A stretch of 63,696 nt of DNA, filler included, from Ministeria vibrans ATCC 50519 (GCA_943704425.1; 11 parts of 11 records of this genome joined end to end with filler, not necessarily neighbours in it), one strand, 5' to 3'. Counted from the whole stretch's first letter, positions 1 through 63,696 are shown. The notes: generated by a model from the letters alone, not told the origin. A program made the numbers and translations.

Positions 1-3000
1 ATAATCAAAGTGTGGAGCACTGCAAAAGGAACCAAAGTCAAGACACTCCCAACGACTAACTGGTACACTTATCTTCCCACTTGCACCTCTGACTTGTTAA
101 TCATTATTTGAAACGTGCATAGTCCCGTCGAGATTGAGCTCTCCGGTGAGCATCTTGTCGCGCACGCAGAAGACGGCACTCTCACGGAATGGTCCATCTC
201 GGAACTGGTGGCGTACGAATATTCACAACCGTTTCGTTCCTTCTTGGATTCACTCGGTTCTCTTTTGCAGTGCTCTTTCGTACGACGTTGCATTCTCCGC
301 TGCGATGAAACGTGGCTCAGTAAAGTGTCGGTCGATCAAAGTGCTGTTCTTGGGTGCGACCGAGGCGGGCAAGACGGCTCTGGTGGCTGCACTGCGTGGA
401 GAAGAGTTGCCGGACGAGGAAGACCGCTCCATTGCCACTCGCATGCACAAACTGCGAATGGTCTACAATGCGGGAGCGGGTGTGTTTGAGACTGTTCCAC
501 TGGACGAGTTGCGCCTGGCGAGTCTTCTTGCTGGACACGAGGNNNNNNNNNNNNNNNNNNNNNNNNNNNNNNNNNNNNNNNNNNNNNNNNNNNNNNNNNN
601 NNNNNNNNNNNNNNNNNNNNNNNNNNNNNNNNNNNNNNNNNNNNNNNNNNNNNNNNNNNNNNNNNNNNNNNNNNNNNNNNNNNNNNNNNNNNNNNNNNNN
701 NNNNNNNNNNNNNNNNNNNNNNNNNNNNNNNNNNNNNNNNNNNNNNNNNNNNNNNNNNNNNNNNNNNNNNNNNNNNNNNNNNNNNNNNNNNNNNNNNNNN
801 NNNNNNNNNNNNNNNNNNNNNNNNNNNNNNNNNNNNNNNNNNNNNNNNNNNNNNNNNNNNNNNNNNNNNNNNNNNNNNNNNNNNNNNNNNNNNNNNNNNN
901 NNNNNNNNNNNNNNNNNNNNNNNNNNNNNNNNNNNNNNNNNNNNNNNNNNNNNNNNNNNNNNNNNNNNNNNNNNNNNNNNNNNNNNNNNNNNNNNNNNNN
1001 NNNNNNNNNNNNNNNNNNNNNNNNNNNNNNNNNNNNNNNNNNNNNNNNNNNNNNNNNNNNNNNNNNNNNNNNNNNNNNNNNNNNNNNNNNNNNNNNNNNN
1101 NNNNNNNNNNNNNNNNNNNNNNNNNNNNNNNNNNNNNNNNNNNNNNNNNNNNNNNNNNNNNNNNNNNNNNNNNTCCTTCTTGTCTCCCGTGAGATTCTCC
1201 GTCTGGTCGGACCGGCGCTGGGCAGTCATCTCATGATGCCGCCTGACACGCCCGGTTTGTCCTTTTTCCAAGTGGGCAGCAGGGCCCGTCTCGGACTGTC
1301 GGCGGTGAGCACAGCGATGCACAAGGCCGTGCGTGACCGCACGCTCCCGTTGGAGATGGTGGCAGCACAGGATCTGGTTGGTCGCTGGGCGCGACTGGGC
1401 AACGTGCAACTCATGTCCAGTGTGGACGCGCTTGACTCACTCGAGCTCAACGACACGCCTCACATCACACTCGGTGGAATGATGCCGACTGCGGACGCGA
1501 TCCGCGACGGTCTCGTGCCCTATCTGGAGAGTGCTGCAGACATTCTTGTGTGTCGTGCAGATGCGACGAGTCAGCGGGTCTGCGACACCGACACGATTGT
1601 GTTTGACGTGCCACGTTTGATTGGGGCTCTGGAGCTGCTGTGTTCGGTGGTGATGGCGCAGTGGGGACGGGCAAAGAGCAAGCGTGCGCTGGCGATGTTG
1701 CGTGAGGTCGAAGCGGCGGGAAATGCGTGTGATCCCGCGTCCACTAGTCGCCTGCTCGCTGAGTTGACAGCAGCGCAGTGCGAGTCAGAGTGTGGTTTCC
1801 CAGCCGAGGTTGCCGAGTGGCTGGTTTGGACCGCTGCAAGAAGTCAGTCGAAGACACTTTTTGTCACACCCAGCGAGGCGGCCCCCAAGTCGCTTTCGCT
1901 GCTTCAGAAGTTCAGTCGCATGCTCAGGCCTCGGAAACCCGATCTCATTCCACTTCTCGCCGGCGCCGACGTCACTGACGTCCCTGCGTTTATGCTCTGC
2001 CTCGAGCGACTCAGCCTCGCTCTGCGTCGCGGCAAGCAACTCGTTGTGCCCATGCTTCTTCCCGCTCACGCACCCTTTCTCGATGCGCCCGTCTCCCATC
2101 CTGCTCAAGTGTTCCTCTACCAATTTATTCATGACGAGCTGCTCCCTGTCTCCCTCGCCACCTTCCACCTTCTCATGGTGGCGCTGTGGCGCGAGTCGCT
2201 CCTCAACAGCCCCATCCGCGCGACTCAGCGGTGCACCAACGCCATGACAATGGAGGGGTGCATTCCCCTGCGCTTGCGACTTAACGCAAACGAGTCGTTT
2301 GTGCGCATTGAGTTGACCGACGACAGTGACGCTGTTCGAGTGCAGCGTACTCTGGAGCGCATTTGTGTTGCCGTGTGCAACGGCACTCGCTCGCTGCGTT
2401 GGGGCTGGCGAGGCACACCCGTCCTTGTGCCCGCCCATCCCTTCAAGACGAATGCGCCCCTCTTCTCACCAGCGGATGTGGCACAGGCGAGTGAAGCACA
2501 TCGACGAGCAGACGTTGTAGGTGCAGAATTGGTGGCACATGTGGGGAAGGCACGCGTGTGCAACGAGCGACTGGAGCAGTGGTGGGTGGCGACACAGCCC
2601 CAAGGACGTAAGAATTGTTTTTCTTCTTGCTTTGTTAAAATGATTGTTTTCTCGTTTTGTAGATGTGGCGCTTCCACCAGGCTACACCCATGCCGCTGCA
2701 CTGGTTGTCGGAGTGAGCAAGTACCGCAGCACCAATAAGAAGAGCCTGCGTGGCTTTAAAGACCTTCCCGGTGTCGCCGATAGCGTCAAGCTTGTGTCTG
2801 AGCTGTGGCGACAACGCAAGTTTAGTGTGCGCTCTGTTTCTGATGTGGATGCCACTGACCAGTGGGAGGCAGTGACACGAACGCGTATTGAGAAGGCGGC
2901 TCTGGAGCTGTCGAAGGAGGCGGGGAAGCACACTGGTCGAGCTTCACTGCTGATTGTGCATTTGATTGGCCATGGAGTGAGTGACGGCCGCGGTGGCTTG

Positions 3001-3522
3001 GTGCTGAGCAATGCCATTACGACACCGAGTGACGAGCCATCATGCTTCAACCTTACTATACTGCGGGGCATTCTTGAGGGTCATGTGTGGTGGCGCGGGT
3101 GCAACGTGCTCGTCATCTGCGACTTCTGCAACTCTGGCGCGCTTGTCAAGAACGACATTGGCGCAGATCTGGCCGCACCTAGGCCAGGCTATGCCCGCCA
3201 GATTCTGACCAGTTCGCTCGACGACGCCAACGGCTACATCACGACAGATCTCTCACAGACGCAGCTGACGGAGCTTCTGGTGCGCGCACTGGGACCGCCA
3301 CACGAAGGGTTTGCGCCTGGCGAGACAGTCATCTCTGTGCGCGACCTGCGACGACGACTACAGGCAATGGCTCCCGCCGACATGGAGCAGGCACTCCTAG
3401 CAGGTCGCATCTGGAGTGATTGGGACGAGCCGCCCAACGAGGGCGACATTCTGCTGTACCGCGACGGCAGTGGCGTTGTCAGCGCTCCCGCATCGGCTCC
3501 TGCGCACACACCGACGCCGTAG
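1..3522 (+). CDS. WD40-Roc GTPase-COR-caspase (peptidase C14) multidomain protein; spliced, 5'-partial, spans N gap 543-1173
   Basis: WD40-like exons (IIKVWSTAKG; HAEDGTLTEWSI) and a Roc-type P-loop KVLFLGATEAGKTAL. COR-like motifs follow (IVFDVPRL, LVVPMLLP). A phase-1 GT-AG intron (about 2608-2661) joins this in frame to a C14 domain with ALVVGVSKY, HLIGHG (His) and VICDFCNSG (Cys). Confidence 0.72.
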
Positions 3523-3676
3523 TCCTCACAATGCGAATGTGTCTGTTCACCCACAATCATAAATTTGTACAATGCAGAAAAAGAAGAACACAAATCTTTT
3601 AAGAACTGATTGTTGATCAGGTGCAAATAAATCACACACTCACACCCACTGTCGCCCATTGTTTTTGTTACACTTG

Positions 3677-4884
3677 ATGGCCTCGGAAGACCCCTCTAAC
3701 GAACACGATCGCGAGCTCTTTCGGTCCGCCCCAATGAAGACATAGACGAAACCAATGTGAACTTGTCGTCTGTCGTAGGTTTGTCATTGACACACCAACG
3801 TCACTGCTGCACCGCAGCGATGACGACTCCCTGTCGTACATCAACCGAGGCCAGGCGTACCTCTTTGAAATGCGAGCCGTCGCGCGCCCCAAGAGCAGCC
3901 CCGCCACGGCAGCGCCGTCGCCCGACGCCCACCTGTCCGCCACTCTGCCGCCGCACGACGTTGCTCTGCCGCCTGTTGACGCCGCCGACGCTGCAATCGC
4001 TGCTCTTGAGGTCCTCAGCACCTTTGATCACATCCATCTGGGCGACGAAACGACGTCGCCCGGCGCCCACGGCAGTGGGGAGAGAAGTCGCCATCGTTCG
4101 CGCTCGCCGCGTTTCCGTTTGGGCACATCGTCGCAGGCTCCTTTGCCGTCGTCGTCGTCGTCGTCGCCTCCGTCGTCCACTCTCGTGCGCTCCGTCCTCT
4201 ACCTCACCTTTTACGACAAGCGTGATGAGGAGCGTGCCGCCGAGAACTGGCTCTACTGGACAACCACATCGTCCACGTCGAGTCCCGACACCAAACGAGA
4301 CACAGACCCAAGTGCACCCCCGTCACAACATCATCAGCAACAAACACCAGCACCAGCAGCGGCAGGTCTACCGCAAGGGATGACACCCGCCATTGAAGCG
4401 TCGTGTCCCAACAACACAATTCACAATGTGGTTCAGCTGTCGTACCACGCCCTCTCGTTCACCTGGGACACCGCCCGCCCCGCCTCACTCCACCTTCGCA
4501 TCAACTGTCTCTCAAGCGACTTCTACCCACAAAAGGGCGTCAAAGGAATCCCACTCAAGATTGTTGCTGACACCTATGCGCTCAGAGACGACGACAGCAG
4601 CAGTGGTGATCCCATTCCCTCGGGTGTGCCGCTCTCTCGTGCCTACTGCCAGATCAAGGTGTTTCGCGATCGCGGTGCCGAACGCAAAGCAAAGGAGGAA
4701 GAGAAACGTCTCGAGCGCGCACGACAAAAGGAGCTGGCCTCCGAATGCAGTGGGAGTAGTAGTAGTAGTAGCAGTGCGGCTGTGGCAGTGTCGGATGACG
4801 CTTCTTCGAAGTGTGCACCACGCGTGAAACGCGAAGCGGATGACACTGACGAAGAATCGACGTCTACCACTCAAACACCGACTG

Positions 4885-4927
<43 letters not shown>

Positions 4928-5786
4928 CAATTCGAATACGAAGGGCACCAACGCAACAACAACAACAGCAGCAGTCAGTGCTGACCGAAAGACTCTCTTC
5001 AAACGGGGCAATCGTCTCGCGCCCAAACCTACTCTGCACACCCTCAAACCCTCCTCAAAGACTTCCTCCTCTGCTGCCGCCTCTACTTCTTCGACTCCGC
5101 GCACCACAATTCCCTCTGAACCATCATTAGCACTGCTCCCCTCACCCACTCGTGACCTTCTCTCCACCACCAGCACAGTCTCAACGACAGCAGTAACAAC
5201 ATCATTATCACTGCCTCACTCTACATCCACCTCAGCGGCAAGTGCAGTCGCCCAATCAACTCTTGAAGCATTCCGTCCCACCTTTGTTGCTGCTCTCCTG
5301 CGCGCTGTCGAATCCATCCCGTCCTCTCCGACCACTCACCCAAATTCGGACTCTTGCGCTTCTTTGACGAGTGGTAGCAGTACGCTCCAAAAGAAACGCT
5401 CGCTTTCCAATCTTGACGACACCGAAGATGGTCTCGCCCAAATGACCATCACACGCGACGCCAAACATGCCCGTATCCAGCCCCTCCTTGTCCTCTATCT
5501 TCGTCGCTCGGTTGACGACCAGTCCTTCAAAGCACTCTATCTCTCCCAACTCACTCCCGAACATCTCCTCGAGAAGATCACCGCCAAATTCGCCCGTGAA
5601 CTCGCCCCGTCCACTGTCGTTCTGGGTGCACGCGAGCGCACCCGTCGCGGTCTCCTCGTCGACATTGACGAGGATTTCCTTGAACATCTTGATGGCGAAC
5701 GTCCCTTCCTCATTGACTTTGTCCCTCACTCGGCCGCTCTCCCCACCGAAGTCTATGCAGTCCTTTCGCTCGACAACAACGTCTAG
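3677..5786 (+). CDS. CP2/Grainyhead-family transcription factor (2 exons)
   Basis: CP2 motifs SLSYINRGQAY, INCLSSDFYPQKGVKGIPL and YCQIKVFRDRGAERK, plus a C-terminal dimerisation region (LYLR...FKALYL...GLLVDIDEDF). No SAM domain is evident, so it is Grainyhead-like. Confidence 0.9.
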
Positions 5787-5984
5787 TATATTACCATTAT
5801 TATTATTATGATTGTGCATTACAATACTCTGTAATCATGTGATCTATCTCCATATCTCGTGTATTAAGTAGATTGGATTGCCTTGTCTTTGTCTGACTAT
5901 CTCGATAATCTGTCACTGTTGTAAAATCAAAATTATTCGTCCAAGGTCAAATAAAATCAAATTTTTTATTCATATTCCAATTCA

Positions 5985-6098
5985 ATGGATATCATTCTCG
6001 ACGTCTGTGACACTCACTTCTTCACGCCCTACGTCTATGACGACTCGTGGCCCATCGACTCGTAAGGGACCTCCCATCCCAAACTGACGAAATAGAAT

Positions 6099-6156
<58 letters not shown>

Positions 6157-7325
6157 TCTCTCTCAAACTCTCTCTCAAACTCTCTGTCCGCCCACATACA
6201 CTCCCCGACGGTGTCACAGTATGTGTGCACCCCACTCTGCCTCCTCCCGCCCTGCAGTTCCTGCGTGTTTGTGCCTCTTTTCGTGTGGATGACCATTCTC
6301 TCACGTTTCTCGCTGTCCGCCAATGAAAAATCTCACCTCCCCAAACTCGCACTTAACCTCCTTCTCGCACTCTGCGCTGCGCCCCACCGTTGAAACTGAC
6401 ACTCTCGCACCGCGTCTCCGTGCGCATAGGTGGCAGCGGCAGCTCGTGTCGCTCCTGCTGATCACCAACGTGAGTAGCTATCTGCTCTACCTCACATTCG
6501 CGACCCTCAGCTACCTTTTCATGTTCGACAAAGAGCTCATGCGACACCCCAAGATCCTCCCGAACCAAATTGCCAAAGAAATGGTACGTCAAATGGAACT
6601 CGCTTTAGTGCACTCTCACACACTCACTCTCACTCTGTGTCGACTGTCCCCTCTTCCTGACACAGTGGGTCGCGTGCAGCTCCATTCCATTCATGTCGCT
6701 GCCCACGTGCCTCATTTTCCTGGCTGAAGTGCGTGGCCACTCGAGACTGTACTCGGGCATGGAAGAGTACGGCGTTCCCTTCTTCGCCATGAGCGCCTTC
6801 TTCTTCCTCTTCTTCACCGACATGTGCATCTACTGGATCCACCGCTGGCTGCACCTTCCCATCTTCTACAAGCACATCCACAAGCCGCACCACCGCTGGC
6901 TCGTCCCCACCCCGTTCGCCAGCCATGCCTTCCACCCCGTCGACGGCTTCCTCCAGTCCCTCCCTTACCACATCTACCCTTTCCTTTTCCCCCTTCACAA
7001 GGGCCTCTACCTCGGCCTCTTTATGTTTGTCAACATGTGGACCATCTCCATTCACGACAACAACTTCAAAGTACCAAACAAACTTTATTATTATGAAAAC
7101 AAAGGTCACTCACACTGACTTGACGTTCAGGTTCCATCTGCACTCGAACCGGCTGTCAACGGCGCCGCACACCACACAGACCACCATCTGTACTTCGACT
7201 ACAACTACGGTCAGTTCTTTACCCTGTGGGATCGCATTGGCGGCTCCTTCCGCTATCCCACCAGTCTCGAGGGAAACGGTCCCAAAGACGATCTTCTCAA
7301 GATCAACTCTCAAAAATCAAAGTAA
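5985..7325 (+). CDS. SC5D: Sterol C5-desaturase (lathosterol oxidase/ERG3), multi-exon
   Basis: His boxes [29 protein letters not shown] and [26 protein letters not shown]; GT-AG introns. Confidence 0.93.
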
Positions 7326-8103
7326 ACTACACTCTCATTATACCTTTTTTCTACTTCTTTGTTTGTTCAAGTATAGTGTTTAAGTTAAGACGTGAGAAGA
7401 CGTATTGTTAATTCATTCATTTTGTTATTGTTGCTGTTGTTGATTGGACGACACAATGGAATCCAAATAATTGAAAAAGTGCGTCAATTTCTGCTGGCGT
7501 TGTCACCGCTCTGCACGGATCGCAACACCCGAAATGCCAGCCGGCTTAACCTCCGGTGATATCGTACTCGTGTGGCGGTACAAATCAGTTCAAAAAGTGC
7601 GGGTTTTTCTCAACACTATGAAACTATGAAAAGGTGTGCTGCAAAGGGATGGTGTGCATGAAACGTTGACGATAAAACAATTTGGTGGCATTTACTGTGC
7701 TGCATTGCTGCGCTGGTACGTGTGCCGTGTCGCGAGGCAACACAAAAAATGTCAGCTCGACTGTTTGCTCGGAAGTTTCCTCGGAAGCACTTCCTCCTTG
7801 AGGTATCACTCATTTATCACTCACCACTTCAGAATATGTGCACTAAGAAACGTAACTCACTCAGGCGTTGGTTTGGGAGGTGTGTGGGGCAGAGCTTGCA
7901 GATAAATCGAGCCAGACGTGTTGACGGCATACTGTTAGAGTGTAAAGGTAAAGCTCTGTAACATATATTTGCACCAACAATGAAAAAAAAAACAATTCGT
8001 ATTCGCTCGACACCTGAACCTCTCGGCCGTCGCATACATCTCTAAAGTTTCCTCAGCTAGTTCTGTGTGCATCATTATCGTAATTATTTTTTTGCATTTC
8101 TAA

Positions 8104-9026
8104 TCATGGACATGTGCCCCACACGGGACGAGGGAGTGTCCACTGGGAGGCACCATAGTCGAAGTTGGTTGGCGGCGAGACGATGTCACCGACACACCAC
8201 GACGACAAGTCTTGGTCAAACGACGAGGCCAAGTAGAACATCTCTGACATGTCAGTGACCTACAAGCACCCAAGAAAATAGTACCGTTTAATATAATTAT
8301 ATTTTGTCCTTGAACCATCATTCTATTATATTAACTCACTGAGCTTGTGTTCCAACTGTCAAGCGGCTGGTTGAACGAAGAGGCCTCTCTAAACATCCGA
8401 GAGGTGTCGGTGACCTATGACAGAGAACACACCAACACACATGCGTGTCACTAATTACCACTGATGCAAATTTTCACTCAAGGCTCACGCACCAATTTTG
8501 TGTCCCAGCTTCTTATTGATTGGTTGAACGAAGTGCAACCTTGGAACATTCGAAACATTGTCACAACCTACACCAGAGTGTTCACGAACTCGGAAAGATA
8601 CAACGACATGACTACATCTTTAGCTTCTTACTGAACTTGTGTTCCAAGAATCGATTGATTGGTTGAAAGAAACAGCGCGGTAAAACGTTTGGTCCATATT
8701 GGTGACCTTTTGCCACCAAAAAAAAATGATCAGAACATCTCTCTCATTTTTGTCATCATAAATATTAAAGATATAATAATGTTTTCCAGCTTACCAAACT
8801 CGTGTTCCAGCGAAAGAGCGGTTGGTTAAATTTCTTGGCGCCCCAAAACATGCAATAGAGGGAAGTGATCTAAAGTAAGAGAAGAGAGCAAATTAATTTA
8901 TTAATTTATTATTAAAGAAACACAAAAATATTTTAATATTGTAACCCTTACGTTGTCTGTGTTCCAACTGTCGAGTGGCTGATTAAAGGCTGTCGCACGT
9001 TGAAACATACAATGCAACGATGTCAC
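8104..9026 (-). CDS. DUF285 (BspA-like) repeat protein, 3' part: five 75-nt exons plus terminal exon
   Basis: Exons 8952-9026, 8795-8869, 8632-8706, 8493-8567 and 8340-8414 are each bounded by AG/GT and encode V-T-x-x-x-x-MF-x-x-A-x-x-FNQ-P/S-L/I-x-x-W-N/D-T-x-x. The last exon, 8104-8259, ends FDQDLSSWCV...LPRPVWGTCP*. Confidence 0.9.
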
Positions 9027-10186
9027 CTACACCGAAACCTTGCGAAATGGGGTCCAAAAATGCTTGTTCTGCTCGATGCTCGCTGAATGCGCACGTTTAA
9101 TTTCATATTGTGACCACTTTTTATTTCGGTTCGTTGACTGCACCTCTTCAAGTCAACGGGACGGTTGTCTGAAAAAAAAGTTGAGAAGAAGGAGCGAGGA
9201 GAAACCGAGTAAAACTCAAGACCAAACTTTTTTTTCATTAGCAAAGAACCCGCATACACAACCAAATCGCCCTGCTCACCTCGAAACACATTGTGGCCAA
9301 TGTATTATCGTAGTTTGACCGTGAAGCCGGTCATAAAATATTGGGAACGTGTTGTAATTCGTCTGAATCAGTTTTGAACTCAACACAAGTAAAAACATAC
9401 GAAAGCCAAAAACGCAAACACCCGCGACTACTCCGACTTTCATAAAAAGGATTCATGAGCTGAAAACACAAGTCTTGAGTTCGACGTTGATATTGTCACT
9501 GAGACTGAAGATGGAAAAGCGCTTAAGTTTTTTTTAGTAAACAAATGTTTAAGGTTTACATGAGTCGGAGACTGAGGCAGAGGAAGAATGTTTCCTAGAG
9601 TGGCGAGTCTTTGGAGGGAGATAGTGAAGACCCTCTGTGTTATAATTATATGAATTAGATATGAATTAGATCGAACCCAGCAGTGCTCGACTCGAACTTT
9701 CAGGGGTTCGAGGGGTTCGATCTACGTTCGATCCGGGAATGATCGAACTTTCGAATCGAACCGTTCGAACTGGCTCTGATCCTCAAACTATAAACTATTT
9801 CTTTTCTATCTTGTCCTTTTGTATTTTGTCTTGTTTGGGCAGTGAATAGTGAATACAACTGACAACGCTTTCTACTCTATTTCTTCTCCAAAGTTCTCTT
9901 ATTTCTTTTCTTAATTTCTTCTTAATTTCTTCTATTTCTTCTCTTCTAAGCCTCCTCTGGGGGTATGGCGTACCATTGCGATTGCCTCACTGGATAGCGT
10001 CGACACAGCACTATGACCTGCCACTGTTCTCCCATGTTACCTCTAGAGTTTCGGTCGAGTTTGCAAGGCGGTCTGGCTGTGTCTTCGCGTGGTGACTGTA
10101 TCATTAATAAATGGGTTGTACTCTTCTTCTTCTATTTCTTCTCTTATTTTTTTTATTTCTTTGATTCTTTCCGCCCTCAGCAAAGC

Positions 10187-11635
10187 ATGTCCGCGCCTAT
10201 TTCCAACACGTCGGCATTTCAAATGGATGTGAACAGTTTGAAAGCAAGGTTCGATCATATGATCATCGACATTATTGCTCACCCTCATCTTTGCAGCGTT
10301 CTTGCTTCTAAATCGCGTTCACTTGTTCGAATCACTACAAAGACCACCGTGAAGGAGGCTCTAATGCTTCTGTATTCAAAGTACGCACATCACAGGGAAT
10401 GTCTGAGAGAAGTGCGAGAACTCGCGCTCATCCTCAGAACTCGCACTCATCCTGATTACTCCGTACTCGCACTCATCCTGAGAACTCGTGTCTCGGTTGT
10501 TTTTTTGTTTTTCTCTGCAGCAACATTCTTTCCGTCCCAGTCTACGACGAGGATGAAAGTAGATTCATTGGCATTCTTGCACTTTTGGATATTATGGCCT
10601 ACGTGGCGTTTGGTCTGACCGAAATGGGCACCTTTGAAGATCGCGATATCACATTTTCACTCTTTGCGGAGGAGCGATTCTCGCTGAAACCCGCACACGA
10701 GCTGCTGGGCTTGACTCCTGAAGGACGCTCAGAAGACTCGCCTGTACCCATTGTCCACATTTTTGACGAAGAAGCTCGCGTCATGAAGGTGCTACACAAG
10801 TTTTCAACGGGCCAGAACCATCGCGTGCTTGTCGATTTTGGTCGACGCTTGTTTGTCCTACCCTGGCACGTGTATCGCGTGGCTTCGCAGACAGACGCGC
10901 TCGCTTTTATTGCGCACTACCGTCGCCGTCACCACTACGTTGTGCACGGCTCTCTCGCCGAGCTGGGGCTCATCGACCGCAATCAACAGCTCCTGAGCGT
11001 GCCCGACTCCACACAGACTGTCAAGGCATTCCGCACCATGCTCGAACACAATATCAGTTCGCTGTTGATTCTGCGTGAGAATGGCTCAGTCTTTGGTAAG
11101 GAAAAGAGAGAGTAAGGATTGCTTCATCTTACGCATCTGTGTGCTCCTGTGTTTGTAGGAACACTGAGCACGAGTGACCTTCGTCACATTACCGAAGTGT
11201 CCTTGCCAACATTGCTGCTCCCAGTCGAGACGTTTATCAAACACGTTCGTCACAGCGGTGGTACAAGCTACGTGTGGTGGCCAACGGAGAGGGTAAAAAT
11301 AAAAATTAAGAACAGTTATTGTCGATGCACCTTCTGACGGATACAATATTTAGGCGTCTCTGGCTGATATTATAGACTACATGGTGCGCTATCGCCACCA
11401 CCGTGTCTGGGTCGTGGACGATACTGAACCCGATGCCAAGAGAGCGGTTGCTGTCGTCACTCAGACGGATATTATCCGACATTTTGTCAAGAGTGTCCAA
11501 TCGAGCGATGATTGTCCAGAAACGCTTCTTGAGTCTGTCGACCCACTGGCGACAAACGAAGAACAAGCAACTCCGGTGACTGAAGCGGGGGTCAGCGACA
11601 CTACCAGGACCGAGACGGTAGCTGGTGATACCTAA
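10187..11635 (+). CDS. CBS-domain protein (AMPK-gamma/Sds23-like), multi-exon
   Basis: CBS motifs TTVKEALMLL / ILSVPVYDE / FIGILALLDI, VKAFRTMLEHNISSL / GTLSTSDL, and HHRVWVVD...VVTQTDII. Confidence 0.8.
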
Positions 11636-12068
11636 AAAGAAGAGAGCAGTTTATTCCAGCGGACCTTTCGATTCTACAAAAAATNNNNNNNNNNNNNNNN
11701 NNNNNNNNNNNNNNNNNNNNNNNNNNAGTCTTATTTTGTAAAATTAAAAAAAGATTCCTTTTTGCAGAATCGTATCCTTTCACTATGATGGTAGTACATG
11801 TCAGGTTACCATAAATACCACCACGTCGCAGGACAACAGACCAGGCCAAGGCCGTATAAACAACGATGTTTCCCAACTCCATGTTATTTTCATTTGCACA
11901 AACGAAAAGCGAAGGACAACATTAACACAAATTAAGCACGATAAAAAAAGCAGAGCCAGGTTGTTCCAAGAGCGCTAGCACATGGACACGGCATTGACAC
12001 AGACTCGTCAATGTTAGTGGCGCGCTGCGCGCCCGTATAGCGCAGCGCGCAAGTGCAGGCATATCCAT

Positions 12069-12540
12069 TCACGTTTCGAGAGTGAGCATGCGGTTGGTGA
12101 GATTGACGCGACGACACCGGTGCTCTCCGTACCGCAGACGCACAAGCTCGTACAGCGAGTTGGTGAGTGAGTTGGAGAAGAACTGCATCCGCTCGAGAGG
12201 CACTGTCTTCCAGTCGTAGGAGAAGCGGATGAACATGGTGCAGCAGTGTGCCACACTCGCCGCGTTCGTCTGGTTGAGCGGAAAGGGCGTGAAGTAGGTG
12301 CAGTTGTTGTTCTACACAGTAGAGATCAGATTATTGCCACTGGCCACCAAGAAATTAGCATACTTACGCCGACTGAGACAGAGCAGGTGTGGAAGTCCAC
12401 ACTAACTGTCCAGTCGACAAACTTGCTGCACCGCAACCGGGACACGGTTCAGTTGAGGATCTGTGTGCCGACGTGCTGCTTCACATGCTGGGGGCGCATG
12501 AAGGAGAGCTGCTGTTTCTGTTGTTGCTGGTTGGTTTTGC
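12069..12540 (-). pseudogene. Unidentified spliced gene fragment with an in-frame TGA
   Basis: Coding-like exons joined by a GT-AG intron read ...QILN*TVSRLRCSKFVDW...VG|NNNCTYFTPF...LTLET*. Confidence 0.35.
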
Positions 12541-12542
12541 CA

Positions 12543-12925
<383 letters not shown>

Positions 12926-12927
<2 letters not shown>

Positions 12928-13154
12928 CCCATGTACCAATTGGGTGGTTGAATTCAAAAGCGCTTTCAAACATGCGATGCATTGATGTGACCTGAGCGCA
13001 GATTTCGCGCATATCAGTACTGTACCATGGGGGATAATCAATTTCCTCTCTACTTACTGAGCTTGTGTTCCAACTGTCAAGTGGTTGATTGAACGAAGAG
13101 GCCTCTTGAAACATGCTAGACATGGTTGTGACCTAAAAACGACAGCTCAATTAG

Positions 13155-13189
<35 letters not shown>

Positions 13190-13230
13190 GAAGAAGAAGA
13201 ATACAACCCATTTATTAATGATACAGTCAT

Positions 13231-13277
<47 letters not shown>

Positions 13278-14346
13278 TAATAATAATAATAATTAATTTT
13301 ATTATTATTATATTAATTTTCAATTTATACGCTTATTCATGCACATACCTTGCTCACGTCCCAATCATTAAGATTTCCCAACTCCCCCAACCCCGATCCC
13401 CGAAAGGCGCGTGCCATGTTCGTTGTGCCTGTCAAATTAGGAGTGTCTGTTGCCAGTATCTCCAAGTTGGCTGCACCCCAAAAGTACCCGCCACTGTTGC
13501 CGAGAGAGAGTGAGCCCCACTGCAGCACTGAGCTCAATTTCAGGTTGTCTCCTCCAGCGTTGAAGCCCCACCCCTTGATTGTGCCTTCGATAACTACCAT
13601 GTAGACCCCACTCTGAGCATAAGTATGCGCCACTTGGGTGTCATTGAAGGTAGTGATGTGGTCCTGCGTGCCGTCGCCCCACCAAACTGTGAAATTGTAC
13701 GTGCCAGTCGACTCAAGTGGCAATTGAATCTGACTAGTGTTGCTCGAGCCAGTCGAAACTTTGGTCGTATCCCACGTCGTGTTGAATAACGCTGCCCGTC
13801 GAGCAGAAATAATGGTCGCGTTTGACACCCCGGACTGGCATGAGCAGGCAGCAAGTTCCGCGCGCAGAGTGGCAACATCATCGACCAGTGAGTCCAACTG
13901 AAAGAGGGAGAATTGTTCTCACCCCAAACTGCATGGTAGATAGTAGCGTACCTTTACAAGAGCTGACAACGCTTGCCTTAGTTCACTTTCGCTGATAGAA
14001 ACGTTGCCGATTCGAAGATGCGAACTCGAGAGACTCGATGATGCGCTCAGTGAGGCGCTCGTGGCGTCTGGCGGGGAAACCGTAAGCTCAGTAGCACGTA
14101 CAAAAATAGAATCATTGACGCCTCGTCCAACACCCACAGCCCCTGGCGTGATAGTTGACGCGGCTGCGTTTACGCTGGGGCCTTCACAGAGAATCAGAAG
14201 AAATGGGACTGCAATCAAAATGATTTGTCGGAGGTTCGCCGCTAAATGTAAAAAGGACACTGGTCGGAAATTAAGTCAATATCCTCAGTAAGCGAGCAAT
14301 TCAATATTGACTTACTGGCTTTGCGAGGGACAAGATGGCGAAACAT
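12926..14346 (-). CDS. DUF285 (BspA-like) surface protein, 5' part: signal peptide, PKD-like domain, first repeats
   Basis: Hydrophobic leader IILIAVPFLLIL, then FNTTWDT...YNFTVWWGDG...HTYAQSGVY...QWG...FWGAANL. A 75-nt repeat exon lies at 13058-13132; the next repeat exon is broken after 66 nt (12926-12991). Confidence 0.85.
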
Positions 14347-15430
14347 ACACGGGGAACACGAAGTAGGGAGTAATTCTAAGAGAGAATTAAAAAGAGTCAA
14401 CAAAAACGCAAAACGACCACAAACGACAAACGATTCGCAGATGAGCCAAGTAGCCAACACAGAGTGTACAGAATTTTTAACAGTAGCGAGAGGAATTGGA
14501 AACAAGAAGACATTTCCCAATATTGTGATTATATTGTGACTGTTGCTCAATTGATATCAAAGTCGCATCTGACCCACAAGTAAAACGAGGATGTTTTTCA
14601 CACGAAATGATCACTCTCAGCCAGCACCCAGTAGTAATACTAAATACATGCATAAAGTCGTGTGCGCGACCTGATTTGTGGCGTTTGAAGCGCTCATATA
14701 TTTTGACGTTAATCATACACCATCCATATATACCAAAGGCAGAAAAAGAACACACAACTTCACCACAACTTCCGGGCGTCTCCGGCGCGTCGACGGAGGA
14801 GAATTGACAAGATCCTAAACTGCGCTAGGAATCTTGTGACTTGTATGAGACAGAGCAGGTGATAGCACGCTAAGGAGTAGCAGAGACCGTTCACACAAAT
14901 AATCGAGAATGCAAGTCAATTCCCCGCTCTCAGCCATCAATACCGCCGTTTGCATCAGTAGTACCACACCATTCAGGCATTCACATGCTACTTAATACAC
15001 CGTTTGCGCAACACAGTGTGTCGGCAGGTGGTGGTATGCGCTGGGAATATATTCTGCCGTCGACGCGCAAAATCACACACAAAACACAACTGTCATCCTA
15101 ACACATGGCTTTGCAACCCCTGCACCCAAGTCACCCATGGGTCATGGCGAAAAAGCAAGGGGACTTACTTGGAAGTTGTGAAAACGAGTGAATAAGGAAG
15201 AAATAACAAACAATCACTTCTATTACAGGCAGGAGCATCGATTGGAAGCGGAGGCAGGCTGGCTAATGTTCGGCTGATGGCCAGACAAGTGATGCGATAG
15301 GCGTTAGATACACCATATCCTGGGAGGGACATAAGCTCTGCACAAAGGCTGGCACTGGGTCAGGAGAGCAAGCGCTGCCACCGTCGGGGGGGGGGGGGGG
15401 GGGTTTAAAGTTTTCTTCATTTTTTTTTAC

Positions 15431-18400
15431 CTCTGTGTCATCGGAAAGCCCTTTGAGAGTGAGCAACGTATCGCGAAGGCCCCGCGCGTACTCTACGTCG
15501 TCGACACACACAGTGTAACTGAGACTTGTGTCGGTGTCGTTCACACAGGTCGGAGGTGTCCAGTGGACACGCACACAGCCCGTAGGCATGTCGTCGTTGG
15601 GTGCGGTGGCAATCAACTGCGTGCATGGGGAGGAAACTCTCTTGGCGGTCGAGACGATGGCTGTCACGGCGGCCTCCTTGTTGTTCGCCACCAAAACGAC
15701 GAGAGAGTACCGATGGAAAGGAACAAGACTCAACCCACCTTCAGCAGTTGGGAGTTGCGCCACAACCAACTGGCGCGTCCGCACATCTTGCCCAATCTGC
15801 TCACCACTGTCGCAATCAAATAGACTCACACAGTACTCCAGCACATCGTCTCCACCCTGGTACTCAATCGGTGGCTCCCACGCAATCTGCAGCAAAGCAT
15901 CGGCCGTCGGGAAGAACGTCAAAGACTGGGGTGCAGTGGGCAGCTCAGTGGGCGTCTCGGCCGGATGATCGCCTGGCGATGCAGCCTCGGGACTGTCAAG
16001 TGCATCATGGTTCCGCGCCACAACGGACGCCGTGTAGAGGCGACGTGAACGCGCAGGCATACTGAAGAAAGGTCGTGCGCCTGAAATGACCATCTCATGC
16101 ACAACACAGTCACGAGCATCGCGTTTGGACGTCTCCATCACGCGCACCACATAAGCATCAACATGACCATTGGCAATTAGTGGAGGCTATAGCAATAAAA
16201 ATGAGAATATAAATAAATTTATTAATCATGATGACATAATATTATTGTTATTAAATTATTATTAATAATAATTATTTGTTTTTCTCTTTTCGATTTACCT
16301 GCCACTGCACTTCCAGCGTCATGCGCTGGGACTGTTCGTCGCCAACGTGGACCGTCACGGTGACATCACGTGGAGCAGATGGACCTACATTGCAAAAAAC
16401 AAAACAAAAAAACAAAACAATAAATTTTATTAGTTGTACGACAGGGGGTTCGGCGCACTTACACCAGGCAGGCATTCGCACTGTCACTGGAGGACCCGTG
16501 AGACAGTTTCCAGTTTGCAGAGTCAAACTGAGCGTGTATGTGTACTCGGTAAGCGGTTTCACATCGCGATCGGCCAGAACCACAATTTTCCCGTCGTTCA
16601 ACAGCTCTCCACGTCTCTCCTGCGGTATATCCAGCTTCCGGCTGTCCGAGCAGATAATTTGTAGGGAAGTCTCGCGCTGTGACAGCAGTGAACGAAACAG
16701 TTCAGATTGTCTCCAAGTGAGCATGGCCGCATACGGAAACAAGTAGCCCCCATGCCCATCGTGCTCTCGAGGCACGGGAATCGCGTCGCACATGGCCTCC
16801 GCCTCAATCTAGCAAAAATGTAATAATTAAAAGTGATGAGCTAAACAGCTGATTTTTCCCCCCTTACCGCCAACTGCTCTGGTCCGTCCTTTTGAATCCA
16901 CTCTGGGTTGCCCATTTGCGATACTTCAAGCATAAGAACCTTGGCAATGCGCTCCATCTCATCCGTACCCCTGCCGTCGACGAGAACCATTCGCACCGAG
17001 GACCACGGCACACCCAACGAGAGCAATTGACGCTCCAGTGTCACGCAGAATTCAGGTAAAGCAAGAAATCGTTCGCGCATCAGACGCGACAGCGCCTGGG
17101 GCTCAAACGGCACCGCAACCATCAAGGGACGTTCACCAACACCATAGCGCAGTGCAACTGCCTCCAATGACTCGCCCAGATAACGGAATGGAACCACAAG
17201 AGGCGCCGCAAGTTGTGGAAGCGCGCCCCCCTCAAAAATCTCCTTCTCCATTCCAAGTCGAACTCGTTCAATGGTGGAACCAAGCGCACGGCCAACCGTC
17301 ACAACCCCGTCTGCACGCGCTTGGTCAAGCGGCACAGCCTTGCGCACAAGCTCACAATGACCGTCGCGACCATGCAAGTCGCGGATGAGTCGCGACAGAC
17401 TGATGCGCGATGTGCGCGACGGACCATCATGATTGTTGTCGTCACCCGCTTCGCCTTCAAATCGACACATCGCTCTCGATGTGAACACACAAAAGCGGCG
17501 GCGTGCACACGCACATGCCACGCGTAGACGCACATCGGCCACCGCGGCGCGACCCAGTCCAGTAACGCGCGACTTGCTTCCATCAAAGACACACGAGAGA
17601 AACACACTGTCCGCTTCAAGTCCCTCGCACCCGACAACGCTACTCACACGCACACGCTGTGCGAGTGACGGCATATGCTGGTGTCGCGCTCTCAGCAACT
17701 GACGTAAGTACCGCTCTTGCCCGCGCGTCACAGCTAAAACGAGGCACGTCTCGGACGTCCCGACGACTTCCTTCACAATGGCCTCGGCCTCGACTACATT
17801 CACCATGCCACCCTTGTGCTCGCTCGCTCGACTGCCCTCGATTTGAAATACACCACTGGGTACAATACTGTCGGGCACGGTCGGGGTGGGCACGTTCGGC
17901 GAGAATGGCAGACGTGGCACGCCCTCAAAGCCAGCCACGTTGCAGCGATACGCACCCAACAGGCGCACTTGACTGACCGCATCCACAGCATGCCCTGCAG
18001 CCGTATGTGTGCGAACCATGTCGGGCGACTCGTGCGTCCACCACTGGTCACGTGGCAGTCGCAGAGGTGGCATGCCCTTGGGATTTACTGTCATTACGAC
18101 CACAGCTTCGGCATGGGCGCGCGCAATTGACGAGGCAATCTCACAGGGCATCAGCTGATTCGCTCCGTCGACAAAAATACGCTCAAATTCAAAGTCGGTT
18201 GTGAGCAACGATGCCACCGTCGCTGGCGTGGCCACAAGCACGGGACAGAGTGACTGCACAAGTCGAGCCACGCTCGGACCATCACTGTCCGTCAGAATGC
18301 GCTGCAGGCCCCCGCCCTGGCGCAGCGCATCCACCGCCGTACTGCTCCACTCGGATGACCGTTCGTCGGGGGACACACCACGAGAAAGCAGTCGTTGCAC

Positions 18401-21400
18401 AAGGGCTGCACGCACCACGTCGCCATCAAGCTCACAAAGACGCACTTCCAATTGCTTCACTTGTGCCACCACCGAAAAGAAATCGGCCGCCTGGGTGATT
18501 CCACGGGGGTCATTCAGTCGATTGAGGCGCTCCACCAGTGTTTGTCGGTCGCGCCGGCGTGCGTCCACGTCTCCCACAATATCACACGCATCCTGCGGGT
18601 ACTTTTCCAGAGCAAGACTCATCTGTCGTCGAAGTGCAAGTGATGCTTGCGTTTCGTTTGTCAAGTCAAGCGCAAACGACCCCGGCAGTCCAAAGAGCTT
18701 GGCAAGGCGCGAGACAAACGCCGCAGCACTCGCCATAGTCGGTGTCAACACAAGCACGCGTTGCTGAGCGGCCACTGCATTTGCTGCCGCACACAACAGC
18801 GTCTCGGTCTTACCACTGCCCGAACTACCAACCAGACGCAAAATTGCGGGCCCACCACCACCACCACCACCACCACCAACACAGCTTGCATACACGGCGG
18901 TGAGTTGCTCAGTGTCAATCGAAACAGGCCGAAAAATGTCACGCAGGCGTTGTGCGACGGGAACAGGGTGCAGGGGCAGCACAGGTTGAGGTGCCGCACC
19001 GCTAGCAGGTGTGACATGTTCCAAAAACACATCAATGGGAGAGGCAGGTGCTGCACGACTGAAAGCGCGTTGCAAATCGGCAAGCATGAGCAACGATGGG
19101 TCGGTGATGGTCGCGGTGGTGGTGGCGGACCGCTTGAGGGTCACTGTCAGATCGGACGAGAGGCCGGCCAGAGCGCAACGAGCGCGCAAGACACGAACGG
19201 CGTTCACAATGGAAAGCGCCTCGACAAATAAGGGCGCCACCGAGTCGCTTGTCAGCAGCGGTGACATGACCAGCGGTGCGCCCGTGGCCTCCATGCGAAC
19301 CAAGCGCCGTGTCAAAGTGAAATCATCCGAAGCGTCAACCACCGAAAGGCGGACGGGCAGACGGAAGAGAGGCTCCGAGTGCGCCATGGCAACGCTCGTC
19401 GAGACGCGGCCAAACTCTAGGATGTACTGTGACGCACGACCACTCACAACAACGCTATCGAGCAAAGCTGCGTAAGCGGCGACGCTCGTGCCATTGTGAC
19501 ACAAGAGACGCACTTGATCCTTGTCAGACCTAAACGCAAGCCACAGACGCAAGGCATTGTCGGCGGGGTGATTCACGGGTAAAGAGGCTGCGGTGGGAAC
19601 CGTCGGCGCGATTGGTCCCATCAGGTCGATGCGACGTTGAGTCGTTGGACAACAGAGCAGCTGTAAAAGCGCACAGAAAAAAGACTCACTGGGCACGTCA
19701 ATGGCAACCGATCGTGATCCATCCGCGCGTGCTAGTGGTGGTGTACCAACATCGTCACCTGGTCGAAGGGGAGGTGGCTGACGACGGACACGACCAGGTG
19801 TGACCGGCACAGGTGCGCCGTCAGCGTCATCATCACTCTCCATCCCCAGACGACCCTCTCGCTCTTCCCGCTCCGCTTCCATCTCTTCCTCCTCCTCATC
19901 ATCCGTCACGTCCATGAGCAAATCATCTTCATCATCATCATCATCGTCATCATCGTAGTCGTCCGAATTCACAATGAAACTTTGCATAGACGCGTCGTCC
20001 TCGTCTTCTTCGCTTGTGTCATCGTGATGCTGGGTGGTACGAACGACAATGCGCGTTGCACGAGGTACCGTCTCGTGGTTTTCGTCGTCGCTCTCGATCA
20101 CATCCAAGTCACCCTCATCTCCATGGTCGTTTTCCTGCTGTTGTGCCACAAGCCACGAGGGTCTCATAAGAATGGGGAACGCTTGATTGCACAAGTGTTC
20201 AGTGTCGTGCTCGGTGATGGTTCGGGCATTTGACAGTCGCTCAATAATGGACCGTTTCGTGCGATCGTCTCGCCAACGAGAGAGGGCAAGAAGAGGACGC
20301 ACAAGCGCCACTGAAGCGTGGACCATACGTTCAATATGGCTCAGATGCGACGAGTCTAGCGGAGCGTCAAGCATCAGATGATCGCACATGTCATGGAGAA
20401 GTCCCGCGTGGGAGAGCGCAATCAAGGTACTCGCGGAAGAAGTGTGGTAGAGGTGCGCGGTGAGCAAATCAAACACCAAAAACTCCTCGTTCTGGTTTTC
20501 CAACGCTGGTCGAGATTGAGGGGAGGGCGTACCGTCGCTCGTGTACTGGGCATGCCAAGTGAGTTGATGGTCGAGTGCAGCAAGATCAACGCAAGTCGCA
20601 CGGAAAGGACCATGCTGAAAAGGGCGCCAGTGGGAGTGGTGCCAAGTGGCAAGAGCAGACCAACCGGCATGCAGCGAAAGCACAAAGACAGGAAGCCCAT
20701 CGCTTTGAGAAAGTTCGCGGAAGAGACGCTGCGCATGTTGAAGAGAGGGTGACACCGGTGATTTGCACATCGGTACACCATCAGCAACGGTCGCTGGCGC
20801 AGCACGTGACATGTCCTCCGGCCAGATAGAGCATAGAAGCTGTCGTTCGACAAGGCGCATGTTTTGCTCGGGCGCAGACAAGCTGAGAGCAAGGCATGGG
20901 GTGACCGAGGCTAAGCAGACACGACCCGTGCGAGTCGTTGCAGTGTGCTCAGCGGTACTAGATGGGATTTCGGCACGAGGAAGTATGCGTACGAGGAAGA
21001 CGACCGCAAGAAAAGTGGCGCAGGAAGCCTCCTCACGACGCGGTGAAGGGACCGCTGAAGCATAGCGCTCAATGGGAATGGCGACCGTGGCGTCCACCTC
21101 GACCACTGTCCTGGAGTGTGCAGAGACAGTCACAGTACAACGGCTGCCGTTTTCACTGGTCGTGTCACAGTTGTGCATAGGAAGGGCCTCTTCAATGTTG
21201 ACGGTTGCATCTTGCGAACACACCTCCAGTTCGCATTTCGTTGCACATTGTGTGGCAGAGTCGTGTGGCAAAGCGAACCAACGCATCGCAGCTGTGACTT
21301 GCACCAACGCATCTTGGTCCGTACGAATGGAAAAGGATCGGCGGAAGGATGTGGGATAGGCCAAAACCTAAAAAATTGGGTATGATTATTATTCGAGGGG

Positions 21401-22092
21401 AGTGCAAAAGCGAACATGGAAGCTTAGCGAACCTTATGAATGTCACCTGTGTGTTGGTCAACACTGGCGCTCACAGTCATGCGATCGTCTTCCACACTGC
21501 CATAGTCTATGGACAGGTCTACACGTCGATAGAGGAAGCTGGTGGAGTTTGTACGGGCAAGGACGGCCAGATATCGACCAGCGTCCATCGCCGAGAACTG
21601 TCCTTGCAAAAAAGACGGCTGCAGCGAGCGCGAGAGGCTGCCGTCGGCCAGTTGGTGTCGCAGGAGAACAAGTTGGTCCTGTTCCTGCTCGCACCACCAC
21701 GGCTGCGAGAGAGGGGCGCCCAGCGCAAGCGAAAACGACGATGCAATGAATTGAAGCGATGCGAGCCGTCGACCGGCACTGTAGCATTGGTAGTCGCCAC
21801 ACGCAAGCTCGTCAACAGCAATCTTGCAAGAACAAGGGCTCTGGATGACGACGGTGCAGTCGAGGGGAGCCCAGTTGCGCTGCGGAGGGCGAAACTCGAG
21901 TCGCAAATCGCGAGGCGCCTCATCACCACCCGCCCATGTCAGCAGAAGGTGCGCCAATTCGCCAAAGGGCACCAAATCGTTTGTCGTTGACGTCGCCGTG
22001 TCGTCATCGCCGCTCGCCAGGGTTAAGGTGAACTAATGGAAAACGAGAAACGATCAGCGGAAAATCTTTTGTCTTTTCGTGCGTACCGTCAT
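15431..22092 (-). CDS. DUF4011-like + degenerate SF1 (UPF1-like) helicase + fibronectin-III repeats; probable 5' half of a larger gene
   Basis: Walker A GSSGSGKTET is present; other motifs are degenerate (FVDGANQ, LLGAYRC, CEGLEAD, RLRVACACAR). DUF4011-like SQYILEFG...PLFRLPVRL. A phase-0 splice 16868/16808 leads into FN3 exons (PSAPRDV, IAWEPP, VHWTPP). The last exon ends mid-FN3 at a GT donor (15430). Confidence 0.75.
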
Positions 22093-23954
22093 TCGGGACA
22101 CACGGAAGACACACGCAGCCGACGCAAGAGATAGATAGAAATAAAGAGGAGCAAGACAAAGGTCAAAGAAGAATGAATAATATTTAGGAATGAAAAGACT
22201 AAAAAAGTTTACTCAAGCAAGGGAAATAAAAATAATACAATGAAGAGTAATACAAATGCTTCTGCCACGGGACACTAGAATCTAGGTAGTACCCCCAAGA
22301 TGGAGCACCCATAGAACAATAAAATATTATAATCTTTTCTCTTAAGTAGGGAGCGCTTCATGTCTCATATAGTCTCAATTAATATCAATACATAGTGTAA
22401 GTCACGTGGAACGATCCATTGCACGGCATCTTCTTTCTAAAATCTGACGTGAGAAGGGCCGGAAAAGGTTGTCTCACAAGTCACACTTTCACATTCTGTC
22501 GAATTTCTGTCACTATTTCTGTAAGGGACTGTTGTAAGCTTTAGCTCACTCCTGACTACCTGTATACCCGAGTAACCCAACTACCCTGTCTACCTCCTTG
22601 CAACCTACCCCTGCATCAAAGTCGATCAGAAAAAAACCACAGCAAAAAAGATGTGAAAAAAAGTTGAGAAAAAGCGACATAATAAAAATCGAGTGAAAAT
22701 TTCGTTGAAAATTCCGAAGAAAAAAAAATTGTTCGTTCGACTGCTCGTTTTGACCGGCTCTACAGCACAACAGAACAGCTGTGCTGCCTGATACCTCGTA
22801 GGCCCACGCCTCTTTAGCACCGTCACATTGTTTGAAACGCTGACAAAAAAAAAAAAAAAAAGAAAAAAAAGAACAACGACAAAAAAAAAAGAGCGACAAC
22901 TACAAAAGTTGAATTGACTACTGAACTGATCGCATTATTCGCATGTGCCTCACAGCTCAGTCTTTTCTTTCGCCTTCTACCTAGACTCCTGTTCAAGCAG
23001 ATCCTCGTACGTCAACACACTCCGTACCATCGCTCTATCGCTCTGCACTCTCTCCTTTTTTTTCTCTCCTTTTGTTGTTCTTTTTTTTTTTTTTTTTTTT
23101 TTTTTTNNNNNNNNNNNNNNNNNNNNNNNNNNNNNNNNNNNNNNNNNNNNNNNNNNNNNNNNNNNNNNNNNNNNNNNNNNNNNNNNNNNNNNNNNNNNNN
23201 NNNNNNNNNNNNNNNNNNNNNNNNNNNNNNNNNNNNNNNNNNNNNNNNNNNNNNNNNNNNNNNNNNNNNNNNNNNNNNNNNNNNNNNNNTTTTTTTTTTT
23301 TTTTTTTTTTGCATTGCACTGCATTGCATTCCTCTGTCGGCCCCAGCCTCTTCATTGTGCTCCACTCAATGCAGTGCATTCATGACTCTTCCTCACCCCT
23401 CTTTCGAGGATCGTAGACTCACAAATGTCGTTGTTGATTTTTGGGAATTTTTTTTCGTGTCTCTTCTTTTGGAATTCTTTTCTGTTCTGCTGTTGCAATG
23501 GCCCAGCCGCTACGCCCAGTGTTTGCCTATGTCATGTTCAATACGGCTGCAGCGGTTGTCTACTCTTCCAGATCGCCGTAGAAGATTTCGATTTTTTCAT
23601 TGTTTTCGTTTTTTCTCTTTTTTTTGTCACTTTTCACAATCTCTCATTTCTGTCTGTTTCTCCATTTTTGACGCCTTTTACTACCAACAACCAGCCTCAG
23701 CTGATGTTTGCTATGCATTTTGCGTTAAATACGACTTCTGCTCTGCAATTTCGTACATTCTCATTTTTTTGTTCTTTTTTTGTCAAACTTTTTTTTCACG
23801 GCGATTCTCTCACAACCCACTTTAAGTGCTTTTTTTATTCCTTTCACATCAATATTTGACCTAAACTGCTGTTTGGCACGCTTTCCCTTCAAAACAATCA
23901 TTGCTCTGCAAATTGGTGAAAACTGTTTTTGTTTTTTTTTAGATTGCCGCAAAT

Positions 23955-24261
23955 ATGATCTCTGCTCGCAAGATTGCCCTTCTCCTTGTGGCAGTTGCCG
24001 CTCTCTCTAGTGCTGTGGCAGCGACCGCTCAAGGATTTGATGAGAAATCTTCAGAAAACTCCATGTCAAACTTGTCCTCCGACGACAACACTGACTCTGA
24101 CCATACTCTGGAATCGACCGGAGATAGCTCTTCGAGCGCCCGCCAAAAGCGTGGCGTCGAAGAGCTTGATGTTGATACCATCGCCTCTCTGCAGGCGTCT
24201 CTTAATGAGATCGCTCTTTCTGGTGATGGTACTGACTCGGCCGAAATTGTAAAGCGTTGGG

Positions 24262-24302
<41 letters not shown>

Positions 24303-24571
24303 CGTCGTCGTCGCCGTCGTCGTCGTCTCATTGTCTGCCCTCCCGGACGCGTAAGGAATATTTCAAACAAAAGTTACCAACTTCATTCACCATTATTAAT
24401 TATTCTAAATTTGTAGTGGCGTAACGGCAACCCGGGCTACTGTGTCACCTGTGGCTCTGGTCGCTACCAGCCCTACTACAACCAGGCCGGCTCTGGTGCG
24501 TGCCGTTGCTGCCCTGCCGGCCGATACCAAGGGTCGTACGGTCAATCTTCGTGCCGTGGCTGCTCGAATGG

Positions 24572-24612
<41 letters not shown>

Positions 24613-24628
24613 TAATAATAACAATAAC

Positions 24629-24671
<43 letters not shown>

Positions 24672-25886
24672 TAATAGGTTACTACCAGAGCTCAACGTGC
24701 CAAGCGTCCTGTCGAGGCTGCGCTGCCGGCAGATACGCTCGTACTTATGCCACTTCGTGTACCTCGTGCAATCCCATCACGTACACTCCTGGTGCGGGTT
24801 ACTCAACCTGCATCGCGTGCTCGACCGGTCGCTACTACAGCAACGCCCCCTACACCTTTGGTCGCACGTCCAACTGTCCCCATACGTGTCCCATCGGCAA
24901 GTACTCGCCGAACAACGCCTGGGTGAATAACGCCTTCTCCGTCCGTACCACCGGCTACAGCTACAACTCGTGGTGGGGTTCCACGTACGTCTACTACTAC
25001 TACCGCACGCTGTACGCCTACGGTGGCCTCAAGGCGTGCCGCTCATGCACCAAGCCTCAGACGACGCTCAGCTCCGGCTCTGGCTCGTGCACCTACTGTC
25101 CCGGCGGCAGGTACTTCTACTACGGCAACACGCCCTCGTCCGGTTGCCGAACCTGCGGCGGCGGATACTACATGCCGTCGAGCTCGTACTACCAGCGTCA
25201 AGCCCGTTACAGCTGCATCGCATGCCCTCGAGGCCGGTACCAGGGAAGCTCGCAACAGACGTCGTGCACATACTGCCCAGCAGGTCGCGCCCAAAACTAC
25301 TACGCTCAGAAAGCCTGCAGCGCCTGTGGTCCAGGTTATTACTCGCCCGGCAACGGCTACGGAACATGTCCTACTTGCCCTGGTGGCCGCGTCTCGCAAA
25401 AGTCGTACTACTCGACCTATTGCTGGACGTGCCCCTCGGGTCGCTACAAGGCTACAACTGCCACCTACCAGTGTACCTACTGCGGCTATGGCAGATACAA
25501 CCCCTACAGCAGTCGCACTTCGTGCTACACCTGCCCCCAAGGCAAGTACTCGGGCCAGCTGGGCCGTACCTCGTGCATCAACTGCCCGGCCGGCCAGTAC
25601 ACGGGCCTTTGGGGCTCCAAGTACTGCGTCACCTGCCCAACCCTTGGAACGTTTTCTTACTCGGGCTACTCCAGCTGCCCTCTGTGCCCCGCCGGCAGAG
25701 TCGGTCGCTCCGACCGCAAGTACTGCGACACTTGTCCCACTGGAAAGACTGCAAACAGTGCGCGCACGTCGTGTGGCGGCTGCCCCGCTGGCCAGTACCT
25801 TTATAGCTCAAGCTGCCGCAACTGCCCTTCGTACACATCGTCGCCTGCCGGCTCCACCTCCTGCACCAACTGTCCCTCGGGCAAGA
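23955..25886 (+). CDS. Secreted Cys/Tyr-rich protein with CxxCPxG (GCC2/GCC3, ephrin-receptor-like) repeats; 3'-partial
   Basis: Signal peptide MISARKIALLLVAVAALSSAVA, acidic pro-region with KR sites, poly-Arg run, then many CxxCPxGxY repeats. Cut by the contig end. Confidence 0.8.
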
Positions 25887-25986
25887 NNNNNNNNNNNNNN
25901 NNNNNNNNNNNNNNNNNNNNNNNNNNNNNNTTAATTAATTAANNNNNNNNNNNNNNNNNNNNNNNNNNNNNNNNNNNNNNNNNNNN
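25887..25986. other. Artificial contig linker N44-TTAATTAATTAA-N44 (also at 36792, 44361, 46154, 47339, 48650, 51203, 52784, 56824, 62493)
   Basis: An identical 100-nt spacer occurs ten times. The core is a palindrome with stops in all six frames, and genes are cut at each copy. Confidence 0.97.
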
Positions 25987-27487
25987 CCAGAGCCCTTCTG
26001 GCGAAACGGCGCACCAAGCGATCCAGGCACTGAAGTGCTTGCACTGTGAAAGGCCTCAAACGACCGTGAAAGTTGAGAAGTGGAGTGATCAGCGAGCGGT
26101 AGCACAGGGTCCATTGTGCCCTTGTCAGCCCCACTCGTTGCATCCGTCCCAGTCGCTCCGTCAGGGTCTTACTGATAGCTTCCAGCTGGTGCTCCGTGCG
26201 CCTGTCCGCAGACAAAGTGTATCCGAGGTGGCGTATTGTGTCTACCCGTGGGACACGCCACGGCCCCAGCAGCCTATGACAGTCCTCGCTTGCCGTCTTG
26301 CTCTTGGGGCCAAAGACCGTGTACGTTGACTTCTTTTCGTTGATTGTCATTCCCGTGTCTTTTGTGAACTGACGGATTACCCCAGCAAGGTAGTTCGCAC
26401 CGTCCGCCGTGGCTGTGACCGTAGTTACATCGTCCGCGTACGAGAGCGCATCTACCCTCGCTCCTGGCGTCACAAGGTCCATTAGCAGCGGACCCTCGCA
26501 CTCGCGGCAGTTCAACTCCTGTATAAGAGGGTCTATCACTGCGGCAAAGACGAGCGGTCCAAGCACACTGCCTTGTCTTACACCTGTTCGGATCAGGAGT
26601 GGTCCCGAGTGGAACGAGGCGCCGGGAAGCCTAACAGTCGCTTCCATTCCCTGGTAGAAGCTTGTCAACAAGCGTGCCCAAGTTGTGGGCAGGCCAAGTC
26701 TCACAAGTGCAGGTTGTATGAGAGCATGTTGTATCTTGTCGAAGCACTTGGCTACGTCATAGCAAACCACATGCGCCTCCGCACCATCGCGGAGCGACTC
26801 AAGGCGAGTGTCAATCTGATCCAGTAACGTGGCCGTGACAGTGGCGACCCCCGCCCCACCTGCACCCGTATACACCCCTTGTAGCGGATGAAGCCTCCTC
26901 ATCACGTGTGGTCCGACTCGTTTTTTGACCAGCTTCTCAAAGATCTTGCACAGCGTGTTCAGCAATGTGATGGATCGTAGATTCGCAAGGTCATTGGGAA
27001 GTGCAGTGTCCGACTTAGGTATAAGCCACAGCACGCCAACCTTGAAACTCCTTGGTACCCTCGACAATGCTAAACAGGCGTTGGCCAGCTCAGCGACCCA
27101 CTGTGCCACTTCCGTGGCAGCCATCGCCCATGCCTCGTAGTGGAGGCCATCTGGACCGGGTGCCTTGTTGGTGGGCGTGTGACGAAGGACTGCGAGTGCC
27201 TCTTCTTCTGAGAAACTGGCATTGGCGCTCCCCGTCTCACCGTCGTCCCTCGCACCGCCGTACCAAGTCGTAAGCTCCTGCGCAGTCAGTTGCCTCTCGT
27301 CGCCATAGAGTCGTTGGAAATGCACTCGAGCTGCCTCCACAGTCGCCCTCTTGCCAACCACGAGTGTCCTCTGGCCACCAGTCACTCCTGGATCGGTGAT
27401 TATAGAGTCCCCCGTGCTCATTCCTGCCGAAGCCCCTCCTTTAACCAGCTTGAAGAATGCCTTCGTGCCCGAGATAGGATTCTCCCA
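25987..27487 (-). mobile_element. Non-LTR retrotransposon (LINE) reverse transcriptase; 5'-truncated, 3' end cut by contig edge
   Basis: KAPGPDG, RSITLLNTLCKIF, YDVAKCFDKIQH, GVRQGSVLGPLVF, LSYADD, GMTINEKKS and RHLG in an intronless open frame. Confidence 0.93.
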
Positions 27488-28110
27488 TAATAATAATAAT
27501 AATAAATTTATTATTATTAATTACTTCTTCTAATATATATAATTATATTCTTTTCTGGAAGTCGCAAAAGCTTCATTGTGAAAGACAACTGACGGGGCTA
27601 CATAGACAATATCAGGCACTGAATCTTCCCAGGCATGGTCTTTGCTCCGCGCACCCACATGCTGAGCAAAGCACGACAATCCTTCTCCAGCAGCAGCACC
27701 GCTTCCCATGCCGGAGGGCCGCCTCGGGCAAACAGCCCGTCACCGTCCCAAATGTTTGCCATTTCTTATTACTACAATGAGTAAATATTTTCTGTCAAGT
27801 CCACGAACGGCTCGTGGCTCGAAGATCCATTTGTTATTGTCTTCTTGTGACGGAATCAATTCTCAACCCCCTAAGGAAGGACCTTGTCGGGCAATTGCGC
27901 TCTTCCTACTGCGTGTAGAGGTCTTCACAAAAAGTAGAGGTCTTCACGAGAGAGTGGTCGGAAGAGGAGCTCGCACTCCACACGCAAACTACAGAGTGGA
28001 GTGTTTACTCTTGAAGTGAAGAATTGAAAACCTCCCGGTCCAATGCCTCTCACCATCAATCTCCCGGTCAATTACATCCCACTATCAATACCCTGCTTTC
28101 AACAGCAACT

Positions 28111-28851
28111 CTACTGTATTCCTATCCTGGTGTCTTCAGTTGCTTTGGTACAAAATTGCAAAATCCCCTCCGCTGATGTCTTTCGCTCCGCACTACAGTC
28201 GACCAACCAGTCATCCATCGTCAACGGCACGTCGTCAAGAGAAACATCCAACAGGTGCGTCAGGGATACGTGCAGCTTTCGTGCGTCCACCCGCAAACGA
28301 TTCCAAGTAAACAATGTTCCCGAGCGAGCGGGGGGACCGTCAGAGCCAAATGTGAATCCCACAAGCACGTCAGAGTCAGCCGCAATGGCTTTGTTCCGCG
28401 CATGAAATCCATCGTGGACGCACACTCTGGCTCCAATCGCCATTGCCATTTCCAGCTGCAAAACAGATTTCTCGCCCAACTGCGACGCAAACTGTGCATG
28501 CAGTCTAGCCCCCACCACGGCACTCTGCGAAGCCCCCGGGCGACATGGGACACCCACAACAGCCGGGAGAGAGTCGGGGAGGTGCAAGGTAAGCGAGCCA
28601 ATGTCTTCGCTCAGGAACAGCGCAACGGGAACATGGTCTGCCCATGCCGCACCCCCGCTCACAAGGAGAACGTCGGATAGGTCACAGTGGAGGTAGTGGA
28701 GAAGGATCGCCTTGCAAGCGCAAACCATTTTATGAAACAACAGTTTCGTCAAACGCTTATCGCCATTCCGGCCAGATGTACCAACAATGCCAACACGGGT
28801 CACATGTGTACCTCTGGTACTACTTAAGCCCCGGCGAGGGAACTTGGGCAT
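28111..28851 (-). CDS. Intronless SLOG-superfamily (DprA/YspA-like fold) protein
   Basis: VGIVGTSGR, LVSGGAAWADHV, GFHARNKAIA..SDVLVGF and SGTLFTW match the SLOG pattern (G-x-R, SGGA-x-G/W-AD, RN, GGT). Confidence 0.7.
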   Translation of the reverse strand: MPKFPRRGLSSTRGTHVTRVGIVGTSGRNGDKRLTKLLFHKMVCACKAILLHYLHCDLSDVLLVSGGAAWADHVPVALFLSEDIGSLTLHLPDSLPAVVGVPCRPGASQSAVVGARLHAQFASQLGEKSVLQLEMAMAIGARVCVHDGFHARNKAIAADSDVLVGFTFGSDGPPARSGTLFTWNRLRVDARKLHVSLTHLLDVSLDDVPLTMDDWLVDCSAERKTSAEGILQFCTKATEDTRIGIQ

Positions 28852-29122
28852 TGCGATGAAAAAAAGTCTTATGAGTAATGAGTTGTGACGCAGTGACTGA
28901 TCTCTCTCTACTCTTCCCGTGAATCCCAGCAGCCGCCTAATTTACAAGACATAGGCCAATTAAGGCCATCTTGCATACCTTTGCGTTTCTAAACCTTTTG
29001 CCGGTTCATCTTTGATGTATTTTCATATGTGTTTCATATTGCGCTTTGTCGAATCGCTGTCGAATAATAAGTCCCTAACGGCCCAACGTAAGTTTCTTAT
29101 ATTAATTTTTTATTTATTTCAC

Positions 29123-29515
29123 ATGCTGACGCGTGCAATGTCGTCTGTGCCACCCACACTGGTCTCTGCGGCCACCAGAGCGGCCTGGGGGCGTCTGAAT
29201 CTGCTTGTGCTGGACGACCACGAAGGGATCCTTGGTCGCTCGCCGGGCGTCGCACAGATGAAGGCGCTCTGCGACACCACCCGCATCCTTGCAAACACCC
29301 CCCTGGCAAGCGTCCCCAACGCCGAGCTGGCGGATATTGATGTGATTTTTGCGTTGAGAGAGCGAACTCGCTTCAGCAAAGAGGTCTTTGCCAGATTGCC
29401 CTCTCTCCGTCTTCTGCTGCAATCTGGTGGCCATGCGTACCACGTCGACGTCGAGGGTGCCACCCAGCATGGTGTGCAGATTGTGCTTGGACGCGGGGCG
29501 CAGGTACCGAATCAC

Positions 29516-29613
<98 letters not shown>

Positions 29614-30561
29614 AGTGATAGAGAAGTGATATGATGTGATGCGATATGATATGTACTGTGCCAACACGCACTCTTGGTTGTCACGTCAGGAGCCATTGCG
29701 CGCTGTTCCCGAGCTCGTCTTCAACCTAATGACAGGGTGTCTGCGCGACATGAAGACAGTTCACCACGAGATGACAAACGGTGCATGGAACCCGACCATT
29801 GGCCGAACGCTTGCTGGTAAGGCGAGAGCTCGTGGAGAGTAGAGCGCGCGTCAAATTTAACACGGATTTGCTCTCCCAGGACGCACTATGGGTCTTCTTG
29901 GGGCTGGTCGTCACGGAGGACGCGTTGCCACGATAGCAAAAGCGTTTGGGATGAAGGTGCGTCATCGCTGGACTCCAATTGAAATTTATTCTCTCTCTTG
30001 GTTTGTTTGCTTTCTGCGAAGGTAATTGCGTGGGACCGCGGCTTGTGCGATCGGCCAACTGCCGACGGGGACATACCGCGTTTTCCAATGGAGCAGCTTC
30101 TCGCGCAGTCGGATGTCGTCTCAATCCACTTGAAACTGTCGGACGAGTCGCGGAATCTTATTGACGCAGAGAAACTCGCGCAAATGAAACGCAACTCGAT
30201 CCTCATCAATACATCGCGCGGAGCCATTGTCGACGAGAAAGCCCTTGCTGATGCTCTCGCCGACCCCTCGGCACCCCTCTCTGCTGCCGGCCTCGATGTG
30301 TTCCACACAGAGCCGCTTCCGGCCGACTCCCCTCTGCGCTCTCTTCCAAATGCTCTCATTACACCCCACATTGGTACGCTCAGTTTGTTTGTTGGTGTTG
30401 TCCGTCTCTCTCTCTGTGTGTAACTGGCTTACTTCTTTTTGAATTTTGTAGGATTTCTGACCGAAGAGGTTTTTATGGAGTTTGCGCAGATTGCGGCGAA
30501 CCAACTAAAAGCTGTGCTGGAGGGGACTCTTCCGCCCTCAGATATTCTCAACCCTATGTAA
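29123..30561 (+). CDS. D-isomer-specific 2-hydroxyacid dehydrogenase, multi-exon
   Basis: RERT, GLLGAGRHG, SDVVSIHL, LINTSRGAIVDE, AAGLDVFHTEPL and ITPHIG. Confidence 0.92.
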
Positions 30562-31052
30562 CAATAATAATAACCCCGACAATAAGACGTACATTATTAT
30601 TACGATTAAAATTATTATTCATTTTTCCAAAACTCCCACAAAGGGAGAAAGAGAGAGTAGTAGTAGTTGAAAAAAAAACAGGGTGGATCGTTCCGAGGGT
30701 GAACCACTGGATAGCGCATTCCTTGGTTTGTAGCAGAGAAGACTACTCACTTTCATTGCACTCAACACAACCAAGATGCGCAATAATATTAATAGTAAAA
30801 TTTAACACAAATCAATTGTTTTTGAGGGGTGTCAACCTTCGCAACTTGAAGTAGTCGACAGACTGAAATTTGCATTTTAATAACAATAATAGCAAACTAG
30901 AAATGAGATGACGAAGATGCATTACACAATGAAACAACGAAAACACATTGGCATGAGCAACAAAACAAACCTAAAAATGAGATGAAGATGGATTGCAAAA
31001 TGAAACAATAAAAACACATTGGCAGGAGCAACAAAACCAACAGTAATATTTA

Positions 31053-34000
31053 TTACAAAAGAAAGGCCCCTTCGTCATCGTCAGAAGAGAGTTGGAGCGT
31101 CTCAATGGGCGCAAACATGCGCACTGTCTTTCCTCTGGCGCTCTCTCCTTCTCCCTCCTCCTCGTCTTCCTCCCGTTCCCGCTTCACTCCTCCTCCCGTA
31201 TGCTCCTGATACAATCGTCCCCTTGCCTGCACCTGCAGCTCCCGGCTGGGTCCCGCGCCTCCTTGTCCCTCACCATTATTATCATTCTTCTTCTCCTCCT
31301 CCTCCTCCTCCTTCACTCGCTTCCCCTTCCCCTTTCGCGGTGTCTTCCCCTTCGCCGCACTCATCACACCAGCCCCTTCACCCTTCCCTCCCTCCTCCTC
31401 GTCTTCCTCCTCCTCCCCCCTCTCCCTCTTCACTCCCTTAGTCCTCTGTGGTCCTTTCCCCTTCCGCGGACTCATCAAATTTCCTTTCCGCGGACTCAAC
31501 AAACTCCGTTTCACCGGGCTCATCACCACCGACACATCCGCATCCGTTTCATCCACTTCCTCTTCTCCTTCCTCTCCCACAAACTCCTCTTCTCCCTCCT
31601 CATCCTCCTCCTCCCCCTCCCCTCCTCCCACCTCTTTTTCCCGTCGGATCACCTCACTCTGCCACTCACTCATTTCTCTCCCGTCCATCAACTCACCACT
31701 CTCAATCTCACGTAATACCTAACAAACAAAAAAATATTAGTACCAAAAGATTTCCCCATCTCTCTCTTTCTCTTACGCTCGGGTGCCATACGCGCAGCGG
31801 CACAACGGTCCATCCGGCCTTTTGCGCCAGAATGTCGCGCGGAATCAACCGATAGAGCTCACGCGCATTAAGACGAAGATCCGCCGCAGAGTCACACACC
31901 ACTGCAACGTTGTCAAGACCCTCTGCGCGATCCACCAGCGCCACTCCCAGTCGAAAGCGACTCGAACCCACACGCACAGAGCCTTCTCCGGCAAACAATC
32001 GTCCACGAACCTCACTGGCAAAAGTACGCGCGCTCTGCTCTTCACGCGTCACTCGTCCCAGCCGCTCACCCCCGGCACTTGTTGTACCCGCACTCGCCGC
32101 CTCAAAGACATGTCGACAGAAGCGCGCAAAGGCAGCCTTGCCCGCACTTGCACTGTTCGTCTTTGTACCCGTCTTCTTCCTGTCCCCGCCACCACCCCCG
32201 CCACTCGGCACAGGCATCGTCGGATGATAGATCACTTGCATCGTCTCCTTGGCCCGCGACACACCCACATTGAGTCGTCGGTCGCCGTGGGCGCGTGCCA
32301 GCGTTGAATACCGGTCGGTCGCCGACGCAGGCGACTTGGACAGAATCAGCGACAGAAGAATCTCGCGCCGCTCCTCCCCTTGCACATGGTCAATTGAATC
32401 CACAAAAATGCTCTCGTCTGCCTCCATGTGCGTCTCACCCGTCCTCTCAAAGCGTCGCGTCCCCTCAGTCTCCCGCAGTCCCGCCAGACCACGCGCTCGC
32501 AACAGCGCACAAATCAACTTGGCCTGTAGCTCATTGAGCGTCACCACTGCAATCGAGAGTGATCGTGTGCAGTCCGTCACTGCGCGCACGAGCTCCGCCA
32601 CAACATACTCCGCCTGTCCCACATTCACCAAGCCCGACGTCCCAGGCGCATCCGGCCACACTGTGCGTACCTCCTGCAAGTCCTCATCCCGACTTAGACT
32701 CAACATGGGCGCATTGTCAAGGGCAACAGGAACAAACCCGCGCCGGACTTGCTGCTGCTGCTGCTGACAGTCCGACGGCGACGTAAACGTCCACAGCGTG
32801 CCCAGATAAAAGTAATCGTTGTTGAACTCAATGAGAGACTGCGACGCACTCCGATAGTGCCAGCACAACTGCAACACAGGCAGCTGCACCCGGTGCGACA
32901 TGGTCTCCTCCAGAATACTCACAGTCTGCTGCTGCTGCGGTTGCGACTGCTGTGACGCAACCTCCTCATCGACCACCTCCGCCTTCACGTTGCTCGTGCT
33001 GTCCGTCGGCAGTTGCTTCTCGTCGCCCACAATGATGGACGCATCCGCCCGACCGATAGCACCAAGCATGTCGGCAACCGCCAACTGTGATGCTTCGTCC
33101 ACAAGCAGTCGAGCAAAGAAAAGTCGGCCGTCGGGCGAGACCACAGGCAGCGTAGCGGCATTCTGAGGTGTCAGCGCAAGCACGGGGGACAGCGACAGCC
33201 ACCCCGCGAGCATCTGGTCGCGTGGCGTCTCCTTCAAAATGTCACCCAGTAGCTTCTTCTTGCGCTCCGCCGTTTGTCCGTGCTCCACTGCCTTGGCAAA
33301 CATCCGCCCAACAAGTGTCTCGCGTGACGTGAGCACACGAAACACGCGTCGCGCGTGCCACAGTAGCAACAGTACACGACACACTCGCTGCTTGCGCTGA
33401 TCACATGCAATAAACCGCTCAATGTCCGTCTCGACACTCGCCAACTCGCCACACTGTTGCAGTTCGCGACGCACAAACTCTCGCGTCAACATCACGTCGT
33501 ACAGCTCCGCTCGCTCACGCACAACACGTACATCTACTGTGGCACAACCGCAAAAGAACGGATCACCAAAAAAATCACGCTTAAAGCCACGACTGACACT
33601 CTCAGCGCCCATCAGATCAAGCATGTACTGCGACATGTCACGCAGCTGCTCCACGGCCAGCGTCACCCCAAGTCGCCGCTGTTGTTGCTCTGCCTCGCCC
33701 GCACGCGCTATCCGCTCTCCAATGTGCCTCACATCCTCGGACGAGTACGAGTGTGTCGTCTCGCAAGACACACTTGAGAACATCCGTCGATGCCCAATCA
33801 ACACTGCAGTGAGCATTTCAAACAGCGTGCGCCCTTGCGTATCCCCTTCCACGCGTGTGTGCAGTCGCTTGCGCACCGTCCACACTCGCATCTCCAACAT
33901 AAGCTCCTCCTCCTCCAGTCGCGTCGCTTCTTCCTCCAAGCTCGCCACCGCCGTTTCCAGTCGCGCCAGCACCGCACCTGCCGCCTCCTGCGCATTCGGG

Positions 34001-36713
34001 GCGTTCAACACACCCTCTCTCAAGTGCTTTTCCAGTTCGCACACGAGATCGTCCATTTTGGTCGGGTCCGTCTGCGCTCGTCCACTTGAACCGCCACAGA
34101 TCAACGGTAGCTTCTTTTGCAGCAGAGGTTTCAGCCATGGTTCGCGCGCCAGCGCCGGCACAAGCTCGTCAAGCAGCGACACACTCTCGCTCACCGTACG
34201 GTTCAGTCGACCCATGAACGGCCGCAGCGAAGACTCTGTGCGGGCGACAAACAGCAATGGACGCGTGCCATCGGTCAACAGCAAGTGACACACAATGTTC
34301 ACAAGCGTTTGTGTCTTGCCCGTCCCCGGCGGACCCCTCAACACAAATGAGCTGCTCTCCGTTGCCCGTCGCACCGCACGCTCCTGCGTCGAATCGGCAC
34401 TCAGAATCAAACGAAGTCGGTGGTCCGTCATTGCCACAGTGGGTGCCACGCCGGCGTTGTTGTTGTCGACGTTCTGGTTGTGGTGAGGACGACGCGCGTC
34501 CCCGTCGCTACGACCAACAAGACACTGGAACAGTGGGCTGCACCGTCGCATAGCAAACGCATTCAACTGGAGGTCCAGGTATGACCACAGGTGCGCGTCG
34601 TTGGTGTTGGATCGTGCCAACTTCACACGCACCAACGACAGCCAAGTTGTAGCAGCGCCACCCTCACCCTCTTGTCGTCGTCCTTTGTACAGTGCCGACA
34701 CGGCCGCCTTGACATGTACCACCGGCACTGGGTCAAGCTGCACAAAAGTCGTTGGATCCCACACCAGCACCGTCTGCCACTCGGGAACGCGACTCGCACG
34801 CAAGCAAAGCATATTGCCGCCCTTCTTGTCCACATCAAGTGTCACCGCCATCAGCAGAGCCGCACCACTAGCCGCGTCGCCAATACGCAAAAAGAGATCC
34901 TTGCTCTCCACGAGCGCCGTGTACACCGTGTGTCGCTTGCGCGCAACAGTCGGCTTTTCGAATTTTTGCGGCTGATCACGAGTCGGATCGAACAGCAACT
35001 GTGGCATCGCGTCTCCATTCCACAATCGTCGTTGATACACTCGTCCTGGCCTTGCCACGGCTGCACAAGCCTTCAACTCCACAGGATCACCCCTTTGCAG
35101 CACCTGAATAGTCTCCACCGCCACAGCAACACCACTCGCACACGTGTGTAGCGTTGCCGTCACCATCTTGGGCCAGACCTTCTCAACGGCTCCACGAAAA
35201 CGTACCAAATGCTTTGCGTACGCCATCGACCGGCCACACACTTGAGCCTTGAGCGGCGCAAACGCTGCGACAGCCGCAGTAATCGCATCGCCACCGCCGC
35301 CGTCGTCGTGGTCGCCATTGGCTGCCGCCACAACATCCAGTTGGCGTCGCACCAGTCGCACTTGTTGCAACGGACGCACACCACACATCTGAGCAGTGCG
35401 AATGTCACACAGGAGACGGATGGGCCCACCCTCGTGTCCAAACCACTCGGCAGCATCGCGCTCGCTCAGCGGCCCCTTGTCCAGTGGAAGCACAATCGGG
35501 CGCCACTGGCCCACGCGCCACGTTGCCACACGTAGCACATTCGTTTCGGCATCACACACAATTGCAGGTGCCGCATCCGTTTCCTGCACAATGCGCAGAG
35601 CATGGGAGAACACTGAGCTAAAGACCTTGTCCATTGGCAAAAGATAATGCGCCAACAGCATCGCATCGTCGCCGCCAAGTCGTGCACCTACCAAACGACA
35701 CTCGTGAGGTGTTGCCTCGAGAACCCGATCACACTTGACCAGGACCGATCCAGTCGCGCACACACGATGAAGCCCCTTCCATGCAAGTTCCACATGAACA
35801 TCGCCACTTGCATCGCGCGAATGCGACGCAACAAACAGCGCGTTGACCACGCGCGCTTCAGGATCGACATTGACCTCTTGAGACCTCCTTCTCCCAACCA
35901 ACACGGTGCGCTCCTCCACCAAAGTCACACGCTCGTTGTCGTCCGCAACGTACCAGCTCTTCCACACACACTCCACATTTTCGTCAGCACCCGACAGTTC
36001 GCAGTGCCACGTCTCGGGCAGTACCAGAGTTGCATGGATGGTGGCATACTCTCCCGCATGTGCTAACACACCAAACGTTGTCTGCGTCGCACTTGCATAG
36101 TTCACATGTACATCGAGTATCGGCACCACACCCGTGGTTGCACCGCTAGTCACCGCTGACAGAAGTGGCTCCGTCTTAAACTCTTTCTCCGCCTCAACAA
36201 AGCTCCAGCGCCCATCGTCCCGATGGGTCTCGGCTGCGGCCGCGCGAGTTTGCACAACTAATTGACGATGAATGTGCTTCCGTGCATACTCTAGTGCCTC
36301 TACGTCACTCCACTCACGTCCCGTGTTGCACGCCCACACCCGAAAGTAATACCCGGTCGCTGGCTCAAGATGTCGTGCGGTTGTTGCAAGCGTGCCCTCC
36401 GTGGCTCGCACCACACCATCCCATGCCGACCTGCGACGATCCTCACGCTTCTTTTGCACCCTCACATAGTACCATTGCACTCGCGCACCACCCGTAAACT
36501 CGGGTGCCCTCCAGCACGCTCGTGACCTGTGGCTTCCCGCCACCACCTCAATCCCACTGCAAATATAGAAAAAAAGATATTCTTCAGTGTGCCCAGGATC
36601 CTCGTAACACCCACTTACCTTGGACTTCCGGGCGCCCCTGGTGGCGTTCGCGTCACGCAAACCGCCTCTTCACTCCGACCCACTGTGTTCTCGGCAAACA
36701 CTCGAATGATAAC
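31053..36713 (-). CDS. FN3 + DUF4011-like + SF1 helicase (AAA_11/AAA_12) + Vsr/DUF559-like domain + acidic tail (Hhe-like); 5'-partial
   Basis: Helicase motifs ADSTQERAV...GPPGTGKTQT, VDEASQL, VGDEKQL, LCWHYRS, HVQGEER and RRLNVGVSRAK. C-terminal VGSSRFRLGVALVD...VVCD...AGWTVV. N-terminal FN3 (LEPATGYYFRVWACN). Intron 31719-31776 joins the acidic last exon. Confidence 0.85.
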
Positions 36714-36729
36714 CTATTTTAAACAATTA

Positions 36730-36765
<36 letters not shown>

Positions 36766-36891
36766 GGTATTATGACGTTTGAGTGGGGGGGNNNNNNNNN
36801 NNNNNNNNNNNNNNNNNNNNNNNNNNNNNNNNNNNTTAATTAATTAANNNNNNNNNNNNNNNNNNNNNNNNNNNNNNNNNNNNNNNNNNNN

Positions 36892-37000
<109 letters not shown>

Positions 37001-37009
37001 CAGACAAAG

Positions 37010-39196
37010 GATGTACTGTTCATATGGTCGATCCGTCCTCAAGCGCAGTATCAGTCTTTTCAATTGACTTTGTTCCAGCTCATCAATTTTTATTGTCACT
37101 TCTTAGCCCTTTCCCGTTCTGATGTTTGGCAGTACTTTTAAAGATTTCCCCACATTTAGTGCGTCTAGAAGTGGTGACATTGTACGTTTTTCCAACTTGA
37201 AGGTATCACACAAGAAATCAACCCGGCTTTCATCATTCCATCGTCACACGTCACGCAAAGCACGCACAAAGCACACACATCCATTTACTCTTAATCTCCA
37301 CTCGAACATATCCAGATTCAACGGCACAACGGACGACCCCAGGCGCTGTGCAAATTCACCGACCCCATTCCTCGCGATGCCTTTGGCGGTACCGTCTGGT
37401 GGAGTCCCGATGTGGGCGATTCCCTTGAAGGAGTCGGTACAACGAACGCATGCATCTTTCTTCGACGTACACAAAAAAACCCTCACACATGACAACGTTT
37501 TTGTATTCTTTTTTTGTATAGGAACGGGTCAGGACAGACTTAGAGCTACGACAGACGAAGACCGAGAACGGGTCAAGCACTTACGCGAGTGGTGGATCAA
37601 ATTCAAAGCGCCCGTTGTGCCCACGACTACCGCCACTACCACTAGTACGAATGTGGGTGGCAATAGTAGCACTCTTCATGCGCTTCCGCCTCTTGAATCG
37701 GTTCCTCCGTCTCGTCTCATTGTCGGTGGTCACATTCAAGTCACTTCAGGCGCTCCATATTCACCCGTGATCCCGCCTAATCGTGTTCCTCCTGCCCCTC
37801 CGACTGACCTGCCCACCTTCACACTTTCCAAATCTTCCTTTACGCTTGTCCAGTCGCTTCCTTCTGCTCCCGGCAAGATTGTCTCCCTCCGTGGTGCTCT
37901 TGCCGCTCCCTTCCTCCTCACTCCCTCTGCTCTTCCACCCCCCTTTGACTCCCAATTGGCAGACTATGTCTGTGCACACTTCTTCGATGGCTCTCCTCCC
38001 CCGCAGAGCTATTTAAAGTCTCGTTCCGAACAAGTTTCGACCCTTCTGACTCCTTACTCCATCATTGTTCTCATTCGTCGCGATCTCTTCAGCAAACTCT
38101 CCTCTCGTCTTCACTCGCCTCTCTGCATCACTCCGTTTCTCCTAAAAAAGTTCAAAGTCGTTGCCATCCACCTACCCGCCAATACACCCGGTCGGCCCAC
38201 CGTCACCCTCCACTCTACTCCTCAATCGTACATCAACACTTTCAACGAGACCGAGTCGGACTTCCAACTGCTCCACGCGCGTCTCATGGCCATTGGCGCA
38301 CCCCTCGGTCTTCCTTATCTTCCCTCTCCATTCACCAATATCGCCACAACTACGACGACCACCACCACTACTACTATTCCCACTAGTGCTGCTGCCTCTG
38401 CGGCATCATCCACTCCAGCAAGACCACACAAGAGGAAAGCACAGCCCCTCGTCATGCGACCGCTCTACCCTCAAGACAAAGTATCAACCAACAAACCTTC
38501 CACTCACTCACATTTTTTTTCTTCTTTTTTTTCTTCCACGCAACAGCCCCTTATGGACGTTGCCCAAGTGACCCGCCCCACAGCGCCCCTCAAGCCCTTC
38601 CGTCTGCGTGGCTGCATTGTCGACATTCTTCCTCGCGACACCCGTGCCCTTTCTGTGCGTCGCTGTGCCCACTGCGACTTCCACTCGTCCATACAGCCCA
38701 CTGACCCTTCTTTACCAGACGATCTGCCTCGTGATCTGCTTGACTGTGCTCAGTGTGGCTCAAACTCAATGGAGTGCGTGTACATGTTCAACTTGTGCCT
38801 CTTTGACGGCTCAGGCGAAATAGAGGTACACACCACCAAAACAACCCATATTTTTCGCATGAACACTGCCATTTACGTGTGTGTGTGTATGTGTGTGCGT
38901 CATAGTTGATTGTGTACGACGAGGCGGGCAAGGATTTGCTTGGCTTTGACGCATCCAATCTGTACCGCAACAAAGCACAGGCGCGGAGTACCCTTGACCG
39001 CATCCAGCGCCTCACGCCCTCCAAGGCCCTCGCAGCCCCCTCTTACCCCGTCTTTAATGCGGTCGGTGTGCCACAAACCAGTGATTATCCTCTTGTTGAG
39101 TGTTTGGTTTGCCCTTTCCGGCTCAGCACCGAAGGCTCTGATGAGACGCAGATCACACGATTTGCTCTGTATGACACACTCATCATCAACCAATAA
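37010..39196 (+). CDS. POT1: Protection of telomeres 1 (OB-fold telomere ssDNA-binding protein), 5'-partial
   Basis: OB1 motifs MVDPS, GDIVRFSNLK and EDRERVKHLREW. C-terminal OB with FRLRGCIVD, CxxC...CxxC, FNLCLFDGSG and FALYDT. Confidence 0.75.
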
Positions 39197-39307
39197 TGAA
39201 TAAATCAATTATTTTATATTCTTGTATACCATTCCACTCTCCTCCATACCTGTTTCTGCCACCAGTAGAGTCTGCTAAAAGACTCTAACACCAGCAGAAC
39301 AACAAGT

Positions 39308-42148
39308 ATGCGCTTTTGCATAGAAGGCGATTCAATTTTCCCGCCCTGGAACGCTACCTCGTCCAGCTGGTCACGATGTGCGTTTAACGTGATGCACCTT
39401 GCCACGTTGTCTGCTACACTAATCGTCTTGTCTCTTGTGCGTCGAAAGGTACGCTCCATTGATCGTGCATGTTCACGAATGTCTCTTGTTGACATGTTCT
39501 CTCTCCTCTCTCAGACTTCCTACGAGAAACACCCGAAAAATCCATCAATCCAGGCTGCGCTAGAGCGCGTACAAAGGGCATCGCGATGGTCTCTTGTTGC
39601 ACTGGCCCTTGTCACGTTTACGCATCTCTTTGTCGTGTACGGTCTTGGCGAGTTATGCGCCGCACAAGTTCTCAACGACGTCTTGGCGCCGCTCGTCTTC
39701 CTCATCGTGGCTCTCGGGGCCCTCAACGACCCCACGCATCGTGCGGGCCGCTGGATCATGGGCTTCCTCTCGTGGACGGCGCTTGTGCTATGCCTTGTTG
39801 AGCTAGCGGCGCTCGGCAATGCGTCGTTTTCGTCCTCGACCCAACTCGGCGCAGCTCAAGTGTCCCTCTTTGCTCTGCGGCTTCTGCCCTTGCTCTCTCT
39901 CGTCGCTCTCAACAGTGGCCTGGTGCCCTTTGGCATTTTACGACGTGGCACAGCAGCAGCAACAGCGAGTTCCAACGGGTACGCGTCGCTCAACACGACC
40001 GATGCGGATGTTGATCTGGAGGAGGGTGACGCGCCGCCAACGACGCCAAAGAGCAAACCAGCAGACGGTGAGGTGACCAAGAAGCGCACAACGAGTGCCT
40101 TCAACAACTTTTGGAGCAATTTTCGCCGACTGTGGCCCTTTCTGTGGCCCAAGGGACGTCCCGCACTGCAGTTTCGTGTCTTCCTGTGCTTCATTCTGCT
40201 CATCCTTGGGCGTGTCGTCAACCTGTTTGTGCCCGTCTTTTTTGAGCGGGTTGTCAACAGTCTAACGCCTACCAGCACGCATGGAGCGTTGTTTGACGCG
40301 CGCGACCTTGCGCTGTACCTTGTATTGCGCTTTCTTCAAGGCGGCGGATCGGGTCTGATGGGCTTTCTCAACAACGTGCGACAGTTCTTGTGGATTCTCG
40401 TGTCGCAGTACACCACACGCAGCATTTCGCTCGAGGTCTTTGCGCACCTACACTCGCTGTCGCTGCGATGGCACTTGGGCCGCAAGACAGGCGAAGTGCT
40501 GCGCATCGTTGATCGCGGCACGACCAGCGTCAACGGCATGCTGCAGACCTTCCTCTTTAGCATTGTCCCGACATTTGTCGACATTGGCATTGCCGTGGCG
40601 TACTTTGTGACGCGCTTCAACCTGTGGTTTGGTCTCATTGTCCTCTCTACCGCCGCCCTCTACGTCCTCTTTACCATTCTCTGCACTGAGTGGCGCACAC
40701 AGTTTCGTCGTGACATGAACCTGCTGGACAACCGTCAACGCTCGCGTGCCGTCGACTCCCTTCTCGGCTTCGAGACGGTCAAGTACTTTGGTGCAGAGCA
40801 CTACGAGCACTCTCGCTTTGCCGCTGCCATTGATGAGTATCAGCTCATGTCTTGGAAATCCTCTGTATCCCTTAATTTCCTCAACTTTGGTCAGTCCTTT
40901 ATCATCACAGCAGGTAAACAAAATTTGCTCTTGCCAATCGAACCCGCTCATTCTTCTTCCTTTCTTGCTATTTGCTCTTGCTCTTTTTTCTCTATCACTT
41001 TGGTTTTTCTCTCCTTTCTTTCTCTCTCTATCACTTTGTTTCTTCCCCCCCCCCTGTACAACTGTTTCTTTTCCCTTTCTCTCTCTCTCTCTTTATATAT
41101 ATATATATCTCTTTTAGGACTTGCGGGTGGCACGTTTCTGTGTGCGTGGAGTGTTGCTTATGGGAGCTATGATGTCGGTGCCTTTGTGCTCTTCATTACG
41201 TACATGTCGCAGATTTGTGCGCCTCTCAACTACCTTGGCAGTTACTACCGTGTCATTCAGCAGCAGTTGGTTGATTTGGAGAATTTGCATGATTTGCTGG
41301 AGATTGAGCCGGAGATTCGTGACTGTGAAGGAGCAGAGGAATTGGTGAGAGTTACCACTGAGTCGTCTACCGCCTCTTCGTCTGCTGTGGGGGACATTGA
41401 GTTTGATAGCGTGTCGTTCCACTACACTCCGTTGCAGCCTGTGCTGCGCGATGTATCGTTCCGTGTGCCACAGGGACACACTGTGGCACTGGTGGGACAC
41501 ACGGGCAGTGGCAAGTCAAGCATCATTCGACTGCTGTTTCGTTTGTACGAGCCCGTGGCCGGCAACATTCGCATTGGTGGCCGCGACGTGCGTGAGCTCA
41601 CGCAACAGTCTCTGCGCAGTGCCATGGGTGTGGTACCGCAGGACACGGTGCTCTTCAACGACACTATCCGCTTTAACATCCGCTACGGACGTCCCACTGC
41701 CACCGATGCGGAGGTCGAGGCAGCCGCCCAGGCCGCCTCGATCCACTCAAGTATCATGGAACGGTTTCCCGAGCAGTATGACACGAAAGTGGGCGAGCGG
41801 GGACTGCGGTTGAGTGGCGGTGAGGTGCAACGGGTTGCCATTGCGCGCACCATGCTCAAAGGTGCTCCCATTGTGCTCCTGGACGAGGCCACGTCGGCAC
41901 TCGACTCACTGACGGAACGCGAAATCCAACAGTCACTCACATCGGTCACCAACAACAAAACAACCGTCGTGGTGGCACATCGCCTGTCGACTATCATGCA
42001 CGCCAACGAGATCTTTGTGTTGCACGAAGGACGTATCCACGAACGCGGCACACACGCTGTCCTGCTCTCCCTTGGCGGCCTCTACGCCGACATGTGGAGA
42101 CAGCAGAAGGAGGAGGTCGAGGTCGAGACGGACGCTGTAGAAAAATAG
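39308..42148 (+). CDS. ABCB6/HMT1-like half ABC transporter
   Basis: LWPFLWPK, HLHSLSLRWHLGRKTGEV, ETVKYF, GHTGSGKS, VPQDTVLFN, LSGGE and LLDEATSALD, with an extra N-terminal membrane domain. Confidence 0.93.
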   Translation: MRFCIEGDSIFPPWNATSSSWSRCAFNVMHLATLSATLIVLSLVRRKVRSIDRACSRMSLVDMFSLLSQTSYEKHPKNPSIQAALERVQRASRWSLVALALVTFTHLFVVYGLGELCAAQVLNDVLAPLVFLIVALGALNDPTHRAGRWIMGFLSWTALVLCLVELAALGNASFSSSTQLGAAQVSLFALRLLPLLSLVALNSGLVPFGILRRGTAAATASSNGYASLNTTDADVDLEEGDAPPTTPKSKPADGEVTKKRTTSAFNNFWSNFRRLWPFLWPKGRPALQFRVFLCFILLILGRVVNLFVPVFFERVVNSLTPTSTHGALFDARDLALYLVLRFLQGGGSGLMGFLNNVRQFLWILVSQYTTRSISLEVFAHLHSLSLRWHLGRKTGEVLRIVDRGTTSVNGMLQTFLFSIVPTFVDIGIAVAYFVTRFNLWFGLIVLSTAALYVLFTILCTEWRTQFRRDMNLLDNRQRSRAVDSLLGFETVKYFGAEHYEHSRFAAAIDEYQLMSWKSSVSLNFLNFGQSFIITAGKQNLLLPIEPAHSSSFLAICSCSFFSITLVFLSFLSLSITLFLPPPLYNCFFSLSLSLSLYIYISLLGLAGGTFLCAWSVAYGSYDVGAFVLFITYMSQICAPLNYLGSYYRVIQQQLVDLENLHDLLEIEPEIRDCEGAEELVRVTTESSTASSSAVGDIEFDSVSFHYTPLQPVLRDVSFRVPQGHTVALVGHTGSGKSSIIRLLFRLYEPVAGNIRIGGRDVRELTQQSLRSAMGVVPQDTVLFNDTIRFNIRYGRPTATDAEVEAAAQAASIHSSIMERFPEQYDTKVGERGLRLSGGEVQRVAIARTMLKGAPIVLLDEATSALDSLTEREIQQSLTSVTNNKTTVVVAHRLSTIMHANEIFVLHEGRIHERGTHAVLLSLGGLYADMWRQQKEEVEVETDAVEK

Positions 42149-42295
42149 TCGTGTAAAAGTATTTGTTCTTCTCGATTTCACGTAACGCAAAAACCCCATT
42201 CTCCATAAAGAAAGGCGATAGATCGAATGATGATAAGTATATTTATTATTATGAGTTCGTAAACTTTTATTGACAGTCCAGACTGCATGTAGTAC

Positions 42296-42790
42296 GTGAA
42301 ACGTACTCACACTGACAGTAGTTCAGACAGCACAATACATAAGTGCCTTCACACTGACAGTCAAGAGACGAAACGTACACACAATGACAGTCGAGGCATC
42401 ACAAGACATGAAACGTACTTAAATGCACAAGACATAAAACGTACGCACATTGAAATCGAAAGCTCAAGACAGGAAACGCTCTCAAATACACAAAACATGA
42501 AACGTATGCACATCCGAAGTCGAGACAGCACAAAAATGAACTCGCATGCACAAGACATGAAACGTACTCACATTGAAGTCGAGACAGCTCAAGAGAGGAA
42601 ACGCTCTCAAATACACAAAAACATGAAACGTACGCACATCCAAATGGAGATTTCACAACACCGGAAACAAACTCAAACTAAAAGTCCAGACATGAAACAT
42701 ATTTACTTATAATGAGAGTCCAAACCAACATGAAATGCATTCACAATGTCAGCTCAGTTTAGACGACAGAACAAGACATGAGTGGTATCC
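42296..42790. repeat. Degenerate minisatellite (core ACAAGACATGAAACGTAC) with an approximately 124-bp higher-order duplication
   Basis: The core recurs about 10 times; the blocks starting near 42423 and 42547 are near-identical. Confidence 0.8.
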
Positions 42791-43269
42791 ACACTGCAAC
42801 ACTACATGAATGTATTTACACTACTGCACAAGACTCACTCTTGCAAGACACTGACACAGCAACAGTTCACACAGTGACCCATTTTTAACACTGAAACTGC
42901 CAGTCTACACAGCACTGGACATGACACGAACATCACACAGATTATCGGCCTAACTACAACTAACACGCACACTGGATCATGGACACGAAGTGGAGTACAG
43001 AACGACAGGTTAACTATAGCAACACAAGACGAGACATTGTCAACACAACAACAGTCACTGGAAAGGGAGAGTCACAAGCACTAAAAGAAAAGCGAAACAA
43101 ACAAGCAACAAAAAGCATCATAATCATCATCAATAACAAAGAACAAACAGCTGATAAAAAAATGAATAGTTGCACAAATGTAAACCAACAGAAGAAATGG
43201 ACAACAAAAGAGAACAGACAAAGAGAGAGAGAGAGAGATCCTGACCACTGTGCATCAGTGCAGTTTGGT

Positions 43270-43313
<44 letters not shown>

Positions 43314-43314
43314 C

Positions 43315-44215
43315 TCAGTAGGGACGACCCTGATCGCGGGGGCGCTTGAGCTGCACCTTGAGTCTCTTTTGGCCAATCTGGAATCCATTCATGGCCTGAA
43401 TCGCATTGGCTGCTGAGGTGTTGTTGTCGTAGCTCACAAACCCTATATAAAAAAGATGTTATCCACTACCCTCTTTATCAAACAATGTACCGAAGCACTT
43501 GCTCTGGCCCGTCATCTTGTCAATGAAGATTTTGCTGCTAATGACATTGCCAAAGGGCGCAAAGGTCGCCGCGAGATCATTGTCGTTGAACTCGGCCGGA
43601 ACGTGGTAGATGAACAGGTTGCAGCCGTCGGGGCCACCCGATGCAGCAGCCTATTATGTATGTAGGACGTCAGTCAGTGGATTAAGCAAATTTAAATGAG
43701 TGGAGGGGGTGGGGTTGGGTACCGTCTTTTGTTGTTGCTGCTGAGCGCCTGCGAGCTGCTGTGCGTTGTAGGGGGTGACTGGGGCACCCTGGTAGGCGGC
43801 GGTCGGAGCATACGGATGCATGGGAGCAGCCGAAGCAGCACCCGTGTACTGCGCAGGATCGGTCCATGCGCCTGCGGCCACACCAGTTGCGGTACCACCG
43901 GCCGCCTGCAACTGCTGAGGGTTGGCGCCCATGTACCCTTGCGGCGCGTACCCGCCCATGCCAGCACCATAACCCATACCCATGCCATAGTTCATGTTAA
44001 ATCCTCCAGCCATGCCTGGCCGTCCCATCAGCGGCATTTGGTGCTGCGGCTGCATCAGCTGCTGTCCCATTCGCTTTGCATTCTTCTCGCGCTCCGTCTC
44101 GGCAAACTTGACAATCATTGGCGACGTGCATCCCTCGAGCGTCATGCGCTGGTGCATGGCCGCAATGGCTGCAGTGGCGCTCGAGGCTGCTGCAAACTTG
44201 ACAAAGGCACACCCT
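43315..44215 (-). CDS. CELF/Bruno-family RNA-binding protein, 3' part
   Basis: End of RRM2 ([15 protein letters not shown]), Gln/Gly/Ala-rich linker, and RRM3 from [13 protein letters not shown] to [17 protein letters not shown]. Confidence 0.9.
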
Positions 44216-44253
44216 ACAAACAGATGAGCATTATTATTATATTATTAAATGTA

Positions 44254-44360
<107 letters not shown>

Positions 44361-44460
44361 NNNNNNNNNNNNNNNNNNNNNNNNNNNNNNNNNNNNNNNN
44401 NNNNTTAATTAATTAANNNNNNNNNNNNNNNNNNNNNNNNNNNNNNNNNNNNNNNNNNNN

Positions 44461-45460
44461 CGACTGCCAATCATTTGATAGCGCGTGTTTCCAGCATTCA
44501 GACTGTGGCCGAGTCTCTCGAGAGAAGATGTTAACAATGCAAGCGAGAAGTCGACGGAGAATTGATAAACTTACCTGAATGTGAAAGAGGTAGAGGCCAA
44601 TAATGGCGGCAAGAAAGACACCGGCGGCCTGGAAAGGCAGTAGACCCGACTTGTAGACGGAGATCCAGTAGACAATGAACCAGATGTTCTCAACGGCTGT
44701 CGAGAGGAAGCGCTGAACAATGGCGAAGTAAAGAATGGGCGTGGTCGACACGAGTGTAAATTTTCCGTAGATGAGGGAGTAGCCGATGCGTTGCCAGCGT
44801 GAAGCCTTGTTGAACTGCTCAAGCGACCAAGGTGCCGTCTGCGAGTATTGCTTCTTGTCGTCGTTGTTGCTCACGCGGTGGTGGTAGTCATGACCGCCCT
44901 TCCAGCCCGAGTAGGGCGTGATCAGCTGTGCCGAAGTGATCCAGCAGTACATCTTGTTTGCAAACGTGCTCGGAAAGAAGCTGTTGTGCGCACAGTCGTG
45001 GAAAAGCATGAATAACCTGCAAAGATTGTTATATTTTTGTTGTTTAAAACCCATGGTCAAGGAACCAAACAACAGACACACACACACACACATACACACA
45101 CACGCACGCGCGTACGCCGGCAACATGGTCTAAAAGGTACAAGATGCATTGACAAGACAATAAAAAAGTGTACCTCAGCTCGAAGAGTCCGCAGAAGGCA
45201 GCCAACAAAAACCACACGGCGGTCGCCATGGATGCACTGCTCACGTATTCTTGAACGTGCATGCTAGCGTAGTTGCACAGGAGCCACCCGACATAGGTGG
45301 GCAGCATTGCGGCAATCGCCATGCCCCAGTCGGCCTTGGCGAACGACGCAATGTGGTTGTACACCTTCGTCTTGTACTCTTCGCTGTACTTTCCAACGCA
45401 GCTAAAGACACAGGAGAGAGAACAATGAGAACGATACCTTGAGGCAGATACTATAATGAG
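44461..45460 (-). CDS. Membrane fatty acid desaturase, partial
   Basis: His boxes FHDCAHNSFF and HDYHH, and LYLFHIQ before a donor site. Confidence 0.85.
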
Positions 45461-46253
45461 GGTGGATGCCAGAACACCAACCGTTGCACAACAAATAGGG
45501 TGCGCGAAAAAACGTCGAATAATAATAAAAAAAAAAGTCGCACTGGAAGAGGTAGAAGAGGTGTATGATGAGTGACGCAAGAGAAATGCATTTGGAACAT
45601 GGCATTCACTCGGCCAAAGTGGACGGGGTGCGCCAGGAAGAGCAGGGATGCAGGAATAAGCAGAAAACGTGATATGGGGCGTTGGGGCTTGCAAGATCAT
45701 CCCGATTCAGCACACAAGTCGAGTCGCGAGTGAAATATACGGTCAATACGTGCGTACGTATGCACTTGACACACGGCGTGCGGTGCGTGAGCATGTGTGG
45801 GCCGTTGGAAGGTGTGGGGTGAGTAGGAATGCACGTGTTGGGGAAACACACTACTCCCACACGCCCCAGTCGCATGCAGACGCAGCCACAGTAGTCAGTG
45901 GGTTGTGTGCGTGGATAATGCGATAAAACGGAGGTACAATTCCAACTTGCAGCGGAAAGAGAGAGACAAATGGTCGACTTTTTTTTGTTTTTTTTTTTCA
46001 TAATCGGTCGTTTGTCCTTACTAGGCCTTTTCCTCTTCGGAAAATGTCTCTGGATTTTGCTTCACCATCGTATTCGCAACAGGTAAGACGAGAAAACGAA
46101 GTGAATTTAATTATTAATACTTATTTTTGATTTCTTCAATCTTCATTAATAATNNNNNNNNNNNNNNNNNNNNNNNNNNNNNNNNNNNNNNNNNNNNTTA
46201 ATTAATTAANNNNNNNNNNNNNNNNNNNNNNNNNNNNNNNNNNNNNNNNNNNN

Positions 46254-46828
46254 CTTCGTTGTCCTTGATGTCGTTGTCTTCTTCTCCGTCGCCATCGTTT
46301 GGACCTTCGTCATGGTCGTCGATGGGAACGTGATCGTTATCAGGAGAGCCTATTTAAGTTTTGAAGGGAGAGAACGAAGAGAGAACGAAGAGAGAGAAAG
46401 AAGAGAAGAGAAGAGAGAGAGAAAGAAACAAAGTGAGAGAGAGAGAAAGAAAGAAACCAAGTGATAGAGAAAGAAACAAAGTAAAACAAAGTGATAGGGT
46501 GAGAACAAGTGTAAGCTTGAGGGCAAACTTACCACAATCACAATTTTGAATATCACGCTGAATGCAGTCGACGGCCTCGGCAACGGTGACGTGAAAACGG
46601 GCCCGACCAAGGAAGGAAACGATGCCGTAGCGAGTAAGAATGGCGCGAACGTCGTTACGGCAGGCAGCAAAGCGTGTGGGGATGTTGCGGGTGCGATAGG
46701 TGCGCAAAACTTCGTCAATCATGCGCGCACCCGTCACGTCTATCACTCCAACGGCCGTCATGTCCAGCACGACGCCTTGAAGAGGTCGCATTTCCCCGTC
46801 GCCCTCTGTCTCGTTCAGCGACGATACC
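46254..46828 (-). CDS. STAS domain of an SLC26/SulP anion transporter, partial
   Basis: VVLDMTAVGVIDVTGARMI...FAAC...VRAIL...FHVTVAEAV. Confidence 0.8.
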
Positions 46829-47178
46829 TGAACGACAACAAAAAATGAGACACGCATCTCTTCTCTCTCTCCATCACAGCATCTCCTTAGCTAATGTTGC
46901 AAATCTCTCCCCGTAACATCTCCCCCTCTCGACATTACATTGTGGTATTTCCACTCTCGACTTGCTCTGCCGGTAATATATATATCCCCATCACGTTCTC
47001 TCTCTCTATCACTTGATTCCTTCTCCCTCCTCTCTCTATCACTTTGTTTCTTTCTCAGCTCTCTCCCTCACTTTGCTTCTTTCTCCCTCCTCTCTCTATT
47101 ACTTTGTTTCTTTCTCCCTCCTCTCTCTCTCTATCACTTTGTTTCTCTCTCTCTATCACTTTGTTTCTCTCTATCACT

Positions 47179-47276
<98 letters not shown>

Positions 47277-47502
47277 CGCTCGCTCGCTTTCGTTTTACGG
47301 TTGATTGGGCTCGATTGCGGTCGGAGAGTAGACTAACANNNNNNNNNNNNNNNNNNNNNNNNNNNNNNNNNNNNNNNNNNNNTTAATTAATTAANNNNNN
47401 NNNNNNNNNNNNNNNNNNNNNNNNNNNNNNNNNNNNNNTTTTTTTTTTTTTTTTTTTTTTTTTTTTTCTACTTATTTTTCTCAATTCCTCTCTTCGCTGC
47501 AG

Positions 47503-48492
47503 TCATGGACGAACAGCAGGAACGTGTGTAGGTCAAGGGGAGCGAAGCTTGTGCAAATTTCGTCGGATGCTGAAAACGACTTTGTCACATCAACATTCAA
47601 TGGACTGAGCAACAACTTTTGGCTGGGGCTCACGGACGAGGGCTTTGAAGGCTCCTTCGGCTGGGCCGACGGTGCCACGTCAACTGGCTATCTGAATTGG
47701 GCGTGTGGTATGTGGAAGCGGCCGAGTCCGTACGGCTGACGTCTCCTCTGTGTCTCATGTAGGCGAACCGAACAACATCAACAATGAAGACTGCGTTCAC
47801 ACGAGCGCCGCTGGCAACTGGAACGACGCCACCTGTGCCAACCATCGTGGAGCCCTCTGCGAGATCAACCTGCCAGCGTCTGCACCGGCGTGTGCGTCGA
47901 CGTCAGCGAATCCTTGCCTCAATGGCGGCACTTGTCAGTATGTCAGCTACGAAGTTGCTCAATGCGCCTGTGCGCCAGGTCAGATATCAGCTCAAGAGAG
48001 ATGCAATGGACACTACTTGACGACTTTTTTTTTTTGGTATTTTTCCTTCTCGTAGGGTACACGGGACGGCTGTGCGAGGGTCGCTTGTGCCTCCCCGACG
48101 AGATAATCTACGGCTCTTCGTGCCTCTACTACTCTGCACAAGCGACCACGCAGGCGGTGGCACAGGCTGTCTGCGAGACTCGCGACGCCAATCTCATCTC
48201 CATCACCTCGTGGGACATGCAGGCGTTTGTCTTTCACAACCTCTACGCACCCGGTCTAGTCGCTTTCACACCCGCATCCGCGACCGAACCATGGATCGGT
48301 GCGCGCCGCATCACCGACGGCTCATACCAATGGGCTGACGGTTCTTCGCTTGCCTTCACAAACGCCTTCCGTTCGGGGTCCCTTCCGTCCACCGCTGCTA
48401 CCTCTTGCGTGACCATGGCCGGTTTCAATGGTCGTTGGTTACCCACACAATGCGAAATGCTACGCTTCAGTATCTGCCAAAGAATCCCACAG
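47503..48492 (+). CDS. C-type lectin - EGF - C-type lectin extracellular protein, partial
   Basis: FWLGL...WADG...GEPNN...EDC...WND..C; EGF NPCLNGGTC...CAPGYTGRLCE; second CTLD with WIG. Confidence 0.88.
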
Positions 48493-48542
48493 GTATTGTT
48501 AATACTACGACGATTGATAATAATAATAATAATGAATAATAA

Positions 48543-48649
<107 letters not shown>

Positions 48650-48749
48650 NNNNNNNNNNNNNNNNNNNNNNNNNNNNNNNNNNNNNNNNNNNNTTAATTA
48701 ATTAANNNNNNNNNNNNNNNNNNNNNNNNNNNNNNNNNNNNNNNNNNNN

Positions 48750-48809
<60 letters not shown>

Positions 48810-48829
48810 TCGAGAGAAGGGGTTTCGTA

Positions 48830-49068
48830 CGTCCGCTTGAATCCTTCTTGTGCTGCGATGCTGCAAAGAATTCGGATGCTTGCTTCGAGAGGGAACTTCT
48901 AGAATCTAAAGGGCACCCACTGAGAACAACGCGCAGGCGTGGCGGTGGGCAGAGGGGGGAGTGCAAACCTCGAATAAAGTCATCGGCAGTCCTCAAGGAC
49001 GACAGGCCTCGCTGAATCTCTCGAGGCATAGGCTCAGCAGCCTCAAGGTAGTCATCGAGGTACAGCAT
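48830..49068 (-). CDS. ING (inhibitor of growth) family N-terminus, partial
   Basis: MLYLDDYLEAAEPMPREIQRGLSSLRTAD matches the ING N-terminal coiled coil. Confidence 0.7.
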
Positions 49069-49443
49069 CCTTCAAAAACCAATACAATAATAATAATAAT
49101 ATTAATTTTGCTTAATTGATCTTCGCCGGAAATGAAAGTGGAAATGTGTATATCTTCGTACCTCTCTCCGAATCCCTCCAACTCTTCGTTCACTTGTTGC
49201 GAGAGCGTATCTGTGGGTCAATCATCTATGGGTGCTCCATATTCTTGGGGCTAACTTATGGCAGAAGCGCTGTATTACTCTTCATTGTATTGTACTTTCA
49301 TCTTCCTGAGTAAACCTTTCAGTCTTCATTTATTCCTATGAAATCTTTTTGAAAAAAAAACCGTTTTTATATCTTTTTCTCTCTTTCTATTTCTCTCTAT
49401 AGTTCACTCAAAAAAAAGAGGGGGGGAACAAAAAAAAAAGGCT

Positions 49444-50229
49444 CTATTCCTCAATGTTGCGCTCCTTCTCAATGACACGAGCAGTGAGAGCGCGAATGGA
49501 GGTCTCAAGGGAACTGAGCTGGTCGTTGATGTCGCCGGCGGTCTGCTGCAGCGACAAAGCACGCTTAATGGGGAACACGCCAGGGTCTTTCTCGACAATC
49601 ATCTAGGCAAGTGCACAAGCGTTGAGTCAGTGCACAATTCATTCTCACTCTATCACTCTCTCTCCGTTGTTGTTCTAACCTTCTCGTAGAGGTACGTCTC
49701 GTAGAATGTCAGTTCAGTGCCATCTTTCTCCGACACATAGTTCATGTAGTAGACTATGAAGAATCTCAAAAGTCAGACACACTTCACATTCTCTCATTGA
49801 TTGTCATACAGTAGTGCCACATGTTGTGCTCCTTGCGGAAATGCCGTCGGAATCCATCGACACCGGTCCGCTCAAACTCGTGCGAAGGAATCGAGCAAAT
49901 GAAGCAGGATCCACGAATCTTAGAGAAGACAGATCACAAAACAAGTCAGGTTAGTTGGCTTTGCACGGTACGCCAGCCAAACAATTGCAGTGCTTTGTAC
50001 CTCTTCCATGATACGTGTGCGCTCGTCTCGCAACTGCGAAAACGTATCCAAAATGATACCCAAAATCAAGTTAAACCAAATAATGGTAATGAGGAAGAAG
50101 AAACCCAAGTCAAAGATGATACGCCAGCCATCGCCACTCCACGTGAAGTTAGTCTTCATGCCAATCGCACCACCAAGACCCAGATCATTACGCAGACCCT
50201 AAAGAAGTAATAGAGAAGAAAGAGAGAAA

Positions 50230-50308
<79 letters not shown>

Positions 50309-51190
50309 AGTGATAGAGAGAGAGAGAAACAAAGTGACACAAAGTGATACAAAGTGATATTCAGTAATTGAGAAAAGAACAAAAACAAATTGTTTGCGCG
50401 TGATGCTTACTTGACTTAGACCAGTAAGGAAGCAGTGCCACAGTGTGTCACAAATAACCTCCCACTCAGGATCGTTCGCACCGTACTCACCACGCAGCAA
50501 AGCAAAACCAAACACACCTAAAAACAAAAGCAGGAGCAGCCACAAACACATTTCGAGAGTCAGTCACATAAAACTATTAGTACAGCTTGAAAGTTCTTAC
50601 TGAAAATGTAGACGACAATGATACCCAACAGGAACACGGCAAGGAGTGTGTCGCGATTCTTGGTGACAGACATCAGCGCACGTTGCATCTGATCGTTTCC
50701 AATGACAATGTGTAGCAGATGGATGCAGAAGAAGTAGCCCCAGAAGATGGTACCAAGCACAGAGAGCACCACTAGCATAATGTGATAGTAGCTGCGACTG
50801 GTAAAGAATAACACATGCGAAAAGGCATCCTGTTGATGGATATAGTATTCTATGCCCACGAGAATAGAGAGCACGGTGTGGATGGACCCCAGAATGATCA
50901 GAGTCAGGTCAAACCAAGGCGACGTTACAGGACGGATTTGCCTATGAAAAACAAAAATAACAAAAAGGTCGTGAGCAAGACAAAAAAACTATTGAGTTAT
51001 CATTGAACAGTACGTCATGTCAGGGGCACCCTTCCAGTCAACGAGCATGCAAATGTTGATGGTGAGAGTAAGCAACAGGTAGACAATTTTGAGCCAATTG
51101 CGTGGCTGTGTCACTCTGTCGTAGAAGCGACCAACGGCCGTCGCCTCGAGTGTTCGCGTGTACTTCAAATCCTTGCGCACGCCCTCAGAC
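49444..51190 (-). CDS. IP3-receptor/RyR-type Ca2+ channel, C-terminal channel part
   Basis: CDTLWHCF, RIIFDLGFFFLITII, GIILDTFSQLRDE, CFICSI, HFRKEHNMWHY and FPIKRALSL. Confidence 0.9.
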
Positions 51191-51428
51191 TATACAAAAA
51201 AANNNNNNNNNNNNNNNNNNNNNNNNNNNNNNNNNNNNNNNNNNNNTTAATTAATTAANNNNNNNNNNNNNNNNNNNNNNNNNNNNNNNNNNNNNNNNNN
51301 NNTTTTTTTTTTTTTTTTGTGTCATTTGATTGTGTGAGTCGCGTCTGACTTCTCACGTCTGGATACATCCTACAATCCAACGACCCGGTGACTTCCCTCT
51401 CTGTTGCGCCACTTGCGTGTGTCGTCGT

Positions 51429-52783
51429 ATGTCTTCTGAGGACTCCACTGATGGATATTTCAATTTGACGCTGGGCAATGTTGTCGTGCGCCAAAAACTC
51501 GTCCAAGTGCCATGTTCCGGCACTGACGACGGCCAGCCCGAGTACATGTGCTACTTCAACATCAACTCCACCAAGTTCACAGCCTTCCTTGCCGAAGCGT
51601 GCCGCATGGTCGCGGCACACGTCCAAGACAAGTCGACGGTGATCGTTGCGCCCGAAACCGCTCCCATTGCCATGGCCCACGTCCTCCGTCACCAGTACGG
51701 CTTTCAGGTGCCCACCATTGGGGTTATACGGATCCATCTGAGCGACCATCTTACGTTCTGGGGGTGTTTGTGTTTGTTTGTGCGACTGTCTGTCACTTTG
51801 TTTCTTTCTCTCTATCATCCTCTCTCTCTCTCTCTCTTTCTCTTTCTTTCTCTTTCTCTCTCTATCACTTTGTTTCTTTCTTCCTCTGTCTCTGCCTCTG
51901 TCTCTGCCTCTCTATTTCTGTCTCTGTGTATAGGTCCAATTGATGGCTAAGAAACCTCGCTTGTGCGACTCGGACAGCACCACTTCATTCGAAGAAGTGT
52001 ACAGTGCTGCGACTTCAACCGAGATCAAGCATCTGCATTTCAGCGGGTTCGACGAGGGCATTGCCTACACGCCGGGCGAGACGCCGCTTGTGCTCCTGGA
52101 CAATGTTGTTACGACAGGTGGTACCCTTGCCGCCACTTGTCGCCTGTTGCGCAAATTTGACGCAAACGCACGCATTCGCCAGGCGGTAGTGATTTACACA
52201 GAGGGCAGCGAACCCTTTGCGACGGTGCCCATCTCGGAAGACGAACAGGTTGAGGTGGTGGCACTGGGCGGTCACATTCCCATTCTGCGTCAAGCGCAAC
52301 TTGCCTTTGCCGGCTCGCCCATCCTCGTGGATCGTCCACTACAGCCCGAATTCACCTGGAAATCCTCAGCACGATTTCCCACCTACTTCTCGCAGCCGCG
52401 CAACGTACATCTCGCCGTCTTCGAGAATGTCCATGGCAAGTCTGCGCTGGCTCTGGCCGGACCCGACACATTCGTTGCGGGCCAAGAAAACGCGCAAAAC
52501 CGCTGGGAGAATGTGCTGGTGCGCGTTCACGACGCATGTATCACCTCCGAGTGCTTTCACTCGTGCAAGTGCGACTGTCGCGAGCAGCTAGAAATGGCGC
52601 TCCGGCGGGTGGGACGCGAAGGGGGAATGGTGATCTATTTGTTCCAGGAGGGCCGTGGCATTGGCATTGGGAACAAGATGAAGGCGTACTACTATCAACA
52701 GATGGCGCTGTACAATACGGTGCAGGCGAACCGTGCGCTGGGGCTGCCCGACGATGCGCGCTCTTACGTGGCCGTACGCGACA
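51429..52783 (+). CDS. Phosphoribosyltransferase - GTP cyclohydrolase II fusion, 3'-partial
   Basis: The PRPP loop VLLDNVVTTGGT and the RibA motifs VRVHDAC, CKCDCREQL and QEGRGIGIGNK lie in the same exon. Confidence 0.85.
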
Positions 52784-52960
52784 NNNNNNNNNNNNNNNNN
52801 NNNNNNNNNNNNNNNNNNNNNNNNNNNTTAATTAATTAANNNNNNNNNNNNNNNNNNNNNNNNNNNNNNNNNNNNNNNNNNNNCGAAATTCTGCCGAGAT
52901 TCTGCGCGTCCCCGCGTCGGTCTATTTTATATATTATAAAGTCTGCCAACTCACCCTCGT

Positions 52961-55900
52961 TTGTGCACAGATGACTCCGTCCTGACGTGGAGTGCCCACT
53001 CGCGTGATCGTAGTACCTCGCGTATGTTTCCGGTGCCCACAGCGCTTCAACCGCCGCCGCTGGCACCCGAATCGACATCGCCGCGGAAGAAACGCTTCGT
53101 GTCTCGCGCCAACTGTGGCACCACCTCTCTGGTAGTACGCCGTGCGGGCGCAAAACACTCCTCGGACCCTCCTCCTCCACCCAAGCCCATCACTTCGGCA
53201 ACGGTGGCCGCCGCAGCCGCCGCCACGGCCGCTTTCGAGCAGTCGTCCATCATGGCCAATGCGTCGCCGTACGGGCCCCCACCGCCCTCTCTGCCGAAAC
53301 GCCACCAGCCCTACTACACCCCTATCAACTTTGAAGATTACTTGCCGTCCAACTCGTCGTCGAGTACGCTCTCCAAGCCGACCAGTCTCGCGTCGCGCCA
53401 CAACGCAAACAGCCGTGCGTCGTCGCCTCCCGGTGCCGACACCGCTTCTTCGCGCAACACCACGGCAGACGACGACGCGACCAGTATGGCATCGTCAGCC
53501 ATTTCAACAAGCCCGACCATGCCCTTGTCAGATGCCACCTCTACTCGTACTGCGGCAGCAGCGCCATTAGGCGGTGATGCTGTACGTGACACACTTGTGC
53601 GCCACCACCGTCGTAACGTCTCCTACCCGCCACTTCCGCCCAACCTACCATCCTCGCCCCCGCCCCCACCACCCTCTGTTTACACTGCGCCGGCCAGCGA
53701 CGAATCGTGCTCCGTCACTCCCATGAACTCTCCCAAGAAATCTCACAGTGTGCGCCGTCAGCCGTCGTCGTCGTCGTCGCACCCTGTCTCGTTGCACCAG
53801 CCCGACCATTTGCCTCCACCCTACTCGGCCGAACACATTTTGCGCACACATCGTCGACCCAAGGACCGCAGCTCGTCAAACAGCTCGCGCGACGCCCCTG
53901 GCGAGACGAGCCGCCGTCGTCGCCATGCCTACGACGAACGCGAACGCAAACTGCGCGAAACTCAAATGTCCGCACACAAAAGCCGTCTTGCCGAAGATGG
54001 ACTGCAGGCAGTCGTTCGCTCCGCCGCACTCGCCGTCGAGTTTCCCGAGCAAGAAGAACTCATCGAGCACCCACAGCTCACACCCAGCTTACCCTCTTGT
54101 GACACCCTAACTGACTCTGCTACCACACTCATTGCATCCTCCGCAAACGGAGTTCTTCCTCACGACAGCAATGAAAACGACGAGGCATCATTTCCCTTTC
54201 CTCCTTGGCCTTGCCGCACCGATAATGCACAGTTTGTCGACAACATCTTTGACGCTCTGCCCTCCAGCGGCTCTCCTTGGTCCAGCAATCGCGACGTCAC
54301 CCCCACCACCACCACCACCGTCACCACCACCAACACTACCACCACCCCTACTACCAATAACAACAACACCACCAACAACAACTCGCCAACAACGACGACA
54401 ACGGGCGCACATGACCACCTCCACACCACACCACAGCCATCGCAGCAAATGATGGACACGTCCGCCATGATCCCGTCCGCCTCGTCCACCTTCAAGCCAC
54501 ACCGCCCTCAGCGTCAACCGGGCATGCTTCCTCCTCGTGCTGGCAGCTTTGTCACCCTTTCCCCCGGCTCCTCCATTGTTCTCTCGCCCACGCATCAACA
54601 CCGCCAACCTCACTATGCACAACATCAGCAGCAGCAACAACAGCGACAATCGCAACGGGCTCAACAAACCGATACATCTAGTGACGAAGGCTTTACCTCA
54701 TTAGACGACGACGACCCTCAACACGCACGACCACGACCGCCACAGCAACAGCAACAGCAACATCGTTCACACTTGCATCATAAAGCTCCGTCGCCCTCTC
54801 TCCCGCCGTACCCTGTCAGCTCTCCTCCCACTCCCCCACCGCCCATGACTTCTCCTCCGCCCCACCCCAATCGATTTGCCTCACAGTCCTCCATTGCTTC
54901 CACCGACTTTGGCGGTGCTCGCTCTGCCAAGATCTTTGGTGATGGCGGTAGCATCCACTCGACGCCCGTCACTTTCTCAACGCGCGAGCAGGCATCCACC
55001 TACGTGGCTGCCTCGATCGACTGTTGGCTCAGCGACTACCCCAACGAGGACTTGTCGGCGCTCATGGCCGCCTCAATGCATGCACCCACATCGCTCCATC
55101 CCTCCATTCGTGGTGCAGGTGCCAAACCCAACACAGCTGTGCCACCTTCTCGCCAAGCAGGCATGGCCAATGCCTCTAGTGCCTTCTCGTCCTCCTCATC
55201 GCCCTACCGCCACACGCACGGCACCGAACCGTCATCGGCGAGTGCCTGCATGCCCGCCGCTCCCGTCATCTACCACCAGAAGCAACAAATCCAGGCGTCG
55301 TTCCGCTCGGACATTCGCCCCGCCGTCCTCGACCAGGCGGCTGTCGTCATGACCCACATTGAACTGCACTTTGAGAACCTCTTTCAGCAGGCGGCCGAGC
55401 GCAAGCGTCGTCGTGCCCAGCTCGAGGACGTCATGACCAACCTGCACTTGTTACCCGACCAGTGCGCCAGTTTGCGCGATCGTCTCCGCGCCAAAGAGTC
55501 CTCTTACCTGCGCATGCGACGTGTCAAGTTGCGCATCAATGCCTTCACACGCATTCAAACCATTGGTGTGGGCGCCTTTGGCGAAGTTGCGCTAGTGCGC
55601 AAGAACGCGACTGACCAACTTTTTGCCATGAAGATTCTCAGCAAGGACGACGTCTACTCGAAGCACCAGGTGCCGCATGTCAAGGCAGAGCGCGACATCC
55701 TTGCCATTGCGGACAGCGACTGGATCGTCAAGCTGTACTTTGCCTTCCACGACCATCGTGCCCTCTACTTTGTCCTTGAATTTGTCCCCGGCGGTGACCT
55801 CATGAACCTGCTTATCCGTTTTGGCCGCTTCCCCGAGCCTATGGCGCGCTTTTACATTGCTGAGCTCACTATGGCCATTGGCGCCGTGCACGAACTCGGC

Positions 55901-56586
55901 TTCTGCCACCGTGACATCAAGCCCGACAATGTCCTCGTCGACCGCAATGGTCATCTCAAGCTTGCTGACTTTGGTCTCTGCACCAGCGTAAGACAAGAAT
56001 AAATTTTCTCTTCTGAAAAAAAAAACTTATTACTTTTATATTTCTATTATTTTGTGTGTGTGTGTGTGTGTGTGTGGTATAGTTTCGTACGGTGCACAAC
56101 ACTGCGGCCTTTTACGCTGAAACACCCTCCAGAAGCACGCCACTTCAAAGCAGTCCGCACCCGCACCCGCACCCACACCACCAAAACCTCCAGCAGCAAC
56201 AACAGCACCAACAGGCGCTGCACCAGCGCAGCAACAGCACCACCGCCAGTACTTCTTCCCACCACCTCCACCCTCACCTCGACTCCTCCCATCATGCCCG
56301 TGAACTCTCCCTTGTCGGCACACCCAACTACATTGCTCCAGAGGTCCTTCTGCGTCGCTACGGAAGGTACATAAAAAAGACCCTACTGCACTCAACAATC
56401 TCATTTGGCTCCTATTCTTTTTTCCTTCCTCCAGTGAGTGTGACTGGTGGTCAATGGGTGTCATTCTCTATGAGTAAGAGCTGCTTCTTTCATTTTTATG
56501 TCATACTCACTATGTATTGTTTTTTTTAGGTGTCTCTATGGTATCACTCCTTTTAACTCAGAATCGCCAGAGCAGACCAAAGCAAA
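52961..56586 (+). CDS. LATS/Warts (NDR-family) Ser/Thr kinase, partial
   Basis: NTR KESSYLRMRR; IGVGAFGEV, HVKAERDILA, GGDLMNLLI, HRDIKPDN, DFGLCT and SLVGTPNYIAPEVL; long low-complexity N-terminus containing PPPY. Confidence 0.88.
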
Positions 56587-56756
56587 GTAAGATTATGTGT
56601 GTGTTTTTTTAAAAAAAAATGCTGAATTGTCTCTGACGAGTGTTTGTCTCTATCACTTTGTGTCTTCCTTCTCTCTCTATCACTTTATTTCTCTCTCTTT
56701 ATTACTTTGTTTCTCTCTCTCTCTCTCTATCACTTTGTGTTTCTTTCTTCCTCCTT

Positions 56757-56807
<51 letters not shown>

Positions 56808-56923
56808 GATGTCTCTTACAACTNNNNNNNNNNNNNNNNNNNNNNNNNNNNNNNNNNNNNNNNNNNNTTAATTAATTAANNNNNNNNNNNNNNNNNNNNN
56901 NNNNNNNNNNNNNNNNNNNNNNN

Positions 56924-58623
56924 CTTTCTTTCTTTCTTTCTCTTTTCTACCTTCCACATGCACATCATAAAGGGGTAGTTCCAAGGGACAACAAGACCAC
57001 AAACACCGACAGGGTTGATGCGAGTGAAGCAGATGTTGGCGGAGGGACGCGACGCATTGATAGGAATGGTGCGACCGCTAATCTTGTCGCAGAGTCCTGC
57101 AAAGTAGCGGAGCGTATCAATGGACATGCCAATGTGCGTCTTGACGGCGAGCGTGTAGACGGCGCCCGAATCAAGCGACTCAATGGTGGCGAGTTCTTCG
57201 CGATCACGGTCCATAAGGTCCGCCAGGCGCATAAGAAGCTTGCCACGGTCACGAGCGCTCATGCGGCGCCAAGGCGCGTTGGACGCAAACGCTGTCTGAG
57301 CGGCCGCCACGGCCGTGTCCACGTCAGCAGACGTCGCCTGAGCAATGTCGGCAAGACTCTCTTCGGTCGACGGGTCAATGGTGGGACGTGTCTTGCCGTC
57401 TGACGAGTCGACAAATCGACCGTTGATGAAGAGCTGTGTCGGGAAGGAGACGGTGCGGCCGTTGGGCGCGTCCACCGAGACGCTGGAGAAGTTGAGGGCA
57501 GCGGCGGCGTCGCCCTTGCTGCGGAGTTGCTTGATGAAGAGGGCACGGAATTGACCGTATTGCGTCGCATTGAGGAAGTCATCGGTGCTGATGGTCACGT
57601 CACACTTGGCCTGCAGTGCCTCAACGACACGCGTCGTGTCCATGCTGCCGGCGCCCGACGCAAAAAAATCCGTCTCGTCCGTCAGTGACTCCACGCCCAG
57701 CACGGTGAGCCACACGCCACGCGCAACTTCCTCCTGCGCCTTCTCCTCGGTCGTCAGCGAGCTCATGTCAATCTCGTTGGCGGCGTCGTCGGCCACGTCG
57801 AGCAGTGCCGACGCCGCGAGGTTCTTGGTGCCACGACGCGCTTTGACAAATCGCACAAATTGCCCGTCGCCACAGGCGACAGTCACACCGGCTGCGCTCA
57901 CGACGGCACGCACCGAATCGGGCGCACCATCGATGGTCACGGCGACACCGTCTGCCGGCATGCTCACGTCGGTGCGGGTCGAGCCGAAAAAGGTCACACG
58001 CTCGCCGTTGACCATGGTCCAGGCGCCGGGCACACTGTCCGATCCACGCACAAAGTTGTGCACCGTCTGCGCGTCCTTGGAGAAGTCGATTTGAGCCTTC
58101 TCGGCGTCGTTCCACATCTCGTCGTAGCAGGCACCCTCCTCGCTCTGCTTGATGCGCGGCGCCGAGCCGTCCTCGAGCTGGTTCACCGCATCCACCAGAC
58201 CGCGAACACCCTCGGGGAAGAGGAAACGCGTGTAAACAGAGTTGACCGTGTCGTCGGCGAGGAGAGGCGTCGAGCGCTGAAGCAAAATCTCGCCCGTGTC
58301 CAGTCCCTCGTCGGGGTAGAAGATGGAGAAGCCCGCCTCGGCACGGCCGCTCATAATGGTCCAGTTGATGGCCGACGCGCCGCGATGCAGTGGCAGCATC
58401 GACGGATGGTAGCAGATGGCGCCGAAACGCGGCGTGTTGCAAATCTCGAGGGGAATAAACTGCGACACAAACGCCATGACGGCAACGTCGGCGCCCGTCG
58501 CCTTGAACTCCTCGAGAATCTCCGGGATCACAACGCCCTTGGTGCGCCAGCGCTTGTACTTGAACACAGGCACGTTCAGTTCCTAGTGAGTGCGAACCAA
58601 ATCGATTGTCGTCAAAAAAAAAA

Positions 58624-58659
<36 letters not shown>

Positions 58660-59050
58660 TCAGGCGAGTCCAAGACAAAGGGGAAAGGGGAGAAACAAAC
58701 GCCGAAGTACATCGGCATGCGGAGTACTTGCAGTAGGGCAAGGGTGGGGCCAAACGACGTACAAAAGCGAGCGAAACGAGCGAAGGAAAAAAAGAAGCGT
58801 GCGAGAGATTGTGTGTGTGTCAAAAGTCAGACGAAATATCGTCATCGATGTCGACCACACTGTCTCAATGCACGGCACTCACGGTGACATCCGCAGTGGC
58901 GTGTACCTTGGCCTGCACAGCAACGGCGTCTTCGCGCTTTTTGTCGGGAATGGTGAATGCGCCGACAATCTCGTGTCCGGCTTCTTTGAGCGCTTTCAGG
59001 ACGGCAGCGCCAAAGGGCGCCTGGCCGATAAGAGCAACTTTGAGTGGCAT
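56924..59050 (-). CDS. ALDH1L: 10-formyltetrahydrofolate dehydrogenase (formyltransferase-ACP-ALDH), 3'-partial
   Basis: YHPSMLPLHRGASAINWT and GLDTG; carrier domain DFFASGAGSMD; ALDH region GAVYTLAVKTHIGMSI and VPWNYP. Confidence 0.93.
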
Positions 59051-59792
59051 GGTACTAGGTTTCGTTCGGAAAACAAGAAAAAAAGTGATCAAGTCACAAN
59101 NNNNNNNNNNNNNNNNNNNNNNNNNNNNNNNNNNNNNNNNNNNNNNNNNNNNNNNNNNNNNNNNNNNNNNNNNNNNNNNNNNNNNNNNNNNNNNNNNNNN
59201 NNNNNNNNNNNNNNNNNNNNNNNNNNNNNNNNNNNNNNNNNNNNNNNNNNNNNNNNNNNNNNNNNNNNNNNNNNNNNNNNNNNNNNNNNNNNNNNNNNAG
59301 TCACAAGTCATTGTGATGAAGTGAGTGAAATTTGGCTTAATGGTTTCCTAGTTCCAAAAAAAACACAATTCTTCTGACGACAACCATTGCCAAAAACACA
59401 ATCCAACTCGGCGTCGACGTCGAGTCATTCGTCATTAATGTCCCTGACTCACTCCTGAAGAAGAATGTGTGTCGCCCAAAGAAGAAAGGTGGGAGAAAAT
59501 GTGGAGAAAATAATGAAATTTGAACAAACCAATTTATTTATTCAAAGTCTTCTCTGACCGCTCTTTTTTGCGTCCACCTTGAACCTTGCTAAGTATCTGC
59601 CATCTGGTTTTACTGCGACAAGGAGAACCCCATTATTGTACGTGACTGTGCGCTGACGGGGTGTGTTGATTTTGGCGGTTACTGCGCACAAGCACTGCGC
59701 TCCTACCCAGAACTTCCTCGATTCCCTTTGCCATGCACCATCCAACGACGCGCGCAGAATCTCCTCGCCTCTCCTTTCCTATTTCCTTTTTT

Positions 59793-59823
<31 letters not shown>

Positions 59824-59982
59824 CGTTCTCGTTTTGTCCTCAGACCCTCGCGACCCGTTTTTGCTTGTTTTTTGGTTGGCCAGGAGTGTAGGACTTGGGT
59901 GTCAGTACACGTCGTGGTTAGCTGTGTGCATTTGGAGCTGTTTTCGCCCGTCCTAAATGTATCGTTTCTGTTTCTCCAGAAA

Positions 59983-60691
59983 ATGCTGCGTCTAACGCTT
60001 GCGCTTATTGCGTTGGTGGCATTGACGTCTGTGACGTCTATGGTCGCCTTGGGAATGGAGGCGACGGCCGACGACGAGCTCTTCGGCAATCCGTTTAGCG
60101 ACGACCTTTACGTTTTTGCCAACGAGAAGACGCCCTCGTCGCCCCTGTGCGGCCGCGTGCTTCTCACGTCCACCTTGGACAAGCCTGAGTCCGACTGGAC
60201 TCTCAGCGCCTTTGAAATTCGCGATGGCGCTGCCCGACTGGTGAGACTCGCGATAATGTTTTTTTTTGTTATAAAAAGAATTAATCGCTTTTAGACGCCA
60301 CTCGCTGAAACGAGCGACTTCGACACGCCTATGCTCATGGTCCCTATTGAGATTCCTACGAAAACTCCCTCCGTTGCGGTGCTCCGCGTTGCCTTCCGCA
60401 CCCACGGTGTCTGTGCCGGCGCCAAAGCTCGTTTGTTGTACGTAATTATCGAAAGGTCATCACGGACTGCCCGAAACTCACTCGCTCCACCCATCCCTAC
60501 TTGCAGGGGGTCGGGTCGTGAGACTAGCTTTGCGATGAAACAGGGTGAGGGAGAAGTGATTCAGGAATTCGACACACCGTTGGCTGGTGTCTCTGGCAAT
60601 GCCACTGTTGTCTTTATTCCTGGGAATGGTAAGACGTAGCCTACAAGAAAGAGAGCGCAGGGGGGTGGGGGGGGACAGTGATAGAGAGAGG

Positions 60692-60723
<32 letters not shown>

Positions 60724-61658
60724 CAGAGACAGAGACAGAGACAGAGACAGAGACAGAGACAGAGACAGACAAAGACAGAGACAGAGACAGAGACAGAGAG
60801 AGAGAGAGAGAGAGAGAGTTTAACGAAGTGATAGAGAGACAGAGAGAGATTGAGAGAGAGAGAGTTTAACGAAGTGATAGAGAGACAGAGAGAGGAGCAA
60901 GAAACAAAGTGATAGAGAGAGAACCAACAGGGGAGAGATATCAAAGTGATAGTAAGGAGGGAGAGAGATACAAAGTGATAGAGAGAGATTGAGAGAAGCG
61001 AGAGGGAAACAAAGTGATAGAGATTAAAGAGCTTTATAGGGGCAGAGAGAAGAAGGGAGAAAAGAACTAAGAGAGAGAAACAAACAACAAACATCAACTT
61101 CTCGTTTTTAGACGCCTCATGTGAATCGTGGCTCATCTCTGACTTGGACATCTCGATTGAATGCGATTCGCTCAAATCTGTCGAGCGTCCCACTCGTCGT
61201 TGGTGGTGTGGCAGCTACCAATCGAGTCAGAATTCCTGGAGCTGTCCCGGCGGCAGTTACAAACATGGTTCATGCTGTTCTTACTGCCCGAAAGGATGGT
61301 ACTGCCCCGGTGATGAAAAAGCTAACAAGGTTGGAGCACACATACCCCCTTAATAGCACACACGGAACGGACAACCTCACCACCCTTTTGCCACGTTTAG
61401 TGCCCCACTGGAAAGTACGGCGCATATTATGCCGCAAAGTCTTGCTCAAACTGCCCCGCGGGAACTTATCAGGACGGCGGAAGAACATATCCCGGCTCTT
61501 GCTACTGTACCTTCACACACTTTCAGACTCCACAGGAACACCGCACATAATTTTTTTTTTCTCCGTTCCTCTTTTTTTTCTTCTTTCTATAGCGTGTCCC
61601 GCTGGCAAGTACTCCCCGTCCGTCTCAAGCTCTTGCAGAGCCTGCCCCACTGGTATAC

Positions 61659-61733
<75 letters not shown>

Positions 61734-62262
61734 TAGTATTAACAATGCTCCTTTGCCAGACAAGTACAGTCCCTCCAAATCCTCTGGGTGTTCAAACTGC
61801 CCCGCTGCCAAATACGCCAAGAGCGACGAGACAGGCTGTGCCAACTGCCCGCCAGGCAAAGCGCGTGCCTCGGGCCAGACCAAGTGCTACGATTGTGCGG
61901 GTGGTCGCTACGGATACCAATACGCTCAGACATCGTAAAGAAAGAAAAAAAAAAAAAAGCAACTTGCGTCTTGTTCTCATATTATATTTTTCACGTAGGT
62001 GCCGTTCATGTCCCAAGGGAAAGTACCGTTCCGGAACGGGCGCCAAGTCATCCTCGCAATGTACTGCCTGCAATTCTGGGCGCTTCTCTGCCAAGTTGGC
62101 TGCCGCATATTCCTCCGACTGTCAGGGTTGCGAACAAGGCAAGTACTCGGCAGCCGGCTCTAGCGTGTGCTCCTTATGTGCTGCAGGAAAGTACACCAAG
62201 TCATCTTCCTCGTCCTCGTGCGAGAGCTGCCCCGCCGGCAAGATCTCGAACTCGGCCCGAAA
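59983..62262 (+). CDS. Secreted protein with CxxCPxG Cys-rich repeats, 3'-partial
   Basis: Signal peptide MLRLTLALIALVAL; multiple exons with CPAGKYS/CEQGKYS repeats. Confidence 0.75.
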
Positions 62263-62436
62263 GGTATGCGCCACTTGTCTGCTGCTCTGTTCATGCTCCT
62301 TTCTCTCCTCCACGTTTGTTCTCTCTACCGCCATTACTCTCACACACTCGCTCTCTCTCTTTCTCTCTCTCTCTCTATCACTTTTTTTTTCTCTCTCTCT
62401 ATCACCTTGTTTCTTTCTCCCTCCCTCCTTTCTCAC

Positions 62437-62484
<48 letters not shown>

Positions 62485-63299
62485 CCTCCCTCNNNNNNNN
62501 NNNNNNNNNNNNNNNNNNNNNNNNNNNNNNNNNNNNTTAATTAATTAANNNNNNNNNNNNNNNNNNNNNNNNNNNNNNNNNNNNNNNNNNNNAGCAACGG
62601 CACACAACAGACTAAATGGCGGGGGGGGGGGAGAAGGCGAGAGTATTCAAGGCAAAGGGAAGCGAGTAAAGGCAAAACGTTTTCAGTTTCAATGTCGACC
62701 AACAAAAAAAAAGAGCAAAAACGAAAAAAAAAACCACAGAGACACAACTCAGGCAGGGGCGAGAGAGAGAAAGAGGTATACATGAGAGAGCGTTCACGGG
62801 GAGTGTGAGGAAGAGTGGCGCCATTGCGTGAGGAGTGACTGAAGGCAGAACCTTTATGACGTGTAAAACACAAAAAAAAGGAGTCTGACGGTGTTGAGGT
62901 TCCGTGGTGACAACCAGTAGAGTTGCGGGCGTGCTGAGGGTATGTGGGGGTGCACACAGTGGTATGGGAATGGGGCGGAGGGATACGCAGGTCGTTGAGC
63001 AAGTGCGGGTGGAGGCAAAAACGTGAGTCACACAATAAGGTCCCCCTATGAAGTTGTCGCGACGGTTCCGCCCGCCACGATCAAATATGGTAATGGTGCC
63101 GCGGACATACAACACACAGCTTGAGAAGGATAGCAGAGAAGGGGTGGGGGAAGGGAGGAGAGAGAGAGAGAGAGCAAGCAGAGGGTAAAAGGCATTTTTG
63201 CAACTCAACAAAGGAATGGAATGCGGAAAGAAGCAACGATGAGAACGCATGGGACAATGTCAAAAGGGCAGGGGGGTGTGTGTAGGGGAGGAGGGCGTA

Positions 63300-63600
63300 C
63301 TTGATCGAGAAGGCCGAGGTAGAGGCGCAGACAGCAGTCGAAGAGGGCGACAAGATTCATTGAGGACCGAACTACGACGACGTTTTCAGGGTCGGCGCGA
63401 ATCCACTCGCTGGCGGCCTGACAGACTTTGGCAACAACAACCATTCGCGGAGGATGGAGGGACGGGTCGAGGGGACCGGTAGGGGAGGGAAATTGGACGG
63501 TACAGGGCTGGTGGGACGGTTGGGGTTCGTCGAAAATGTTGAGGATGAGAAAGTGTCCGGCGTGATGCTTTTGGAGGCTATGGATCGCGGCCGAGAGCTA
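63300..63600 (-). CDS. PTEN/tensin-like phosphatase-fold exon (probably inactive), partial
   Basis: LQKHHAGHFLILN...KVCQAASEWIRADPENVVVV resembles the PTEN/tensin fold, but no HCxxGxxR motif follows. Confidence 0.6.
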
Positions 63601-63696
63601 ACGAAGAGGACGCGATGGGAATGGAGTGAGCAGGGGTGGAGGGCGGAAGGGTGGAGAGGGCGGCAGGATTGTAAGGATTTCGCTTCTTTTTTTTTT

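Follow-up and report, generated by a model that had tools for sequence, protein, structure and literature searches.

Hhe is a single anti-phage gene with helicase and nuclease domains (PMC11482910), and a predicted Hhe gene has been annotated as a DUF4011 protein (PMC11232893). HEPN is listed for Gao_Hhe (10.1101/2024.10.26.620412), and the architecture given for the MTES_1575 family comprises HEPN, transglutaminase, SF1 helicase, Vsr REase and two wHTH domains (PMC3710099). One DUF4011 gene of P. aeruginosa belongs to the conserved core genes and flanks a defence hotspot (10.1101/2022.11.11.516204).

The gene compared here with these systems was found in a window of 63,696 nucleotides, the whole stretch of DNA that was analysed, which consists of 11 parts of the Ministeria vibrans ATCC 50519 genome (GCA_943704425.1) joined with filler. 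Read from the N-terminal side, the predicted protein has FN3-like repeats, then an orphan region of some 600 aa with a putative degenerate DUF4011 at its end, and after it an SF1 helicase, a Vsr-fold remnant and a disordered acidic/basic tail. The window covers at least 1,846 codons and does not reach the 5' end of the gene. The features, from 5' to 3' of the gene, are the following:

36619-36713, minus strand: upstream coding exon, which encodes the final strands of an FN3-like domain (...RVFAENTVGRSEEAVCVTRTPPGAPGSP), from the reading frame and the AG acceptor read directly
36557-36618, minus strand: AT-rich GT-AG intron of 62 nt, after the removal of which the FN3-like exon continues in frame into the main exon (RNA joints)
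31777-36556, minus strand: main exon of 4,780 nt with FN3, orphan region, helicase and nuclease-like tail (ORF, with limits set by RNA joints)
36292-36556, minus strand: FN3-like domain, ORF residues about 36-123 (Pfam fn3, E 8.2e-5, 23.2 bits)
34711-35271, minus strand: putative degenerate DUF4011-like region, residues about 464-650, including DLFLRIG588 and ALLMAVTL601 (profile-profile comparison)
32203-34443, minus strand: SF1 (UPF1-like, AAA_11/AAA_12) helicase core, residues 740-1486 (Pfam and family HMM)
31777-32040, minus strand: Vsr-type (MTES_1575-like) restriction-endonuclease-fold remnant, residues 1541-1628 (tail HMM)
31945-31947, minus strand: codon of Gly1572, at the site of the first catalytic Asp of the family (alignment of bacterial tails)
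31719-31776, minus strand: GT-AG intron of 58 nt within the nuclease-like domain (RNA joints, sequence read)
31053-31718, minus strand: last coding exon, in frame after the 58-nt intron, with an acidic/basic low-complexity tail of 221 aa and the stop codon at 31053-31055 (translation)
31019-31052, minus strand: 3' UTR and poly(A) addition site (end of RNA contig X8)

The helicase motifs were read as ADSTQ755, GPPGTGKT776, VDEASQ1187, GDEKQLP1212, WHYRS1267, VDSIDHVQGEER1420 and NVGVSRA1464, and an insertion of about 340 aa (residues 810-1147) was present between motifs Ia and II. Also the family-specific motif context ADSxQ...FVLxGPPGTGKxQTxxN was found, so that the claim of the sequence-only reading that all SF1 motifs are intact in this context stood, and Pfam matched both AAA_11 (3.6e-11) and AAA_12 (6.2e-16), the domains that it had named for checking. 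The ORF retained 71 of the 108 columns that are conserved in at least 90% of the bacterial sequences. In an exhaustive search of 1.8 billion representative proteins the top 150 matches scored 127-158 bits and none was closer, the best relatives, at 130-158 bits, being bacterial proteins some 2,000 aa long in which DUF4011 is followed by AAA_11/AAA_12 and MTES_1575. All 120 matches listed by a word-indexed search had PF13087/PF13086, and nearly all had PF13195 and PF18741; one top match was situated in a compact bacterial gene context. On these sequence comparisons the helicase and nuclease parts are assigned to the bacterial DUF4011 / helicase / MTES_1575 family as its descendants.

Within this family the ORF had been taken for a homologue of Hhe. 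The family assignment held, but of the PADLOC profiles PDC-S37 fitted far better (191.7 bits, 4.6e-57) than Hhe (95 bits, 4.9e-28), and also the nearest bacterial relatives scored 750-1,125 bits with PDC-S37 against 300-510 bits with Hhe. Judged by profile score, the closest bacterial branch is thus the PADLOC candidate PDC-S37, and the validated Hhe is a more distant branch. The proteins of the PDC-S37 type (DUF4011 / SF1 helicase / MTES_1575 / DUF3320) are 28-40% identical to the ORF over the helicase and have the motif context, the long insertion between motifs Ia and II and the position of the Vsr fold right after motif VI in common with it. The eukaryotic gene differs from them in having introns, one of these inside the nuclease domain, a putative degenerate DUF4011 below Pfam detection, Gly in place of the first catalytic Asp, an acidic/basic disordered tail in place of DUF3320/wHTH, and N-terminal FN3-like repeats together with about 400 aa without detectable relatives. 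Hhe belongs to the same superfamily, but in comparison to it the ORF has no HEPN in the available sequence and a nuclease predicted to be inactive. No HEPN family was among the Pfam matches of residues 1-745, the true N-terminus being outside the window, and the DUF3320/wHTH pair, a module missing also from many bacterial members, gave no Pfam match in the last exon.

The Vsr-like tail proposed to follow the helicase was recovered with a tail HMM of 275 bacterial members, which scored 20-27 bits against the ORF while the best of 2,000 shuffles reached 9.6; Pfam itself found no MTES_1575/DUF559 match in the ORF at E up to 10. The tail keeps the conserved G, S, F, R, D, GW and RVW positions, and the domain does not stop at the intron, as the few residues that come after it (VLREIE) match the WLRDRE positions of the family. 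While 97% of the 275 bacterial tails have the first catalytic Asp, the ORF reads RLG for the RvD of the family (the expected RID of the sequence-only reading), and in all 11 eukaryotic relatives the position is Gly, Ala or Ser. The D-R-D motif (89, 98 and 81% in bacteria) is degenerate in the ORF, and of the catalytic acidic residues only Asp1590 (97%) is kept. The reading of VVCDS at the expected IECDG as a second loss was correct for the Glu, which only 35% of the members have, but not for the Asp, as it is this 97%-conserved residue that is retained. The column counts and the alignment of the eukaryotic tails agree with the earlier view that the nuclease looks dead.

Support for the DUF4011-like segment upstream of the helicase was divided between methods. 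Pfam gave no DUF4011 match in the ORF at E up to 10, an HMM of DUF4011 built here scored -0.4 bits with 26 of 500 shuffles as good, and a language-model (atlas) search of the ORF for DUF4011 was blank. When a profile of the ORF and its eukaryotic relatives was compared with the bacterial DUF4011 core, however, the score was 41.3 (P 1.2e-5; controls 8-19) and the match landed on DLFLRIG...ALLMAVTL, the very segment that had been pointed out. The ORF region alone was not significant against those eukaryotic relatives. The profile-profile result supports a degenerate DUF4011 remnant in this position.

The proposed fusion to FN3 domains was upheld as far as an FN3-like domain and an in-frame FN3-like exon upstream of it are concerned, although the Pfam fn3 match (20.9-23.2 bits) was just under the gathering cut-off of 25. 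The sequence shows the W, YY.V and Y.F.V.A.N positions that are typical of FN3, and the region was matched also by related beta-sandwich families. About 400 aa of the N-terminal part had no detectable relatives. Confidence was low in both AlphaFold models (pLDDT 32 and 51), the one of the FN3-like domain being uninformative, and Foldseek gave no matches, so that no fold was confirmed.

The locus is probably best understood as an expressed eukaryotic gene that has a helicase and a nuclease remnant of the bacterial family, likely belongs to a shared eukaryotic clade, and acts as a translocase or remodeller. According to this reading a gene of the bacterial family would have been transferred and its nuclease inactivated before this lineage, with an intron gained later in the nuclease domain. 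The protein would use ATP to move along nucleic acid or to remodel it, its apparently dead nuclease fold may be a module for binding instead of cutting, and the FN3-like repeats may bind partners. The tail of the last exon includes three SP(V/R)K motifs and K/R clusters, and such an SPxK-rich and K/R-rich tail could point to a chromatin or nuclear location. As its target, nucleic acid of foreign origin or from mobile elements is conceivable, and so is DNA or RNA of the cell itself.

A narrower function, in the direction that the sequence-only reading had proposed, would be that of an innate-immune sensor or effector which recognises foreign nucleic acid such as that of viruses and took this role over from an anti-phage system of bacteria; it is possible but rather unlikely. 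The gene is fast-evolving and lineage-restricted and has variable domain accretions, all of these being frequent traits of immune genes. It is also kin to a family that holds the validated Hhe (PMC11482910, PMC11232893) and the PADLOC candidate PDC-S37. However, PDC-S37 is a candidate system only, some bacterial DUF4011 proteins are not mobile defence genes (10.1101/2022.11.11.516204), the effector nuclease is predicted to be inactive across the eukaryotic clade, and the gene was found in RNA assemblies from ordinary cultures.

Large relatives of 2,400-4,100 aa (P0140, P0163, P0173, P0280-P0286 and locus L014) were found on picoeukaryote-like contigs, one of them of 1.84 Mb, with SART3-like HAT/RRM genes as neighbours. 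They are 37-39% identical to the ORF over the helicase core and have in common with it the motif VI context YST(L/I)A.AHG.R.LNVG, a putative degenerate DUF4011 core and a degenerate Vsr-like tail without the first Asp; locus L014 also ends in an acidic tail like the ORF. Unlike the ORF, they have a second, degenerate helicase unit upstream and SAP or ubiquitin domains, but no FN3, and their N-terminal regions show no similarity to it. Their tails are more diverged: compared with the bacterial tail profile they reached a probability of 67% (E 5e-5), none having the first Asp, and with the bacterial tail HMM 2.5-11.6 bits against the 21 bits of the ORF.

In the joint tree the ORF was grouped with the large relatives with an SH-aLRT of 100 under both models. 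Together they leave the bacterial consensus at 16 conserved (≥ 90%) columns, in 13 of these for the same residue, while no bacterial row has more than two of the 13 shared derived states. The branch of the ORF is very long (1.2-1.9 changes per column). When the large relatives were removed, the ORF was placed next to the bacterial P0122 inside a clade of 35 rows (SH-aLRT 96), and when the ORF was removed, the large relatives attached elsewhere. The AU test did not reject the placement of the ORF with P0122 (p 0.27, delta lnL 18). The bacterial rows were a random sample of the matches, and as the tree was built without an outgroup, it is only their distribution from which a direction of transfer was argued.

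These placements bear on the alternative of a private and fairly recent transfer from a bacterium to this eukaryote, in which case long-branch attraction would explain the grouping, and convergent relaxation the residues in common. It would fit the move of the ORF to P0122, the shift of the large relatives, the AU result and the recognition of the ORF tail by the bacterial HMM (21 bits, with just 2.5-11.6 for the large relatives). Yet it would have to account for 13 identical derived residues, of which any bacterial row has at most two, for the loss of the first catalytic Asp in 12 of 12 eukaryotic sequences, for the common motif VI context and for the SH-aLRT of 100 in both models, and it appears improbable. 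The gene likely belongs to a eukaryotic clade with the large picoeukaryote-like proteins, the AU test leaving the grouping not decisive, and this eukaryotic branch of the bacterial helicase-nuclease family is small and undescribed. If the clade is shared, transfer and nuclease inactivation predate this lineage. The earlier suggestion of a horizontally acquired helicase would then be right in its descent from a bacterial family, but probably not as a recent acquisition private to this lineage.

An ordinary eukaryotic helicase of the UPF1/SETX/IGHMBP2/DNA2 type, resembling the bacterial family through shared SF1 motifs alone, is very improbable. UPF1, IGHMBP2 and SEN1/SETX belong to the same superfamily and have AAA_11/AAA_12 domains like the ORF, these generic domains are all that Pfam detects, and solved UPF1-like helicases were the only matches in the PDB sequence search. 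The structures of UPF1, IGHMBP2 and SEN1 matched, however, only over short motif stretches with 18-33 bits, against 130-158 bits for the bacterial DUF4011 proteins, and the affinity to canonical UPF1-type helicases that the sequence-only reading had named as contrary to its proposal was not found. These helicases are also without the Vsr-type tail and the family-specific insertion, whereas an HMM constructed here for the family (280 bits, E 1.5e-87) aligned with the ORF from the Q motif through the insertion into the nuclease tail (residue 1628). At the level of bit scores and family-HMM alignment this origin was refuted.

The eukaryotic nature of the gene was seen directly in RNA. An uninterrupted minus-strand ORF of 1,650 codons extends over 31708-36660. 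RNA contigs X6 and X8 span the upstream exon (36619-36715) and skip the 62 nt at the joint 36556/36619, the skipped piece ending in CT..AC on the plus strand, while DNA contig X1 retains this intron unspliced; other 5' exons lie past the window edge. The 58-nt joint, also CT..AC (cut +3), was seen in RNA contigs X6, X8 and X13, and its splicing bypasses the ORF stop at 31708-31710. The core was accordingly found on a single exon of about 4.8 kb, as had been read from the sequence: 4,780 nt, flanked by these two introns. X8 terminates at 31019, where it has 23 T in a loose run (plus strand), and its record 15 has 1,981 more nt 5' of the upstream exon, which may add up to about 660 codons of coding sequence 5' of the window. 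Since two GT-AG introns present in the DNA contig are removed in the RNA contigs (three runs with two organism labels) and one RNA contig ends in poly(A), the locus is a genuine nuclear gene that is expressed in a marine eukaryote. The same stretch was also found in runs labelled as algae and as seawater metagenomes. Bacterial contamination or a chimeric assembly, for which it could be said that every named relative is bacterial and that the source piece is a short contig, has a negligible probability and is refuted by the RNA splicing and the poly(A) contig, and the in-frame junction to the FN3 exons and the neighbouring genes, one for a reverse transcriptase and one with introns for a dehydrogenase, also stand against it.

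Beyond the preferred reading of a translocase or remodeller, a wider and clearly speculative possibility, which is held with little confidence, is that marine protists and picoeukaryotes have a family of large proteins, the helicase of which was acquired in the distant past from a bacterial defence gene of the Hhe/PDC-S37 type, with the nuclease switched off and the N-termini rebuilt in each lineage (by FN3 in this one, and in others by SAP, ubiquitin and another helicase unit), for nucleic-acid-sensing immunity against giant viruses and mobile elements. If this were true, the family would represent an undescribed helicase-based immune lineage common to bacteria and eukaryotes.

The helicase gene is encoded on the minus strand of the piece at 25,987-36,791 (CALSCP010002581.1), and the features of its transcript, numbered along the window, are the following:

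5' of the 62-nt intron, minus strand: upstream exon, in frame, reading ...RVFAENTVGRSEEAVCVTRTPPGAPGSP, the end of an FN3-like domain
36660-31708, minus strand: open reading frame of the helicase (ORF), 1,650 codons
36557-36618, minus strand: intron of 62 nt, GT..AG, skipped in RNA contigs
36556-31777, minus strand: central exon of 4,780 nt, limits taken from RNA contigs
31719-31776, minus strand: intron of 58 nt, GT..AG, skipped in RNA contigs
ending at 31053, minus strand: last exon, 221 codons, the frame continuing past the 58-nt intron

Both introns were absent from RNA contigs of three runs covering 31000-36791 (X6 and X8 under one organism label, X13 under another), and the DNA contig X1 was collinear with the window. 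The first intron links the upstream FN3-like end, in frame, to the start of a second FN3-like domain, and the second bypasses the stop codon of the ORF. One RNA contig stops at 31019 with a loose T run on the plus strand, that is, a poly(A) on the minus strand. Being spliced and polyadenylated, the gene is not bacterial contamination, and its exon limits agree with the sequence-only reading, which had placed the core in a single 4.8-kb exon. The longest RNA contig extends 1,981 nt beyond the 5' edge of the piece, and the true N-terminus therefore lies outside the window. The exons were translated and searched one by one, so that none of the queries was the joined protein. Five single-base differences were found between the runs, three synonymous and two conservative, which are too few to gauge selection.

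Some repeats were also observed along the gene. An (AAT)n microsatellite (36720-36791), directly at the piece edge, takes up the intron preceding the FN3 exon. Immediately downstream of the poly(A) site, at 31000-31041, contig X1 repeats 42 nt after 29 intervening letters; this is a small duplication or a variant in length. A stretch of 33 nt in the big exon (35286-35318) recurs with three mismatches in short contigs of three runs, which then run into unrelated sequence; it is a short repeat common to another locus or transcript.

The same piece carries three further predicted genes:

25987-27421, minus strand: reverse-transcriptase ORF (Pfam RVT_1, E 1.7e-23), cut by the piece edge
28111-28851, minus strand: complete ORF of 246 aa, no Pfam match
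29012-30423, plus strand: exons of a D-isomer-specific 2-hydroxyacid dehydrogenase (2-Hacid_dh_C, E 1.6e-37)

The first is probably a retroelement. A link between it and the helicase was ruled out, as each has its own ORF and a distance of 4 kb, including two other genes, separates them. The nearest ESM Atlas clusters of the 246-aa ORF (0.91-0.93) were SLOG/DprA/YpsA-like and mostly phage and bacterial, and the ORF may be a second gene on the piece that stems from a prokaryote or a virus. The dehydrogenase, its exons broken by a (GA)n microsatellite at approximately 29560-29640, is an ordinary intron-containing neighbour on the strand opposite to the helicase gene.

The complete set of SF1 helicase motifs, reported as intact from the sequence alone, was read in the ORF: ADSTQ755, GPPGTGKT776, VDEASQ1187, GDEKQLP1212, WHYRS1267, VDSIDHVQGEER1420 and NVGVSRA1464. 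Pfam reported only AAA_11 and AAA_12 for this region. The top matches among 5.8 billion clustered proteins were bacterial proteins of about 2,000 aa, with a precomputed Pfam content of DUF4011, AAA_11/12, MTES_1575 and often DUF3320, and one of them lies among closely packed bacterial genes. When 1.8 billion representatives were searched exhaustively with phmmer, no match exceeded 158 bits. A family HMM made from 40 of the bacterial relatives aligned ORF residues 740-807 and 941-1628 with 280 bits (E 1.5e-87), whereas UPF1, IGHMBP2 and SEN1, which have solved structures, gave just 18-33 bits and only in the motif stretches. This score gap to the bacterial DUF4011 family rules out a canonical UPF1-like helicase, and the grouping with canonical eukaryotic clades that the sequence-only reading had named as its refutation was not seen. 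No solved structure of the family was found when the PDB was queried with the sequence of one of its bacterial members.

The naming of the gene as a homologue of Hhe, a validated anti-phage system consisting of a single gene with helicase and nuclease domains (PMC11482910), needs correction. Of the PADLOC profiles, that of the candidate system PDC-S37 fitted best (4.6e-57, 191.7 bits), followed by Hhe (4.9e-28, 95 bits), so the homology to Hhe holds at the superfamily level only. Also the nearest bacterial relatives scored 750-1,125 bits with PDC-S37 versus 300-510 bits with Hhe. The closer branch is thus a candidate system and not a validated one. DUF4011 protein is the annotation given to one predicted Hhe gene (PMC11232893), and the MTES_1575 type protein combines HEPN, transglutaminase, SF1 helicase, Vsr REase and two wHTH domains (PMC3710099). 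In Pseudomonas aeruginosa one DUF4011 gene belongs to the conserved core and flanks a defence hotspot (10.1101/2022.11.11.516204), and a mobile defence role is therefore not universal among DUF4011 proteins.

The Vsr-like tail proposed to follow the helicase was recovered by family profiles, while Pfam reported neither MTES_1575 nor DUF559 from it even at E up to 10. The family HMM alignment continues unbroken through the tail, and a tail-only HMM gave 23-27 bits against at most 9.6 in 2,000 shuffles. Compared with the columns of 275 bacterial tails, the ORF has kept the conserved G, S, F, R, GW and RVW positions; the first Asp (97% of the bacterial tails) is replaced by Gly1572, and the D-R-D motif (89, 98 and 81%) is degenerate. 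The earlier claim of lost acidic residues was therefore correct for RLG but not for VVCDS, where the Asp of the '..DG' motif (97%) is retained as Asp1590 and only a Glu present in 35% is missing. Just past the 58-nt intron, VLREIE tracks the W-L-R-D-R-E positions of the family, which places this intron inside the acquired domain and its gain after the transfer. An AlphaFold2 model of the tail from 50 aligned rows, in which MAFFT had spread the first ~16 fragment residues over helicase motifs, reached pLDDT 51, and Foldseek matched it to PDB entries only at E ≥ 0.6. The predicted nuclease fold is thus a sequence-based assignment.

DUF4011, proposed at DLFLRIG...ALLMAVTL, was not found with the ORF alone: Pfam on sub-regions gave no match, ESM Atlas gave no usable match for residues 430-745, and our own DUF4011 HMM with hhalign was not significant and favoured another weak placement (residues 660-733). 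A pre-helicase profile of the eukaryotic relatives matched the bacterial DUF4011 core with a score of 36.4 (P 7.5e-5), rising to 41.3 (P 1.2e-5) when the ORF was included, against 8-19 for the reversed and column-shuffled controls. The profile alignment sets the proposed site on LyLalG...APLlLvPV of the family; the ORF alone did not match the eukaryotic profile significantly. The region is probably a degenerate DUF4011 remnant and not a demonstrated domain. No homologues of residues 125-745 were found at E up to 0.01, and an AlphaFold2 model of residues 40-745 made without an alignment was uninformative (pLDDT 32). The FN3-like domain scored 23.2 bits against the Pfam cut-off of 25 (E 8e-5), with the typical residues visible. 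The tail encoded by the last exon is acidic/basic and of low complexity, and contains K/R clusters as well as three SP(V/R)K motifs. Such motifs and clusters point to nucleus or chromatin, and by this analogy the tail suggests a nuclear or chromatin location for the protein.

Three of the representatives (P0140, P0163 and P0173) were large proteins of 2,400-4,100 aa with no detectable DUF4011 or MTES_1575, and a further search added P0280-P0286, giving ten large relatives. The loci described here are:

L002, 250-12396: large relative, two helicase units
L003, 218-10960: large relative, two helicase units
L004, 10001-22234: large relative, two helicase units
L014, 88-2598, plus strand: C-terminal part of a large-type relative on a seawater-metagenome contig

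Of the two units the upstream one is degenerate and the downstream one conserved. The contexts look eukaryotic: SART3-like HAT/RRM genes are found as neighbours, SAP and ubiquitin domains occur in the proteins themselves, and one contig is 1.84 Mb long. The SART3-like gene adjoins in two contigs, and the synteny is therefore conserved. A degenerate Vsr-like tail was found in L014 and in all ten large relatives, matching the bacterial tail profile with a probability of 67% (E 5e-5), and in each of them the first Asp is replaced by Gly, Ala or Ser. In L014 the Vsr-like remnant (IRIGVAV, LLDD) is followed by a Cys-rich stretch, a Ser/Arg-rich region and an acidic end resembling the tail of the gene studied.

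The maximum-likelihood tree of the helicase core (81 rows, 418 columns; blocks extracted and then aligned with MAFFT) united the ORF with the ten large relatives (SH-aLRT 100), the branch of the ORF being very long. An independent recent transfer into this lineage appears rather unlikely. When the large relatives were left out, the ORF did adjoin the bacterial P0122, and this placement was not rejected by the AU test (p 0.27). Independently of the tree, 108 columns show at least 90% conservation among the bacterial rows; at 16 of these both the ORF and the large relatives depart from the consensus, identically at 13, and no bacterial row has more than two of these 13 states. These common derived residues, the loss of the first Asp in the relatives and the tree favour one old acquisition, probably with an early loss of nuclease activity. 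Of the horizontal acquisition first suggested, the origin from a bacterial family thus stands, while a transfer into this lineage alone is disfavoured by the clade, even with the alternative placement unrejected. The tree is unrooted, and the direction from bacteria to eukaryotes is argued from the distribution, the family having thousands of varied members in bacteria but only a handful in eukaryotes. A metagenome scan with the ORF alone gave no match. A scan of viral contigs with the core alignment gave none either, and no giant-virus or phage intermediate was therefore seen in that viral collection.

The gene is real and unusual, and the observations of the sequence-only reading were mostly borne out. 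It is established that the ATPase/helicase motifs are intact, that the nuclease fold lacks its first catalytic Asp and that a spliced mRNA is made from the gene. The protein could act as an ATP-driven translocase or remodeller on DNA or RNA, in which the dead nuclease fold would bind instead of cutting and the FN3 repeats and charged tail would supply partners and location. It may serve in defence against viruses or mobile elements or in the cell's own nucleic-acid metabolism, and the immune-sensor role is conjecture; the gene is a well-documented case of domestication, not a demonstrated immune mechanism.

Bacterial defence genes that have moved into eukaryotes serve to trace the origins of innate immunity. 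In the EukProt genomes, Gao_Hhe hits of DefenseFinder were among the least frequent systems and were omitted from the figure (10.1101/2023.09.13.557551); beyond that list we found no other record of Hhe-type helicase-nuclease systems in eukaryotes in the literature. The gene is a concrete, expressed eukaryotic example of this family, and leads to sister proteins in picoeukaryote-like contigs. Its history is legible in the sequence: an intron in the acquired nuclease domain, a catalytic Asp lost in every eukaryotic relative, and new N- and C-terminal modules.
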